From a virus (lineage: Duplodnaviria > Caudoviricetes): a stretch of 64,000 nucleotides of DNA. This document shows, in pieces, positions 1 to 64,000 of this stretch (position 1 is the first letter of the stretch; the number at the start of each line of letters is the position of its first letter). The translations under genes and the position numbers were made by a program. The notes below the pieces were generated by a model that did no database searches, had not been told where the DNA came from, and saw only the letters and a program-made list of their open reading frames with translations. The stretch is taken from the IMG/VR virus record IMGVR_UViG_3300031994_000081, positions 7,932-71,931 of that record; one strand, written 5' to 3'.

Positions 1-2325
1 GTAGATGCCCAAATAGAAGCAATGAAACAAAATCAACAGGGAGTACAAGCCAATTCCCTTGATGATTTAATGAATCAATGGTCATCTTTCAGATTAATGG
101 ACACAGACTTTGATGCTGATGACTATTATAAAGGTCCTAGTGATGGGGACATCTTCAAGAATACTTTAAGTTCAACTGTTTCTGGTGCTGCTACAGGGGC
201 TTCTGCTGGTCCTTGGGGAGCTTTAGCTGGTGCAGTTATAGGTCTTGGAAGTGGTCTTATTGGAGGACTTACTGGTAAAAGTAAGGCACAGAGTGCAGCA
301 GAGAAAGCAGCTGCTGATTTAAAGGCTGAGGCTGAAAGACAGAATGCTTATAAGCAAGCTTCTTTTGCTACCGCAGCACAAAGTTTAACTTCAAAGAATA
401 ATAGAATGTTAGCATCACAAATTGCAGCTTATGGTGGCCCACTAGGTATCAGTTTGCTACCTGTAGGTGGTGCTATTGATTATATGCAAAATGAAGAATT
501 ACTTTCTTCATTAGGAGAGAATATGACAAAGAATAATAATAGTAGAACCTCTATGCCTATGTTTGCATTTGGAGGTGCTTTACCTGGTTATGGTGGAGAT
601 TGGTCTAATGGACTTAACTTTATTAAAGCAGGTAAGAGACATGAACAAAATCCTATAGGTGGTGTACCTATGGGTGTAGCACAGGATGGAGTACCTAACC
701 TTGTTGAGGAAGGTGAAGTAGTCTGGAATGATTATGTATTTAGCAACAGGATTAATGTTCCTAAGGCTGTAAGAGATAGGTATAAACTCAAGGGTGGTGA
801 CAATATGACCTTTGCAGAAGCAGTTGAGAAGGCTCAGAAAGCATCTGCTGAGAGACCTAATGACCCAATTGAGAAGAGAACTCTTGACACTCTCCTTGCT
901 GGCTTAATGCAAGAGCAAGAGACTATTAGACAAGAGAAAGCTCAGAAGGAACAATTCAGTCAGATGGAAGACATGGCAGCATTTGCTGCTGATGGTGGTC
1001 CTATCCATATAGCAAAGAACAAGAGAGGTACATTCACAGCTGCTGCTACAAAGCATGGTATGGGTGTGCAAGAATTTGCAAGTCATGTACTTTCTAACAA
1101 GGATAAGTATAGCCCTGCTATGGTAAAGAAAGCAGTGTTTGTGCATAATTCAAAATCTTGGAGTCATGCTTATGGTGGACTTCTTGGAAGAATATTTAAA
1201 GGTGAAGGGGAATATCCTAATTACCTTTGGGGAACTAATCCACAAACAGATTTTAATCAAGGCTATGATTTATTATTTAAGGATTATAGTATCAAGCCTA
1301 GATTGACTAATGAAGATGTAATGTGGTTAAGAAATCCTGTTATGGTGGAAAATAGTCCATTAATGCCTACACCACCTACTGCTCCTGTAAGGCACCCTTG
1401 GAGCTATGGAATTGAAGATTTAGGTAAAGGTATTGCAGAACCAGCTCCTGTTTTAGGACCCTATAATCCAGAAACTGCAACTTCTGGTTCTGATGGAAAA
1501 AAATCAACAAAAGATAAAGCACCTTCCAACTGGGAAACTTGGTTAAGATATGCTCCAGTACTAGGTGCATCAGTTGGACTTGGCTATACCTTGTTTAATA
1601 GACCTGACCATAAGTATGCTAATGAATTGGAAGCTACTGCAAGAGAAGTTGTAGGTAATACTCCAAGAGTATCTTACACTCCAATAGGTGACTACCTTGC
1701 TTACAATCCATTTGATAGATTATTCTATGCAAATGAACTTGGTGCCCAGCAAGCTGCTACTAGAAGAGGTATCCTCAACCTCAGCAATGGTAATAGAGGT
1801 ACTGCACTTGCAGGTCTCTTAGCCGCTGACTATAGTGGTAACATTGGTCTTGGTAAACTCTTTAGAGAGGGTGAAGAATATAATCTTGCTCAAAGACAAA
1901 AGGTTGCTGAGTTTAATAGGGGCACTAATATGTACAACAGTGAGGCTGACCTTAAAGCTCAAATGGCTAATGCAGAACTTGATAAAGCTAAAGCAAGTAT
2001 ACTGCTTGATGCCAAGATGAAAGCTCTTGGTCTAAAGCAAGCTGAAGACCAAGCTTGGGATACAAGTCTTGCAGCAAACCTTACTGGCCTGTTTGATAAC
2101 ATTGGCAACATTGGTTGGGAAGCTGTTAATAGGAATATGATTTCCACCAACCCTGCTCTATACTATGACGTTGATAGGGATGGTACTATTCACTACAAAA
2201 ACATGAGTGGACTATCCAAAGATGAACAAGATTACATTAAGTGGAAAGCAGAAAGAGATGCAGCTAATAGGAAATCTAAAGGAGGATATTTAACTATAAA
2301 GAATAGGAGGAGAAGAAATGCCTAA
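1..2325 (+). CDS. Virion cargo/ejection-type protein, probably 5'-truncated by the window edge
   Basis: The frame is open from base 1 (VDAQIEAMKQ...). It has a glycine-zipper segment (GAATGASAGPWGALAGAVIGLGSGLIGG) and motifs typical of crAss-like cargo proteins (HEQNPIGGVPMG..VEEGEV, GGPIHI..RGTFTAAA). It lies upstream of the RNAP-associated giant genes. Confidence 0.6.
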   Translation, partial: VDAQIEAMKQNQQGVQANSLDDLMNQWSSFRLMDTDFDADDYYKGPSDGDIFKNTLSSTVSGAATGASAGPWGALAGAVIGLGSGLIGGLTGKSKAQSAAEKAAADLKAEAERQNAYKQASFATAAQSLTSKNNRMLASQIAAYGGPLGISLLPVGGAIDYMQNEELLSSLGENMTKNNNSRTSMPMFAFGGALPGYGGDWSNGLNFIKAGKRHEQNPIGGVPMGVAQDGVPNLVEEGEVVWNDYVFSNRINVPKAVRDRYKLKGGDNMTFAEAVEKAQKASAERPNDPIEKRTLDTLLAGLMQEQETIRQEKAQKEQFSQMEDMAAFAADGGPIHIAKNKRGTFTAAATKHGMGVQEFASHVLSNKDKYSPAMVKKAVFVHNSKSWSHAYGGLLGRIFKGEGEYPNYLWGTNPQTDFNQGYDLLFKDYSIKPRLTNEDVMWLRNPVMVENSPLMPTPPTAPVRHPWSYGIEDLGKGIAEPAPVLGPYNPETATSGSDGKKSTKDKAPSNWETWLRYAPVLGASVGLGYTLFNRPDHKYANELEATAREVVGNTPRVSYTPIGDYLAYNPFDRLFYANELGAQQAATRRGILNLSNGNRGTALAGLLAADYSGNIGLGKLFREGEEYNLAQRQKVAEFNRGTNMYNSEADLKAQMANAELDKAKASILLDAKMKALGLKQAEDQAWDTSLAANLTGLFDNIGNIGWEAVNRNMISTNPALYYDVDRDGTIHYKNMSGLSKDEQDYIKWKAERDAANRKSKGGYLTIKNRRRRNA

Positions 2326-4315
2326 TTATGGATTAGTTATTAATAGTAGGTTCAGACCTTTCTCATATCAAGAAATGCTTGCCCCAGTAGCTCAGGCTAC
2401 ACAGTCACATCAAGCTCTAGAAGATGCTTATAGTGAATTAAATACCAATGCCAGTATTTGGGAGGGGTTAGCTAACAAAGAGAGTGACCCAATTACTTAT
2501 CAGAGATATAAAGATTTTGCTGACGCTCTTAAAACTCAGGCAGATGAATTAGCAGCCAATGGCCTTACTCCCACTTCAAGACAGGCAATGAGTAATTTAA
2601 GAGCTAGATATGCCAGTGATATTATCCCAATAAAGAATGCTTATGATAGAAGGCAGGCTGATATAAAGACTCAACATGAGGTAATGATAAAGGACCCTAC
2701 GCACTTCTTTAATAGAAGGGCTAATGAGGTTTCTTTAGATGAATATTTAACTAATGATAAACTGGATGTTTTATCAGACCAGTATAGTGGAGCCTTGCTT
2801 ACTCAACAGGTAGGTCAAGCAGCACAAACATTGAAAAATACCCTTACTAATAAAGGTGCTTTAACTAAACTTGGTCTTCCCTATCAATATGAGAGGATGC
2901 TGCAATATGGTGCTTCTGCTGAGGATGTTATGAGAGCTATGTCAAGAGACCCAAAGGCAGCTCCAATACTTACCAAGCTAGTGGATGATGTTATGGCATC
3001 TTCTGGTATCAGGAATTGGAGCAGCATGAATGGAGATTGGGAGAACAATGAAATGTATAGAAGAGCTGAAGCTTATGCCATGCAGGGACTCTATAATGCT
3101 ATTGGAACCACTAAGATGGAACATTTCACCGACTCTTATAATATGCAGAATGCTCTAGCACAACAGGAGTTTAATAGAAAACTTGAGTTAGAAAGAGAAA
3201 AGGCTAGAGTAAAAGCAGAGCAGGATAAGAAAGAAAGAGCAGCCTCTTTAGGAACTCGTCAGAGATATGACATTACTCAAGATGATAGAATAAAGAAGTA
3301 CAAGAGGTTGGGAATCCTTCAGGAAGATGCTAATGGTCATTTAAGTGTAGATAGAGCTGCATTTGAAAAATTCAGTAAAATGTCCCCAGCTGAAATGAAA
3401 CAATATTCTGAAGACCTCAGTGCTCAGATAAAGGTAATAGATGACATGACAAAACATCCTGCTAAGGGTGGTCAGAGGAATCCAAACTACTTCCAATACA
3501 TAACTTATGATGATGCTAGGAGAATGTTCCCAGAACTAGGATTCCCCTCTGGAAATAAAGGACTGAATGTCAATGACCAAGCAAAATTAAAGAAGCATCT
3601 TGACAATACTAGGGCATCTCTAATAGAAACAAGGGATGCTTTCAATAGTGGAACTGGAGTAGCACAGCTGTACTCAGATTTTGGTGATTTAGGAGGTTTA
3701 AGTGCTGGTGATGTAAGAACAAACATAGACCTCTTTGAAAGAGCACTTAATGCCAATATCGGTGACAGGTACACAATGAATCAGAACTTGTATTACACTG
3801 TGGATGAGAGTCAATCCAAAGCATTCTTAAACAGTGCTAAGAATAAACAAGGTAGTCTAGCAGGATTACCACAGTACTACCTAGATGAAAGAGGTAACTT
3901 TAGAAAACCTTCTAGTATAAGTACTCAAGACTTAGATGCCTCTGAAATCCATAATGTGATTGTGAGAAAAGGCAAGGATGGAAAGACTCATGCTTACTAT
4001 GAACTAACCACGAAGAGTGGAGAGGATGTTGCTCTTCAGTTACCTGATGACCTTGCTACTTCTCTGATTAGGTATAGTGATGACTTAGACGCTGCCAAAC
4101 ATGACTACCTTGTATATCAACAAACTCTAGAGCAGGACAAAATAGACCTTCCTTATAGAATGAGGATGGAACATAATGGTCAGCTTACACTCCCTGATAG
4201 AAGTGATATAGCGGTCACTGTAGATGATTTAGATAATATTCTAGATAATTTTGCACTAGCAGCAGCTGACTTAGCTAAGACAAATAAAACAAAACCTGTA
4301 GAAATGCAGCCTTAA
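2318..4315 (+). CDS. Putative virion cargo protein (665 aa)
   Basis: Long ORF overlapping the previous stop codon. The N-terminus (FRPFSYQEMLAP) and the position are typical of crAss-like ejection proteins. Confidence 0.5.
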   Translation: MPNYGLVINSRFRPFSYQEMLAPVAQATQSHQALEDAYSELNTNASIWEGLANKESDPITYQRYKDFADALKTQADELAANGLTPTSRQAMSNLRARYASDIIPIKNAYDRRQADIKTQHEVMIKDPTHFFNRRANEVSLDEYLTNDKLDVLSDQYSGALLTQQVGQAAQTLKNTLTNKGALTKLGLPYQYERMLQYGASAEDVMRAMSRDPKAAPILTKLVDDVMASSGIRNWSSMNGDWENNEMYRRAEAYAMQGLYNAIGTTKMEHFTDSYNMQNALAQQEFNRKLELEREKARVKAEQDKKERAASLGTRQRYDITQDDRIKKYKRLGILQEDANGHLSVDRAAFEKFSKMSPAEMKQYSEDLSAQIKVIDDMTKHPAKGGQRNPNYFQYITYDDARRMFPELGFPSGNKGLNVNDQAKLKKHLDNTRASLIETRDAFNSGTGVAQLYSDFGDLGGLSAGDVRTNIDLFERALNANIGDRYTMNQNLYYTVDESQSKAFLNSAKNKQGSLAGLPQYYLDERGNFRKPSSISTQDLDASEIHNVIVRKGKDGKTHAYYELTTKSGEDVALQLPDDLATSLIRYSDDLDAAKHDYLVYQQTLEQDKIDLPYRMRMEHNGQLTLPDRSDIAVTVDDLDNILDNFALAAADLAKTNKTKPVEMQP

Positions 4316-4326
4316 AATAAAATAAT

Positions 4327-7300
4327 ATGAGCATTAGAGATATAACTCAAACAGGAGAATTATCACATTCCCAATTACAAGAAGAAAATGCTGCTCCGTT
4401 TTCTCAAGGAACACCAAGATGGAAAATATCTGCAAGTACTCCTTACAATAGCAGGAGTACTGTCCTAGATGATTATATGGAACCTAGTCAAGGGTTCATT
4501 AGAGACTTAGGAGTTTCTTCAGAATTTGGTAATAGTTCTTATGATGTTACAGAAGATGCTAGCCTTCAGGATATACTTGATTATGAAAACCTAAGAGGCC
4601 AGAGACAATCTGGTTTAGCAAAATTAGGGTCTGGTATTGCAAAAGGAGTAGCCTTAGCAGCTACTACCTTCCTTGATGGTACTCTAGGCTTAATAGCAGG
4701 TGGTATAGAGGCAGCATCTACTGGAAGAATAAGTGCCCTTTGGGATAATGATGTCAGTAATGCTCTTCAAGATATAAACAGGAGTCTAGAAGAGATACTT
4801 CCCAACTATAGGACACAAGAGGAACAAGAGAGACCCTGGTATCAGAATCTTGGTACTATGAACTTTTGGGCTGATAGTGTAATCAAGAATTTAGGTTTCA
4901 CTGTTGGTGCTTTCTATAGTGGTGGTGTATGGACAAAAGGTCTCAAGGCTGCTGGTATACTGAAGAAAGGGCTCTCTTCAAGTGTTGTAGGAAGCCTTAT
5001 GTCAGGACTTAATGAAGGTAGAATTGAGGCTAACAATGGACAGAGGGATTTTCTAGAACTACAGAATGCCCAAATAGAGGATGCTTATAATCAGAAGTAT
5101 CAAGAAATCATTGGTAGCAATTCTTCTGATGAAGATAAATTAGCTGCACTAACACAGCTAGACAAGGATGCTGAGGCTCTTAGACAGGATGCTCTTGAAA
5201 GAGGTCATGCTATGGGTCTTACCACACTTATTGGTAATACTATACTCCTTACTGCCTCTAATATGTGGCAGTTTGGTAAACTATACAGCAAAGGCTTTGC
5301 TAATCATGCTGAGGTAAAGGCAGCTGCAAAAGCAGCAGGAAAAGAAGCTCCAACCATAATGGAGGAAGGAGCTAGACTAAAGGCTGCTGATGATATGATG
5401 TCCAAGCTTGGCAATAGATATGTAGCCAAGACTACTAGTAGAGGTAAGGCTCTTCTGAGAGGCACAAGCAATGGTCTTGCAGAAGGTTTTGAAGAAATGA
5501 GCCAACAATGGATTCAGAGTGGTGCTGGAGAAATGTATTCTCCTGACTCCCCTGATGCTTACTATGAGGCTCTAGTCAATCATAATTCTCAGTTAGCTAC
5601 CCAAGGGTTCCTTACAGGTATGGCTAAGGGCTTCACAGAGTCTTACGGTGATGGTTCCCAATGGGAGCAATTTGCTGTAGGTACTCTGACAGGCTTATTT
5701 GGTATGCCTACCTTTGGTAGAGTAAACAATGCTGATGCTACCACATACCTTGGCAGAGGTAAAGCAGTTGGTATCAGTGGTGGTCTCTTTGGTGAAATGA
5801 GAAATGCCAAAGAGCAAAATGCTTTGAATACAAGGACTGCTGATGCCATGAATAAGTACCTTGACAAAATAGAAGCTCAGACTTCTCATTTTGTTCAGAG
5901 CAAATCCTTCACTGATGCAATGGATGGTTTTGCAGCAGACAAGAATAGATTTGAATATCAGAATGCTTCTGACAATGATGACTTTGCAGCTATTGCTGCC
6001 TTTGCTACTGCTGGAAGACTCAGCGACCTAAAGGATATTATCAACCAAGACTTTGAGAATATATCTGATGAGGAACTAGCAAGCATTGCTAGAAACACTA
6101 CACCTAATGTTACTATTAATGAAGAGGGTAATGCAGAAACCAAAGACCAGAATGGCAATGTCTTAACTGGTGGTTGGAGAGCTGCTGATGGTACTCTGCT
6201 ATCTGACACTGAAGAGGGTAGAAAGCAGATGAAAGAAGAGTTGGTCAAGAAGAGAGATAAAATGATTAAGGCTGTGGATGACTATGAGCAATCAGTCAAT
6301 CTTGTAAGAGGCATAGCTAATAATCAACTCAATGATGACCAACTGAATGAACTGGCATGGTTACATTGGAAGGGTAAGCAATTCACAGACAGATACAACT
6401 CTATTAAAGGAGAACAGAGTGACATTCTGCAAAGGCTAAGACAAATTGCCAATGAGATTAGTGAGGCTCCTTTTGAGAGTAATAGGGATGTACTACTGAC
6501 AAACTTACAGAATAAGTATAATTCCATTGTGTCTGATAGGCAGAGCATTGAAGAGGCACTAGAATTATACACCCAAGAAGAAGCTTCTCTAAGAGAGAAC
6601 CTTCAACAGACTAAAGCCCAGTTAGAGCAACTTAAAGAGGTTGCAACTGCTAGAGAGTCTGTTATAAATGCAGAACAGCAGAGGAGACTTAATGCTATAG
6701 AAAGAGGTGGCACTAGCAGACAAAAGAGGCTAGAAAGGGCACAAAATCTACAGCAAATAGCTGCTGCAATGAGTGAGCAAAAATCTCGCAATGAGAAGAT
6801 ACAGAGCCTCGAAGCTTCTATTACTGGAATAACTGAAAAAGGTAAAGAAATCTCAAGGAAAAAGCTAAATGCCAAGAAGAGACTTGCTACTGCAAAGCAA
6901 GCTGAAAAGGATGCCAAGCATGAATATGACATGGTATTCTACAATGATGATACAGAGAATCTGAAATCCTTACACAAAGCACAGTCTCAAGCAGCTGGTA
7001 ATCTAAGGGACTTCCTTGATTATCTAAGCACTGCTGAGAATCCTGTTGCCCTTGCCAGTAGAATTGAAGCAAATGAGAAGATAGTAAATGCTCTAAGCAA
7101 CCCTGTTGTTAAAGCTATTCTACAAAGTAGATTAGGTGAAGATGGTGAGAATATTGACAGATTCTTAGAATCCCTACAAGACACTGCAAAGATAGCCAAG
7201 GCTGCTAAGACATTCGGTGAGAGACTTGAAGAGTTCAGAAAGAATCCTCTCAATATTCAAAAGAGAAGGAATAAAATCAAACAAAAGGCAGAAGCCATAA

Positions 7301-10300
7301 AGCAATCAAGGGAAGATAGTAAGAAGAGGAAAACTGTAGAGACTGCCTCTGTGAATGAACTTGTTAATAGTGACCTAGACTTAGATGATTTAGAAGGTGT
7401 CTTAGGAAGTGACACTCCTGAGGATGGTGTTACTACTATGCAAGGAAGTTCTAAACAAAAAGTCAAAGAGGCAAAGACTATAAGACAGCAAGTATCTAAT
7501 ATGGAGGATGCCATAAATAGGTCTAATGCTCCAGAGCAAACTAAGAAGGATGCTAGGGTCTTACTGAATAATGGTAAACTTACTTCTGAGGACTTATCAC
7601 AGCTACAGGATTTAACTAGTGAAGCTTATAATGACCCTAGTTCATTAGAAGTGGATGCCTCTATGATTGGAGCAACTCCTGAAGAGATGCAGGAAGCAAT
7701 GCAACAGAGAGTTGATGCTGCCAAATCTCTATTATCAGAAATGCAGGCAGCTGTAGCTGAACAAAATGCAGAGGATGATAATTGGATTGCCAAATGGGGT
7801 GCAGAAACAAATGATGAAATAAATGACCTAATAAACAGGATGGCTTCAGCTGAGGAGATAGAGGCTGAGAAGGCTAGGAAAGATGATACTACTGGCCATG
7901 ATGGTGTGGAAGATGGTATGTCAATACAAGATGAGACTGCTAGAAGGAATCAAGCAGAAGAAGCTAGGAATGCTGCTATGCAGAATCCTATGAGAGCAGG
8001 TAATCAAGCTGATATAATCCTAGATGAGGCTGGATTAGACAAAGAGCAATACCATGAACTTGCTACCAATATGGTAAAGAGTTTCTATGATATGACCAAG
8101 CAAGGTGTACCTGCAAGGGATGCTTTGGTTTCTATTCTTTCTAATGATGACTTTGCTCCTATATTACAGAATGCCAATGCTAGTGTTGCTTTACAAAATT
8201 TTATTCAAAGATGGAGAGAATCAAAGATGCAACAAACCCAAGCTACTCAAGCTCAACAAGAATCTCCTAGGGAAATTCCTACCCCTGAAATCTCACAGGA
8301 ATCTGTTGATAAAGATAAAAATACTGATAATGCTAGAATAAAAGAAAGAAATGACCAATCTCTTGCTGAAAACACACTGGGAAATATTAAGCAGTATTGG
8401 AGACCTACCACTACTTTAATGCCAATACATAGTATTGGTAGAGGTAGAAAGTTTTATAGTGATGAGTATTTAAAGACTACTACCTATTCTGAATCATATA
8501 AAAAGAAAATAAAAGCAGTGGGTGAATATCTTGAGAGAGTAGGTGCTTTTGATAGGGTAGATAGGGGTGAAATACAAAAGGGTGATAAAGTTCACTTTGT
8601 TATAGATAGTACCTTAAATGCTGATGCAGGAGAAATAATCATTCTTATGGCTAAAGAGGTAGTCAAAAAGAATGAGCATGGGGAAGTTATAAAAAATGAT
8701 GAAGGTAATGAGGTAATAGAATATCAGGTTATTGGGGATGTGGCTGCCTCTTATGAAAAAACGACTCCAAATTATGTAGGTTTATCATCATTCATATCAA
8801 GAGTACAAAAAGAATACCAAGAAGCAGGTTCTCCTGAATATTTTGTTAGTAAGGAAGTATCTGAAATAGATAAAAGATTAATTGGTAAAGTACCTTACTC
8901 TACACAAAGTCATACTTTGAATGAAGTACATACTGATAATGGTACTCCTATACCTTTTAAACTGGGTGTTGCAATGAGTAGTGGCAGAATGTCTTATATT
9001 TCCACATCATATAGAACTACACGTCAAGGACAGAGTGAAGAAGAAAAGCAGATTTTACCTCCATTAAATGCTACAGCTGGTCAACCTTACTTGATTATGC
9101 CTACTGGAGATACTAAAAGTAATAATAGATTTATCGCAGTACCTTTTATTATGGATAAGTTTGGTCCTAACAATATGAATACCCAATTAGGTCAAGCTAT
9201 TCAGACTGTAATCAGAGATATTATAAAAGGTGATAATAATAAAGCAGGTAGTTTAAGGTTACAAATAGAGGAATTATTATCCGCTAATATACATATTAAT
9301 TATGATGGTCAAGGTAATCTTTGGATAAGATTAGGTGAGGGTGAACAAGCTAGAACTATCTTTGATAGTAGGAATAATACTCCTGGAATCTTAAACAATC
9401 TTACAGAAGATTCCACAAATGACCTTGTAAGACAAATATCTTTAGGATTGCAAGGGACACCTTTCCAAGTAAATAGAAAGTACCTTAATACTACCTACAA
9501 GGGTCAGGACTATAATAGAATGATTGGTGAGATTGCTACTATCAATCTTGGTATTGGTGATACTCATACAATCAGCAACTGGTTTACTGTCAATCCCATT
9601 AGTGAGGATGGCACTATTGTTAGAGCCAAATCTCCTAAAACAACTAGAACAAATCCTAATGCTGCTTCTAATAGATTAATTACATTCCCTCTTAGCGATG
9701 GTAAAAATGCTTCAGTGGATTTAGGTGCTAAAGAAGTATATATAGATGGTAATTTATATACAGAAGATACTGTTATAAGGGATAAATATCTTGCCCATGC
9801 TTATGGTATTCATAGTAATAAAGATATGAATCAGCCTTATCAAAGTGAATGGGGTTATTATAATCCTGTTACTTTCAAGTTTGAAGCAGCCCCTACAACA
9901 GCTCCTATACAAAGGTCCCTAGGTGCTAACTTGATTACACCACAACCTATTAATGGTATCAACACTACCATTGAAACCACTAGTGGTAACAATGTCAAGG
10001 TGTCCGTTGCTTATGATAGTAGTAATGCTCTAGGAGACAGATTGGCTAACACTCATTTCAATGAGGATGGTTCCTGTATCATTACTATTAACAACAATCT
10101 TACACTAGACCAATTCTTTGACTACATTCTAGGCAGAGGTGCTAATGAGGGTGATAATACTCCACAAGCACAAAAGGTAGCTGTCTTTAATAGACTGAAA
10201 GAACAATCAGGAATTACTGAGGAAATCCTCAAGGAAATCATCAACACTCCTGAGAAGGCTAAAGAACTACTACTAGAGCATGAGCTGAGTCATATAGAGA

Positions 10301-11904
10301 ATGAGCATAGAGAAGGATACTATGATGAGAATGAGGATAGAAAGAATCCTAACTATCTTACCGAGAAAAAGGTAGACAGGGAATATGAGGCTACTTTAGA
10401 AGCTCTTAGAATAGTAAATAGGAAATATGCTACTGACAATGTTAAGATGGCAGAATCCATGTATGGTGGTTACTTTGAGGGGGGTGGAGCCATTATTGAG
10501 AATGACTACCACATTGATGAGAATGATGAAGAGGCCAAGGCAGCAATCAGTGCTTTTGAGAATGCTTCAATGTTTGGAATACCAACTAATAGCATTGCCA
10601 AAAGATTCTTAGAAGTCATCAAGAAATATGCTCCTGAGCAATATGCTAATGACAAGAAAACTTTCTCTGAGAGAACACAGGCAAGACAAGAAGAGCCTTC
10701 ATCAACCTCTTCAAGACCACAAGAGAGTAATTTACAAAAGTCTAATGAGGAACTAGCTAAGGCTAAAGGATTACTTGGTGATGCTACTTCTAGAAAAGCT
10801 TTTGCAGCCCTAACAGAAGCACAACAAGCTGCTCTGCTAAACATCCAAGGGCCTAGAGCAAAGCAATTGATGATGCAAATCAAACTCCACTTTAGAGTAA
10901 GAGATAATAAGTTCAGTATCAATGTGAGCCAGCTTCTTGGTCTTGAAGGGAAATATGAAATGCTAAGAGACACTTCTCTTGACTCCAAACCCTTTGACTT
11001 TGAAAGAGACCTTCCTAGAGAATTAAAATGGATGGCTAAAGCTTTACCACAATTCTCAAAGCAGGAGAGGATACAACTCATCAAAGGTCTTATGACTATG
11101 GATGGTGATAGTATAGCTCTAGGTATGTTCAAGGATGGTATTATCTACCTCAACTCTGAGGTACAAAGAAGAGGCACTGTATACCATGAAGCATTTCATG
11201 CTGTGTTTGATACTCTGCTAAGTGAAGAAGAGAGACAGGCCATCTATGATGCTGCCAAGGAACAATTTGGTAATCTTGATGTACTATCACTAGAGGAAAA
11301 ACTGGCTGAGGACTTTAGGCAATATGTAGAATATGAGGAGTATGCTCCTAATGAGGGATTAAGAAATGCAGTAGTCAGATTTTGGAGGAAACTAAAGAGA
11401 ATGGTCAATCACCTCTTAGGTAAAGATTCCACTATCAACGCTTTGTTCTACAATATTAACAAAGGTAAATACTCAAATAGAAGTATTCAGGATGTCTCTG
11501 GTGAGGCTAAGTATATGAGTGGAGCACAAGAGGTAGCTAAAGACATTTTCTTCAAGGAAGTGTATAACCAAGACCTTACTGAAGGCATGGTTGCTGATAT
11601 TAATAGGAGACTTCAAAGACTATCTGATTCTGTAGGAGATATGCCTTGGCACCTAAGGGTAAGTAGCAAAGGTAACTACTACATCGCTGGATATAAAAAC
11701 TGGGCTGTTACTTCTGATGACTATTATACTCCTTATGGGAGCCTGAGAACAAGGTCAAGATACAGACTGCTAGAAAGCACTTATGAGTATGACAGCCTAT
11801 CACAAGAAGATAGAAAAGTGTTATCAGATAATGGAATATCTCAAGAAGAGTACAATAGTATGAATCTGACAGAAAAAGAATTTCTACTCAACCATTGTAG
11901 GTAA
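4327..11904 (+). CDS. Giant virion cargo protein (2525 aa) with hydrophobic N-terminal helices, coiled coil and zincin-like motifs
   Basis: Hydrophobic Gly/Ala-rich N-terminal helices, a coiled-coil middle, and HELSH and HEAFH...EEKLAEDF motifs. Confidence 0.6.
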   Translation: MSIRDITQTGELSHSQLQEENAAPFSQGTPRWKISASTPYNSRSTVLDDYMEPSQGFIRDLGVSSEFGNSSYDVTEDASLQDILDYENLRGQRQSGLAKLGSGIAKGVALAATTFLDGTLGLIAGGIEAASTGRISALWDNDVSNALQDINRSLEEILPNYRTQEEQERPWYQNLGTMNFWADSVIKNLGFTVGAFYSGGVWTKGLKAAGILKKGLSSSVVGSLMSGLNEGRIEANNGQRDFLELQNAQIEDAYNQKYQEIIGSNSSDEDKLAALTQLDKDAEALRQDALERGHAMGLTTLIGNTILLTASNMWQFGKLYSKGFANHAEVKAAAKAAGKEAPTIMEEGARLKAADDMMSKLGNRYVAKTTSRGKALLRGTSNGLAEGFEEMSQQWIQSGAGEMYSPDSPDAYYEALVNHNSQLATQGFLTGMAKGFTESYGDGSQWEQFAVGTLTGLFGMPTFGRVNNADATTYLGRGKAVGISGGLFGEMRNAKEQNALNTRTADAMNKYLDKIEAQTSHFVQSKSFTDAMDGFAADKNRFEYQNASDNDDFAAIAAFATAGRLSDLKDIINQDFENISDEELASIARNTTPNVTINEEGNAETKDQNGNVLTGGWRAADGTLLSDTEEGRKQMKEELVKKRDKMIKAVDDYEQSVNLVRGIANNQLNDDQLNELAWLHWKGKQFTDRYNSIKGEQSDILQRLRQIANEISEAPFESNRDVLLTNLQNKYNSIVSDRQSIEEALELYTQEEASLRENLQQTKAQLEQLKEVATARESVINAEQQRRLNAIERGGTSRQKRLERAQNLQQIAAAMSEQKSRNEKIQSLEASITGITEKGKEISRKKLNAKKRLATAKQAEKDAKHEYDMVFYNDDTENLKSLHKAQSQAAGNLRDFLDYLSTAENPVALASRIEANEKIVNALSNPVVKAILQSRLGEDGENIDRFLESLQDTAKIAKAAKTFGERLEEFRKNPLNIQKRRNKIKQKAEAIKQSREDSKKRKTVETASVNELVNSDLDLDDLEGVLGSDTPEDGVTTMQGSSKQKVKEAKTIRQQVSNMEDAINRSNAPEQTKKDARVLLNNGKLTSEDLSQLQDLTSEAYNDPSSLEVDASMIGATPEEMQEAMQQRVDAAKSLLSEMQAAVAEQNAEDDNWIAKWGAETNDEINDLINRMASAEEIEAEKARKDDTTGHDGVEDGMSIQDETARRNQAEEARNAAMQNPMRAGNQADIILDEAGLDKEQYHELATNMVKSFYDMTKQGVPARDALVSILSNDDFAPILQNANASVALQNFIQRWRESKMQQTQATQAQQESPREIPTPEISQESVDKDKNTDNARIKERNDQSLAENTLGNIKQYWRPTTTLMPIHSIGRGRKFYSDEYLKTTTYSESYKKKIKAVGEYLERVGAFDRVDRGEIQKGDKVHFVIDSTLNADAGEIIILMAKEVVKKNEHGEVIKNDEGNEVIEYQVIGDVAASYEKTTPNYVGLSSFISRVQKEYQEAGSPEYFVSKEVSEIDKRLIGKVPYSTQSHTLNEVHTDNGTPIPFKLGVAMSSGRMSYISTSYRTTRQGQSEEEKQILPPLNATAGQPYLIMPTGDTKSNNRFIAVPFIMDKFGPNNMNTQLGQAIQTVIRDIIKGDNNKAGSLRLQIEELLSANIHINYDGQGNLWIRLGEGEQARTIFDSRNNTPGILNNLTEDSTNDLVRQISLGLQGTPFQVNRKYLNTTYKGQDYNRMIGEIATINLGIGDTHTISNWFTVNPISEDGTIVRAKSPKTTRTNPNAASNRLITFPLSDGKNASVDLGAKEVYIDGNLYTEDTVIRDKYLAHAYGIHSNKDMNQPYQSEWGYYNPVTFKFEAAPTTAPIQRSLGANLITPQPINGINTTIETTSGNNVKVSVAYDSSNALGDRLANTHFNEDGSCIITINNNLTLDQFFDYILGRGANEGDNTPQAQKVAVFNRLKEQSGITEEILKEIINTPEKAKELLLEHELSHIENEHREGYYDENEDRKNPNYLTEKKVDREYEATLEALRIVNRKYATDNVKMAESMYGGYFEGGGAIIENDYHIDENDEEAKAAISAFENASMFGIPTNSIAKRFLEVIKKYAPEQYANDKKTFSERTQARQEEPSSTSSRPQESNLQKSNEELAKAKGLLGDATSRKAFAALTEAQQAALLNIQGPRAKQLMMQIKLHFRVRDNKFSINVSQLLGLEGKYEMLRDTSLDSKPFDFERDLPRELKWMAKALPQFSKQERIQLIKGLMTMDGDSIALGMFKDGIIYLNSEVQRRGTVYHEAFHAVFDTLLSEEERQAIYDAAKEQFGNLDVLSLEEKLAEDFRQYVEYEEYAPNEGLRNAVVRFWRKLKRMVNHLLGKDSTINALFYNINKGKYSNRSIQDVSGEAKYMSGAQEVAKDIFFKEVYNQDLTEGMVADINRRLQRLSDSVGDMPWHLRVSSKGNYYIAGYKNWAVTSDDYYTPYGSLRTRSRYRLLESTYEYDSLSQEDRKVLSDNGISQEEYNSMNLTEKEFLLNHCR

Positions 11905-11925
11905 TACTGAAAGAAAAAAAAAAAA

Positions 11926-11964
11926 AAATAAGGGGAGATGGTATTAACCACCTCCCCTTATTTG
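11926..11964. terminator. Bidirectional intrinsic terminator
   Basis: ATAAGGGGAG/CTCCCCTTAT inverted repeat flanked by A- and T-rich tracts, between convergent genes. Confidence 0.85.
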
Positions 11965-11977
11965 TATGTATTAGTTA

Positions 11978-14900
11978 TTAGTAAGCTCTAGTGTAATACA
12001 GGATGCTATTATCCAAATCACCTATGAATTTATCTATCTGCTTATATTGGGCAGCTCCAGGTAAAGGAGACTTAATAAAGTTCTTCTCCAAAGTACTCAT
12101 CCCTTTATAAGGACCAGATGATATTTCATTTGCCCAATCATGTGGGTCTACTGCACTCTGTATAAGATTAACTCCATTCTGCAATATTGAAGTAGCAGGA
12201 ATAGGACTCTTTACAGTCTTGAGTAGCTCATTAGGCATAGTGAACTCAACTCCTATACCACCTTCCTTCTGAGGAACTATAAATGCAGGAGATAGACCTC
12301 CTACCTCATGTGCTAACCTCTTAGCACTATACTCAGCCATCTTGACTGCCCAAGGTCTCTTCTTGTCATCAGGCCATTCAATCCAGTTAGCCAATGCCCA
12401 TACTGCAAATACCTGTATCAGCTCAAACAAAGCTCTCTTCACATTTTGCTGTTCGGCTTCACTCATTTCATTCCAAGCAGCTGCTATTTGGAATCTGCCT
12501 CTAGTAAGTTCCTGAATGAATCTTCCCATAGTTCTGTAATATCCTTCTTCCCAAGACTCAGTGGCAGCATTGTAATGACCCTGCCTAAACCTAGCACTGT
12601 ATTGGACAGTCATCCACTTTCTGTATTGTTGTAGGAGTCTACCCATAGCTACTCTGTTTGCAGCATTGGCATCTTCATCATTGTAAATACCAAAGCACCT
12701 CTGGTTTACATGGTCTATTTGTCTCCTCATCTTGGAAATATCAAGGTCAGAACCATCCAATTCTTTAATATCCCTATAGTTAAGTTCTTTAACTCTATTG
12801 CTTCCAGGAACATCTTGAACCTGTAAAGCATCCCATAGTGACATTTGCTGGCCATTTAATAGCACTTGCTTTCTCTTAAGCATAGCAATGGCAGTTCTAC
12901 CATACAGCCAATGGTCTCCTAATTCCTGTCCTAGGAATGCTATATTGGAACCACAGATTCTCTTCAGCCAATTCCTAGTTTGTAGTCTCTGTGTTTTGCC
13001 CTCAAAGTTTTGTTTGACATTGAACAAATCAAAGACCAAACCTACCTTAGTAGTTTTATTCCTATTGTTAGCCTCGGCAGTCAGTTGTGCCAACTCTGCA
13101 AAGTAGCTCTTGTCTGCTGATGCAAGTTCCTTGACATTGAAGAATTGCCCTGCAACTGCCTCAATATTCTGCATACAAGTACCAGTAAGAACATTGGCTA
13201 TGTTAGCTAACCAGTTGAAACCCATCTGAGCTAATGAGGAGCCTCTCAGCACTGCACTTGCAAATTTGCCTTTGTTAATCTCATTACCAAATAAGTCAGT
13301 GAAAGTGCCTTCATCCTTTAGGTATCTGTGGTAAACATGAGACTCTAGGAAATCCTGTAACTTGGCTTCAATCTGAGTTCTATTCTTGAGAATATCCTTC
13401 TGATTTTCCATTCCCAATGCCTTGAGTTTCTCCACAACTTTCCTGCTACCTCTAGTTTCCTTAGTCTGCCTAATGTCAGTTACTATGGACTTACCAATTT
13501 CAAGGGCATCAACTACTTCATCAAGATGCCTATATTGTATAGAGGCATATCCATAGGCCATTAGAGAGCCTATGACATCAGTTGTAATCTCATTTGGATT
13601 CTTTAGTCTATTAGTATAGAGGATGGGCAAAGTGAGAAATTCTGCTCCAGTGAAGTCAGTCAGTCCTCTTCTATTAGTCTCACCAAATACCTGATTATCA
13701 TCTTCAGAATCTAAGAAAGTATTCTTTATGGATTCCTTTACATTTTCAAGCAATGTACTTGGAGAAGAAACACTCTCCCAAAATCTCTCTGCACCTGTCT
13801 TCCTCATTTGAATAGCCCTAAGATGGTCTACTCTGTTAGAAGGATAATTTCTATCACACTCTTCTTTGAGCTTAAGAAATTCATCTAGAATAGCTCTTTG
13901 GTTAGTAGTAAGATTCCTGAAAGCATCATTGGCATATACCAATGGGTTAGGTTGAGGGGCACCATAGATACTTACTGCATGAGCTGCCAACCACTGTTGT
14001 TTCTCAGCAATTTTCTGTTGTGCCTGTACTCCTGAAGGATTCTTGCCATACTTGGTATCTAGGGCATCAAGCATTTCCTTCAAGTCTTTCTGAAACTGTG
14101 CATGGTTAATGGCACTAATATAGTTACCACTCTTGTTACCTTCATTGTCAGTCTCAAACATCCAATCAAAGTCCTTAATACCCATAGATTCACATTTCTC
14201 TCTGAAAATATGAACCTTGTTTATGAAATCTATGGACTCAAGTCTTGTAGCATCATTAACTTCCTTGACCACAGAGTCAAATCCCTGCAATAGAATATCA
14301 GCAGAATCACCCATACTCTGCATCCATCTATCAAAGAAGCTAATATCAGACTGTGCTTCCTTTATCAGTTCATCAATAGTTATTTTAGTACCTGCTTTTC
14401 TACCAAAAGGCACAGTAAATTCTTCACCTATGAAGGGTTTAAGGAACTCAGTAAATGCAGGGATAGCTACTTTATTGAATCTCCTAGTGAGAGACTTGGA
14501 CATACTGTCAAGTTGCTCTATAATATCTTTTGTTGTGACTTTCTCACCATTAATATCGTATTCCTTGGTGAACATATTGTCTGCCTCATTCTCCTCATCT
14601 ATAATAGCATCGTGCATTTGGTCTATGAAATTATCATAGGATTGAATGTGCATCCTCACAGTCCTCAGGAATCCAAATAGTTGTTTGGGCTGCATAGTGT
14701 TAATAGCAGAGAATTGAGCCTCAAGATTTTTTAATTGGGACAATGCTGACTTAGCATAGTTAAGAATGCCTAGAGTAGTATCTTTACTTGGGTCCATATA
14801 CCCTTGTAACTCCATAATCTTGACTTCATGTGCTGTCTTGTTTGCAGGAGCAATCTTATATTTCTTTAGTTCAGTATCTATATTGCTCTTCAGGATTTCA

Positions 14901-15982
14901 ATATTCCTATCTATCCTGTCACTTAGAGCATTAAGTCTGACTTCTCTTTGTGCTCTTTCTACATCTTCTTGTGTTGGTTGTTTAGCTCCTGACAATATAT
15001 CCTTGCCTAAAATAGACATAGCACTATCCACCTCATTGATAATAGACTCAACCTCGGAGATATTTATGTCTTTGAACTTATTAATTAACAGACTATAAAG
15101 CCTATCAAATAATGATTTAGCAGGAGTCACAGTCTCCTTTGTGAGAGACAACAGATTATCTTGTAATATGTGACCTAAAGCTTCTTCTGCCACTAGAGAC
15201 ATATCATTATCATGGAACTGTAAGGTCTCATTATAATGGTCCTCTCCTAAGATAGTTTGCATTACCTCAGGGTGGTCTTGAAGGGCTTTAATAGCTCTTT
15301 GGGTTAAAGGTTCATTCAAATAGGCTCCTATAAGCAGATGAGAAAACTCCTCTGATATATGCCCGTCTCCCTCCATGTTGTTGGCTACCCTGATTACATT
15401 TGCTGTACTGGTGGCAATACCTCTGACTTTTGAGAAGTCTGTAACGCCAACCCTACCAGCATTTACTTCCGCCTGAGTTAAATCATTTACAGTGATACCT
15501 ATAGGCTCAAGGATTTCTGCCATCCTTTCATTGAGCCTCATAGCACCATACTGTTCACTGAATTGCTGAACACTCTCAGGTGTTTTATTGATAAAAGAGA
15601 GACCTATTTCTCCATCATCCTTGTATTCAACCACTGCAACAAAGTCATCTCTTTGAGGGTTACTCTTATTGAATGAGTATGCCTCTTGCAGTAGCTTGTG
15701 GTAGTTCTCTCTAGTATCCTGTAGAGAAGGATGTACCCTTTCTAGACCATTTCTCCTCTCTTCAAGACCAATGAAGCTCTTGATATTAGGATTGCTCATC
15801 AGAGATTCAAAAGAGGGAATACCCTCACTGTCTAGAGTGAGAGTATTCCTGTAATCTTGAATGAACTGAGGGTGAATAGCCCTCAAGAACACCTTTCTTG
15901 CTACTGGGTAATCATATTGTTTTCTGAGTTCCCTAAATAGGGACTCACCTTTACTTGGTACATAAGTGCAAAAAGTTGCCAT
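11978..15982 (-). CDS. Large RNAP-associated virion protein (1334 aa)
   Basis: Directly downstream of the RNAP gene. Contains a degenerate zincin-like EEFSH...EEALG segment. Confidence 0.55.
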   Translation of the reverse strand: MATFCTYVPSKGESLFRELRKQYDYPVARKVFLRAIHPQFIQDYRNTLTLDSEGIPSFESLMSNPNIKSFIGLEERRNGLERVHPSLQDTRENYHKLLQEAYSFNKSNPQRDDFVAVVEYKDDGEIGLSFINKTPESVQQFSEQYGAMRLNERMAEILEPIGITVNDLTQAEVNAGRVGVTDFSKVRGIATSTANVIRVANNMEGDGHISEEFSHLLIGAYLNEPLTQRAIKALQDHPEVMQTILGEDHYNETLQFHDNDMSLVAEEALGHILQDNLLSLTKETVTPAKSLFDRLYSLLINKFKDINISEVESIINEVDSAMSILGKDILSGAKQPTQEDVERAQREVRLNALSDRIDRNIEILKSNIDTELKKYKIAPANKTAHEVKIMELQGYMDPSKDTTLGILNYAKSALSQLKNLEAQFSAINTMQPKQLFGFLRTVRMHIQSYDNFIDQMHDAIIDEENEADNMFTKEYDINGEKVTTKDIIEQLDSMSKSLTRRFNKVAIPAFTEFLKPFIGEEFTVPFGRKAGTKITIDELIKEAQSDISFFDRWMQSMGDSADILLQGFDSVVKEVNDATRLESIDFINKVHIFREKCESMGIKDFDWMFETDNEGNKSGNYISAINHAQFQKDLKEMLDALDTKYGKNPSGVQAQQKIAEKQQWLAAHAVSIYGAPQPNPLVYANDAFRNLTTNQRAILDEFLKLKEECDRNYPSNRVDHLRAIQMRKTGAERFWESVSSPSTLLENVKESIKNTFLDSEDDNQVFGETNRRGLTDFTGAEFLTLPILYTNRLKNPNEITTDVIGSLMAYGYASIQYRHLDEVVDALEIGKSIVTDIRQTKETRGSRKVVEKLKALGMENQKDILKNRTQIEAKLQDFLESHVYHRYLKDEGTFTDLFGNEINKGKFASAVLRGSSLAQMGFNWLANIANVLTGTCMQNIEAVAGQFFNVKELASADKSYFAELAQLTAEANNRNKTTKVGLVFDLFNVKQNFEGKTQRLQTRNWLKRICGSNIAFLGQELGDHWLYGRTAIAMLKRKQVLLNGQQMSLWDALQVQDVPGSNRVKELNYRDIKELDGSDLDISKMRRQIDHVNQRCFGIYNDEDANAANRVAMGRLLQQYRKWMTVQYSARFRQGHYNAATESWEEGYYRTMGRFIQELTRGRFQIAAAWNEMSEAEQQNVKRALFELIQVFAVWALANWIEWPDDKKRPWAVKMAEYSAKRLAHEVGGLSPAFIVPQKEGGIGVEFTMPNELLKTVKSPIPATSILQNGVNLIQSAVDPHDWANEISSGPYKGMSTLEKNFIKSPLPGAAQYKQIDKFIGDLDNSILYYTRAY

Positions 15983-16011
15983 TTCTATTATTCTAAAGGT
16001 TACTTATACTA

Positions 16012-19000
16012 TTATTTCTTACACATAGGGTCTTGTAATTGTGCTTGGCTTGTAAACTCATCATATTGGCTAAAGTCAGCTAAGAAACTGTCATCACCAA
16101 AAGTATCAAACTGCATATCATACATCTCCTCATTTGACATTCCTTCAAATGGGTCTGCTACGACATCATTTGTAACAGGAGTTGCATCATAGTCAAGCAT
16201 TTCTGTAGCAGTCATGTTGGCATTGTATTTCTGTGTCTGAAATTCGGGTGCCTTGACATAGCATACATTATTATCACCATAGGAGGCCATTACATATAAC
16301 CCTGATTGGGCATTGGGGTTCTCTGTATTGATTGTAATATACTTAAAGTCATATTTTAGAGTATTGGAATTGAACACAAGCCTACTAGGTAGAAAAATCT
16401 GACCTTCGTTGTTCACTAGAATCTGCTCTCCCTCTTTGAGTGTAACCTTGTCAATGTTTATGACATTGGTGATAGCTAGGTCTCTTGCGTGATTTGCATA
16501 GAACTGAGGAAGAAACTCATCAAAGTAAGTACCTTTCCTCATTTCAACCTTCATGTTTCTTAAGGCAGTAACTACCTCAGGGAAGGAATTAATGAAGTTA
16601 GTACTGAAGAAACTTCCAAAGTTGTTAGGACCAAAGCTGAAGCCACTCTCATAGAAGGCATACATGAATAAATCCCTAGCCAATTCACGGGCTTCTGGAC
16701 CCATATATAACAAGGTATCCATGTCTCTCATCAGGGTGTCCTTAGCATTTTGTCTCATTCTAGCAGACCTTGCCAAGATTATCCTACCATTCTTTACCTC
16801 CATCTTCTGAAACAATCCTAGTTTCTTAATCTCAGGATTAGCTTCAAGTGCTTGGAGATACTTGACTGGGAACTCTTTCAGATAATAATCTCTTTTATCT
16901 TCAAAAGTCATGTTACCATCATCACCAAATAATTGGGTCTTAGTAAGACCAAATTGTACTAGGTCTTTATAGAATGTTTCTATTACTTTAGTACCTACTT
17001 TCTTATTATGTACTACGAAGTTTGGAGCAGTATCAAGGATAGTTTCCAATAAGTCATCACTATAAGCATTGATTTGCTGGAAGTAATTACCTATAAGGGA
17101 AGTTCCTAATTCTATACCTAGAGAATAGAAAGCTTGTAACATAGGCATCCTCTTGTTAAGAAACCTTGTTCTCATGCCTTCTTTACTAGTAGTAACATCT
17201 ACATATTGATATTGCATAGCATCTTCCAATCCTACAAAAGGAAACGTCTTACCTTTACTTTGGTCCATATATCTCTTGACAGCGGCTACCTGTAGCTTGG
17301 CACCTCCAATACTATTCATAATAGCACCATTAGGAGAGTCTGCCCTAGATATTTGGGTCAGTTCAGACAGAGTCTTGGAAAGCTTGATGATGTGCATCAT
17401 TAGATATGTAGCATCAATTACGTTCTGTTGCTGGGTTTCTGTATCACCTGCTATTACATTCCTCAGTAGTTCTTCACTTGTGTACTCATGCAGCAGATAT
17501 TCTTGAGAGAATGAAACTCCAGTATCCTTTTGATAACCTAGTGCATACTCTTCAAGAGTATCTAAGCTGCCTGTATCAAGAATACATCTTCTCACAAGAG
17601 GTTGTGCAAACATAAGACTTATTTCCTCAACACTCATTCCTGCTCTCAGCATGAAACCTGTTATGTTGGCAGTGCTAGTGTTTTGAAGCAGCTTTGCTAA
17701 CACAGGGTCTTTAACATTATCCACAGATGCTGCTGAGAATTGAGCACAATTGCTTGAAATTCTTTCACCTAAGCCTGAGATAGCGTCATGCAGGGATTGG
17801 ATTCTCCTACCATTAATAAAGAAATTCAGGTTATCTTTAATAGCTAGACTAGAGTGCTGATATTTAGCTTGCATGGTAGTATTATTTGCATACATACCAA
17901 TTAAAGCTCCACCAGTCATGTTCTGAGTATGGTTATAGCAGAAGGTGTCAATAGTTAATTGGCTCCTTGTAGTATTGTGTTTTTTCTTGTAGTCTTTCAG
18001 AAATTCATCTACCTTGTCCAATTGATTTTTCTTAGAAATATCTAGGAGTGTAGAAATAGTAAGTTCTAAATTGTCACCTAAATTAAAGTACTCTTGAAAT
18101 TCTGATAATACATCTTTATTAGTTATTATTTCTGTTATTCTTGCTTGCAGTTTAACTCTGTCAAAGTTACCAGGATTATGAATCTTTTCAGAGGTGTCCA
18201 CATTGGTTAAGATGCCATGAATAATATCAATAAGGAGATTATTCCTAGCAGCTCTTCCATTTTCTTGGACAGACTTTGTAGAATCATACCTTACTTTCTC
18301 TATCTGCTGAGTAGTGATTGCGTCTTTGACCTGCACATAGTAATCATATAAGTGCATTTCTGGAGAATTTTCGGAGAAGGCTATATTACCATTCTTGATT
18401 TCATCAATAGTAATATCAATGTTTCTCTCTCCCCATTCCTTGAAGGCTTTGTTTTGCATCACAAGCCTCTTGAAGGCATTCCAATGTACTCTGGGAATAT
18501 TTCTAAACTCAGGTATCATAAGGAACATCTTATCAATATCAAAGTCTGAGCCTGCTATCTGAGTAATATCAGCTGGCAGCATGATTGTAGAACCATTCTG
18601 TTGTGGCAAGAAGCCTTTTACAATAAGAGGAGCCATAGAATACTTGTCCTCAGTAGGAATACGATAACCTACAAGTTTATCAAGACCTGCTTTTTGAAGC
18701 TTCTGCACATCCAGTTCTTTGTAAGTTACCCCATTCTTGGTTTTACTAACCATGAAAGGCTCATAAAATTGTTTGCTGTATGCGGGAAGATAACATTCTA
18801 TGCCTGTGATTCTACCAGTTTTTGGGTCATGCCTCACCTGGAGTTCCTGTGTTTTACCAAAGTCAGATACAAGGATACAAGCTCCTCCTTTGATATGCTG
18901 TTTGGTAACAGCATTCTTGAACATAGAAGTAACCAGTTCCTGCAATTTGGCAGTGATATTGGGAGTATTAAGAGGCAGATTGAATACCTCCTCTTTCTCT

Positions 19001-22000
19001 CCTGTATAAGGATTAGTAATTTTTACAATCTGCAAGGCATTTACCATGTCCCTGCTAAACTTGACATTGCTCTTCACTTGATTAAGAAGAGCCTCTTGGA
19101 GTTTATGAATGTCAGTAAACCTTCCACTAACTCTAGAGTAGTCATCAAGCAGATTTTCCACTATGCAAGCCTGATACAAATTCAGTATCTGCTGTTTACC
19201 CAGTTTCTCACCATTAACCTCTATTTCAATGTCCTCTGGCAAGTCTGCAATAATGAGGTTCCTTAATTGGGAACCAAACACAGCCACTGTATCAAGCAAG
19301 TGTTCGGGTGTAGGTTGTTGGATAACATAATCTCTATAGGGGATTTCATGTACTACCTCAGGATTGGGTTCATGATTAATGAAAGCACTCTGATAAAGTG
19401 TATCATATACCTCTTGTTCAGTAAGTTCTAATTCTTCAAATCTCTTATTATATTCATCTTGAGTGATTTCTCCTTTGTCCAAGAGTCTGTCATTACCAGC
19501 CTTAAACTTTTCAAAATCAGAACTCCTATCAAATTTATTCTTCAGTTCAAGCCTTGCAGCTGTCAATACAGCGTTGGATTCCTGTACATGAGCTTGTTTC
19601 CATAATCTCAGAGCTTTATCAGAGTAGTTGATGTTAATCTTGCCTTGACCCCCTGCCTTAACAGCAGATTCAAATTGGATTACATCTATGTCATTTTCAG
19701 ACATGAATCTCTGTAATGCTATGAGCTTAGGAGAAGCCGAAGCACTGGAAATCATATTATATGCAGCTAATAGTAGAAATTCAGAGTTCTTGTTCTGATG
19801 AGGAACTTTCATCATGCCACCTAAGCCATTAGGCTTAGATAGCTGAGTGAAGACAAAAGGTTTAATAGTCTGCCAGATTGTATAGAAATCAGACATATCC
19901 CATTCTCCCTTTTCAAATCTCTGGAATGATTCCTCCATTTCATCAGTCCAAGCTCCCATCATATCTAGAATAGACCTCATAGCCTTAGGAGATACATAAG
20001 CTTGAGCATCTGCAACATTAACATTCTTGAATTTATCAAGGATATTGTCTCTGTCAAAGCTTTGTATATGTCCTAATTCTACTGCTCTATCCAGTGATTT
20101 CTTGATATGTGTATATTCACCTGAAGTTATTATTTGGTCCTTCAGATATAGTGTTTTCCTTGTTTCTTTACCATATTTAGATAAGGTGTTTAATTTGGTG
20201 CCTGCTGCATAGACTTCTTTGTATCTCTTTTGGAAATCAACATCATCTTTGTAGAAGGCTAAGTCAGTAGTGGTAAGCTCAATGATTTGAGTAGTAGCAT
20301 AGGCTTGATTCCAAAAGTATTCTTCCAAAGCCTTTTGAGTTGCAACTTTAATTTCAGCATCATCAGCTCCATTGATAATACCAGATGCCTTAAGGTTGCT
20401 ACCTATTAAAGCTATAGGAGCATTTGCTAAAAACTCCCCATATAGCATATCCAAGATTGTCTCCACCTTCTCATCAATCCAAGAGTTTAGCTCCTCTCCA
20501 TGCAGAGATAAAGCTTCTTCTCTGAGATTGCCAGAATTTAATTCTGGGAAGAAATGGAACCTATCACCATTATTATCAAAGTTTTGAATAGAGGCAACAT
20601 GATTTGCTCTCCTCTGTTCCACAAGTTTGATTCTATCAATCTCCTGCTTTACAACTTCTCTAAACAGGGGTAACAGTTTCTTCTTGTAGTCTCCAGTATA
20701 TCTCACTCCTTTAATGAACTTGACAACTGGGGAATCTGAGAAGATAGGCATATTGTACCAAGCATACTGATGTTGTGCCTTCTCATTGATTGGAACAGCA
20801 AAGTATTCCGTAACAAAAGCATACTTAATATCATTAGCTCTCCAATTAGTGTACTCTTTACCATTCAGGCTGATAAGTTCCTTGGAAGCTAGCTGGAACC
20901 TCACATTCTCATCTTCTGCTAACAGTCTCAGCCACTCACTTCTCCATTTACCATCCTTCTTGAACCATTCATACTTGCCAAATTCATCTTCTAGGAATTG
21001 ATTTCTCTTAGTCTCATCCTCATAGTTGAATCTTTTCAGTAAGCTCTCAATATAGTTAGGAGCAGAGTAGCTATATCTAGTCTTGCTATCTTGTCTGAAA
21101 GAAGCAATGTTGTCTAACTCATCTACTATACCTATCTTTGAAGCTATGTTCTTATAGCTTTCTTGGAAATGGTCTAACAGATTAGTTTCACTGGATACTT
21201 TATCTAATCCTTGGAAGATAAACCTTGCAGAATTGAGTACTGATTCTATGTCTTGGATTCCATTAGTACTCTTAAGAAGGCTACTGATAACATTCTTATT
21301 AGTATCTACCCCTATCATCCTAAGGACTTTGGTAGCCTTAGTAGTAATCTCATCATAGTCATCTTCATCAAAGTCTCTAAGTAAACTCAGTGTATCATCA
21401 GCGAGATTAACACCAGTGATACCTTTTTCTGCACTGATGTTGCCATTCTGTTTGTAGATACTATCTACATCAAGAATAGTACCTTGCTCATAGTTGGCTT
21501 CAATTCTATTGAAACTACTCTCAGTTGCGGTGTTCTGATTGAGATAATGAGTTACAGTATAGGTGTTGCCTTTCTTATCAGTATACTGATACTGGTGGGA
21601 ATAAGGAATGAAATCTTTCCTCAAGTCAGCATAGAAACTACCTACAAGATTAGGATTAGCTTCCAATTCTGCTATGACCTGTGAAATCCAAGGATACCTA
21701 GCTTGTGCTTTCTCTAATACGGGGAATGAATAATTCTCATTCTCATCCTTAACATTGAAATCCTCTACATCCACTATAGAAGACATAACATTAAGTAATG
21801 CAGTATGAGCATACTCTGAGTTCAAATATCTCACATTTCCTAGGTCATCCACCTCAGGATTACCATCAGCATCTACTCTGACAATATTGGACAGTATTCT
21901 CTTTACATTTTTAGAGAGACTGGTATATGGGTCTACAAATCTTACTTGGAAATTCCAACCATCATTACCTGTAACTCTGGCACCGTCTTCATCATCCCCG

Positions 22001-22740
22001 AATTCCTGCTCTTCTGTATCCTCATCCTGAGCAGCTTGCATAATAGTACCCCCAGTTACTACCTCTGTAGTGCCATCATTAGTATGATAGGTGTGTTTAT
22101 CAGGGATTACCCTAATATTCTCCACACCTTCAACAATGGTACAAGCATTTTCGAGCAGAGCATCAAAGTTATTTACCAATTTTTGGTACTCAGCTTTGAT
22201 GTATTCACCATTACCATACTGGTCATTAAGAGCCTCTATAGACATATCAGCATAAGACTGAAAAGAGTTTCTCATTTCTTTGAATATGCCCTGTACAGTA
22301 ACTTCTTGGATAATAGCTTGTCTGCCCTTATCAGAGTTGAATAATTGTAAATCTTCCTTAATATCTTCTATCTGAGCTTGATTGTTTTGCAGAGTTGCCT
22401 CCTCCAAGGCAGCATTCAGCCCATCTATTCTTTCTTCTACCTTTCTAGACACAATGTCTGAGAACATTCTAGCAATAGCTACTGCTCTATCCTGTTGCTG
22501 TCTAGGTGTATAGTCTCTAGCGAGGGCTGCAAAGTTATCATTTTGGTTTACTTGCACCCCACTAACTTGTGGCCTTCTCTCACTAAAGAATTTTTGTATC
22601 TCTTCCTTAGTGGGTTCCTCCATACTCTGTTTTCTAGTTTGAATAATGCTAATTGCATTAGTTACTATCTTAACAGGTCTGCCTAATTCATTTGCTATCT
22701 TTTCAATAGCAGGTGTTGGTATTGCACAAAATGGCTTCAT
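16012..22740 (-). CDS. Virion-packaged DNA-dependent RNA polymerase (crAss-like two-barrel type)
   Basis: Catalytic AGSDFDIDK motif preceded by GYRIPTEDKYSM, in a ~2240-aa ORF. The start is moved to ATG 22740 (MKPFCA) because the TTG at 22764 lies within the promoter. Confidence 0.9.
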   Translation of the reverse strand: MKPFCAIPTPAIEKIANELGRPVKIVTNAISIIQTRKQSMEEPTKEEIQKFFSERRPQVSGVQVNQNDNFAALARDYTPRQQQDRAVAIARMFSDIVSRKVEERIDGLNAALEEATLQNNQAQIEDIKEDLQLFNSDKGRQAIIQEVTVQGIFKEMRNSFQSYADMSIEALNDQYGNGEYIKAEYQKLVNNFDALLENACTIVEGVENIRVIPDKHTYHTNDGTTEVVTGGTIMQAAQDEDTEEQEFGDDEDGARVTGNDGWNFQVRFVDPYTSLSKNVKRILSNIVRVDADGNPEVDDLGNVRYLNSEYAHTALLNVMSSIVDVEDFNVKDENENYSFPVLEKAQARYPWISQVIAELEANPNLVGSFYADLRKDFIPYSHQYQYTDKKGNTYTVTHYLNQNTATESSFNRIEANYEQGTILDVDSIYKQNGNISAEKGITGVNLADDTLSLLRDFDEDDYDEITTKATKVLRMIGVDTNKNVISSLLKSTNGIQDIESVLNSARFIFQGLDKVSSETNLLDHFQESYKNIASKIGIVDELDNIASFRQDSKTRYSYSAPNYIESLLKRFNYEDETKRNQFLEDEFGKYEWFKKDGKWRSEWLRLLAEDENVRFQLASKELISLNGKEYTNWRANDIKYAFVTEYFAVPINEKAQHQYAWYNMPIFSDSPVVKFIKGVRYTGDYKKKLLPLFREVVKQEIDRIKLVEQRRANHVASIQNFDNNGDRFHFFPELNSGNLREEALSLHGEELNSWIDEKVETILDMLYGEFLANAPIALIGSNLKASGIINGADDAEIKVATQKALEEYFWNQAYATTQIIELTTTDLAFYKDDVDFQKRYKEVYAAGTKLNTLSKYGKETRKTLYLKDQIITSGEYTHIKKSLDRAVELGHIQSFDRDNILDKFKNVNVADAQAYVSPKAMRSILDMMGAWTDEMEESFQRFEKGEWDMSDFYTIWQTIKPFVFTQLSKPNGLGGMMKVPHQNKNSEFLLLAAYNMISSASASPKLIALQRFMSENDIDVIQFESAVKAGGQGKININYSDKALRLWKQAHVQESNAVLTAARLELKNKFDRSSDFEKFKAGNDRLLDKGEITQDEYNKRFEELELTEQEVYDTLYQSAFINHEPNPEVVHEIPYRDYVIQQPTPEHLLDTVAVFGSQLRNLIIADLPEDIEIEVNGEKLGKQQILNLYQACIVENLLDDYSRVSGRFTDIHKLQEALLNQVKSNVKFSRDMVNALQIVKITNPYTGEKEEVFNLPLNTPNITAKLQELVTSMFKNAVTKQHIKGGACILVSDFGKTQELQVRHDPKTGRITGIECYLPAYSKQFYEPFMVSKTKNGVTYKELDVQKLQKAGLDKLVGYRIPTEDKYSMAPLIVKGFLPQQNGSTIMLPADITQIAGSDFDIDKMFLMIPEFRNIPRVHWNAFKRLVMQNKAFKEWGERNIDITIDEIKNGNIAFSENSPEMHLYDYYVQVKDAITTQQIEKVRYDSTKSVQENGRAARNNLLIDIIHGILTNVDTSEKIHNPGNFDRVKLQARITEIITNKDVLSEFQEYFNLGDNLELTISTLLDISKKNQLDKVDEFLKDYKKKHNTTRSQLTIDTFCYNHTQNMTGGALIGMYANNTTMQAKYQHSSLAIKDNLNFFINGRRIQSLHDAISGLGERISSNCAQFSAASVDNVKDPVLAKLLQNTSTANITGFMLRAGMSVEEISLMFAQPLVRRCILDTGSLDTLEEYALGYQKDTGVSFSQEYLLHEYTSEELLRNVIAGDTETQQQNVIDATYLMMHIIKLSKTLSELTQISRADSPNGAIMNSIGGAKLQVAAVKRYMDQSKGKTFPFVGLEDAMQYQYVDVTTSKEGMRTRFLNKRMPMLQAFYSLGIELGTSLIGNYFQQINAYSDDLLETILDTAPNFVVHNKKVGTKVIETFYKDLVQFGLTKTQLFGDDGNMTFEDKRDYYLKEFPVKYLQALEANPEIKKLGLFQKMEVKNGRIILARSARMRQNAKDTLMRDMDTLLYMGPEARELARDLFMYAFYESGFSFGPNNFGSFFSTNFINSFPEVVTALRNMKVEMRKGTYFDEFLPQFYANHARDLAITNVINIDKVTLKEGEQILVNNEGQIFLPSRLVFNSNTLKYDFKYITINTENPNAQSGLYVMASYGDNNVCYVKAPEFQTQKYNANMTATEMLDYDATPVTNDVVADPFEGMSNEEMYDMQFDTFGDDSFLADFSQYDEFTSQAQLQDPMCKK

Positions 22741-22761
22741 ATCATTATCTAATTTTGGTTG

Positions 22762-22792
22762 CAAAGATAAGAAATTTTCTTGACATACACAA
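22762..22792 (-). promoter_or_regulatory. Bacteroidota housekeeping-sigma promoter for the RNAP gene
   Basis: TATCTTTG (-7 element, consensus TAnnTTTG) with TTG 20 nt upstream. Confidence 0.75.
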
Positions 22793-22842
22793 GAAAATAA
22801 TCATAAAATTTTGGTTGCTTAATAATTTTAGTTACGCGGGAA

Positions 22843-22888
22843 GAAAAAATAAGGGAGACACTAATATTTCTATCAGTATCTCCCTTAT
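22843..22888 (-). terminator. Intrinsic terminator upstream of the RNAP promoter
   Basis: TAAGGGAGATAC...GTGTCTCCCTTA hairpin followed by TTTTTTCTT. Confidence 0.8.
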
Positions 22889-22925
22889 GGTCTTGAAGAG
22901 CCATTAATAGCTCAGGATAATTTCA

Positions 22926-23138
22926 TCACTTTCCAAGACCAACAACAACTTTTACTTCACTCTTGTCCTTGTTCCAATAGAGTGAGCCAAAGAGTAGGCT
23001 GTGCCAATTGTCATTGTTATGATGCCACTCTTCAGCCATATTGTTTTGAAACTCTTCTCCCATATTAAAGAACACCATCTTGGCTGCTCTTCTTCTGGTA
23101 ATAGGACTAAGATTGTTCCAGTCTTTTCTTGTAATCAT
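22926..23138 (-). CDS. Hypothetical protein
   Basis: ORF coupled to the upstream gene and followed by a terminator. Confidence 0.6.
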   Translation of the reverse strand: MITRKDWNNLSPITRRRAAKMVFFNMGEEFQNNMAEEWHHNNDNWHSLLFGSLYWNKDKSEVKVVVGLGK

Positions 23139-23401
23139 ACGTCTAATTCAGTTTTAGGTGGTGAAAATAATTCTTCAGCAAGCTTATCATCATCCTTAAG
23201 TACTTCATTTCTAGTAATGATGTCCTTCAAGGATTGAATTAGATTCTCTGGGAGAGGATTTCCAAAATCACATACACAAAGACCCTCCTTTGCTAACTGA
23301 ACTAATGCTACAGCTTTAGTTTCAGCACTAAAGCTATTAAACATAGGTATCATCAGATGTTGGACTAAAGCCATCTCATGAGGATTTAGTTCTGTATTCA
23401 T
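23135..23401 (-). CDS. Hypothetical protein
   Basis: ORF with a purine-rich leader, downstream of a predicted promoter. Confidence 0.6.
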   Translation of the reverse strand: MNTELNPHEMALVQHLMIPMFNSFSAETKAVALVQLAKEGLCVCDFGNPLPENLIQSLKDIITRNEVLKDDDKLAEELFSPPKTELDV

Positions 23402-23438
23402 CTTTTCCTCCTTTTCTTTTTATTGTTATCATGGTATG

Positions 23439-23446
23439 CAAATATA
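23439..23446 (-). promoter_or_regulatory. Putative Bacteroidota -7 promoter element
   Basis: TATATTTG about 40 nt upstream of ATG 23401. The -33 element is weak. Confidence 0.5.
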
Positions 23447-23495
23447 GTAATAATCATAAGAACTATTAACATACATACACACCATGCTACAACCT

Positions 23496-24416
23496 CTATG
23501 AATTGGTTATCATACCCCATAAGCCAGCCTCCTCAAGTACTTGTTTAGCTTTGGTAGTTAATTCAAGCATATCAGGATGTGGTTTACCTGTAGTACCAAA
23601 GTATCTCAAGTCAAAGAAGTGTTTCCAGTCTGATATAAAACCAGTCACAACTATCTCAGTCTTGAGGGCATTAGGCAATATTTGTCTAGCTTGTTGAGGG
23701 GATAGACCTCTACTGAGGCATTCAATATAAAGGTCTTCTGATTCCATAAGATTCCTTATAAAAAGGGCATCATTATCACCATTAAATAATGGCTTCACAT
23801 AATCATTACCAATTACTATATTTTCCCCAAGGTTATCTACTTGAACCTTATAAGAACCCTCACTAAGGTTAATCCAACTTGGAATAATAAAAGTAAGTCC
23901 ACCAAACTTACTTTGACCATAGTTACAATAACGGGTACTTTCCTGTGCAAAGGAAAATACTCTGTGTCTGACAATCTCATGGCTTACACCTCTGTCAGTG
24001 ACAAATCTCATAGAGATTCTCAAAGAATGATACTTGGTAGGAGTACACAAGAATGGTTTGCATTTCTCAACCAAGTTATTCTCAACAAGAACCCTATAGT
24101 TGGTAGTAATGTGCCAATTAACACTGTCTTCCATAGGACCCCGAGCTTTTGAATAAGGGTTGTGTCTGAAGAAACTGGCAAGCTCAGTCCCATCATAACT
24201 ATTCCAATAAGGAATAAGCAGGTACACAGTACCATGCTCCAACATGGCAGTATGGCCACTCTTGACCATCCTGCCAACAAACTCAGAGGCACTGTCATAG
24301 GTTATGTTTGCTTCTGACTTATAGCAAGTTCTGCCTGCAAGCTCAATCATCCTGAAGATGCCTTGCAAGCCTTCACCTTGTGTAATAAGTTCAGCCTTGC
24401 TTGGTATCAGTTTCAT
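23496..24416 (-). CDS. thyX: Flavin-dependent thymidylate synthase
   Basis: GHTAMLEH and RHRVFSFAQESTRY signature motifs. Confidence 0.95.
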   Translation of the reverse strand: MKLIPSKAELITQGEGLQGIFRMIELAGRTCYKSEANITYDSASEFVGRMVKSGHTAMLEHGTVYLLIPYWNSYDGTELASFFRHNPYSKARGPMEDSVNWHITTNYRVLVENNLVEKCKPFLCTPTKYHSLRISMRFVTDRGVSHEIVRHRVFSFAQESTRYCNYGQSKFGGLTFIIPSWINLSEGSYKVQVDNLGENIVIGNDYVKPLFNGDNDALFIRNLMESEDLYIECLSRGLSPQQARQILPNALKTEIVVTGFISDWKHFFDLRYFGTTGKPHPDMLELTTKAKQVLEEAGLWGMITNS

Positions 24417-24540
24417 TTTTACTCAAGAGTTGTTTAACTTTGTTAAGGCACTTGCCATAAATGGAGGCTCTCTTCATGTCATCTTCTTCCCAACGACCTT
24501 TCTCAAAAGCCTCATCAATCATTTTGATAATCTCTTCCAT
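24391..24540 (-). CDS. Small hypothetical protein (49 aa; not in the ORF track)
   Basis: MEEIIKMIDEAFEKGRW..., fills the gap in the operon. Confidence 0.4.
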   Translation of the reverse strand: MEEIIKMIDEAFEKGRWEEDDMKRASIYGKCLNKVKQLLSKNETDTKQG

Positions 24541-24541
24541 G

Positions 24542-24688
24542 TTATTTTGCTTTTCTTACGTCAATAATTTGGTCAATATCCCAATACTCACTTCTAGCTT
24601 GCTGTTCAGCATCTTCCTTATTCTGAGCATCAACCCACACATGGGTTAAGTCTCCGTCAGATGTCATATAATCAATGTAAAATTTCAT
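24542..24688 (-). CDS. Small hypothetical protein (48 aa; not in the ORF track)
   Basis: MKFYIDYMTSDGDLTHVWVDA..., with ATGA overlap to the upstream gene. Confidence 0.55.
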   Translation of the reverse strand: MKFYIDYMTSDGDLTHVWVDAQNKEDAEQQARSEYWDIDQIIDVRKAK

Positions 24689-24930
24689 AGGGCTACTTTT
24701 CCAATTACAGCCCTTGCATCAAGAACAGCAAGGTATCTTTCCATGTTTTCGACTTGAAGGTCATATATAGACCTTGGACAAGTAGGAGTAAACTGAATCT
24801 CTCCATTGTCCCATTTTTGAAGCATATACTTAAGCTTCTCAAGCCTTATTTTAAGCTGATAGTACTCAGCCTTAAAACGCTCTTTATAATCAGAGCTAAC
24901 CATTAAGGTTGCAGTGTCTTTTAATTCCAT
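24685..24930 (-). CDS. crAss001_48-like conserved phage protein
   Basis: YKERFKAEYYQLKIRLEKL...YLAVLDARA pattern. Confidence 0.7.
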   Translation of the reverse strand: MELKDTATLMVSSDYKERFKAEYYQLKIRLEKLKYMLQKWDNGEIQFTPTCPRSIYDLQVENMERYLAVLDARAVIGKVAL

Positions 24931-25047
24931 TGTTTGATGTTTTTAATTTATCCCCAAAGTGTTAAATATTCATCTATGGTAAGGTCCATCATAAGGCATG
25001 ATTTAATAAACCGTTTAATCCAGTCCATAAATACCTCCTTCTAGACC

Positions 25048-25470
25048 CTATTCCACAACTTCAAAATCGTGAGTCGCCCAGCCTTGACACTCTTCAATAA
25101 GGTATTCCATGTGCTTAATCTCCTTCTTTTCATAGGAGGTAAGAGGATTACCCAATCTTTGAGCATTGAATTTAATGTCCATGATTCTTTTCTCCATCAT
25201 AGTCTTAAACTCACAAAGCAGGTCTTCAATAGATTCATGCTGCTCTTGATAAGCAGCAATCCAATTAGTGTCAGATGTGTCAATGGACTCACATTTGCCC
25301 ATATCATCATCCCAATCTTCCTCAGCTACATAGTCTGAGGTTCTCACTGTGACTTCTTTATCTACAGAGAAAGTAGCAGTGACCTTGAACTCCCTCTCAG
25401 GGGGGTCTACTTGGTTGTAAGGAGCATTTGGGTCATGCTCTGCTCCTGGTGGGTAATAACCTGACTCCAT
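25048..25470 (-). CDS. Conserved hypothetical phage protein
   Basis: YYPPGAEHDPNAPYNQ N-terminus; translationally coupled. Confidence 0.6.
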   Translation of the reverse strand: MESGYYPPGAEHDPNAPYNQVDPPEREFKVTATFSVDKEVTVRTSDYVAEEDWDDDMGKCESIDTSDTNWIAAYQEQHESIEDLLCEFKTMMEKRIMDIKFNAQRLGNPLTSYEKKEIKHMEYLIEECQGWATHDFEVVE

Positions 25471-25664
25471 TACAAATCTATGTTTAAGTTGTTTTCTTTA
25501 ATCAATCTTCTTGCAATAACAGCTTCAATCCTTAATGGTACAGTAATATGCTTCCCTTCCTCATTCACATAGATGGAATGGCTACCATTATTACGAGAAT
25601 ATAGATAGCCATTCTTCTCAATCATCTTTATGAAAGCACTTCTAGACCATTGTTTCATAGCCAC
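25470..25664 (-). CDS. HicA-like mRNA interferase domain protein
   Basis: 64 aa with NGY..SR.NGSH.IY...GKHITVP, matching the HicA/YcfA GSH motif. Confidence 0.75.
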   Translation of the reverse strand: MAMKQWSRSAFIKMIEKNGYLYSRNNGSHSIYVNEEGKHITVPLRIEAVIARRLIKENNLNIDL

Positions 25665-26104
25665 TCATAGTGGTTCTTGTACTTCTCATAGGTATTACGA
25701 ATAACTTCTTCACCTATGGGATTAGGTCTGAGACTGTCTCTTCTAATGCACTCTTCAACAGGAGTAGGAAAGTCTTGAAACTCTATGACATAGTGGTACT
25801 GATGCCAGCCTCTTTCATAGTTGGCTATCATAATCCGCATATTTTCATGGTCTCTGGCATTGAGATTCATATTGTCAATCACAATGTCATAACCATTGAC
25901 CATAGCAGTATTCAAGATAGAACCTTTGGCAGAAGCTACAATATCTTCCCTGCTGGGAACCCAATACTTACCCAGCATATTTCTGATGTCATCATTATTG
26001 TACCTAATCCTGTGTTCAGGGTCTTCCAAAGCCCAGTTTCTAGCCCAAGTGGACTTGCCTGAGCCTTGGATTCCCCTACACATTATTATTTTTCTTTGTT
26101 CCAT
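25655..26104 (-). CDS. Polynucleotide kinase-like P-loop kinase (AAA_33)
   Basis: GIQGSGKST Walker A, NNDDIR, IVIDNMN, ECIRRD..R. Confidence 0.85.
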   Translation of the reverse strand: MEQRKIIMCRGIQGSGKSTWARNWALEDPEHRIRYNNDDIRNMLGKYWVPSREDIVASAKGSILNTAMVNGYDIVIDNMNLNARDHENMRIMIANYERGWHQYHYVIEFQDFPTPVEECIRRDSLRPNPIGEEVIRNTYEKYKNHYEWL

Positions 26105-26604
26105 TGCGGTTTATCAGGGTTCTCATAGTACCTATACATAGCATAGATACCATCATCCCAACCCTTACTGCCATCATAGATAACAAAAGCTCTGTCTATT
26201 TTGGTCTCAGGGTTGATGATTTGTAGTTCTTTCTCAATTGTGTTAGCAGTCCTGCCAGAATAGTAGGAATCATCCAAAAGGACATACCTTTGCATAGGAA
26301 CTTCAAAGACAGGCAGCTCAACAGGACTACCTGACCTAATACCTCCATTGACTATGATAACTTGCCCAAATGTTTTGTGCAGCCAATCATTGTAAACAGA
26401 GGCAAGCACCCTTCCAAAAGAGCCTGTTACAACACACCCAACAAACATACTAGGAGGGCAATACTTGGATACCCATTCAATATAGTCTCCAAGTAGGTTC
26501 TTGCCCCTTCTAATCATCAAGTCAAGTATATTGAAGAAGATTTCTCCACCTTCAGGATGCCTCTTGAGAATCTCTATTATTTTGTTGTTCACTTCGCAGT
26601 TCAT
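26086..26604 (-). CDS. Type I phosphoribosyltransferase-like protein
   Basis: YVLLDDSYYSGRT resembles the PRPP-binding loop. Confidence 0.6.
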   Translation of the reverse strand: MNCEVNNKIIEILKRHPEGGEIFFNILDLMIRRGKNLLGDYIEWVSKYCPPSMFVGCVVTGSFGRVLASVYNDWLHKTFGQVIIVNGGIRSGSPVELPVFEVPMQRYVLLDDSYYSGRTANTIEKELQIINPETKIDRAFVIYDGSKGWDDGIYAMYRYYENPDKPQWNKEK

Positions 26605-26833
26605 CTTCCAGCATCTTTATCTTGTCATCAATATACCAAGCAGCTTTCTTGAAGTCCTCTATTTGTTTCTCAAGAGGTGTAAGAGCAGCATCTTCTTTAT
26701 GACCTGCCCTTAGCAGATACTTGACAGCATTGCCAGTATCAAAGTCAAGATGTCTGGTAATATCAATGACCTCAATACCACACTTCTCTTTTAGCCAAGT
26801 ATAGTGTGATGGATGATTTACATTATCTCCCAT
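26552..26833 (-). CDS. DUF3310 (SaV-like) protein
   Basis: VNHPSHY...IEVIDI...GNAVKYLLRAGHK...KAAWYI. Confidence 0.85.
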   Translation of the reverse strand: MGDNVNHPSHYTWLKEKCGIEVIDITRHLDFDTGNAVKYLLRAGHKEDAALTPLEKQIEDFKKAAWYIDDKIKMLEDELRSEQQNNRDSQEAS

Positions 26834-26834
26834 A

Positions 26835-27002
26835 TTATTTCTTCTTTACTGCTCCACTAGTACCAACCTCTTTGCCACAGACAGTGCATCCGTAGCTATC
26901 CTTATGGTCTTTACCCATTTGATTGAATACTCTCATTCCTTCACCATATTGTTGGTCTTGGAACTCAGATTTGCAAGAGCATTTCATTATTTTTGTTGCC
27001 AT
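26835..27002 (-). CDS. Small Cys-motif protein (55 aa; not in the ORF track)
   Basis: MATKIMKCSCKSEFQDQQYGEGMRVFN...CTVCGKE; CxC and CxxC suggest a zinc ribbon. Confidence 0.6.
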   Translation of the reverse strand: MATKIMKCSCKSEFQDQQYGEGMRVFNQMGKDHKDSYGCTVCGKEVGTSGAVKKK

Positions 27003-27024
27003 AGTTATTTTTTATTTTTTATTT

Positions 27025-30000
27025 TTAGTGTACCCAATGAGATTCCACAGAAGTATCAACAGGCATAGGCAGCTTTCTACAGAAGAAAGTGCCAGCCTTT
27101 GACATACAGTCTTGTACAACAGCAGCCATTTCATCAGCTAATTCATCAGGAACTTCAATGTTCCACTCATCATGTGCAGGAATGCACAATTTTACCTTGA
27201 ATAACAAGTCGTGCTCAATTAGATAATTCCAGAGGAAAATTGAGGCAGTCTTAAACATAACAGCACCTGTACCTTGACAAGGATAGTTAATAGCCTGCTT
27301 CTCAGAAGCGGATTTCCTTTTGAAATAATGCTTGACAGGCCACACATAGACATCTTCAATGTCCACATACACCTCTTTGGTTTCATACTCCTCCTCAGAG
27401 CCTTTCCTAGAAGGCTTCTTGACTTTATAAGTATATACACCAACACACTCTTCCAATGGAATACCACTGGAGAACTTTTGGAATAATTGAGCTACAACTG
27501 GTTTAGGTAGCTTGTTTTCTTGTCCTTTATAACCCCTATACTCAATCCAAAAGTCATCAACCATCCTCTTCCTAGCTCCAACCAACTGGTCAAAGTCATA
27601 GATATAGGCTTTATGCTGACTCAAAGGATTAAGAAGAATGAAGCCATATTTCATAACAAACTTTCTCTGTCTGTCTTGATAGGACTTCATACCACTGAAA
27701 CCTTTCATATAGTTGTCATAGATTTTCTGTGCATCCTTTATAGGGATGCCAGCATTGCTTGCAATGGTGTTTGCATCACCACCATAATTTCACCTTGTTA
27801 TCTCACAGGCTCTTTATCCTGTAATTCTTACACTTCTTTTTTTTTTTTTTTTGTGTAAGGTCGGACTATATCATCACCTCAATGAGGTGCAGGGCACTCT
27901 TGGGAGAGATTATTGTTAGGCTCACTCTCCTAGTCTCTGAACCTTCTAAACTCCTTTATCCTAAGTTTAGCTTGGCTGCTGATTACCATCTCAGGCTTCC
28001 AGCAATTCACCCTGTTTTTACTTGCTCATCACTGAACAAGGCCACAAATGTATTATACTTGTATTCTAGTTTACTTGTATTACTTGCATACATCTTTGTA
28101 TAGAGATAGTATAAAGATGCTTTACCACTGACATTAACATCATAGGCGTTACCTTTGATACTAATATGAGTTTTAATCCCTTCTTTCTCCAAAAATTGAC
28201 TAATTCTCTCTGCCCATATTTCAGAGCTTGTGGTAAATTTAGCTTCATACCTATTCCATCTTCCTCTGCTTTTGGTCATTCTTATACTACCATCACCATC
28301 AAAGTAACCATGTAATAAATCCCAATCTATCTTTATAGAAGGATTCAATACTAGGGCTTTTCTTTCTGGTATATTGAAGGTAGTCATAAACCATTGAGTA
28401 ACCGGCTTTGAATTGTAAATTACCTGTACTATTCCAGTATGTCTTTCATATACCTTAGCTTTTTCTCCTATGAAGTTCTTAAACTTCAACATAATGTCCT
28501 TATCCTTAGAGAACAGACTTATAGAATAAGCTCTATGGTTATTTACTAGATGACCATCTGCAAATATGTAACCAATCCAGTATTTTGCCTCTGGACTCAT
28601 ACATTCAAACGGGTTCTCTCTGTTTTTAATGTAATTTTCTAGATTTCTCATGCCTTTATTTGTTTATTGCAAAGGTACTATAAAAATCTAAACTATGCAA
28701 GCTTTTTAGCAATTTACTTATAGAAAACAAGTGGTTTTGTTTATGGCAAATTCAACACCCTTGGCATCCTGCCTCTGAGCTGAGAATTTCTTCTTAATCT
28801 TTTCAACAGGACAATCCCCTACAATGTCAGGAAAAGACATCTTTGCAACCAGACTATGAACATCACCACAACCCACATTAAACAGGTCAAGAAGAGCCTT
28901 ATCATTAGTGACATCGGCAATAATCCTTGACTCTTGACCACTATAGTCACAAGAAATCCATTTCATACCTCTTCCTGATATGAAGCAGGCTCTTGTTTCA
29001 GGGTCATGTGGGAAGTTTTGGAAATTCAAATAGTCAAGCTGTGCAGATTTATCCTTTCCTCCAGAGGAAAGTCTACCAGTATCAGTACCTAACTGATTAA
29101 AGTTGGTATGAATCCTGCCACTGACAGGATTGATTTGGTCTATCACATTCTGACCATAGGTAGAGGTAAGTTTCTTTGCTGCCTTATACTGCAAATACAG
29201 ATAGGCTATGGTAGACAGATGAGCCTGAGGCTCAATGACCTTGGACTCAATACTGTCTTTCCATTCACCAGTCTCCTTATCCTTTGCAAGCAGATTGAAA
29301 CCAAGTGACTTGAAGAGTGGTATTACCTGCTTTGGACTATCCCAATTTATCATACAGGTAGGTGGCAGGAATCCAAGGAACAAATCACCTTGAATGGTGT
29401 CCTTGATAAACTTCCTGTCTACCTGTTGTTCAATAGGTACTTTCCAAGCTTCAGCATAACCCCTCTTTTCACCCTTGATGTCTTTCTCAGGACATCTTTC
29501 TCCTTTCATCTTCTTTCTTGCTTTCTCCAAATCCTTAGGGTCAAGCCCCTCAGTTTGAAGATAGTGATAGGAGAATTTCTCACCTAGGGCAGAAGATACA
29601 ACCCAATCATTAAGTGCTTGAAGGAAGACAGCCTCACAGAAATTGTCTAAGTCCATCTTCCTTCTCCACCTTTCAACATCAAGAGTCACACCACAATACT
29701 CAGTATATGCAACCCAAGGGACAGACTTCTGCTCATATTCATTGGCAACAGTCAATCCTTGTGCCTGCAATTGAGGTTGCTGTGCATCCATGATTCTTTC
29801 CAGATACTTGACATCATTGGCAGCATACTCAATAACCTCTTCTGTGAGACCAGCCCACATTACCTTGCCTCGAACTGTTTTATCAAGTTCTACACCAAGA
29901 TAATTTTTTCCAGCAGCCTTGAGAGCCATACTGTGAATACCTGATGGATAGCCAAGCCACATAAGTTTCTCAGCTATAAAACCATCATAGACATTCCTCA

Positions 30001-30307
30001 AGACTATCCTCTGATGGAGCAAGAACTTCATATCAAATTTGATATTCCATCCTATGAACAACCTGTCAGATTGCAGATAGTCTTTGAAGAATCTTATATC
30101 CACTGTAGTGCAATCAATTACAACTTGGAAGTCATAGCAACCAAGCTGACACAACAGCAGCTGTTTGGTATATGGGTCAAATCCCATAGTTTCAGTATCA
30201 AGACCTACCTTCTGAAGAGGCTCAAGCATCTGTAAAGCCTCATGTATTCCTATGATTTGATACTTCTGACTTTCTGGTAACAACTGAGTTGTAATCAGAT
30301 AAATCAT
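27025..30307 (-). CDS. polA: Family A DNA polymerase split by a group I intron (exons 30307-28743 and 27790-27025)
   Basis: Exonuclease motif GLDTET, motif A CDYSGQESR, motif C AHDE. Splicing restores motif B as AKGVEFA-I-NYGG (GCC AT|A AAT TAT GGT). Confidence 0.92.
28007..28651 (-). CDS. Intron-encoded LAGLIDADG homing endonuclease
   Basis: Two motifs (YWIGYIFADG and LLHGYFDGDG), located in the P1 loop. Confidence 0.9.
   Translation of the reverse strand: MRNLENYIKNRENPFECMSPEAKYWIGYIFADGHLVNNHRAYSISLFSKDKDIMLKFKNFIGEKAKVYERHTGIVQVIYNSKPVTQWFMTTFNIPERKALVLNPSIKIDWDLLHGYFDGDGSIRMTKSRGRWNRYEAKFTTSSEIWAERISQFLEKEGIKTHISIKGNAYDVNVSGKASLYYLYTKMYASNTSKLEYKYNTFVALFSDEQVKTG
28670..28700 (-). promoter_or_regulatory. 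Intron-internal Bacteroidota promoter for the endonuclease
   Basis: TACCTTTG with TTG 20 nt upstream, just before ATG 28651. Confidence 0.7.
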
Positions 30308-30573
30308 TCTAGTGTGATTATATAACTAACCCCTTTCTCATGTGAGATGCTCTTCACCTTAGGCTTCACAGGCTCATATCACTCAAGAGGATGACCAACA
30401 ACAATCATTGGTCCCCCTGATGGGTCTATAAACTCACTGCCATCAGAAATGTTTCCACCTCTCACAAAGTCAGGACAACAAGATACTAGTTTATATTGAT
30501 TAGGTCTTCCTTCTATCTCTTCAAGATAGTTCTTAGACCCATCATGTGTTTGCAATCTTATCTTCTTTCCCAT
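30304..30573 (-). pseudogene. Hypothetical gene with an in-frame TGA at 30381-30379
   Basis: The frame continues after the TGA (YEPVKPKVKSISHEKGVSYIITLE) to a stop that overlaps the polA ATG (ATGA). Confidence 0.5.
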
Positions 30574-31048
30574 TGGTATAGGCTTTTAATTGTTTGTAAT
30601 CAATCAGAAATCCATATCTTCTGAGGAAAGCACTTCCCAGTATACCCACAACCTCAATATTGTGGGCTTTCTCAATGTTGTCAAGTCCAGGGACATCAAA
30701 AACTTGGAAAGCTTCTATGAATTTATGATTCTGTGAGAAAAGTTTAACCCCAACAAATGAAGTTTGCACCAGATTACCATCTATCCCATATACACATCTA
30801 TTTCCTTCCAGCTTAGTATAATCAAGTTTAGCTAAAGAAGTTGTATTTATCACGGAAGCATCTGCACCAGAATCAATAATAAAATTAAAGGATTTACCAT
30901 TTTGTTCAAAGGATACTATGGGCAAGCCAACCTCACCCATAGTATCTTTGAAAGGAAACTTGAATCTGCACCTTTTATAATACAGATACACTACTGTAAA
31001 TGAGATGATAGCAAGAACAACCATTAATGTTATTACTATCTTCATCAT
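30542..31048 (-). CDS. Membrane-anchored retropepsin-like aspartyl protease
   Basis: N-terminal TM helix, FIIDSGA catalytic motif, GILGSAFL. Confidence 0.75.
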   Translation of the reverse strand: MMKIVITLMVVLAIISFTVVYLYYKRCRFKFPFKDTMGEVGLPIVSFEQNGKSFNFIIDSGADASVINTTSLAKLDYTKLEGNRCVYGIDGNLVQTSFVGVKLFSQNHKFIEAFQVFDVPGLDNIEKAHNIEVVGILGSAFLRRYGFLIDYKQLKAYTNGKEDKIANT

Positions 31049-31050
31049 GG

Positions 31051-31575
31051 TTACTTTATGCCAGTACTACCATTACCTCCTCTGTTGGGATTGGACAATT
31101 CCTCAACAAATTCGATTTCAACACTACTGGATAACAGCCATTTGAGCTTCTGTTTGAAAGTAGCTCTCTGAGATGGCTGAATCCTAAACTGACAGATTCT
31201 GTCACCCTTCTTAATATTGGCAGTGTCAATAGAAAGAGCAGGGAAGAACCATTGGTCATCAGGACCACTATAGCTATTGTCAATGATACCAATGGAATTG
31301 CACTCAAGAATGTTGAAATTCTTATGGGTGGAACTCCTTGGAGCAACAATAGCCTCCATACCCTCAGGAAGTTGCATAGCAACACCAAGAGGGATAAGCT
31401 GTCTGTGATTGACAACATTCCTAGTTCTTTCACCTCTACTTTTATGTAGAGCTAAAGAATAGGGTGCTTGAATCTGAACATCTTCAGCAGCTCTCAAATC
31501 AATCCAATCACCTTTCTCATTGAAAGTAGGTTCACAACCTCCAGTGAGAACTTTAACTTTAATTATTAATTTCAT
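31051..31575 (-). CDS. dut: Trimeric dUTPase
   Basis: [24 protein letters not shown] and RGGNGSTG motifs. The start is probably 31575 (MKLIIK). Confidence 0.92.
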
Positions 31576-31639
31576 TTCTATACTGAATTTTGTTACTAAA
31601 ATAACCCAGAGTAGTAACAAGTCTTCTTCTTTTTTTTTT

Positions 31640-32128
31640 TTATTCTTTTCTTTTTTGAAATTCTGAAGTTAGGTCTTGAAGGGAGTAATAAATATTATCG
31701 GAATTATTCCCTCTTACTTTATTCACCTTAAAAAATCTCTGATTTGTGGTGATTTTATCAAGACCACCAAGAGCTTCTTCATATTGACCTATCTTGATAT
31801 AATCAAAATATTTTAAATCAGAAACTGGAATGATATTTCTGCCTGAATACCAAGCAAACTTCAATCCTAAACTCTTCACAAACTTAGCAAATTTCCTAAC
31901 ATCAGAATAAGAGTTATCTCCACCAAGAAAAAGTATACAACTAATACCTTGAGATTGCTTTGTTAGATTTAGTAGTATTTCTTCAGTTAATTCTTCTCCT
32001 ACATCATCCCACAGCCAAGGAGAATGGCATCCTTTACAATGCAAAGGACAATTAGTAATATTAATAGCTAAAGAAATCTCATTAGGTACTTCTTTAAATA
32101 CTATAGCATTATCAAAGAATTTGAGCAT
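31640..32128 (-). CDS. nrdG: Anaerobic ribonucleotide reductase activase
   Basis: CPLHCKGC radical SAM motif, adjacent to nrdD. Confidence 0.92.
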
Positions 32129-34370
32129 CTATTTGTTCTTTAGGAGTATAAACTCTAGTTTTTTGTTCAATCTGTCTACCAGTAGACCAATTCTTTATCT
32201 TAGTAAGATAGCCAATTACTCTATCCCATAAAGAGATATTAGTACTACCACATTTAGGACATTTCTCAAAAGGTTGCTTAGCTATAAAATGACAATCTTC
32301 ACATTCACAATTTGGTATATTGAAAGTGAAATACTGACATCCAACTTCAGCAGCATAATGAAGAAGTTTCCAATATTGTTCTTCACTTAAATGCTGGTCT
32401 AAGCCAATATGAGCAGCGGCACCACCATCAAGATAGTCTCCTATATAGTCCTTACCATGAAGTCTAAATTTCTCAAGTACTGAAGTATTGACATCATCAG
32501 GCTTAAAGATATAACTAGCATAAAGATTATTTCCTTCACCAACAAAGTATCCATCTTCTTTATCCCAATTATAGTTCTTTATAGCAAGAGATTCAGCAGG
32601 CACTTCTTCTGTATTATATGTAGTTTTAGCTGTCTTATGGAGAGTATTTTGCTCTTTTATAGTACTAAAGATAAACTGACAAAATGCTTGATATTCAGGA
32701 TTGTCTCTACATTCAATACCAAGAAATTCGGCAGCTTGATTAAGCCCATTAATACCAATAGTAAGATATTGCTTGTTCAAATTAATGAAACCAGCAGTAT
32801 ATACAGGAAGTAACCCTGCATTATACATATCCCAAAGAAGCTCATTATAAGCAGTATGGTATTTATAGACTCTTTCAAGAATGTTTATAAGATACTCCTT
32901 AAATCCTTGTTTAAGATTGCCAGCAATCCAACTATCAGCGAAAAGCACCCTATCTTCAGGAATAGACTTATCCATGTGCCTATTTACCTCTTCTTCCAGA
33001 CCATTTTTGTTTAACTTAGAAGTTTCTATAGTTACACTTTCCATAAAATCTTGCATAATCCTATTAAGATTAAGGGTTATGACAGATTTACTTCCAGTTT
33101 GGACTCCCATATTACCGTTAGTGAAGTTAAACTCCTTAGTAGTTACTATATTCTTAAGTCTACAACAACTACTTAAAGAATCTACAGTATCACTGATATA
33201 TGTAAAGAAACTATGTCCTCTAGCATATTCTTCTGCTACAAATCTAGCACTCTCCTCATCAACAAACTTTCCATCCTTATACACTAGAGCAAATGATTCA
33301 ACTGGAAAAGTTAATATAGTTCTCAACCTCTCTTGATTAAACCATTGCATAAACTCTCTTTGAATCCAGTTAAGAGATTCCCAATCTGGTTTGGTCATAT
33401 CTGGAAACACAAATTCCCCAAACATACCTTCAAAGAAAGGTTTATCAAAGTAAGAGAAATTAATGAAAGCACTTTGAAGTCCTCTTGCAGCAGCAGGCTG
33501 ATTAATGCTATATATCACCTGTTGGAAATACTGATGTATTTGCTTCCTAATAGTCTTCTCTCTACTACAATTAGCAGATACTACCATGTCAGGATGTTGC
33601 CAAAAATCCTCTCCCCATTCTTTCTTTGCAAAATATGCAAAATAAAGGAGAAACTCTGAAGTAGCAACAGCACCTGCAAACATAGCACTAGTAGCAAAGA
33701 TAAGATTGACATACATACCACAGAAACTATCAAGATTCTTTGGTTGTGCAGACAGTCCACCAATACTCCTAATACCTTCAGACAAGAAAGGATACATAGT
33801 AATACTACAACAGTAAGGAGCTATAGCACCAGCAAAAGAACTCTCATCATGCTTATAGATAATATGGTCTTTGAGGTCTCTTTCATACTGTTTAGCATCA
33901 AAATTAGGATATAGTTCTTTAAGTTTATTCATAACCATACCCCTAGAAATATTGATATTATCTTCTTTATGTATTTCAGCATTAAGAATACCAATATTCT
34001 TTCCTCCCACATTACTATTATCATCAACAGTAGCATTAGCAGTATTAGAAGATTCCTTATATCTGTGTATAAACTCTGTTTTCTGCTGAACAAATTCTCT
34101 AATTCTCTTTCTCTTGTCTCTATACAGAATAAAGGCTTTAGCAAGTTCAGCATTATCCTTCATGAGAATACCTTCTACACTGTCTTGTATCTCCTCAATA
34201 TCTACAATATCTCTGTTTGTAAACAGAGCTTTAAGGTCATTTCTAACCTCTTTAGACATCTTTTTTCCACAAGCAGTATAGGCTTTCTTAGCAGCATTGA
34301 TTATTTTATTGTAATCAAATTGCTCTTCAGAACCATCTCTTTTCTTTACTTTCATAGTGTATTCAGCCAT
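32112..34370 (-). CDS. nrdD: Class III ribonucleotide reductase with ATP cone
   Basis: N-terminal ATP cone (VKKRDG), SCCRL finger loop, Zn motifs, DRVIGYL glycyl-radical motif. Confidence 0.95.
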   Translation of the reverse strand: MAEYTMKVKKRDGSEEQFDYNKIINAAKKAYTACGKKMSKEVRNDLKALFTNRDIVDIEEIQDSVEGILMKDNAELAKAFILYRDKRKRIREFVQQKTEFIHRYKESSNTANATVDDNSNVGGKNIGILNAEIHKEDNINISRGMVMNKLKELYPNFDAKQYERDLKDHIIYKHDESSFAGAIAPYCCSITMYPFLSEGIRSIGGLSAQPKNLDSFCGMYVNLIFATSAMFAGAVATSEFLLYFAYFAKKEWGEDFWQHPDMVVSANCSREKTIRKQIHQYFQQVIYSINQPAAARGLQSAFINFSYFDKPFFEGMFGEFVFPDMTKPDWESLNWIQREFMQWFNQERLRTILTFPVESFALVYKDGKFVDEESARFVAEEYARGHSFFTYISDTVDSLSSCCRLKNIVTTKEFNFTNGNMGVQTGSKSVITLNLNRIMQDFMESVTIETSKLNKNGLEEEVNRHMDKSIPEDRVLFADSWIAGNLKQGFKEYLINILERVYKYHTAYNELLWDMYNAGLLPVYTAGFINLNKQYLTIGINGLNQAAEFLGIECRDNPEYQAFCQFIFSTIKEQNTLHKTAKTTYNTEEVPAESLAIKNYNWDKEDGYFVGEGNNLYASYIFKPDDVNTSVLEKFRLHGKDYIGDYLDGGAAAHIGLDQHLSEEQYWKLLHYAAEVGCQYFTFNIPNCECEDCHFIAKQPFEKCPKCGSTNISLWDRVIGYLTKIKNWSTGRQIEQKTRVYTPKEQIDAQIL

Positions 34371-35389
34371 TGGGTTAAACTATTAGATTCATCCTGTTTT
34401 ATTAGCAAAGGCACTTGCGGCCTTAAAGAGAGATAAATAGAGAGCTGTCTTCCCAGCTCAAATGGGTCTTGCAATTCAATTTGTTGATGTTTTCCATAGA
34501 CAAGTGTACCTATTTTCTGAGTATCTTCAAACTCCCAAGCCAAAGGAGTAAGAGTTTTCTTATTGACAACTACAAAGGTATAATCAGCAAGCTTGTAGCC
34601 TCTGAAGAATGGGTCTCTGTCCATATTGTCTCTAATGATTCTCCAATAAAGGCGGCCTTGCACGTCATATCTCCATTGAATAAAAGATTCATAGAAATCC
34701 CACTCAGTATGAGAACTTGTCTTAAGGTCTATAGGATAGACTATCATATTCTCAGGGTCTATGATAATCAGGTCAGCCATACACCTGTAGTCCACACCAT
34801 CTAATGTAGCTTTGAATTTCAACTGATATTCTCTTATGAGGTTGTCAGTGCCATTCTCAGCAAAGAAGGTACAAGTTGAAGGGCTAGTTTTAAGTGCAGT
34901 TACTGCATTGTCAATCTGCTCTTTGAGAGCAGTGTCAATCACAGTTCTGTCACCTGCAAGATATAGGAGTGAATAATACTCACTGCCTTGCTCTTTGATA
35001 ACTCTTGCCCTTGTCTCTGGCTTCCAGTTAAGCTGAAAGCTATCAAGAATTGTCTGGTCAATGATAATGGAATCAGGAATCTCATTCAAAGACCTATAGT
35101 TTTGGCTATAGTTCTCAAACAGAGTATTGACTATACTTCTGACAGAATCCTTCAAAGTTGGGAACTCTGCCACCATGAAGTTTTTATCAAACTCTTCCTG
35201 ACCTGATGTTATCAGACAATCAACAGCAGACCCAAAAGTAAGTGATGGTGTTTCCACTTTATCAAAGAGTGTATCAAGGTTATTGAAACCCTCTCTAGCA
35301 AACTTAGCAAGAGTACTATAACTCAATGCAGGGTCTGCTCTATACTCAGGTTCTGTAACCTGCCAGCTTATATCATACAAGGTCTTCAC
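34352..35389 (-). CDS. PD-(D/E)XK exonuclease (RecE/DUF3799-like)
   Basis: LSYSTL, FGSAVD, CMADL...IDLKT, YDVQGRLY. Confidence 0.75.
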   Translation of the reverse strand: MKTLYDISWQVTEPEYRADPALSYSTLAKFAREGFNNLDTLFDKVETPSLTFGSAVDCLITSGQEEFDKNFMVAEFPTLKDSVRSIVNTLFENYSQNYRSLNEIPDSIIIDQTILDSFQLNWKPETRARVIKEQGSEYYSLLYLAGDRTVIDTALKEQIDNAVTALKTSPSTCTFFAENGTDNLIREYQLKFKATLDGVDYRCMADLIIIDPENMIVYPIDLKTSSHTEWDFYESFIQWRYDVQGRLYWRIIRDNMDRDPFFRGYKLADYTFVVVNKKTLTPLAWEFEDTQKIGTLVYGKHQQIELQDPFELGRQLSIYLSLRPQVPLLIKQDESNSLTQWLNTL

Positions 35390-35624
35390 GGATAGTAATA
35401 GCAGTTAGTTCAGCCTGCAATACATACAAGGAATCAAGGTCTATGTCAGCATATTTTTGCTCTTGTTTCTCCCTGTTCTTCTCAATTCTGCGAATGACAG
35501 TATCAACAATTTGCTCCATGCCAGCAAAGTCTCTTTTATCCAAGCACTTATAGCAAGCTGGGATTTCTTTCTCAGGCAGTTTTGGAACAAGCTGCCTCAA
35601 TTTTTGAATCTGGGGTGTTTCCAT
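35373..35624 (-). CDS. Hypothetical protein
   Basis: Likely start METPQ at 35624, overlapped by the tail of the HNH fusion gene. Confidence 0.5.
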   Translation of the reverse strand: METPQIQKLRQLVPKLPEKEIPACYKCLDKRDFAGMEQIVDTVIRRIEKNREKQEQKYADIDLDSLYVLQAELTAITIREDLV

Positions 35625-36561
35625 CTTCTTTATATTTGAAGACCCAATTTCGATGATATTTCCTTTCACCGTCACACACTCTTTTTATACAAGTAGAAGT
35701 AGTATGTAACTGTATAGCTGCCTCATTCATAGAAGGATATTCAGCAATAAAGTTACCATGCCTATCAAATTGCAAAATAGAATGTCCCTGAGTTTCTTGC
35801 ATAACCTTTCTATGAGCCTCAGATTTATTATAAGCAGTCAAAGAATTTCTTAACCTTTCTAGGGTTAATTCATTATGCTGATTCTCTAAAGGAGTAACCC
35901 ACCTTAAGTTTGTTACAACATTATTTGATGGATTAGTGTCGATATGGTCTACCTGAGATTTATTTTCAGGATTAGGAATAAATGCCATAGCTACTAGTCT
36001 ATGCACTGGGAAACTACCAGCAACTTGCTGATACCAATTTCTCAATTTTACAAACTTATAGCCATTCGCAGTAGATTGAGTTAAAATTTTCTCTCTCTTT
36101 TTACCATGAAATTGGATGGATTTTACTCTACCATAATTGGAAACCTCATAAAGGTCTCCAAAACCTACAACAGGTTTCCACTCCTCGGTCAAATTGGTCT
36201 GTGATAATATCATAGCTCTTTTTAATTCTGATACACTACCTATTTCAAAAAACTTTTTATTAACGTGATTTGTTTCCAAATATTGTATGAAAAGTTTCTT
36301 TATGACAGGCCACCTGTCATTAGGAAATCCTTTACATTCTACTATAAAGGATTCCCCAACAAAATCAGGTGTATAAGTAACAGGCTTAAAAACTTCCCCT
36401 AGATACACTCTTTGGGGTATAAGCTCATAAGTATGCTTCTCATATTCAACAGGTATTTTAGAATTTTCAAAGAACTTAGCACAATCAGTCTCTAGTTTGC
36501 TCCTATAATGAATCTCATTGTAGGTATTTGGGGTAGCATTTTTTATCTTCTTATTCTCCAT
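35572..36561 (-). CDS. Fusion of a PD-(D/E)XK resolvase-like domain with a NUMOD4-HNH-NUMOD1 endonuclease
   Basis: N-terminal YRSKLE...YTPDF...VECKG; then WKPVVG..YEVSNYGRVKS, VHRLVA..F..VDHID..NN...NLRW, and ILQFD..GNFIAEYPS. Confidence 0.8.
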   Translation of the reverse strand: MENKKIKNATPNTYNEIHYRSKLETDCAKFFENSKIPVEYEKHTYELIPQRVYLGEVFKPVTYTPDFVGESFIVECKGFPNDRWPVIKKLFIQYLETNHVNKKFFEIGSVSELKRAMILSQTNLTEEWKPVVGFGDLYEVSNYGRVKSIQFHGKKREKILTQSTANGYKFVKLRNWYQQVAGSFPVHRLVAMAFIPNPENKSQVDHIDTNPSNNVVTNLRWVTPLENQHNELTLERLRNSLTAYNKSEAHRKVMQETQGHSILQFDRHGNFIAEYPSMNEAAIQLHTTSTCIKRVCDGERKYHRNWVFKYKEDGNTPDSKIEAACSKTA

Positions 36562-37081
36562 GCCTTGCTTCCATTACAAAAGGCATAACAAGAAAAGCTG
36601 CTTTTTGAGCATCCTCAAAGGATGCAAACTTAGGCAGGTCTACATTCTTGTTAAAGACTTTCTCAACAGGTGCACCAGCTCCAAGGTTCACTATGTAGAC
36701 ATAATTTCCAAGCTTCTTACCTCTGTTCATAACCTCAGACATCATGTCAATGAGCATACAGTTATGGGCATGAGGAGAAACTTCTTGAAGAATGCCTAAA
36801 AGTTCACCAGCAGAGTCAAAGGATGTACCCATCTTTCTTGCAAGTCTTCTAATGTAAGGCTTGTAGTCCTCAAAGTCAAGCTTAGGCTTCACAGGAGTTC
36901 CAGAGATTTCTCTCTTCTCAACAAGGCCATCCTTGCAAAGCTGCTCAAGTGAAGCTTGGGTAACTAGAGTTTCCATTTCACAGTTCCCACTTCCATAAGG
37001 GGTGTTCACAGGAACCTTGACACGAATCTTGTCACCAATCTTGACTTCTTGGTCAGTGTTTCTTAAGAAATGTTTTACCAT
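36551..37081 (-). CDS. Hypothetical protein
   Basis: Coupled ORF within the operon. Confidence 0.6.
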   Translation of the reverse strand: MVKHFLRNTDQEVKIGDKIRVKVPVNTPYGSGNCEMETLVTQASLEQLCKDGLVEKREISGTPVKPKLDFEDYKPYIRRLARKMGTSFDSAGELLGILQEVSPHAHNCMLIDMMSEVMNRGKKLGNYVYIVNLGAGAPVEKVFNKNVDLPKFASFEDAQKAAFLVMPFVMEARHGE

Positions 37082-37098
37082 GTTAATTAGTTTTTAGT

Positions 37099-37785
37099 TT
37101 ATAAATCAGTACACCATTGGATTGGTGTACCATAATTACCAACCATAATAGAGTTAATCTCAGTGAATACCTTATTAGGCATAGGAGTACCAGTTCTAGC
37201 ATAAAATGCAGGATGGTTTACCTTGATAATAGTGTTGAACTTGCTATTGATATAAGGCTCAAATGTCTGAGCCTGTGTACCAAACAAGACATACACCATA
37301 CCAGTTTCCCATTTACTGAGATTCTGTAGTAGTTTAGTGATGAAAGGTCTCCAAAGCATGACATGACTACCAATTCTGTTCATCTCACAAGTGAGTGCAG
37401 AGTTAATCATTAAGATACCTTGCCTTGCCCAAGATTCCATAGTGATGTCAAATGATTTGAAAGGCATAGAATCCTCATCAAGACTCATTACACTCTGTTT
37501 TATCACTTGAAGTGAAGGTGAGATTTCCAATGTGCCTAGCTTATTCCCAAATAAGACCCCAGTTGCTACACCTTTTTGAGGGTAAGGGTCTTGCCCGAGA
37601 AGCACAACCTTGCAATCATGCTCACTGCATAGTGTGAAAGCTCTGAATATATCTGCATAAGCAGGTACAACAGGAGTCACACTATACAGTGAGTTCAGCT
37701 TTGTAACCACTTTGGCAAGCTCAGGCACATCAATGACCTTAAGCCAGTCTCCAAAGTAATCAGTAAGCTTCATGGTGATTTGCAA
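37099..37785 (-). CDS. ung: Uracil-DNA glycosylase, family 1
   Basis: VVLLGQDPY, WARQGILMINSALT and HPA motifs. Confidence 0.93.
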   Translation of the reverse strand: MQITMKLTDYFGDWLKVIDVPELAKVVTKLNSLYSVTPVVPAYADIFRAFTLCSEHDCKVVLLGQDPYPQKGVATGVLFGNKLGTLEISPSLQVIKQSVMSLDEDSMPFKSFDITMESWARQGILMINSALTCEMNRIGSHVMLWRPFITKLLQNLSKWETGMVYVLFGTQAQTFEPYINSKFNTIIKVNHPAFYARTGTPMPNKVFTEINSIMVGNYGTPIQWCTDL

Positions 37786-38473
37786 TGATATTGTTGAAAT
37801 TGGCCATATTGACAGTAGACAAAGTTGGAACCATTGGTTTTACAATCATGGAACCCATGTGTCCTATTACAATTTCAACAGGAACTCTGTTGCCAAAATA
37901 CTCTCCCCTATAGTTGATGTCTATACCTCCATTGGCATAACAAGGGATTGCTTGCTTAATGATAGTCTTTTCAACTATCTCAGAAGCACCCTCAAACACC
38001 TTATAGGAGAGTCTGCACTTTGGATGTGACAGATTTACAGTATTGTGGGCAGCATCATATTCAACTTCAAGAGTGCCTAACATAAGAGGCTCATAGCTCC
38101 CATTGAAAATCATTCCTCGGCAACCATAATAATGCAAGCCTTTGGAAGTAATCACATGGGCTAACCTCATGTTGCTGTTGCCGGCATCAAAAAATTGTCT
38201 GAGTATGGTATTGATGGTCTTTTTATGGAAAGTCCTTCTACCCATATTATCAGCACCATTGACAAGATTATAGACCAGCTTGGTGTAGCCAGCCCTTTTT
38301 GCAGATGCAACATAAGGCACAAGGGGAGTAGGAACCTCAAACTTGTTGCCTGAAATATCAACCTCCAAGAAAGCAGGGAAAGCACCTTCCTCAAGTGATA
38401 CTCGTGGAATTGGATAACCTTCTCTATCTGCTATATACCAAAGGAGCTTGAAAAATTCTTCTATGGAACTCAT
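37760..38473 (-). CDS. Hypothetical protein immediately downstream of the E1-like gene
   Basis: ORF coupled to both neighbours. Confidence 0.6.
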   Translation of the reverse strand: MSSIEEFFKLLWYIADREGYPIPRVSLEEGAFPAFLEVDISGNKFEVPTPLVPYVASAKRAGYTKLVYNLVNGADNMGRRTFHKKTINTILRQFFDAGNSNMRLAHVITSKGLHYYGCRGMIFNGSYEPLMLGTLEVEYDAAHNTVNLSHPKCRLSYKVFEGASEIVEKTIIKQAIPCYANGGIDINYRGEYFGNRVPVEIVIGHMGSMIVKPMVPTLSTVNMANFNNIIANHHEAY

Positions 38474-38474
38474 A

Positions 38475-39677
38475 CTACTCTATTTTGAGTTGCATACTAT
38501 TACCATCATAAGAGGTAAGATAGGGCAGCTCTCTAATAGGAGCACCAGCTACTTCATTTGCAACAAAGTTAGTGAATACATTAACCATCAGGCTGCCAAT
38601 CATGTTAGCCATATAGGTGGTCTGCTTATAGCTGCATACAGTTTCATCAGCCTCAGCATCAGAGAACAAAGCATTTTCTGAATACTTATTGATAGCCCCC
38701 TGGTCATCACCTGTAAAACTGAATACTTGCAGATACTCAGCAGACAATCTGCCATCAATGAAGAGACATTTCTTTCTCTCCTCAAGACTCTTGTTGTTCA
38801 CATGGGAACACCACTTGCGGAAGAAAATCTTTCTGGCTTCCATGTTGTCAAAGCCACAAATCATAATGTCAGCAGCTTCACAACTGTTGGTAAACCTGTC
38901 TCTGATAGCAAACACACTGTTGTAGCTGGCATAGTTGCCAACCATAGCAGCAATGGCATCAACCTTATGCTGGCCAATGTCAGACAAGCTATAAAGCTGA
39001 CCTGACATATTGGCAGCTTCCACTATATCATCATCATAGATGAAGAGTGAAGTAGGCTGCACCCTTGCAAGCAGGAAGCAGACATAACTGCCAATACCAC
39101 CAAGACCAGCAAGGATGATGGTTTTCTTTTGGATTTCCTCAAACCAAGAAGCACCGCTGAACCTGGAAGTATGCTCTGCAACATTCAGAGAACCTGAGTT
39201 GGCAGGCACATGATATGGCACAGCAAGTGGGTGGTTCTTCTCTTCATCAGTGAGGGGAGTAGTCTCCAAGGCATTGTCTGTAATAGCAGCAATTTCCCTT
39301 AAACGGTCTTCACTGTTGCTATAATTGTGGATAATGTCCTTGATTCTCTCAAGTATCTCCCTCTGCTCATTGGTCAGGAAGAGGATATAATTAGTTCTTT
39401 GGAAGGGCAGGAGAATCCAGCCCTTGATGTTCTCATTGTCAAGCCACTGGGTAGTTGAGCCAAATCTGCAAGAAGCAGCCAGCTCACCAGTGAAATGATG
39501 CAACAATATGTAGAACATACCATTGCTGACAGGAGTAGCATCAGGAGTATTCCTAAGAGTGGCAAAAACAGAGAAAGGAAGTGCCTCAGAATCTATGTGA
39601 AATTCATTAAGGGTTTCATTTCTGAATTGTTCAAGCTCATCTCTAGTAAGTTCAGCGATTGTCTCTAAGGTCCTCAT
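38475..39677 (-). CDS. ThiF/E1-like ubiquitin-activating family protein
   Basis: TSRFS, LAGLGGIGS, YDDDIVEAANMSGQ, CGFDNMEAR, IDGR; candidate catalytic Cys in ETVCSYKQ. Confidence 0.88.
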   Translation of the reverse strand: MRTLETIAELTRDELEQFRNETLNEFHIDSEALPFSVFATLRNTPDATPVSNGMFYILLHHFTGELAASCRFGSTTQWLDNENIKGWILLPFQRTNYILFLTNEQREILERIKDIIHNYSNSEDRLREIAAITDNALETTPLTDEEKNHPLAVPYHVPANSGSLNVAEHTSRFSGASWFEEIQKKTIILAGLGGIGSYVCFLLARVQPTSLFIYDDDIVEAANMSGQLYSLSDIGQHKVDAIAAMVGNYASYNSVFAIRDRFTNSCEAADIMICGFDNMEARKIFFRKWCSHVNNKSLEERKKCLFIDGRLSAEYLQVFSFTGDDQGAINKYSENALFSDAEADETVCSYKQTTYMANMIGSLMVNVFTNFVANEVAGAPIRELPYLTSYDGNSMQLKIE

Positions 39678-41394
39678 ATTCTTTAGGCATTAAACTTATA
39701 AGTTCTTCAATCATCATATCTTTGACAGTACTCTTGGGAAGGCTCTCAAGATAATCAATCATATCACAAGCATAAAGGTGAATGAAAGCATCACTGTCAT
39801 TATAGTCGTAGTCATCACCCAAGTTATATCGGGCTGCAATTTCATCTTCATATTTCTTGTCCACTGAGTAGCACAGCATTGCATCAGTGAGAGACTGAAT
39901 CCAGTTCTGGAGTCTGCACTCATTGTAACTGTCAGTAAGCTCACCAAATCTGGCTTCATACAGCTTATCCATCTTCTCCACCCAATCACTGAGATTGAGA
40001 TTAGTCTTCGAGGTAGCCAATATGCTGCCAGTAAGCAGCTGAGTACACAGGGTCTTTACTATGTCGAAAGGGACTTTTTCAAACTGATAAAATTCAGTGA
40101 TACCATCCTCATCATCCACAGGAACAGAAGGAGAACTAAAGCCTTTTTCAACCTCTTCCTGACCCTCAAAGGCAAGTTCAGTTTGATTGGGGTTTTTGAT
40201 TTCTTTCTCCTCAGGCTCCTCTTTCTTGGGAAACCCAATAGTGGGAACTTTGGGTTCTTGATAGGGGAGTCCATACTGATTGAGGGTAATGGATTTACTG
40301 GCAGGCTGATAGCCTCCACCATATCCACCATAGCTGGAATACCTGACTTTGGACTTATTCCTCTTAATCCCATCAAGTCTCTCATCAAGCTCCTTGAAGG
40401 GTTCAGGAACCTCAGTCTTGTTGATTCTCATTTCAAAGAACTCAACACAGGTAACTTCTTTCTCCTCAACCTTGGTCTCTTGTCTCTGAGCACCCTCTGC
40501 AATGACAACATTGACATCTTCAAAGGTCTTATACTCAGTACTCTCAGTATAGGTAATGAGAGCCTCAGCCTTAATCTTCCTTCTGAGTTTTCTAGTAATC
40601 CTAGCCACATACTGACCAGCATTGCAAACAATCAAAGAGAGGAAATGATTGAGGTCACTACCCTCCTCAAGGAGAGTATTAACATCAGTGCCACTGAAAA
40701 ACGCAGCCATGTTATTATGTGACATCATGTAATGTTATCCTTAGAGTTCTTTATCTCTAAGCTCTTGTCCTTATATAAGAAAATATGATAAATTCTTAAC
40801 AAGAATATATCATCATTCTTATGATAAATATAGACAAGTTCAGACTATATCATCACCTGTATAAACAGGGCTGGGCACTCGTGTCTCTATTATATTCTGC
40901 ATAGCAGTTTCAAGAGTTAGTCGTTGAACCTTCCAGCTTTGTTAAAGGCTGACTTGGCTGCTGATTGTCCCTTATCCAGGAGTTTCCAGCAATTCACCCA
41001 GTTTTACATCCACTCACAATTAATGGATTAGAGCCTCATAAATACCAGCTCTGAGCAATCCATGCTCAAGCCTATAATTGATGATGTCAGGAGTATCTCT
41101 GAAATCAGTGAAACCACCAGTGCCAATATCCATGACACAGATGTCCACACAAGTTGCTTTGAAAGTTCCATCATCCAAGGAACCTTCTACGGTGTAGAAT
41201 AAAGTGCCACTCCATTCTACATCATGCACCTTACTACAAAGGTGCCTTATCTTTGCTTCGACCTCTTCAGGAATAATGAGGTCAAATGAAGCAGGGTTTT
41301 TCACCAGCTCTAGCCGTGGCTTGGATGCTACCTTGGTTTCTACCTTGGCTGCTGCCGACTTGACTTGCTTGGCTTTGGTTTTGCCTTTTCCCAT
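39652..41394 (-). CDS. JAB/MPN+ metalloprotease split by a group I intron (exons 41394-41023 and 40722-39652)
   Basis: VEWSG in exon 1. Splicing gives LIH|SHNNMAAFFSGTD, the complete JAMM HxH..SxxD motif. Confidence 0.88.
40723..41022 (-). mobile_element. ORF-less group I intron (300 nt) in the JAB gene
   Basis: The exon ends CAU and the intron ends G. P1 pairs ATCCAT with GTGGAT (U.G at the splice site). Core elements: GGTGAATTGCTGGAA, AATCAGCAGCC, GTTCAACGACTA, GATATAGTCTG. Confidence 0.92.
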
Positions 41395-42625
41395 ATTGAT
41401 AATTGATTATACTTAAAACATTGGTGATTATAGCTTCACAATAATTCTTGGCAAGAAGTAAAGAGTGATTCTCAAGGGTGTTGCCATCAACAAGAATCTT
41501 CAATTTGACCATCTCACCCTTGAACCTGAATAGGTCTCTGCCATTGGCACTTGTAGCAGCACTGATGTCTCTGCCATTGTTGGAAATTTGATAAATTCTA
41601 CCATTGGCAACAACATAATTCTGAAGAACATGAGTATTCTTGAGTTGCTGTAGTGTAGGCATATTGGCAACTCTACACCTATAGTCATTCAGAAAAGCAA
41701 TGAACTCATTGCTCAAATTGACAATCATGGACACTGGACTTTCTCCAATCTGATACTGCCCATTGACAAATTGGAATCTGAACTTATGCTTTTCAGCATA
41801 ATACTGAGTGAAAGCATTGATAAGATGCTTAATAGAGCCACTCAAGATGTTCTTTCCTTGACTATTAAAGTTAGACATGGATTCATCCACATCACCTTTG
41901 TCAACCTCTTCAAGTCTGATATAAGGAGTACCAGCCACAGACTCAACAGTAACATACTTAGCAAGTTCAAAGGTAAACAGACCCCAAAATTGCTCATTAT
42001 AACTGGCTTTAATGGTATCCATAGTAGCATTAATAGGACCAGTTCCTGTGCAAGGATAACTCCATTGACCTGCACTACTTGAATCTACTCTCCTCATGTG
42101 AGAATGAGCATAACCAGCCTTGAATTGCTTATATGAATAAGTAGTCCTAGCAAGATGAAAACACTCCCTTAATCTACCATCAGACTCGATTTTCACACTG
42201 GCATAAAGGTCCTGAATGTCTATGAACCTATCATATTCATTGGTAACTCTCACATTTGGAAAATACACCATAATAGTTTTCAGACTATCCCTTTCTAAAC
42301 CAAGGAAATTCTTGATAGAAGGAGTGATATAGTCTAAAATACCTAAGTCTGGTATATATTCAAGAAAAGATTTACCTCTGCCATTAGCATCATAATCCTG
42401 TCTATCTATGCTATAGTGACCATATTCATTTCTGCCCTCATAGCCATCAATGAAAGTGCCAAGTGTCTTTGAATTAAGAAACTCCACAAGTTCATCAAAG
42501 GTTTTGATGTCAGAATCAACAAAAGGCTCACCAAATTGGTCTATGAACAGCTCAAGAATAGTATTATGCTTTCCATTGAGTCTGTCATAAATCTCTCGTA
42601 ATTTGTCTCTTACTGTATCTAACAT
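41282..42625 (-). CDS. Putative prokaryotic E2-like conjugating protein
   Basis: YAHSH...YPCTGTGPI resembles the UBC HPN...C arrangement. It lies between the Ubl-like and JAB genes. The start is probably 42625 (MLDTV). Confidence 0.55.
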   Translation of the reverse strand: MLDTVRDKLREIYDRLNGKHNTILELFIDQFGEPFVDSDIKTFDELVEFLNSKTLGTFIDGYEGRNEYGHYSIDRQDYDANGRGKSFLEYIPDLGILDYITPSIKNFLGLERDSLKTIMVYFPNVRVTNEYDRFIDIQDLYASVKIESDGRLRECFHLARTTYSYKQFKAGYAHSHMRRVDSSSAGQWSYPCTGTGPINATMDTIKASYNEQFWGLFTFELAKYVTVESVAGTPYIRLEEVDKGDVDESMSNFNSQGKNILSGSIKHLINAFTQYYAEKHKFRFQFVNGQYQIGESPVSMIVNLSNEFIAFLNDYRCRVANMPTLQQLKNTHVLQNYVVANGRIYQISNNGRDISAATSANGRDLFRFKGEMVKLKILVDGNTLENHSLLLAKNYCEAIITNVLSIINYQYGKRQNQSQASQVGSSQGRNQGSIQATARAGEKPCFI

Positions 42626-42632
42626 AATAAAC

Positions 42633-42677
42633 AAAAAAAAAAAAGGACAAGAGCAAAATAATTTCACTCTTGTCCTT
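42633..42677 (-). terminator. Intrinsic terminator after the Ubl-like gene
   Basis: GGACAAGAG/CTCTTGTCC stem followed by a long U tract. Confidence 0.8.
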
Positions 42678-42696
42678 GTTACACAACTCTTACTGA

Positions 42697-43377
42697 TTAG
42701 AGGTCACCAAGCAGAGTGGACAGCTCATCCTTGCTGTACTTGGGAGCATTGCCACTGACAGGGGTAGCAGCCTCAGCAGGGGCTTCACCATCAAAGATGT
42801 CTTCGACATCTTCCTCAGACAGAGCATCATTCTCAACCAGCTTGTCGCAAAGCTTCTTGATGAGAGCCTTGCAGCAGCATTCACCATGATTCTCCTCTTT
42901 CTTCTCAGTCTTAGGAGTGGCAGGCTTATTCTCCTTAGCAGGAGCAGCCTTTTCAGCAGGCTTACTGGCACCCTTATGATTCTGCACAAAGGCAATCAAA
43001 TCAGCAGTGGAACACTGAGTGAAGTTCTTACCGAACTTAGCCTTGATAGCATCACCAAGACCTAACCTCTTGACTTCGGCATAAGCCTCTTGTCTGTCCA
43101 TACCAGACCTAACTTGCTTGTTGGTCTTAGTCAGACGGAACACCAAGTCATTGGTGATACCACCCTTGTAAGGAACATCGTGAGGCAGCACAGAGCTGTC
43201 ATCCTTGAACTCAGTTCTGGTCAGGGCTTCCTGAATGGTCTTACCATCCACATTGAAACCATTCTGACGCAGGTCTCTCTTGAGTTCAGCAACAGTAGTT
43301 GCATTGGATTGGATTTCTTTGGTCTTCTGAGACTCAGTATCCACAATAGTGAAGGTATTCATGTTGTTACTAGCCAT
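42697..43377 (-). CDS. Putative ubiquitin-like (beta-grasp) precursor with a C-terminal extension
   Basis: An N-terminal ~90-aa domain (FTIVDT..KEIQSNATTVAELKRDL...LVFRLT) ending KQVRSG, followed by a helical/low-complexity tail. It is the first gene of the E2-JAB-E1 cluster. Confidence 0.6.
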   Translation of the reverse strand: MASNNMNTFTIVDTESQKTKEIQSNATTVAELKRDLRQNGFNVDGKTIQEALTRTEFKDDSSVLPHDVPYKGGITNDLVFRLTKTNKQVRSGMDRQEAYAEVKRLGLGDAIKAKFGKNFTQCSTADLIAFVQNHKGASKPAEKAAPAKENKPATPKTEKKEENHGECCCKALIKKLCDKLVENDALSEEDVEDIFDGEAPAEAATPVSGNAPKYSKDELSTLLGDL

Positions 43378-43423
43378 TGTTATTTGATTTTAATGTTAAA
43401 CCGTTTCATTTTTTTTTTTTTGT

Positions 43424-44449
43424 TCAGAAAGGACATTCATCATCTGTTGAAGTGATGGGTTTAGGGTTAAACAGGTTCCTTATGGTAGATATAAAGGCAT
43501 CTTTGCCTTTGCATTTCATCAAGTCACTTACATCTTTGCCCCCTTCAAAATATGGCAAAGTGAGGCTGATGAAACCAGTTGCAGCAGATAGTTTCCTGCT
43601 GTCCTCAATACCAGCTTTGTCATTATCAAAAAGAATATACACTTGTTTGTATCTCCTCTTTAACTCTGACACAGCTGTTTCACTCATACCATAACCCTCA
43701 CCTTGTAAGGCAAGAGCTGGAATACCTGTATTAGCCCAAAAACATAGAGCATCCTTCAAGGAAGAGCAGATGACTACTTTATCTCCTGTTTCTGGAATTT
43801 TTGTCCACAGACTAACTACACTTCTATCATGTTTGTTAGCCCATTTGTACCCCTCTTTATTAAGGGGTTGATAAATTTTGAGGGTTACTTTGCCCTCTTT
43901 GTGTTCCACAAAAGCATAGGCCAGCTTGTCTGCACCAAAGGTGTGTTTGACACCATTCTTGGTAACAATCTTGTGTGATATAGGATAGACCTCTGCATAC
44001 TTCAACCACTCCAAAGGAACACCATAGGAAGACCAATAATCTATATCATATTGTCTCCACTCTCTTACTTTGACATCAACTTGGACATCTTTATGAGACA
44101 TGATTTCCTGCACACTTCTAGGTGCTGAGAGCAATGCTATACTTGCTTCACCACTGGGTGTAAGCAGTTCTTTTTGAATACGGCTGAGAACTTCACTATA
44201 AGAACAATGCCACATCTGAGAAAGAAGGTCATAGATACCCCCTTTCTCTTTTGTAGCTAGGTCTGTATAGTAAATTCTCTTGCCATCAATAGAGTAAAGT
44301 CCAAAAGAAGGTCTCTTGTCCTGTCTTAAAGGACTTTGAATAAAGCATGGCAATTCACTGACACCTAGATAGTGCCAAACCAATGCTGCATCAGAGATTT
44401 GTTCTTGGACTTCTCTGAAAGATACAGAGTTTTTTCCTTTGCTGACCAT
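43424..44449 (-). CDS. DNA primase (TOPRIM)
   Basis: SPLRQDKRPSF, ICSSLKDA, LFDNDKAG, KDVSD. Confidence 0.8.
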   Translation of the reverse strand: MVSKGKNSVSFREVQEQISDAALVWHYLGVSELPCFIQSPLRQDKRPSFGLYSIDGKRIYYTDLATKEKGGIYDLLSQMWHCSYSEVLSRIQKELLTPSGEASIALLSAPRSVQEIMSHKDVQVDVKVREWRQYDIDYWSSYGVPLEWLKYAEVYPISHKIVTKNGVKHTFGADKLAYAFVEHKEGKVTLKIYQPLNKEGYKWANKHDRSVVSLWTKIPETGDKVVICSSLKDALCFWANTGIPALALQGEGYGMSETAVSELKRRYKQVYILFDNDKAGIEDSRKLSAATGFISLTLPYFEGGKDVSDLMKCKGKDAFISTIRNLFNPKPITSTDDECPF

Positions 44450-44467
44450 TATGTTATGTGTTTAGAA

Positions 44468-45427
44468 TTAGTGCTGACCCCAAGGAGTCTGACCACCACT
44501 GAACATACCTTCATTCTCAGACATTACAGGTATCTGACCTGGCATAGCAGTGCCAGCAGGCTGCTCAAAGTTGGTGGCAGTGACTGCATACTCATGGAAC
44601 TCACCACATTCAAACTCAGTGGTGGTAAGACCACCATTGGCTTTGGTAGAGGCAATCTCCCTGTCGAGTTTGCTATAGTCATTGATGTTGTTCTTGAGGA
44701 ACATTCTGGTGTAAGCAGCCTGATACTGTTTGTTGTCATCAGTGGTTCTCACACCAAAGGCAATCTTGACCTTGTTGTTAGGCTGATAGCCAAAGATTTC
44801 CCTCAGCTCAGTGAAGTCACCCTTGAAGTAATCCTCAATATGCTCAGGCATAACCTCAGCATCCTTTGGATTGTCAATGAGACCAACAACCTTGCCATTC
44901 TCCCACTTCTCAACAGTGGAGATATTCAGATAAGCCCTGATGAGCTTGGTCAGCTCTTCAAGACCATCATAGGCAGGAACATATTCCTTGCTGATATTAG
45001 CCTGCATAGTGCCACCATCCTTGGTCTGATAGATAGGAATGACCTTCTTCTCAATGTCCTCTTTGGTAGCCCAAGCAGTTCTGCCATAGTTATCAATGAT
45101 TTGATACTTGCCAGTCTTGCTGCCATATTTGTACTGCTTCCTGAGGAACAGAGACACATGGATGAGAGTATCAATGGGCTGATTCTGAGAATCAAGATAC
45201 TTCTCAGGGTCTGGTTTGCACACAAAGTCAAGTCTGACCTGTGGAACTTGATTGCCATTAACCTCAATGGAACCGAGATACTCTGGCTCTTTGTCCAAAG
45301 TCCTGCCAGTGAGCTGCTCAAGTTCAGCTTTCGTGGGGTTCACTGCAACTATATAGGAGCTAGCAACTCCAATATACAGTTTGCGGGGGGCACCCTCAGT
45401 ACTCACTTGACCTCTACTGACTGCCAT
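44468..45427 (-). CDS. Conserved replication-module protein, possibly an ssDNA-binding protein
   Basis: Lies between the primase and the recombinase and has an acidic/aromatic tail (GQTPWGQH). The function is inferred from context. Confidence 0.4.
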   Translation of the reverse strand: MAVSRGQVSTEGAPRKLYIGVASSYIVAVNPTKAELEQLTGRTLDKEPEYLGSIEVNGNQVPQVRLDFVCKPDPEKYLDSQNQPIDTLIHVSLFLRKQYKYGSKTGKYQIIDNYGRTAWATKEDIEKKVIPIYQTKDGGTMQANISKEYVPAYDGLEELTKLIRAYLNISTVEKWENGKVVGLIDNPKDAEVMPEHIEDYFKGDFTELREIFGYQPNNKVKIAFGVRTTDDNKQYQAAYTRMFLKNNINDYSKLDREIASTKANGGLTTTEFECGEFHEYAVTATNFEQPAGTAMPGQIPVMSENEGMFSGGQTPWGQH

Positions 45428-45801
45428 TATTCAACGGGTTTTTCAGGTTCTTGAGTAGTTTCTTCAGCTGCTTCACCAGCTGGCTGCTCCTGCGGAGGAA
45501 CAATAGTCTCAGGGAAATTGAGTTCCCACTTGGTCACTTTGACTGGCTTGCCGTCTTTGTCTACCTTGCCAGTATCAACGACTTTCCTAGTGATAAGTTG
45601 CTCAACACCATAGCCACACTCTTGCCTGATGTGACCATCAAGGGACTCAATCTGTGCATCCAGAGTAGCAACTCTGTTCTGCTTTTCCTCAATCTCGGCG
45701 AGGAGTTTGACTTTCTCCCTCACCATAGGGCTGACCATTTGGGCAGTCCTCTTCAGATTTGCGACAAAGAATTTGTCGAACTTTTTCTCGGTATTACTCA
45801 T
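45427..45801 (-). CDS. Hypothetical coiled-coil protein
   Basis: Likely start MSNTEKK; coupled to the next gene. Confidence 0.55.
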   Translation of the reverse strand: MSNTEKKFDKFFVANLKRTAQMVSPMVREKVKLLAEIEEKQNRVATLDAQIESLDGHIRQECGYGVEQLITRKVVDTGKVDKDGKPVKVTKWELNFPETIVPPQEQPAGEAAEETTQEPEKPVE

Positions 45802-45870
45802 AATGTTAATTGATTTTGTGGGGTTAATCCCCATAACGGTTATTGTTTACTTTTATTTTAAGCGGTTTGC

Positions 45871-46692
45871 TTAGTTCTGCTTAGGCACAAAAATCTGTGA
45901 CATATCAACCTTGATGTTATTGTTGTCATCGGAAGTAGCCACAACAAATTTCTTGCCTCTCAGGTGTAAAGGTCTAGCCTCTCTGATGGTGTTGTCTCCA
46001 CCCTCAAAGGAAATAATAGTATCTTTGCCAGACCTATAGATATATCCTATTGCATCTGCCTCACCACAAATTATATCACCCAATTTACCTGCAAGGTCCA
46101 CACTCATTTCACTCATTTCTTCACCATTCTTCTGTATCTGCTTGTCCTTCACATGGGCAACCAAGATAAGGGTTTCACAGAATGGTTTGAAGAGGTCAAT
46201 AAGTTCCTTGACAGCCTTCCTCAGATACAGATAGCCAGCACCGTTAGGCAGAAGTCTTACATCAGCCTTTGGGTCAGGTATTGGCTTGCCATTCTTGTCT
46301 TTGGCATTCATCAGAGGATTCTTTGGGTCTTTCAGCATACCCCAGTTTGCACCAACAGGAGTTGTAGTCCTATAAAGGTGTGCAGCATAGGGCAGTGCCA
46401 TTTCTTCCAGTCTAGTAGCATTATCAATAGTGATAAACCTATAAGGATATTTGTTATCCTTCATTGCCTTTTCATACAAAGCCTGCTTTATTTCAAACAG
46501 AGCATTTGCATTGAATGCAGGAACAGACATGACTGATAAAGCTCTATAGCCATCCTCCAAGTCAATGATGAGATTATCATCAAGGGAAGCCATTAAAGTG
46601 GATTTGCCACTTTTAGGCTTGCCAAACAAGACAAGCAGTCTTGGATTATACTGTTGAGCTTCACGTCTTTGTGTAGGAAGTTCTATCGGCAT
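45871..46692 (-). CDS. AAA_24/Sak4-like recombinase ATPase
   Basis: FGKPKSGKST, IIDLEDG, ITIDNAT, LILVAHVK, ADAIGYIYR. Confidence 0.8.
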   Translation of the reverse strand: MPIELPTQRREAQQYNPRLLVLFGKPKSGKSTLMASLDDNLIIDLEDGYRALSVMSVPAFNANALFEIKQALYEKAMKDNKYPYRFITIDNATRLEEMALPYAAHLYRTTTPVGANWGMLKDPKNPLMNAKDKNGKPIPDPKADVRLLPNGAGYLYLRKAVKELIDLFKPFCETLILVAHVKDKQIQKNGEEMSEMSVDLAGKLGDIICGEADAIGYIYRSGKDTIISFEGGDNTIREARPLHLRGKKFVVATSDDNNNIKVDMSQIFVPKQN

Positions 46693-46700
46693 ATTAATAA

Positions 46701-49412
46701 TTAACGTAAAGAATGTACATACTGATACACAGAGTTCATTTCTCCTGTCTGGCTGGGTCTAGGTAATTCTGACCAAGTACAAGTAGCTCCATCGAAGAAC
46801 AGACCTATGATTCCACCAAGTTCACCCAATTTGTTATCCTAGAGGCTCTTTATCCTCTAGTTCATCATATTACTATGATGTTCAGACTATATCTTCACTC
46901 ATATAGAGTGCTGGGATTTCGTGTCAAGATTATATTCTATTATAAATAATAGTTTCACTTGTTAGTCGTTTAGCCTTCTATAACCATTTAAATTATAGCT
47001 TGGCAAAGGATTGTCCTAATAATAGGAGTTCCCCTTTTTAACCCAGTTAAGAGACAGTTTTTAACTTATATTTTAAAGAATCAATTATATAAGGAGAAAC
47101 TAGGCTATTAAATTTATTAATATCTTGTTTAAGAAGCCTTATTCTATAATTAGGAGAATGTTTTATTATTGTAAATGTCAAACCTAACTTTTCCTTAATA
47201 TAATTTACAAGAATTTCTATACTTTTCAATGAGAATGAATCAGTACAAATATAATAAGAATCTTGGTGATAATAACCATCATCCATGTAAAGGAATGCTA
47301 AAGATTTAATAGTAAAATGTTCTAAGAACTCTTTAACAATTTCCTTTTTACCTGTACTGTACAGCATTGTAAAATAAGGAAATAGAGTAGGATTTGCTTT
47401 AGTTTTTATACAATAAGTTGTATATAATTTATTTGTTCTCTTATCATATCTTTTATACTCCTTAAGAGAAGCTCCTAAATTAATAAACTTATCATATAAT
47501 AACTCTGCATATTCTTTTTGTCCTATTCCGTGGTCACATTTAAATATAGGAGATTTCCAATTATATTTTGGATAATACTGAATACTGCCATCTCCTAACA
47601 ATGTACCACATAATATTTCCTTATTTTCTTGAGTTAGCTCTATAGGTTTATTTGTAGATTTTTCTCTACTATAATGTGGAGAGAGATTCAAATTTCTTCT
47701 CCATCTAAATATAGTAGAATTTGATATTCCCATAATTCTAGCTATCTCATAATCATTCATTCCTTTATTGTAATACAATAAAAATTCTTCTTTTCTTTCC
47801 TCTGAAATTTTAATTGGCATAATGTGTATTTTTTTTTTTTGCAAAGATACACACAATTTATTAAAAATTCAAGAGTGTAAGTAATTCCATTAAAAATAAT
47901 AAGTAATTTGGTTTATCTCTGTTGATAAGCACTTCAAGGGTTCTAAAGTGGTCTTTCAACCTCTTTATGTCATACCCTACTCCATGCTCATCAGGAAGAT
48001 ATGTATCCAAGCCAAACTTGAAAGGACTGAATATACCAAGAGCAATATTACAGTCTCTTCCTGGGTACTTGCTATCACCCAAGCCTGCTATGCTAGGTCT
48101 AGTCCTATTCAACTTGACATTCTCAATATTCTCATTCTCCACACTTTGTTGTTGAATGACAATAGGAGACATACCATAGTTGTTTCTCAAGTATTTAGCT
48201 AGATACTCACTCAGTTTGTCAATGGTCTGTTTCTTCGTATAACCTCTTTCAGAGTCCACCAAGTTGATGGTATCAATCAAGGGCATCACATACTCATTAG
48301 GATTGTTTGGCTCATAAAAGTCAAATGCTTGGGTATCTTGTAGTACACCCATTTCATCCCTATACTTGGCTGGCTTGGTATGCACCTTGCCATTGTCCTC
48401 AGCATATTGCTTGCAGAACTTATAAATGCCAGTGGGATTTGCTTCTGTTGAGAATATGATATGCTCCTCAAAATAATCCATTATCTTGGTTAAGTCCTCT
48501 CCCTCCAAGAGATTGAGAACTTCCTCAGGAAGAGGTTTATTATTATTGGAACTTCTTAAATCGGATGGACTAATCCTGTAACCTTTAGCCCTCATCAAGA
48601 GCCAAGAATACATTCTAGTCATAATTCTCTGAGGAGTCTCCTCAAGTGGGAAATAGAGTATCTTCATAGATACTCCTGTTCTCTTCTCATTATAGTAGCA
48701 ATATAGTAATGCCTCAAAGAGAAGATAACTCACAAGCTGACTTTTACCTCCTTTGGTATCCTGCTACACTATGTTACCATAGCCAAATAAAGACAGCATT
48801 TATGCCCAGCATCTCTATTTGTTGTAGTCTGGAACATGTCTTAACCATATTGAAATTCTTGCAAGTAATCTCTGTTTCGTATCCCACTATTACAGTTAAT
48901 CTCCTATCGAGAAAGATAATTTCAACTTAGGTTGCACCTTTATGTTCTCTACACATTTATGAAGGCACTGTAGGCTTTACTACACTTGTTTTAAAACATC
49001 GGCAATCTGATGTTACCTTCAATTTAGCTCGGCGTTGTCCTTACACATTTATTGGTTAGTGACTTTAAATGTAACTTTCGGCTACTTGTATCCACATCTT
49101 CTCTGATGCAATTACTTTCGATTCAACAGTCTTTTTCAACTATGGCTTTGTTGAGCTTTCACAATCACTGGTAGATGGCTCTATTTGTTACATTAAAAGG
49201 ATTTTCACCGAATTAGGGTGCTTCTACTATGGAATTTCTCGCCATAGCACTCAAATATTTTAAGATGTAAAGAGATAATAAGTTGCTTGTTCCCAACCAA
49301 GGAAATCATTAGAGAATCTAGCAAAAGGTGATGGTATGGTATTGATACCACCATCAAGTAGTCTTTGCCTCCTAGCCCTCAGTGTCTGAATGGTATCTTT
49401 CCTCAGGCTCAT
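46701..49412 (-). CDS. dnaB: DnaB-like replicative helicase with two group I introns (exons 49412-49262, 48759-47915 and 46826-46701; 373 aa)
   Basis: The joined frame is continuous. Walker A is FTS-Y-TKGGKSQ across intron 1; also YFPLEE, LIDTINL, VIQQQ, GLGDS, and INRD|GELGG across intron 2. Confidence 0.88.
47047..47820 (-). CDS. Intron-encoded LAGLIDADG endonuclease with an N-terminal HTH
   Basis: ILCGTLLGDGS and LAFLYMDDG. The start is 47820 (MPIKIS), downstream of a promoter. Confidence 0.88.
   Translation of the reverse strand: MPIKISEERKEEFLLYYNKGMNDYEIARIMGISNSTIFRWRRNLNLSPHYSREKSTNKPIELTQENKEILCGTLLGDGSIQYYPKYNWKSPIFKCDHGIGQKEYAELLYDKFINLGASLKEYKRYDKRTNKLYTTYCIKTKANPTLFPYFTMLYSTGKKEIVKEFLEHFTIKSLAFLYMDDGYYHQDSYYICTDSFSLKSIEILVNYIKEKLGLTFTIIKHSPNYRIRLLKQDINKFNSLVSPYIIDSLKYKLKTVS
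47842..47872 (-). promoter_or_regulatory. Intron-internal Bacteroidota promoter
   Basis: TATCTTTG with TTG 20 nt upstream. Confidence 0.7.
48760..49261 (-). mobile_element. ORF-less group I intron 1 of dnaB (502 nt)
   Basis: The exon ends CUU and the intron ends G; removal restores Walker A. Core elements: CTAATTCGGTGAAAATCC, GACAACGCCGAG, GTGTAGAGAAC, AAGACATGTTCC. Homologous to the tRNA-Leu intron. Confidence 0.85.
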
Positions 49413-50008
49413 CTCACACTATCCATCCAGTTTAGATTGGGTTCAGAACTCTCTTTGTTTTCAAGATAGCTCAGGAACTGAGAGTTTTCCTCACCTGTTA
49501 CAAGATTCTTCTTCATAAGGAAATACTTGAGAAGCTGCATATATCTATAATCTCCATTAAAGGAGCTGACATATCTCTGAGTGGCTTCCACAGCTTCCTC
49601 ATCTGTAAAAGAGACACCATACTTCTTGACAATGGCTTTAAGCCTCTTGGCTATCAAAGCTTTGCTGTCTCTCCACATATAGTTGGTTCCTTCCTTTCTG
49701 CCCTTTGGGAACAGTTCAATCAACTTCTCTGCAAGATTGGTATATCTAGCATCGTCATTGCCTTTGTCAGTGAACTCACTATTAAGAAGAATACTTTCAA
49801 CAAGCTCCACTCCAGTAGGAGTTAATTTGGGATTGATGGGCTGCTTCATCAAGTCAAACCCATCATACTCAATAAACCCTCTAGAGCATACATCTTGAAA
49901 AGTATCAGGGGTAATCATCTTACCCAGATAAAGAGATAATGAAAATAAGAGGGTATCTATTGGGATGTTTTCTTTCTTGCATTCCTCAGGGTTAATGCAA
50001 TACTTCAT
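49409..50008 (-). CDS. Hypothetical protein, possibly a replication initiator or helicase loader
   Basis: ATGA-coupled to dnaB. The function is inferred from context only. Confidence 0.45.
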   Translation of the reverse strand: MKYCINPEECKKENIPIDTLLFSLSLYLGKMITPDTFQDVCSRGFIEYDGFDLMKQPINPKLTPTGVELVESILLNSEFTDKGNDDARYTNLAEKLIELFPKGRKEGTNYMWRDSKALIAKRLKAIVKKYGVSFTDEEAVEATQRYVSSFNGDYRYMQLLKYFLMKKNLVTGEENSQFLSYLENKESSEPNLNWMDSVR

Positions 50009-50011
50009 CCT

Positions 50012-50482
50012 TTAGACACCTTTGATTATCCTCTTCTCTTTCTCAAATCGTGCTTTGAAGGTCTCGGCACTTCTATTCAATTCCTCTTCAAGACCCTCCT
50101 TGATAGCAAGGATGATATGTCTGCTGACAACACAGGCTCTAGCCATAGCTCTGGCTCTAGCCACTCTGTCACCAAGAGACTGGTCAGGCTCATCACCCTC
50201 ATGTCTGATAGTCTTACCAGACACACCAAGGATGAAAGCAGGATTCTCTTTTCGGAGGTTGAACTCAATGCTGACATCAGGGAAAAGTTTCTTCAGCTTC
50301 TCCACTTTCTGCAATGCTCTTTCAGTGACAGAAGCATCAGTGATAGCACGCCAAGGGAGAGCATACTTTCCCTTCATAATAGTGGTGTCCTCAACCTTGC
50401 CAGTCTCTTTGTTGGTGGCATTATAGTGAATGAATTGAGGCTCAGTCACTTTCACAAGGAATTTTCTTCTCTTCTTGCTCAT
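50012..50482 (-). CDS. Hypothetical protein
   Basis: Coupled ORF. Confidence 0.55.
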   Translation of the reverse strand: MSKKRRKFLVKVTEPQFIHYNATNKETGKVEDTTIMKGKYALPWRAITDASVTERALQKVEKLKKLFPDVSIEFNLRKENPAFILGVSGKTIRHEGDEPDQSLGDRVARARAMARACVVSRHIILAIKEGLEEELNRSAETFKARFEKEKRIIKGV

Positions 50483-51675
50483 AATGTTAATTCATTTAAG
50501 TTTGTTATAGTTGTTACCAACTCTGGGTTATAATCTTCCAGCATCTTGCCTACTATCTCCTCCTCCCTAGTATTCTTGAAGTAAGGGATAATAAGCACAG
50601 GGTCAGAATGTCTCAGCAACCTACCAAGTTTCTGAGTAATCATTCTTTCAGAACTGTTAAGTACAGCATAGACTCCAACTCTACAATTAGTGAGATTGAC
50701 ACCTTCATCCAGCATATTGCAAGCTGTGATATGGTTTATTCTCTCCCTATTGAACATATCCAAGTGTTCCTTGGACTTCTTGGTGTCTTTGCTGTTGATA
50801 CAGCAAGTCCCAAGCTCTTCAGTTTGGGCTATGCTGTTGCAGAATGTCAGTGTTCTCTGGTTCTGAAGGACTCTAATAAGGAGAGACTGCACAAAGGCTG
50901 TCTTTTGGTCACTGAGCCACTTCAATCTTTTACCACTTTCTTGTAGGAATTTATTCTTGAATACCTCCATGAACATCTTCTTCTTATACCAAGCAATCTT
51001 GGAAGATATATCATCATAATACTGCTGTTGAGTACACTGAATGATTATCTTTCTGTTCTTGACCTTGGAATAATTGAATCTCTGATGATAGGGTATTCTC
51101 AATTCAACCTTCTGAGTTTTGTTCTTCACAATCTCACAGGTTGGCATCCTGTTATCAAGCTGTAATGGTATGAGATACACTCTAGGGTCAGGCAGAATCT
51201 CTTCTTGTATTGCAGTCCTTGCTGTCACATGAAACACCTGTAAGTCTGCAAACAAACCCTTCAATTCATACCTCATGTTTCTACCTACTGTGGCAGATAG
51301 CAATAAGGTATAAGATGACATGAAATCCTCAAAGGCATCTCTGCACCTCTCTGAGAAATGATGAGCCTCATCAAAGATAATCATATCATAGATACCTACT
51401 TTCTTTGGGAAAGACACATAGGTAACAAATTGTACATAAGGAAGGTAGTTCATTCTTCCCCACTTGACAAATTCACTTTCCCAATTTGATATAAGAACTA
51501 GTCTAGGGACTACAATAAGAATACTGAGATTCTCATGTGCATCTATCAAATGTTTCAACTTGCTATCCATATAGTCCAAGGCTATCTTGGATTTACCTAC
51601 ACCAGTAGGGAGTTCACAAAGTATTGAGTGACTTGTGGCACTGAGAACTTGGTCTCTTAATTCATCCCTGTTCAT
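50479..51675 (-). CDS. Superfamily 2 helicase
   Basis: PTGVGKS, FDEAHH, LSAT, LDEGVNL, QKLGRLLR. Confidence 0.88.
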   Translation of the reverse strand: MNRDELRDQVLSATSHSILCELPTGVGKSKIALDYMDSKLKHLIDAHENLSILIVVPRLVLISNWESEFVKWGRMNYLPYVQFVTYVSFPKKVGIYDMIIFDEAHHFSERCRDAFEDFMSSYTLLLSATVGRNMRYELKGLFADLQVFHVTARTAIQEEILPDPRVYLIPLQLDNRMPTCEIVKNKTQKVELRIPYHQRFNYSKVKNRKIIIQCTQQQYYDDISSKIAWYKKKMFMEVFKNKFLQESGKRLKWLSDQKTAFVQSLLIRVLQNQRTLTFCNSIAQTEELGTCCINSKDTKKSKEHLDMFNRERINHITACNMLDEGVNLTNCRVGVYAVLNSSERMITQKLGRLLRHSDPVLIIPYFKNTREEEIVGKMLEDYNPELVTTITNLNELTL

Positions 51676-52283
51676 TGTAATTTCTTGATATAGTCTGGGT
51701 CTTTTGCATAGACTTCCATAGCCTTGAGATAGTCCTTCCTGCTGGGTTTTTCATTCTTGAAGGTAAACATATCCCAAAGTAGTCTATCTAATGCAGAAAG
51801 ACACCAGTTGTTATAAGTACCATAGCCTTTATTTTCTCCATTCTGAGTAGTCTGCCTTTTATAGACTCTCCTCATTCCGTAGAGATTATTGTTGGTTTTA
51901 TATACGGCACTAGTATAATTACCACTTTCTATTTTGGCTTGTTTAAGCAGAATGTCAGGATACCAAGCACCATTCTCTTTGAGGAAATCATACAATATGG
52001 TATCATTGACTTCATCAGGATTGTTGATGAACCAATATCCTATACTGTATTCCAAAGAGAGCATTGCTTCTTCCTTGACTATTTGAGCCTTGTACTGCTT
52101 GTTCTCATTTATGGAGTCATTCAAGGCACCAATCACGATGCCCAGTGCCACTATAAGCAGCACTACAAGGATTCCAAGAGAAATGAAGAACTTGTTGGCT
52201 TTGTGCAGTTCATTCTGCAAATGACCTGTAATACTGTCTGCGTGGTCATTGAGGTTTTCATCATATCTGTTGTTGTTTTTCAT
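51672..52283 (-). CDS. Membrane-anchored glucosaminidase-like (GH73) muralytic enzyme
   Basis: TM helix, QAKIESG, NNLYGMR, YAKDPDYIKKL. Confidence 0.7.
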   Translation of the reverse strand: MKNNNRYDENLNDHADSITGHLQNELHKANKFFISLGILVVLLIVALGIVIGALNDSINENKQYKAQIVKEEAMLSLEYSIGYWFINNPDEVNDTILYDFLKENGAWYPDILLKQAKIESGNYTSAVYKTNNNLYGMRRVYKRQTTQNGENKGYGTYNNWCLSALDRLLWDMFTFKNEKPSRKDYLKAMEVYAKDPDYIKKLQ

Positions 52284-52899
52284 TGTCTAATGATTTTGGG
52301 ATGTACAGAACTGTGGGGTTGTTCTTATGTACATCAATTTTTGGATAAATTTCTCTGAATTGTCTTAGGTCAAATGGTGTAGTGATAAGATGTTTCCCAT
52401 TCTTGGTAGGAATACAGGAGACATATTTCACTTTGTCAAGGGGTTGGCATTCCCTATCAATGAAAGCAGCCATCTGAGCAATACCCCTGTCTCTGAAATC
52501 ATCAGAGTAGTCACAGTCAATTACCCAGTACTTTTTAATAGCTCCAACCTGACCAGCTGCGGTATTCCAAATCCTATTGAGATATTGGAAGTTGTTCTGC
52601 CTGAAACAATCAGCAAGACTGTTAAGCATTTGTACAGCAGTAGCCCTTTTGGACTTAGGAGACACATTGATATATGCTCTGGCTTTAAACCTCTCACATA
52701 GATTAATAATGTCATCCTTAAACTTAGAGATAGGATGATGCTCATCAATTTGATAAGCCTTCAAACATACAGAGTTAGCACCTTCTCCAGTGTCTTTGCT
52801 TCTCTTGATAATCTGCAAATGGAAATAGTAGTCCTCTACCTCAATTCCAACTGCAAACTCAGAGATTAACTTTTCAATTAAATCAAAATTGTCAGTCAT
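52261..52899 (-). CDS. Conserved phage protein with AEP-like motifs
   Basis: WVIDCD and PTKNGKHLIT resemble primase-polymerase motifs I and II. Confidence 0.4.
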   Translation of the reverse strand: MTDNFDLIEKLISEFAVGIEVEDYYFHLQIIKRSKDTGEGANSVCLKAYQIDEHHPISKFKDDIINLCERFKARAYINVSPKSKRATAVQMLNSLADCFRQNNFQYLNRIWNTAAGQVGAIKKYWVIDCDYSDDFRDRGIAQMAAFIDRECQPLDKVKYVSCIPTKNGKHLITTPFDLRQFREIYPKIDVHKNNPTVLYIPKSLDNEKQQQI

Positions 52900-52933
52900 A
52901 ACTTTTGTTCATTGCACCTTTATTCTAACCATA

Positions 52934-59124: not shown

Positions 59125-60180
59125 TCATTTGGGAGATTTCCTTAAAGAGTTGCAAAGGCGTTGAATCCATGTCAGTTTACATTTTTTTTTTTTCATGTTG
59201 GCAGAAGCAACAAAAGGAACCATACTGCAATAGCTGAACTTGTCGTCCCAATAACTGCGAGCACCAACACTGCCCAGGCCATTGCGCCAACTGCTGCACT
59301 GAGAGTGCTCCGTCGAAGTCCAATACCATCTACTCATAGTAAATGGGCAGGCTACATGAGCAATAGAACAAGCAGCAGCAATGTAAATAAGGTTCTTCCA
59401 GACAAGTTCCATTTCACCAAGAGCAGGAATATAATGGTTTTCATTGAGCTTTGCTACAGCATTATAGGCTTCATACCTCTTGGGATTGTTCTCACAAGTT
59501 TTTTTCCAAGACTTAGTATGCTTGTAACCATCCATATCCTTCATGGCTTCTTCTGTATCAGGAATATGCTTGTCAAGCTTGCTGCTCCAATCATTATCAA
59601 TAGAGATACTCTCTATCAGATTCTGAATGTCAGCAACCACAGGCTCATTACCATTGAAACCAACAACAATGCCTTGGATGTCCTTTTTAGCACAACTAGC
59701 AGCTACAGCAGGACCAACAAAATCATTAAATACCAAGAAAGAGCCAATAGCTACTCCTTCATTATTTTTAGGAGATTCAGAGTAAACAGCAGATGCTATC
59801 TCCTCATCCATACCAGCACAATCCTCTGGCTTAACTTCCTTGTTGGTTACAAAGAGTTTCTTGGCACAGATAGTTGATTTATCAATACCATACCAATACT
59901 CAGTCCCTTCAGGAATATAAGCCTCAAGACATCTGCCTATTCCAAAGTCAGGCCATAGGCAGGCATGAATAGCACCACCATTGATTTCCCATCTCTTGCC
60001 GTCACTATAGGGACTGAGATAAGTTTCAGATGGTTGTGCAATAAACTCTTTATTGAGTTCAAACCAAGTCCTTCGACAAGGACTTTTAGCTTTGTCAGCT
60101 GATATTTCCCTGACATGCTTGTAAACCTTGATGTCTTTTGAAGCCACCATAGGTTTCTGATGATAAGTTACTAGGCACAT
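59125..60180 (-). CDS. DGR target-like protein with a C-terminal C-type-lectin-fold variable region
   Basis: YIPALGEM...WYWTSTEHSQCSSW...WDDKFSYCSMVPF. The region is rich in NNC/NNT codons (TGC AGC AGT CGC GGC GAC) and lies next to the RT remnant. Confidence 0.7.
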   Translation of the reverse strand: MCLVTYHQKPMVASKDIKVYKHVREISADKAKSPCRRTWFELNKEFIAQPSETYLSPYSDGKRWEINGGAIHACLWPDFGIGRCLEAYIPEGTEYWYGIDKSTICAKKLFVTNKEVKPEDCAGMDEEIASAVYSESPKNNEGVAIGSFLVFNDFVGPAVAASCAKKDIQGIVVGFNGNEPVVADIQNLIESISIDNDWSSKLDKHIPDTEEAMKDMDGYKHTKSWKKTCENNPKRYEAYNAVAKLNENHYIPALGEMELVWKNLIYIAAACSIAHVACPFTMSRWYWTSTEHSQCSSWRNGLGSVGARSYWDDKFSYCSMVPFVASANMKKKKCKLTWIQRLCNSLRKSPK

Positions 60181-60201
60181 AATTTTGGGGGTTTTAAATT
60201 A

Positions 60202-60444
60202 TTAAAATTTGATTAATTTTCCTGTAATATACTCTGATGAAATCTTACTAAGATTCTCATCAGTAGCTTGGTCTTGAAGATAGCAATTAAGCCAATTCAT
60301 AGACTTGCTTGTCCTTCTAAAAAGGCAGCTATTAGTCCATTCCTTATCAACCATCATATTTCTGTGGATTCTCAGAGTATCAAGAATTTCATCTAATATC
60401 CACGCTGGTACTGTTATAGGTTTTTCACTATTTGTCATAACCAT
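60202..60444 (-). CDS. Hypothetical protein
   Basis: Coupled ORF. Confidence 0.5.
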   Translation of the reverse strand: MVMTNSEKPITVPAWILDEILDTLRIHRNMMVDKEWTNSCLFRRTSKSMNWLNCYLQDQATDENLSKISSEYITGKLIKF

Positions 60445-60929
60445 ACTGAATAATTGGAACCATTACTGCTAGTACCTAATGTTGAATTATCAACTATAAT
60501 AGGAGAAGCAGCCATCATATCCATCCATAGTTTACAGCTTGTTCTAGCCTTAAGTAACTCATCCATTATAGATGTATATTGAGCAGCTTCTATAGCAATA
60601 GAGGTCTCTACACTTTTGAGCTGTATTACAGCCCCTTTCTTACGTCTATCAAGGAAATCAATCTCTTTTCGCAATTGGTCTTTGAACCATTGTAGAGCAT
60701 CAAACTTAGTAGTAAAAATGAGATAACCTTGCTTTGAGGGAACTCTGTTCCTATTATTGTAAGTATGATAGACCCAATCCTTGAAACCTTCCTTGGGACA
60801 CAATGAGAATACTGTTTTCTTCTCAGTGTGACTGACTGAATCAACAGTCCTCTCTACCATGTCAAAATGAGATTTCTCAATGATTACTTCATAGAGAATA
60901 GTACCTATTTTAATGTCTTTGAATGTCAT
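60435..60929 (-). CDS. Hypothetical protein
   Basis: The ATG follows a poly-A leader. Confidence 0.6.
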   Translation of the reverse strand: MTFKDIKIGTILYEVIIEKSHFDMVERTVDSVSHTEKKTVFSLCPKEGFKDWVYHTYNNRNRVPSKQGYLIFTTKFDALQWFKDQLRKEIDFLDRRKKGAVIQLKSVETSIAIEAAQYTSIMDELLKARTSCKLWMDMMAASPIIVDNSTLGTSSNGSNYSVWL

Positions 60930-60945
60930 GTTTTTTTTTTTTTTA

Positions 60946-61001
60946 TGGTCTCTATAGGAATTGAACCTATACTCCTCAGCTTATGAGACTGCTGCTTTCT
61001 A
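60946..61001 (-). pseudogene. 5'-truncated tRNA(CAT)
   Basis: AGAAAGC A GCAGT CT CAT AA GCTGA..ATAGG TTCAATT CCTAT AGAGACC A. The 5' acceptor strand and 5' D strand are missing. Confidence 0.65.
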
Positions 61002-61009
61002 AGTATTTG

Positions 61010-61655
61010 TGCTCCTCACCAGATTCGAACTGGTACGCCTTTTTAGGCAAGGGATTTTCTTACCACACTATGTTACCATAGCCAAACAACGACATTGCAA
61101 CTCACATGCAATTGGGTGATTCTCCCGTCGGATATTCCTAGTTGTTTGTTGTGGTCTGGACTGTCTCTTTACCATATTGAAATTCTTCAAAGTAATATTA
61201 TCAACGAATTGTTGGATTTCATACCAACCACCTCCCATTTATTATGGGTGCTCTTTTGAATCCTGCGCTATCATCGTCTTAATATAATTTCAACTTAGGT
61301 ATCTCCCGTTCAGTCTCTACACGTTTATAGTATGTAGGCATATCTGATTTGCCCTACTTTTAATGCCTGCCCAGTTCTTACGATATAGGTTAATTAGGCC
61401 TATCTGGGATACTATTTTCGCTCAGTATTGTCCTACACATTATTGATTAGTGGTCTCACGCCCATGTTTTACGCTTTGACATATAGTAAGAGGCCGGAGT
61501 TTAACCGGCAGCCCCTTATTACAAGGGGTAGACAAATCTCTCCAGATACAATCAAGGATTTTTACCGAATTTAGGAGATTCTACTATGGAATTTCTTGCC
61601 ATAGCACTCAAATTATTATTAAGTCCCTTGTGTCTACCTATTCCACCAGAGGAGC
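61010..61655 (-). tRNA. tRNA-Leu(TAA) split by a group I intron (exons 61655-61621 and 61058-61010)
   Basis: GCTCCTC TG GTGGAATAGGTAGACAC A AGGGA CT T|AA AA TCCCT ... GTTCGAATC ... GAGGAGC A gives an 84-nt Leu tRNA. Confidence 0.9.
61059..61620 (-). mobile_element. ORF-less group I intron (562 nt) in the anticodon of tRNA-Leu(UAA)
   Basis: Inserted after U34 and ends in G. The guide GAGT pairs with exon ACTT. Core elements: AAATTCGGTAAAAATCC, GTGTAGAGACTG, AAGAGACAGTCC. Confidence 0.88.
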
Positions 61656-62003
61656 GACCATTTTAGTCTGAAATTTGTACATTAAGCTCTCGGGCTCTTA
61701 TGTCAATTTGTCTATTGAGTTTGTACATCTTTGCAACTATTGAAACCTAACTGTATTAATAATTTAAGTCTCTCAGTTTCATCTGGTTTTGGAGGTAAAT
61801 CCTCTAAAATAGCAAGTTGCTTCTGGAGTAATGAAGAAGCATAATTGACTAGTGTTGTTGATATAGTCATAAGTGCTTTTAAATTAATTTCTATTTTCGG
61901 CTAGAGTTTTAGGAGCATTAAGGTCTTCAAGAGCTTTATTGTATCCTGTTAGACATCCTTCTCTAATATTATGCAATAGTTGCTATAAGACTCTCTTATT
62001 TAG

Positions 62004-62077
62004 TGGAGAGAGTGGGTGTCGAACCACACATCTTGGGATTTTCAGTCCCACGCATAGACCAGCTTTGCTATCTCTCC
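62004..62077 (-). tRNA. tRNA-Phe(GAA)
   Basis: Acceptor GGAGAGA/TCTCTCC; anticodon arm TGGGA CT GAA AA TCCCA. Confidence 0.9.
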
Positions 62078-62155
62078 ATTAGATGCAAGTAGAACAGAAT
62101 CTCTCTGTACTATTAGAAAACATCCTGTGGGTTCTCTCTTGCATCATATTGTCAG

Positions 62156-62911
62156 TTACTTTCGCCACCAACATTTCTTCTTACCCAAGAACTTTCTAAG
62201 CTCTTCTTCTGCTTTGTCAGCAGCTGCCTGAAGCTCAGCAAGTTTCTCTTCATTACTCTTAGAAGCCTCCTTGAGTTGCTTCTCAGTCTCTTCAAGCTGT
62301 TTCTCAAGTTCTTCATTCCTCTTCTTAAGAGCCTCTATGTTAGCACGATACTTAGCCTCATATTCTTTGATGAGTTCCTCAGAAAGTTGGGTACGTCTTT
62401 TCTTATAGCTATCCCTCTCACTGTTGAGACTATCGACAGCAGTCTTATGCTCCTGTTGAATCTGCTCCTTCAGCATCTCCTCAACTTTAAGGCGAATATC
62501 TTCAAAGCCAACAAGAGTGTCAGTTCTAGAGGGCATTTCAGTGTCCATTGAAGTAGCAACAGCATAATGCTTGTTACCTTCATTCCAACAACGCACACAT
62601 ATTTGAGCAAGCTCCACAGGACTCAAGTCTAGAGCAGGATAAGAAACATTGATGTAAGGGTAACCCTTTCTAACACCACCACTCATTCCCTTAACCTGTA
62701 TAGTTTTCTTAATTTGATAAAGAATACGGTCAGTAAGTTCTCCTTCTTCCACTCTAGGAATGAGATGTTGGATTTCTCTCCTGATGATGACCTTTGAGGA
62801 ACTTCTTAGGTCTTTGTTTTCTTGCTTTAGCTCTTCAACACGAGCTTCAGCAGCCTTGCGAGCTTCACGCATTGCATCATACTCACTCAATTCAATTTCT
62901 AACTTTGCCAT
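62156..62911 (-). CDS. Hypothetical coiled-coil protein
   Basis: The true start is MAKLEIE at 62911. The listed extension to 62992 overlaps tRNA-Pro. Confidence 0.65.
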   Translation of the reverse strand: MAKLEIELSEYDAMREARKAAEARVEELKQENKDLRSSSKVIIRREIQHLIPRVEEGELTDRILYQIKKTIQVKGMSGGVRKGYPYINVSYPALDLSPVELAQICVRCWNEGNKHYAVATSMDTEMPSRTDTLVGFEDIRLKVEEMLKEQIQQEHKTAVDSLNSERDSYKKRRTQLSEELIKEYEAKYRANIEALKKRNEELEKQLEETEKQLKEASKSNEEKLAELQAAADKAEEELRKFLGKKKCWWRK

Positions 62912-62934
62912 CTTTTTTTTTTGGTTGTTATTAG

Positions 62935-63007
62935 TAGGGTAGACTGGACTCGAACCAGCGACCTCTTGCTCCCAAAGCAAGTGTTCTGCCAACTAAACTA
63001 CTACCCT
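62935..63007 (-). tRNA. tRNA-Pro(TGG)
   Basis: Acceptor AGGGTAG/CTACCCT; anticodon arm CTTGC TT TGG GA GCAAG. Confidence 0.9.
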
Positions 63008-63074
63008 AAGTATTGAATACGACCCATCGGCCTTAAAAGAGGAATCACTCCTCAGTCTCTGCCTGTAGCCATAT

Positions 63075-63872
63075 TCAATATAACATATTAATCCTTCTAA
63101 AGTCTTCTCCTTCAGGTATTGGACAATCCTTTACCCATTTTATGTGTTTCACATCCCACATAACAGCTATTCTCCTTTGTTGTGCTTTACTAAAACCCTT
63201 CTCAATTATCTCATCAATCTCAGGAAAGACATTGAGTCTCATGCTCATATCCCTAAGATAAGGACAACCATCCAAGTGATAACTAATAGCATCAAGAACA
63301 TTGAGTTCTGCTACATTGTGAGGAGTGTACACGATGCCATCAATATGCTTGAGTATCTTCTCAATAAGATGACCATGATGAGTGGCTGTATACACATAGA
63401 ATTTGGCAATAGGAAGTCCCTGAGCCTGCTGAATGAGTTTGATGGATGTAATAAGATTGATTAGATAACGCACCTTCTTGACAGAACTCAATGGCTCTCC
63501 ACCAGTAATCATTATCTCATCATAATCCCATCTATCCACAACAGGCAGAGTGTCAAAGTCAAACTGATTGTTACAGCACATTGGACATTTATTATGACAC
63601 TTTGTTGTTACCAATAATCGTAATTTCTTGTTCATTCCTTCTCGATTTAATTGTGGTCTTGGTATACTTATAATTTGTGGTTTCTTAGGTATTCTCCTTT
63701 TGTGTCTCCTTGACCTTCTTATCGTTCTCTTCTTCAATGGATTAGCTAAAGAGTTATACATATTCATTTGAACCTTATATCTTTCAGGTTCTATTGGATT
63801 GGAGAAAACTTCTCTAGCTACCCTTTCTAGGTCTTGAAGAGTGAATGTTTGATAAGTTGCTTGTTCTGACAT
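63075..63872 (-). CDS. Radical SAM domain protein with a basic N-terminal extension
   Basis: TTKCHNKCPMCC (CxxxCxxC) and ITGGEP. The SAM domain starts near residue 80. Confidence 0.8.
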   Translation of the reverse strand: MSEQATYQTFTLQDLERVAREVFSNPIEPERYKVQMNMYNSLANPLKKRTIRRSRRHKRRIPKKPQIISIPRPQLNREGMNKKLRLLVTTKCHNKCPMCCNNQFDFDTLPVVDRWDYDEIMITGGEPLSSVKKVRYLINLITSIKLIQQAQGLPIAKFYVYTATHHGHLIEKILKHIDGIVYTPHNVAELNVLDAISYHLDGCPYLRDMSMRLNVFPEIDEIIEKGFSKAQQRRIAVMWDVKHIKWVKDCPIPEGEDFRRINMLY

Positions 63873-63882
63873 CTTTTTTTTT

Positions 63883-63980
63883 TGGTAGCGGGTCTAGGAG
63901 TCGAACCTAGTATCCTAAGGTTATGAACCTTAGATAATAAACGCCATATCACACAGCGAAATCCGTTTCACTCCCCCGCT
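63883..63980 (-). tRNA. tRNA(CAT) with an extra hairpin before the D arm (98 nt)
   Basis: Acceptor AGCGGGG/ACCCGCT ACCA, anticodon arm TAAGG TT CAT AA CCTTA, normal T arm, and about 20 extra nt (AGTGAAA CGGA TTTCGCT). Confidence 0.7.
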
Positions 63981-64000
63981 ATTTATTACCAGCAGATACT

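Follow-up and report, generated by a model that had tools for sequence, protein, structure and literature searches.

A candidate phage-encoded ubiquitin-like activation and conjugation cassette in the replication module of crAss-like gut phages

A crAss-like gut phage carries, on the minus strand between its DNA primase gene and its uracil-DNA glycosylase (UDG) gene, a cassette that would equip it with its own ubiquitin-like (Ubl) activation and conjugation pathway, a reading that we hold with moderate confidence and in which a JAB peptidase would expose Gly92 of a Ubl precursor, an E1 would activate the modifier and an E2-like protein would transfer it. The sequence studied, here called the window, is a 64,000-nt stretch of IMG/VR record IMGVR_UViG_3300031994_000081 (positions 7,932-71,931), and the cassette reads, along the minus strand, Ubl precursor, terminator, E2-like protein, intron-split JAMM protease, ThiF-type E1 and a 237-aa protein (Table 1). 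The initial annotation had placed the four Ubl-related components here as co-oriented genes, and each of them is now backed by evidence beyond motif recognition. No paper describing the cassette was found in the literature, and the GenBank labels of these genes are limited to 'thiamine biosynthesis protein', 'metalloprotease domain' and 'hypothetical'. To our knowledge, bacterial ubiquitin-type conjugation has been shown only recently and exclusively in anti-phage defence (Bil, Bub and type II CBASS); a comparable kit, so far studied only in cells and in such defence systems, is here borne by a phage, of a family among the most abundant in the mammalian gut. If the reading is correct, the phage would provide the first example of a complete Ubl conjugation system in a virus of prokaryotes, such systems would serve the virus side as well as bacterial defence, and conjugation would add a new layer to phage control over replication or the host.

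Table 1. Features of the cassette and its flank in the window (all on the minus strand)
Feature	Position	Strand	crAss001 homologue	Evidence
Uracil-DNA glycosylase, family-1-like	37099..37785	-		Pfam UDG E 3.8e-9; synteny
237-aa protein	37760..38473	-	gp75	Synteny; alignment
E1-like enzyme, 400 aa	38475..39677	-	gp76	Pfam ThiF; PDB MccB/UBA5/Cap2; PADLOC; NCBIfam; alignment
JAMM/JAB exon 2, 356 codons	39652..40722	-	gp77	Alignment; intronless homologues
Group I intron, 300 nt	40723..41022	-		Rfam RF00028 69.8 bits, E 1e-17; intronless homologues
JAMM/JAB exon 1, 124 codons	41023..41394	-	gp77	phrog_21448 E 6.6e-13; alignment
E2-like protein, 447 aa	41282..42625	-	gp78	Homologues; alignment; structure model; hhalign
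Intrinsic-terminator-like hairpin and T-run	42633..42677	-		Sequence scan
Ubl precursor, 226 aa	42697..43377	-	gp79	AlphaFold2 model; Foldseek vs PDB; alignments

The product of the first gene had been called beta-grasp-like, with structure prediction named as the check, and the AlphaFold2 model and Foldseek searches bear this out: residues 1-84 form a beta-grasp domain of bb-a-bb-b topology, with ubiquitin-type modifiers as the top matches and MoaD also among the matches. The domain is followed by a flexible tail of low pLDDT (residues 85-92) that ends in Ser91-Gly92, residues 1-92 being encoded by 43377-43102, and then by a conserved three-helix module, a low-complexity linker and C-terminal helices (residues 93-226). 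Cleavage is predicted between 43102 and 43101, which would leave a modifier with SG, rather than the usual GG, at its C-terminus. The proposal that JAB cleaves after this glycine gains support from three features of the alignments: the SG is invariant (84/84 homologues, including those of Flavobacterium phage Fpv20 and Dulem virus 41), indels start directly after it while the true C-termini are not conserved, and in three relatives (L023, L062 and L066) the gene is naturally split, the Ubl ORF ending two codons past SG and being followed by a free-standing HNH homing-endonuclease gene and then by the C-terminal domain, which starts at an ATG of its own. No intron was found at the split site of these relatives by Rfam at E<=1. 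The region past SG is itself conserved and can occur as a separate gene. JAB cleavage of Ubl fusions past a conserved Gly has been demonstrated for BilA-GFP (bioRxiv 10.1101/2023.09.26.559546) and for BubAB (PMC11601596).

The putative maturation protease is encoded in two exons, and, as the initial annotation had noted, its JAMM motif is whole only after splicing. Exon 1 contributes E60 and, as its last codon, H124, with which the HxH motif opens (...EALIH at 41023), and exon 2, which starts SHNNMAAFFSGTD at 40722, carries S125-H126, S134 and D137, followed by a long, weakly conserved C-terminal region. The intervening sequence opens with an in-frame TAA and closes with G at 40723; the 5' splice site lies after the U of ...AUCCAU, which makes a U.G pair in P1. 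Its assignment to the group I introns follows from an Rfam RF00028 match at 41032-40820 that exceeds the gathering score of 50, and from its predicted excision, which would restore the conserved frame at exactly the point (H|SH) where intronless homologues are contiguous. The spliced product of 480 aa would contain the complete zinc-site motif E...HxH...S..D, and 15 intronless homologues keep its five residues (E60, H124, H126, S134 and D137) almost without exception. Profile matches to known JAB proteins are weak, the best Pfam Prok-JAB (PF14464) score being that of the intronless L003 homologue (22.6 bits, E 1e-4, against a cut-off of 25) and the PDB match being to archaeal JAMM1 (5ld9/5lda, E 0.22).

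The 447-aa protein encoded between the Ubl and JAB genes is a probable E2-like transfer enzyme, on the basis of modest fold similarity, conserved residues and gene context. The initially annotated start, the ATG at 42625, is correct, because homologues are about 447 aa long and an extension to the upstream GTG would include the terminator; at its 3' end the gene overlaps the start of the JAB gene by 113 nt. The initial annotation had singled out an HSH...C motif, and H174-S175-H176 (42106-42098) and C192 (42052-42050) are invariant in 44 sequences; hhalign shows that the homologues of Fpv20 and Dulem virus 41 retain them as well, which makes three lineages. In the structure model (pLDDT 85) the motif lies in the loop between a beta-meander (strand 157-164) and the next helix (197-207). 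The N-terminal half (residues about 9-240) is modelled with a putative UBC/RWD/UEV-like fold that has an insert of about 80 residues, and a Bub complex entry (9eav chain D) is among the fold matches of the model; the Z scores are modest (4-6). Among the 44 members no Pfam UQ_con, Prok-E2_A-E, PADLOC or NCBIfam E2 model was matched at E<=0.1, and the family is large, with 2,991 clusters at 50% identity that match the E2-like protein. The invariant HxH and Cys/Glu set of this protein could also be a metal site.

The adenylating enzyme matches Pfam ThiF (PF00899) at E 2.5e-20 (73.1 bits, cut-off 28.1), and the candidate catalytic cysteine named in the initial annotation, C348 (38636-38634), is invariant in the crossover loop, at a position that we take to be that of the crossover-loop cysteines of ThiF (C184) and MoeB (C187). 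Residues R172, G191/G193/G194, D215, D217, N223, K238, D277 and R282 are likewise invariant, the ATP-site residues among them. In a departure from the canonical NxxRQ motif, all 17 aligned members have Gly (NMSGQ) in place of the Arg. Residues about 168-400 make up the ThiF core, and the N-terminal 155 residues are variable or missing in relatives, full-length examples of which are as short as 229-235 aa; the protein is a single bare core, with neither a CYS domain nor a ubiquitin-fold E2-docking domain. The best PDB sequence matches are to MccB (E 8e-5), and in PADLOC the Cap2 E1-E2 models score best (E 1.8e-11), and BilD is matched over residues 186-284 only (E 6.4e-6). As ThiF or MoeB proper the enzyme was rejected, since it reaches 66.4 bits against a cut-off of 159 for PRK08644 and 24-34 bits against 266-449 for the MoeB models of NCBIfam. 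If conjugation is real, an E1 of this small size and an E2 of a new type would become available to be compared, in mechanism and evolution, with their eukaryotic counterparts.

From the folds, motifs, splice junction, synteny and conservation described here we infer cleavage, adenylation, thioester formation, conjugation and targets, in the following order. The cassette would be expressed along with the middle (replication) genes; in crAss001 the replication module consists of middle genes transcribed at 10-30 min (bioRxiv 10.1101/2020.12.02.408625). The Ubl would be made as a 226-aa precursor, and self-splicing of the group I intron from the JAB mRNA would yield a message for active JAMM protease, which would cut past Ser91-Gly92 and so yield two products, a beta-grasp modifier of 92 aa that ends in glycine and a helical protein from the C-terminal part. 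The ThiF-type E1 would adenylate Gly92 and probably then hold the modifier as a thioester on Cys348, from which the UBC-like protein would take it on Cys192 and hand it to lysines of phage or host proteins. The JAMM protease may also remove the mark. Several features weigh against this reading: the modifier would end in SG, the E1 is a bare core with Gly in its NxxRQ motif, the invariant residues of the E2-like protein could also form a metal site, and neither an E3 nor a target is evident.

The nature of the E1 also admits a sulfur carrier of the ThiS/MoaD, CysO or TtuB type, in which the adenylated Ubl would become a thiocarboxylate that donates sulfur to tRNA, DNA or a small molecule, in this case the JAB would do no more than mature or recycle the carrier, and the enzyme that uses the sulfur would be either the 447-aa or the 237-aa protein. 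The minimal ThiF core, its cysteine at the ThiF/MoeB position, the ThiF/MoeB models as best NCBIfam matches and MoaD among the Ubl fold matches would all fit such a carrier, and sulfur-assimilation operons combining JAB, Ubl and E1 are known (Iyer et al. 2006, PMC1779556). However, every NCBIfam score is far under its curated cut-off, ubiquitin-type modifiers are the top fold matches, the tail has SG in place of GG, the gene between those for the Ubl and the JAB encodes a UBC-like protein that has an invariant Cys, and no rhodanese, cysteine desulfurase or PP-loop enzyme was found in the cassette, all of which make a sulfur carrier unlikely.

About as improbable is processing and adenylation in which no protein is conjugated: the JAB would simply separate the two parts of a polyprotein, as has been suggested for TAPI/TAPK of lambda, the E1 would perform other C-terminal chemistry like that of MccB or PaaA, and the 447-aa protein would be no E2. 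MccB is indeed the best PDB match of the E1, the region past SG is conserved and separable, the support for the E2 is modest, and phage Ubl and JAB pairs that lack E1 and E2 are known (PMC1779556). Such chemistry would nevertheless leave the invariant Cys of both the E1 and the UBC-like protein unexplained; furthermore, the E1's partner is a whole beta-grasp domain whose flexible tail is of the ubiquitin type, a gene for a small-peptide substrate is absent, and the five genes are co-inherited across 28-70% identity.

A further alternative, put forward in the initial annotation, is that the kit disturbs host Ubl immunity (Bil, Bub or type II CBASS), for instance by removing host marks or by tagging and so inactivating defence proteins of the host. 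Bacterial Ubl systems do work against phages (PMC11601596; bioRxiv 10.1101/2023.09.26.559546), and the E1 resembles the adenylation domains of Cap2 and BilD, but a JAB alone would be enough for deconjugation, and the position of the cassette argues against a counter-defence role, to which we assign little probability. Its place in the replication module does not vary among three divergent lineages (Steigviridae, Fipvunavirus and Dulem virus 41), whereas genes for anti-defence tend to be accessory and variable. The fixed position looks more like that of a core function than of an accessory anti-defence gene. To the wider proposal, that Steigviridae crAss-like phages and some Flavobacterium phages possess a self-contained Ubl cascade (precursor Ubl, JAMM maturase, minimal E1 and oversized E2) that is core to replication and tags phage replication or repair proteins or host proteins, we give even credence.

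The same cassette order was found in the 80 IMG/VR loci fetched, at protein identities of 28-70%, and the cassette is also syntenic in crAss001 (gp79-gp75), DAC15/17, Flavobacterium Fpv phages and Dulem virus 41, whereas one of 185,579 bacterial genomes matched it, on a 111-kb contig. Because this order recurs at such divergence, with frames that overlap or abut from the E2-like gene through the UDG gene and with complementary functions, a chance neighbourhood of unrelated genes is very improbable, even though two of the five proteins (E2-like and 237-aa) have no sequence-level family assignment. Cultured members (crAss001, DAC15/17 and the PhiCrAssBcn phages) allow direct testing.

The closest known arrangement is that of Bil, types I and II of which comprise BilA (Ubl), BilB (E2), BilC (JAB) and BilD (E1); the order BilA-B-C-D (Chambers et al., bioRxiv 10.1101/2023.09.26.559546) is that of the phage genes. 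Both would have the same four activities, a JAB peptidase that must expose a conserved Ubl glycine, and no E3 gene. In contrast to Bil, which belongs to bacterial defence islands, the cassette sits in the replication module of a virulent phage; its E1 is a bare core of 229-400 aa instead of the IAD-AAD-CYS architecture, its 447-aa E2-like protein is extended by a further C-terminal half and drew no match to a BilB model, the glycine precedes a conserved domain of about 134 aa where Bil has no more than 9 residues, and a fifth conserved gene is present. Membership of Bil was rejected on the single ThiF core, the partial BilD match and the replication-module context. The Ubl, E2-like and JAB proteins have no PADLOC match at E<=0.1, in a collection that may hold no BilA, BilB or BilC models.

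In type I Bub (6E.1; BubAB, BubCD and BubE; Ye et al. 2024, PMC11601596) the Ubl is likewise N-terminal in a larger precursor, with a JAB/JAMM cut predicted just past a conserved Gly, but the fused partner is the E2 itself and not a small helical domain. Furthermore, Bub has a JAB-E1 fusion that is devoid of a catalytic Cys and works by way of oxyesters, whereas the phage genes are separate and retain an invariant Cys in both E1 and E2-like proteins; on these grounds, and with no DUF6527/BubE match in Pfam scans, membership was rejected. Type II CBASS (Cap2, an E2-E1 fusion, and the JAB Cap3) shares the JAB partner and provides the closest PADLOC relative of the E1 core, but the phage E2 and E1 are unfused, the Ubl is a dedicated beta-grasp protein and the cassette contains no CD-NTase, and membership was rejected on the missing fusion and CD-NTase. 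Similar to the cassette, TAPI (Ubl) and TAPK (JAB plus NlpC/P60) of lambda and T1 place a phage Ubl with a conserved C-terminal glycine, linker and second small domain beside a JAB, which is predicted to cut TAPI at that glycine (Iyer et al. 2006, PMC1779556); they belong to the tail module and lack the E1 and E2 that are both present here. PRTRC (ParB-related, ThiF-related cassette; NCBIfam TIGR03734-03741) of plasmids and ICEs is another Ubl-type system of mobile elements amid DNA-maintenance genes. Membership was rejected, the E1 matching PRTRC_ThiF (TIGR03736) weakly (E 6.7e-9, 35.4 bits, cut-off 144.75), with no ParB and no further PRTRC protein model matching.

The 237-aa gene always comes after the E1 gene. 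Mean column identity in its alignment is 26%, no catalytic signature is visible there, and its product has no match in Pfam, PHROGs, PADLOC, NCBIfam, PDB or ESM Atlas. The UDG gene, which overlaps its end by 26 nt, always adjoins the cassette, and is regarded here as genomic context and a speculative target rather than a demonstrated component; if the cassette has a core replication role, UDG and primase, always adjacent, are candidate targets.

The initial annotation had also placed a terminator directly after the Ubl gene, and a hairpin with a 16-bp stem and a 3-nt loop (42677-42643), followed by a T-run (T10-12), is found between the Ubl stop and E2-like start codons. A hairpin and T-run recur in 52/52 distinct Ubl-E2 intergenic regions of relatives, with differing stem sequences. 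This conservation makes differential expression of the modifier plausible, and Ubl mRNA is probably commoner than the mRNA of the enzymes.

The most economical reading of the cassette, which runs on the minus strand from a ubiquitin-like (Ubl) precursor through an E2-like protein, a JAB protease and a ThiF-type E1 to a 237-aa protein, is that it specifies a phage pathway of Ubl activation and conjugation. In such a pathway, JAB would expose Gly92 of the precursor, which would be adenylated by E1 and then taken onto C348 of that enzyme; the Ubl would next be passed to C192 of the UBC-like protein and finally transferred onto lysines of target proteins. The cassette sits in the replication module of a 71.9-kb IMG/VR virus record whose closest named relatives, both crAss-like phages of the Steigviridae, are bajarodcaudo virus 1 and Bacteroides phage crAss001, at ~72% and ~69% nucleotide identity respectively. 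All genes examined in the window lie on the minus strand, and GC skew is negative throughout from ~12 kb onward. Besides the UDG gene, a PD-(D/E)XK exonuclease gene and further replication genes are found downstream. The order primase, Ubl, E2-like, JAB, E1, 237-aa protein, UDG is held by 80 IMG/VR loci, crAss001 (gp80-gp74), bajarodcaudo virus 1 and Dulem virus 41, the exception being Flavobacterium phage Fpv20, where the UDG gene has been relocated in front of the Ubl gene. From the E2-like gene through the UDG gene, reading frames abut or overlap. Because the UDG and primase genes constantly adjoin the cassette, replication or repair proteins are reasonable candidate targets, although this is speculation.

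Coordinates of the cassette's neighbors and of selected features in the window and in related loci (L-numbers, with coordinates in those loci)
Feature	Position	Strand	Setting or evidence
Toprim primase	44449-43424	minus	upstream of cassette
Ubl precursor, 226 aa	43377-42697	minus	predicted structure, alignments
Hairpin, 16 bp, then T10-12	42677-42643		between Ubl stop and E2-like start
Family-1-like UDG	37785-37099	minus	downstream of cassette
Split Ubl gene	L023:4607-5908; L062:4673-5886; L066, same layout		
Further group I introns	L024:7534-7752; L052:8061-8318 and 10352-10624; L023:11112-11355		

The beta-grasp-like domain that the initial annotation had assigned to the Ubl gene is borne out by the predicted structure and by Foldseek alike. 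Folded with a 35-sequence alignment, the model reaches a pLDDT of 87-92 across residues 10-80, with strands at 7-13, 18-24, 46-50, 55-57, 68-70, 73-75 and 78-84 and a helix at 29-38, and the residues up to 84 are, as modeled, a beta-grasp; matches in the PDB include DWNN, ubiquitin variants, SUMO1, NEDD8 and UBX domains, at probability 1.0. Beyond this domain the model has a low-confidence stretch (88-91) followed by three helices within 95-135. The tail reads TNKQVRSG|MDR, and in 84 homologues, including crAss001 gp79, Fpv20 gp58 and that of Dulem virus 41, S91-G92 never varies and K87 is conserved, with indels starting straight after G92. The true C-termini vary by lineage (...MFG in Fpv20, ...YLR in Dulem virus 41). 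Action of E1 on the precursor's true C-terminus (...GL/GM) was considered and rejected, since that end is unconserved and predicted to be helical. Residues 93-226 (window 42700-43101) comprise a three-helix module past the predicted cleavage site, with conserved R95, Y99, L107, N118, T120 and L127, then a linker rich in K, E and P whose length varies, and a C-terminal helix that is again conserved (Y214, E218). Once set free by the predicted cleavage, this C-terminal part might act as a partner that binds DNA or protein.

The protease that would make this cut is encoded by an interrupted gene. An Rfam RF00028 match (41032-40820, 69.8 bits) lies within it, and the P1 helix sets the 5' splice site after the U of ...AUCCAU, so that exon 1 runs to ...EALIH at 41023 and TAA is the first triplet of the intron; exon 2 then begins at 40722 (SHNNMAAFFSGTD), following G40723. 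In at least 15 intronless relatives, tblastn matches to exon 1 and exon 2 are directly contiguous, and the protein sequence is ...GLIHSHNNM.TFFSGTD, which confirms the splice junction; splicing itself is suggested by sequence and conservation. The spliced JAB of 480 aa carries a complete JAMM signature (E60, H124, H126, S134, D137), and the best Pfam match to Prok-JAB, that of an intronless homologue, has an E-value of 1e-4, slightly below the gathering score. Intron match and intronless homologues agree with the earlier claim that the JAMM motif is complete only after splicing.

The adenylation domain and candidate catalytic cysteine proposed for E1 are upheld by a Pfam ThiF match over residues 176-397 (E 2.5e-20) and by the invariance of C348. 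The closest solved sequences are MccB, UBA5, TcdA, Cap2 and UBA1; PADLOC returned Cap2 'E1-E2' models (up to 1.8e-11) and BilD (6.4e-6), and NCBIfam matches to ThiF, MoeB and PRTRC_ThiF were all well under cut-offs. Residues R172, G191/G193/G194, D215, D217, N223, Q227, K238, D277, R282 and C348 are invariant across 17 sequences from three lineages, C348 lying within CSYKQT at a position that we take to be that of the crossover-loop cysteines of ThiF and MoeB. A sulfur-carrier pathway is accordingly among the rival readings of the cassette. The canonical Arg of NxxRQ, the nucleotide-phosphate motif of E1s, is replaced by Gly (NMSGQ; residues 223-227, window 39011-38997) in all 17 aligned E1s, and the remaining ATP-site residues are kept. 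The N-terminal 155 residues are absent or variable, and the E1s of Fpv20 and Dulem virus 41 are only 229-235 aa long.

The weakest link in the conjugation reading is the E2 assignment of the 447-aa protein, and an adenylation or processing system that works without conjugation is a second rival. The start of the E2-like protein is placed at the ATG at 42625 because homologues are ~447 aa long; a longer GTG reading frame would take in the terminator. Its relatives form a large family, with 2,991 clusters (50% identity) reaching E<=0.001 and 961 reaching E<=1e-30, which matched no curated family in Pfam, PHROGs, PADLOC or NCBIfam. The predicted model (pLDDT 85, pTM 0.70) has a helix at 3-31, an insert, strands at 116-128, 134-146 and 157-164, a loop at 171-196 and helices at 197-207 and 211-224, an order of elements that is presumably that of UBC domains. 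In UBC domains the HPN motif and the catalytic Cys share one loop; here loop 171-196 holds the invariant H174-S175-H176 and C192-x-G-x-G-P. Both HSH and Cys are kept in homologues from Fpv20 (gp57, 98.4% probability in profile comparison) and Dulem virus 41 (99.7%), so the HSH...C motif first noticed by eye stands. The UBC-type fold proposed for 41282-42625 fared less evenly, being favored by the element order of the model while Foldseek gave no PDB match at E<=0.001. Searches of BFVD retrieved uncharacterised phage homologues only, the ESM Atlas offered neither a model nor a usable neighbor for this protein or the 237-aa protein, and the best 150 matches of an exhaustive profile search, all of them full-length family members, gave no link to known E2 families. 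The last 113 nt of the gene (window 41282-41394) encode a disordered tail (pLDDT below 50) and, read in a different frame, the start of JAB; relatives have a comparable overlap of ~60 nt.

Precursor processing of this kind has precedent in bacterial systems, BilA being cut by BilC after a conserved Gly (bioRxiv 10.1101/2023.09.26.559546) and the BubAB fusion by BubCD after G229 (PMC11601596). The cassette would work like Bil and has the same gene order, but lacks the IAD-AAD-CYS architecture of BilD; as in Bub, its Ubl is made as a precursor, but the gene fusions and Cys-less oxyester chemistry of Bub are absent. Unlike type II CBASS, it has neither a Cap2 fusion nor a CD-NTase, and unlike PRTRC, it falls under curated cut-offs and has no ParB. 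Because the defining features of all four systems are wanting, the cassette is best regarded as a new, virus-carried variant of the prokaryotic Ubl conjugation system, for which a counter-defence role is a further rival to the main reading. The openly accessible literature on crAss phages with ThiF, JAB or ubiquitin gave no description of it; a 2023 Crassvirales review mentions neither ThiF nor a metalloprotease, and a 2026 preprint refers in passing to a gut-phage protein family resembling UBA5. The E2-like gene is present in 45 cultured-phage records, every one annotated hypothetical, and among 185,579 bacterial and archaeal genomes, a pattern-limited scan gave one match to the family. That match lies on a contig (L086, CAAGQJ010000060.1, 111,025 bases) of a gut MAG labelled Bacilli bacterium, and the contig resembles a crAss-like phage genome that was binned in error more than it does a bacterial copy.

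For the Ubl, E2-like and 237-aa proteins, Pfam gave sub-threshold noise only, NCBIfam and PADLOC nothing, PHROGs only families of unknown function, and sequence and profile searches of the PDB no match. The 237-aa protein, which always follows E1 and is poorly conserved (mean identity 26%), had no match in any library or database searched.

Expression of the cassette probably follows its surroundings: the crAss001 replication module consists of middle genes, transcribed at 10-30 min (bioRxiv 10.1101/2020.12.02.408625), and we infer that the cassette belongs to this class. All 52 distinct Ubl-E2 intergenic regions of relatives have a strong hairpin (-12 to -26 kcal/mol) followed directly by at least six T, and because this arrangement is kept despite stem sequences that vary among lineages, it is a selected feature. 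Its conservation points to a putative terminator, compatible both with attenuation, giving more modifier than enzymes, and with the end of an upstream primase-Ubl unit. Matches to sigma-70-type promoters were set aside, as they carry no meaning in phages of Bacteroidota.

Homing endonucleases and mobile introns have a hot spot in the cassette. In three relatives (L023, L062 and L066) the Ubl reading frame stops two codons past SG (SGIC*, SGKF*); next come a homing endonuclease gene of HNH/NUMOD type, which is free-standing, and then the remainder with its own ATG (MNTNNMTR...). A group I intron in the Ubl gene of L023 and L062 was rejected, because Rfam found no intron in the split genes at E<=1 and the endonuclease reading frame fills the insert; from its sequence the interruption is read as a probable gene fission. 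Given the stop and the separate ATG, the two halves are able to exist as separate proteins, and a modifier extended by just two residues past SG is therefore possible, the same as in Bil Ubls. Additional group I introns occur in the JAB gene of L024, the JAB and E1 genes of L052 and the UDG gene of L023. The JAB gene of Fpv20 (L083:4241-4990) is split by an oppositely oriented endonuclease gene, three codons upstream of where the intron sits in the window. A 329-aa reading frame with NUMOD4/HNH_3-like motifs of homing-endonuclease type, recognized by eye only, is inserted in the replication module at window 35572-36561, where a shorter endonuclease/resolvase gene is found in crAss001.

Follow-up and report, generated by a model that had tools for sequence, protein, structure and literature searches.

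According to a review published in 2014, all group I introns then known in phages were located in protein-coding genes, and the numerous tRNA genes of phages had yielded none; the case for ectopic spread of group I introns by reverse splicing was circumstantial, derived from rDNA and without direct evidence (PMC3984707). In the rDNA case, related introns reside at heterologous sites that have only the guide-complementary bases in common (2005, PMC1299323). A literature search for group I introns in phage tRNA genes returned no report, which is not proof of their absence.

The DNA analysed here (64,000 nucleotides, referred to as the window) corresponds to positions 7932-71931 of an IMG/VR virus record, which has a length of 71.9 kb and a completeness of about 71%. 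It contains two introns of one family, one in a tRNA-Leu(UAA) gene and one in the Walker A codons of a gene annotated as dnaB helicase. No further copies of this family are present in the 71.9-kb record.

Two family introns in a helicase gene and a tRNA-Leu gene

The helicase gene is located on the minus strand. Its annotation is weak, depending on a match to PHROG 19, 'DnaB-like replicative helicase' (E=4.7e-5), and searches with exon 2 against Pfam and PDB sequences yielded no match. Exon 1 (49262..49412), delimited by translation and by an alignment to the homolog L109 that spans the junction, ends with UCU U at 49262, the final U being the first base of a split Tyr codon. Exon 2 (47930..48759), for which homologs with 94% and 65% identical amino acids were found, starts with AU ACC AAA GGA GGU AAA AGU (Y-TKGGKS). 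Ligation of the exons in silico produced UCU U↓AU ACC (the arrow marks the junction) and the product FTS-Y-TKGGKS. L109, which shows 65% amino acid identity and is devoid of any insertion, reads VTS-F-TKGGKT at the splice site. Since this homolog is uninterrupted at Walker A, the splice junction is confirmed, and the boundaries 48760-49261 proposed in an earlier note on this DNA are exactly those of the intron, with UCUU preceding it and G at 48760. Further downstream, the helicase gene is split again by a second intron, which is unrelated to the one described here.

The dnaB intron (48760..49261, minus strand) is a group I intron of 502 nt, defined by nhmmer core blocks and covariation. The blocks are located at 49256-49197 (A), 49061-49020 (B), 48960-48916 (C), 48866-48815 (D), and 48790-48760 (E). 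Its guide is UUU-GAG, with GAG at 49252..49250, the P1 loop is AAAAUAUUU, and omega-G is at 48760. Compared with Rfam on its own, the intron did not match RF00028 even at E<=10.

The tRNA-Leu(UAA) gene is also encoded on the minus strand. Its 5' exon (61621..61655) ends with C32-U33-U34, and its 3' exon (61009..61058) begins with AAAAUCCC. Between U34 and A35 it is interrupted by a group I intron of 562 nt (61059..61620) that belongs to the same family, has the guide UUU-GAG, and terminates with G at 61059. Splicing in silico at 61620..61059 produced a tRNA-Leu(UAA) of 85 nt recognized by ARAGORN, and the exon boundaries agree with the empty allele of the sister phage G001, GGGACUU↓AAAAUCCC, in which tRNA-Leu has no intron. 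A weak match to RF00028 was obtained in a small search (30.4 bits; gathering threshold, 50 bits). Two peripheral cassettes of this intron have close counterparts elsewhere in the family: a tRNA-Lys intron carries a P6 cassette with 90.6% identity to that of this intron, and a free-standing copy carries a P8 cassette with 97.8% identity.

Pairwise alignment of the two introns revealed near-identical blocks separated by stretches that could not be aligned. Several features that the earlier note had ascribed to the pair were recovered. Each of the four blocks quoted there has exactly two occurrences in the window, one per intron and both on the minus strand, with a chance expectation of 0; the guide GAG and the preceding exon CUU are found in both; and neither intron encodes an endonuclease, the longest sense ORFs of 24 aa (dnaB) and 56 aa (tRNA-Leu) being too small. 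The pair is also distinct from the three group I introns detected by Rfam in the window (27847-28064, 40820-41032, and 46863-47096), none of which was matched by the block profiles. Blastn searches with both introns against GenBank phages gave no match.

An intron family of phage tRNA arrays

When IMG/VR was scanned for the patterns of two conserved blocks, 23 and 91 stretches were retrieved. Nhmmer profiles of the five core blocks A to E, 222 alignment columns in total, were then run on 105 IMG/VR loci, and chaining of the blocks resulted in 64 complete copies, of which 61 are unique, with lengths from 424 to 1089 nt (median 515). Six more matches were detected in a bacterial genome collection, all in dense tRNA arrays on rumen or gut MAG contigs. 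Since the family was sampled by exact motifs, closer donors and copies in further protein genes may have escaped detection.

Hosts were assigned for 51 unique copies by splicing in silico followed by ARAGORN. Nearly all copies are located in anticodon loops of tRNA genes (Leu, Ser, Arg, Lys, Met, Tyr). The most frequent host is tRNA-Leu(UAA), with insertion after nt 34 in 15 copies and after nt 33 in one. In tRNA-Arg(UCU), seven copies are inserted after nt 34 and seven after nt 36. Four copies each were found in tRNA-Ser(UGA) after nt 34 and in tRNA-Met(CAU) after nt 36, three in tRNA-Tyr(GUA) after nt 35, and two in tRNA-Lys(UUU) after nt 34. Six copies are free-standing and two reside in dnaB. 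The anticodon loop of phage-encoded tRNA genes is the usual home of the family. Locus L011 was considered as a second protein-gene host and rejected, as no long ORF spans the junction.

Across the 51 host-assigned copies, both guides covary with the host site. P1 is formed by the end of the 5' exon and an internal guide of 3 nt, and the cleavage site is marked by a U.G pair; the guide/exon combinations are GAG/CUU, GGA/UCU, GUG/CAU, GCA/UGU, and GGU/ACU. P10 is formed by the three bases 5' of this guide and the start of the 3' exon, as UUU/AAA, UUC/GAA, UAA/UUA, and AUU/AAU, among others. In splicing, the 3-nt guide would pair with the last three exon bases, with U facing G where the cut is made, the three bases 5' of the guide would hold the 3' exon by P10, and a cut at omega-G would rejoin the exons. 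For the dnaB intron, this removal is predicted to be needed for an intact Walker A motif.

Secondary structure analysis revealed compensatory changes in four helices: they affect up to 26 sequences per pair in P2, up to 7 in P3, 24 in pair 42-88 of P4, and up to 31 in P7. Covariation supports the conserved core, which consists of P3-P8 and P4-P6 and includes the P3/P7 pseudoknot, and pairing exceeds 95% at most positions. P7 is a G-binding helix of the GACU/AGUC type with a bulged A, in which the pair G111-C175 is present in 52 of 54 sequences; omega-G is present in both window introns (48760 and 61059). A possible helix 'X' beside P7 (columns 105-108/181-184) was discarded, since it showed no covariation and an A.C combination in 36 of 58 sequences. 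Tertiary motifs are a GAAA loop in L2, a canonical 11-nt receptor in P8 (CCUAAG/UAUGG), and GUAA in L9. Large, hypervariable insertions are located after P5 (50-135 nt) and in P6, P8, and P9. Neither window intron reached the RF00028 gathering score of 50 bits; these long insertions break the model. An intron-encoded endonuclease is present in only one of the 61 unique copies, L096, as an HNH-like ORF of 171 aa; in addition, an endonuclease-like C-terminus is located at the end of a copy upstream in L018. From these features, the window introns are members of one large family of predicted self-splicing group I introns with an apparently IC3-like architecture, and this family appears to be undescribed.

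Origin of the helicase intron

The core of the dnaB intron is 84.1% identical over 222 columns to that of the resident tRNA-Leu intron, which ranks 28th of 60 in this comparison. Its nearest relative, with 96.7% core identity and a UFboot of 98 (IQ-TREE), is L063, a tRNA-Leu(UAA) intron on a 171-kb contig from a different phage. Identities of the resident tRNA-Leu intron and of L063 to the dnaB intron are 89% and 98% in block A, 85% and 90% in B, 77% and 98% in C, 82% and 100% in D, and 87% and 96% in E, respectively. L063 and the dnaB intron have the same P3 (GCACC/GGUGC) and P7 variants, and a scan for the dnaB-specific P7/P3' variant detected only L063, plus one chance coding match, L130. 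A clade of the two window introns was rejected by the AU test (p=5e-4), which was applied, like the concatenated tree, to a mosaic alignment of 222 columns only; since core blocks and peripheral cassettes recombine, single trees are approximations. The two introns are not the sisters that they had been claimed to be. The earlier note had named as the alternative two separate, long-diverged lineages, each with its own site-specific homing history. Separate lineages were indeed found, but not such a history: the host site changed at least 27 times among 51 tips (parsimony), compared with a mean of 33 after shuffling. The lineages are separate, but promiscuous and not faithful to a site.

The sister phage G001, whose helicase is 94% identical in amino acid sequence, with exons of 84-87.5% nucleotide identity, likewise carries a family intron at exactly this dnaB position. 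The core of the G001 intron belongs to the other major clade and is only 83.9% identical to that of the window dnaB intron. Its closest relative is a tRNA-Arg(UCU) intron (97.2% identity, UFboot 99), and it is 92.6% identical to the window tRNA-Leu intron. Two fully independent invasions of the dnaB site by different tRNA introns would account for these affiliations, each dnaB intron pairing with a different tRNA intron (UFboot 98-99) and monophyly of the two being rejected by the AU test (p=7e-7). Against this, the two dnaB introns agree in 54 of the 60 nt at their 5' ends, and the agreement extends over the whole 9-nt P1 loop AAAAUAUUU, which was found in IMG/VR only in these two introns. 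Scans for the dnaB 5' junction and P1 loop and for intronless junctions among close dnaB relatives in IMG/VR and metagenome contigs returned only L016. Moreover, the family shows clear evidence of frequent recombination at conserved core blocks: peripheries cannot be aligned even between the best-matching pairs, and individual peripheral cassettes recur in otherwise different introns. Given the shared 5' end and the frequency of recombination, one insertion followed by core replacement is at least as likely as two invasions, and we regard independent invasions as rather unlikely. The most likely history would be a single RNA-guided insertion at CUU↓A of the helicase message or gene, after which core and periphery may have been replaced by recombination with other family copies.

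As to the direction of movement, the two dnaB tips are nested among about 50 tRNA tips, and both dnaB introns retain UUU-GAG, the signature of tRNA-Leu(UAA) copies, although P10 can form only two of three pairs with the helicase 3' exon AUA. The helicase site has only CUU↓A in common with the tRNA sites. Nesting, the retained Leu-type guide, and this minimal similarity support the direction from tRNA to helicase, so that the move from a tRNA to a protein gene proposed in the earlier note stands; from the sequence relationships, a jump from tRNA to mRNA appears well supported. When ligated, the helicase exons are predicted to form a strong hairpin of -17.5 kcal/mol (UUAUCUCUUU/AAAGGAGGUAA), whose loop of 13 nt contains the junction. 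Its z value is -4.9 for the window and -4.5 for G001; the signal is absent in an intronless helicase allele (z=-0.2). This hairpin resembles, and might mimic, the anticodon arm on which tRNA-resident introns rely. Bacterial tRNA introns are said to depend on exon pairing (Zaug et al. 1993, cited in PMC3984707). Taken together, the observations are probably best explained by group I introns of one family, with a helicase copy that is derived from a tRNA intron and was not copied from the resident tRNA-Leu intron.

For the route taken by this tRNA-derived copy, we infer a reverse-splicing step, and its features fit an RNA-guided choice of the site. The insertion site tracks the 3+3-nt guide across the family, which matches the prediction for such a choice. 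Homing endonucleases, on the other hand, read 14-40 bp, far more than the four bases common to the helicase and tRNA sites, and both window introns lack an ORF for such an enzyme. Spread at the DNA level without an RNA intermediate, by trans action of a homing endonuclease from the family or by illegitimate recombination during phage replication, is therefore considered improbable, even though endonuclease-like sequences occur in L096 and L018, recombination among copies is evident, and homing is the usual way in which phage introns move (review, PMC3984707). A decayed reverse transcriptase at 58.8-59.1 kb, suggested in the earlier note as a helper, found no support: Pfam searches with the reading frames of 58796-59176 and with a 351-aa ORF gave no match, and a six-frame search for RVT_1 through the whole 71.9-kb record (about 71% complete) gave 0 matches. 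Neither a reverse transcription step nor a recombination step of the proposed route is supported here.

It is highly improbable that an intragenomic transposition, possibly with this reverse transcriptase, gave rise to the dnaB and resident tRNA-Leu introns as sister copies. In favor of such an event, the record contains no family copies besides these two, guide GAG and exon CUU are common to both, and they share a rare P2 base (U, alignment column 20) that is absent in L063 and could represent a short conversion tract. Against it, every core block is closer to introns of other phages, the two introns are distinguished by several compensatory pairs in P3 and P7, the peripheries are unalignable, no reverse transcriptase domain was detected, and the dnaB site is already filled in the sister phage with the intronless tRNA-Leu.

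Significance and comparison with known systems

It is quite possible, though still a tentative view, that large phages of rumen and gut harbor hyper-mobile, modular introns of tRNA arrays, which are retargeted by a 3+3-nt guide, swap cassettes at core blocks, and occasionally escape to protein genes, as at the hairpin of the helicase Walker A codons, and to free-standing ribozyme genes. If this were true, the family would be the first natural system for a direct test of spread of the reverse-splicing type from tRNA to mRNA. Natural 'experiments' are provided by one ribozyme core placed at at least eight tRNA sites and one mRNA site with retuned guides, and empty and filled alleles are both present in close relatives. 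Group I introns were previously believed to be absent from phage tRNA genes, and the family has implications for the origin of the tRNA-Leu(UAA) intron as well. Expression of a phage helicase may, with splicing as predicted, depend on a ribozyme of the tRNA type. A large, modular, and retargetable family that resides in phage tRNA arrays is of greater interest than the sister relationship originally claimed.

Among known introns, the bacterial tRNA introns of subgroup IC3 are similar in their location in anticodon loops: the tRNA-Leu(UAA) introns of Anabaena and other cyanobacteria and of plastids, the tRNA-Ile intron of Azoarcus, and the cyanobacterial tRNA-fMet introns. The IC3 tRNA-Leu introns even occupy the same position, between U34 and A35, as the tRNA-Leu copies of the family. 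By architecture, the likeness may extend to a very short P1, the GAAA loop in L2 with an 11-nt receptor in P8, and a GNRA loop in L9, an arrangement of L2 loop, P8 receptor, and L9 that is also that of the Azoarcus intron. In contrast to IC3 introns, the family members are about twice as long, carry hypervariable insertions in P5, P6, P8, and P9, remain below the RF00028 gathering score, and reside in phage tRNA arrays, where several tRNA sites are used in addition to one protein gene.

With the introns of T4 td, nrdB, and sunY, of SPO1 and Twort, and of the Bastillevirinae, the dnaB copy shares the location at a conserved site of an essential phage replication gene. These introns are mostly of IA type, often equipped with homing endonucleases, and site-specific, whereas the dnaB copy is without an ORF and constitutes the protein-gene exception in a tRNA-resident family. 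Comparable with respect to the proposed mechanism is the case of rDNA (2005, PMC1299323; Roman and Woodson). There, introns moved from rRNA to rRNA in eukaryotes, while the members of the family described here appear to move between tRNA species and from tRNA to mRNA, in phages, with P1 and P10 guides that are visibly retuned site by site.

Exon hairpin and second intron in the helicase region

The exons flanking the family intron in the dnaB-like helicase gene of the window form a hairpin of roughly 14 bp (window 49291-49262 plus 48759-48730; z about -4.9), with the splice junction inside its loop. This hairpin is kept in the sister phage G001, which carries an intron at the same site, and is missing from the intronless homolog L109. 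Downstream of the family intron, a second group I intron unrelated to the family is located at 46863-47856 (RF00028, 55 bits); it encodes a LAGLIDADG_2 endonuclease of 269 aa that has an HTH at its N-terminus. The next gene specifies a Sak4-like/AAA_24 annealing protein (45871-46692).

Peripheral inserts and endonuclease genes within the family

Comparison of peripheral inserts revealed two close matches for the tRNA-Leu intron of the window. Its P6 insert (61335-61251) matches the one in a tRNA-Lys intron at 90.6% identity (L012; this and the following L-numbers denote IMG/VR stretches with family copies), and its P8 insert (61207-61116) shares 97.8% identity with the corresponding insert in a free-standing copy (L015). 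No match was obtained for the remaining inserts in this comparison. The peripheral domains of the family behave as exchangeable cassettes. T-arm-like hairpins (GGTTCGA.TCC-like) were seen in several inserts.

Family copies carrying endonuclease genes are rare. One is a 1089-nt tRNA-Leu intron with a 171-aa HNH-like ORF (L096:3827-4915); in another case, the 3' part of the copy comes after an ORF whose C-terminus resembles the DNA-binding tail of an endonuclease (L018, about 1-330).

Two further Rfam matches were noted in the window. A truncated tRNA-like element with a CAU anticodon-like loop (60954-61004; RF00005, 25.8 bits) lies directly 3' of the tRNA-Leu 3' exon, and a weak HDV-like ribozyme match (57042-57100; RF02682, 28.9 bits where the gathering score is 44) directly adjoins the phage tmRNA gene (57098-57448).

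Copies with odd hosts and free-standing copies

Several copies have odd hosts: L009:3121-3587 and L020:835-1351 (= L029); L023:13069-13585 and copies in L082 and L099; and L026:2315-2789. In these, the P1 cleavage-site pair would be C-G instead of U.G (exon ACUC/guide GAGU; exon AUCC/guide GGAU). Alternatively, the tRNA lacks a 5' half or has one that cannot be recognised, so that ARAGORN found no tRNA once the copies had been removed in silico.

Six copies are free-standing and devoid of a 5' exon: L015:611-1122 and 1254-1848, one on either side of a tRNA-Arg gene, L022:6860-7405 (= L024), L039:2110-2567, L040:4945-5498, and L065:6-513. A TTTG-type promoter-like motif is located just upstream of their start, and a hairpin, followed by a U-run in L039 and L040, is present at their 3' end. 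The loop sequence of this hairpin could pair with the guide region, e.g. UUUGUG/CACAAA or UAUGAG/CUCAUA, in the manner of a mimic of ligated exons. Instead of being introns, the free-standing copies may represent ribozyme genes.
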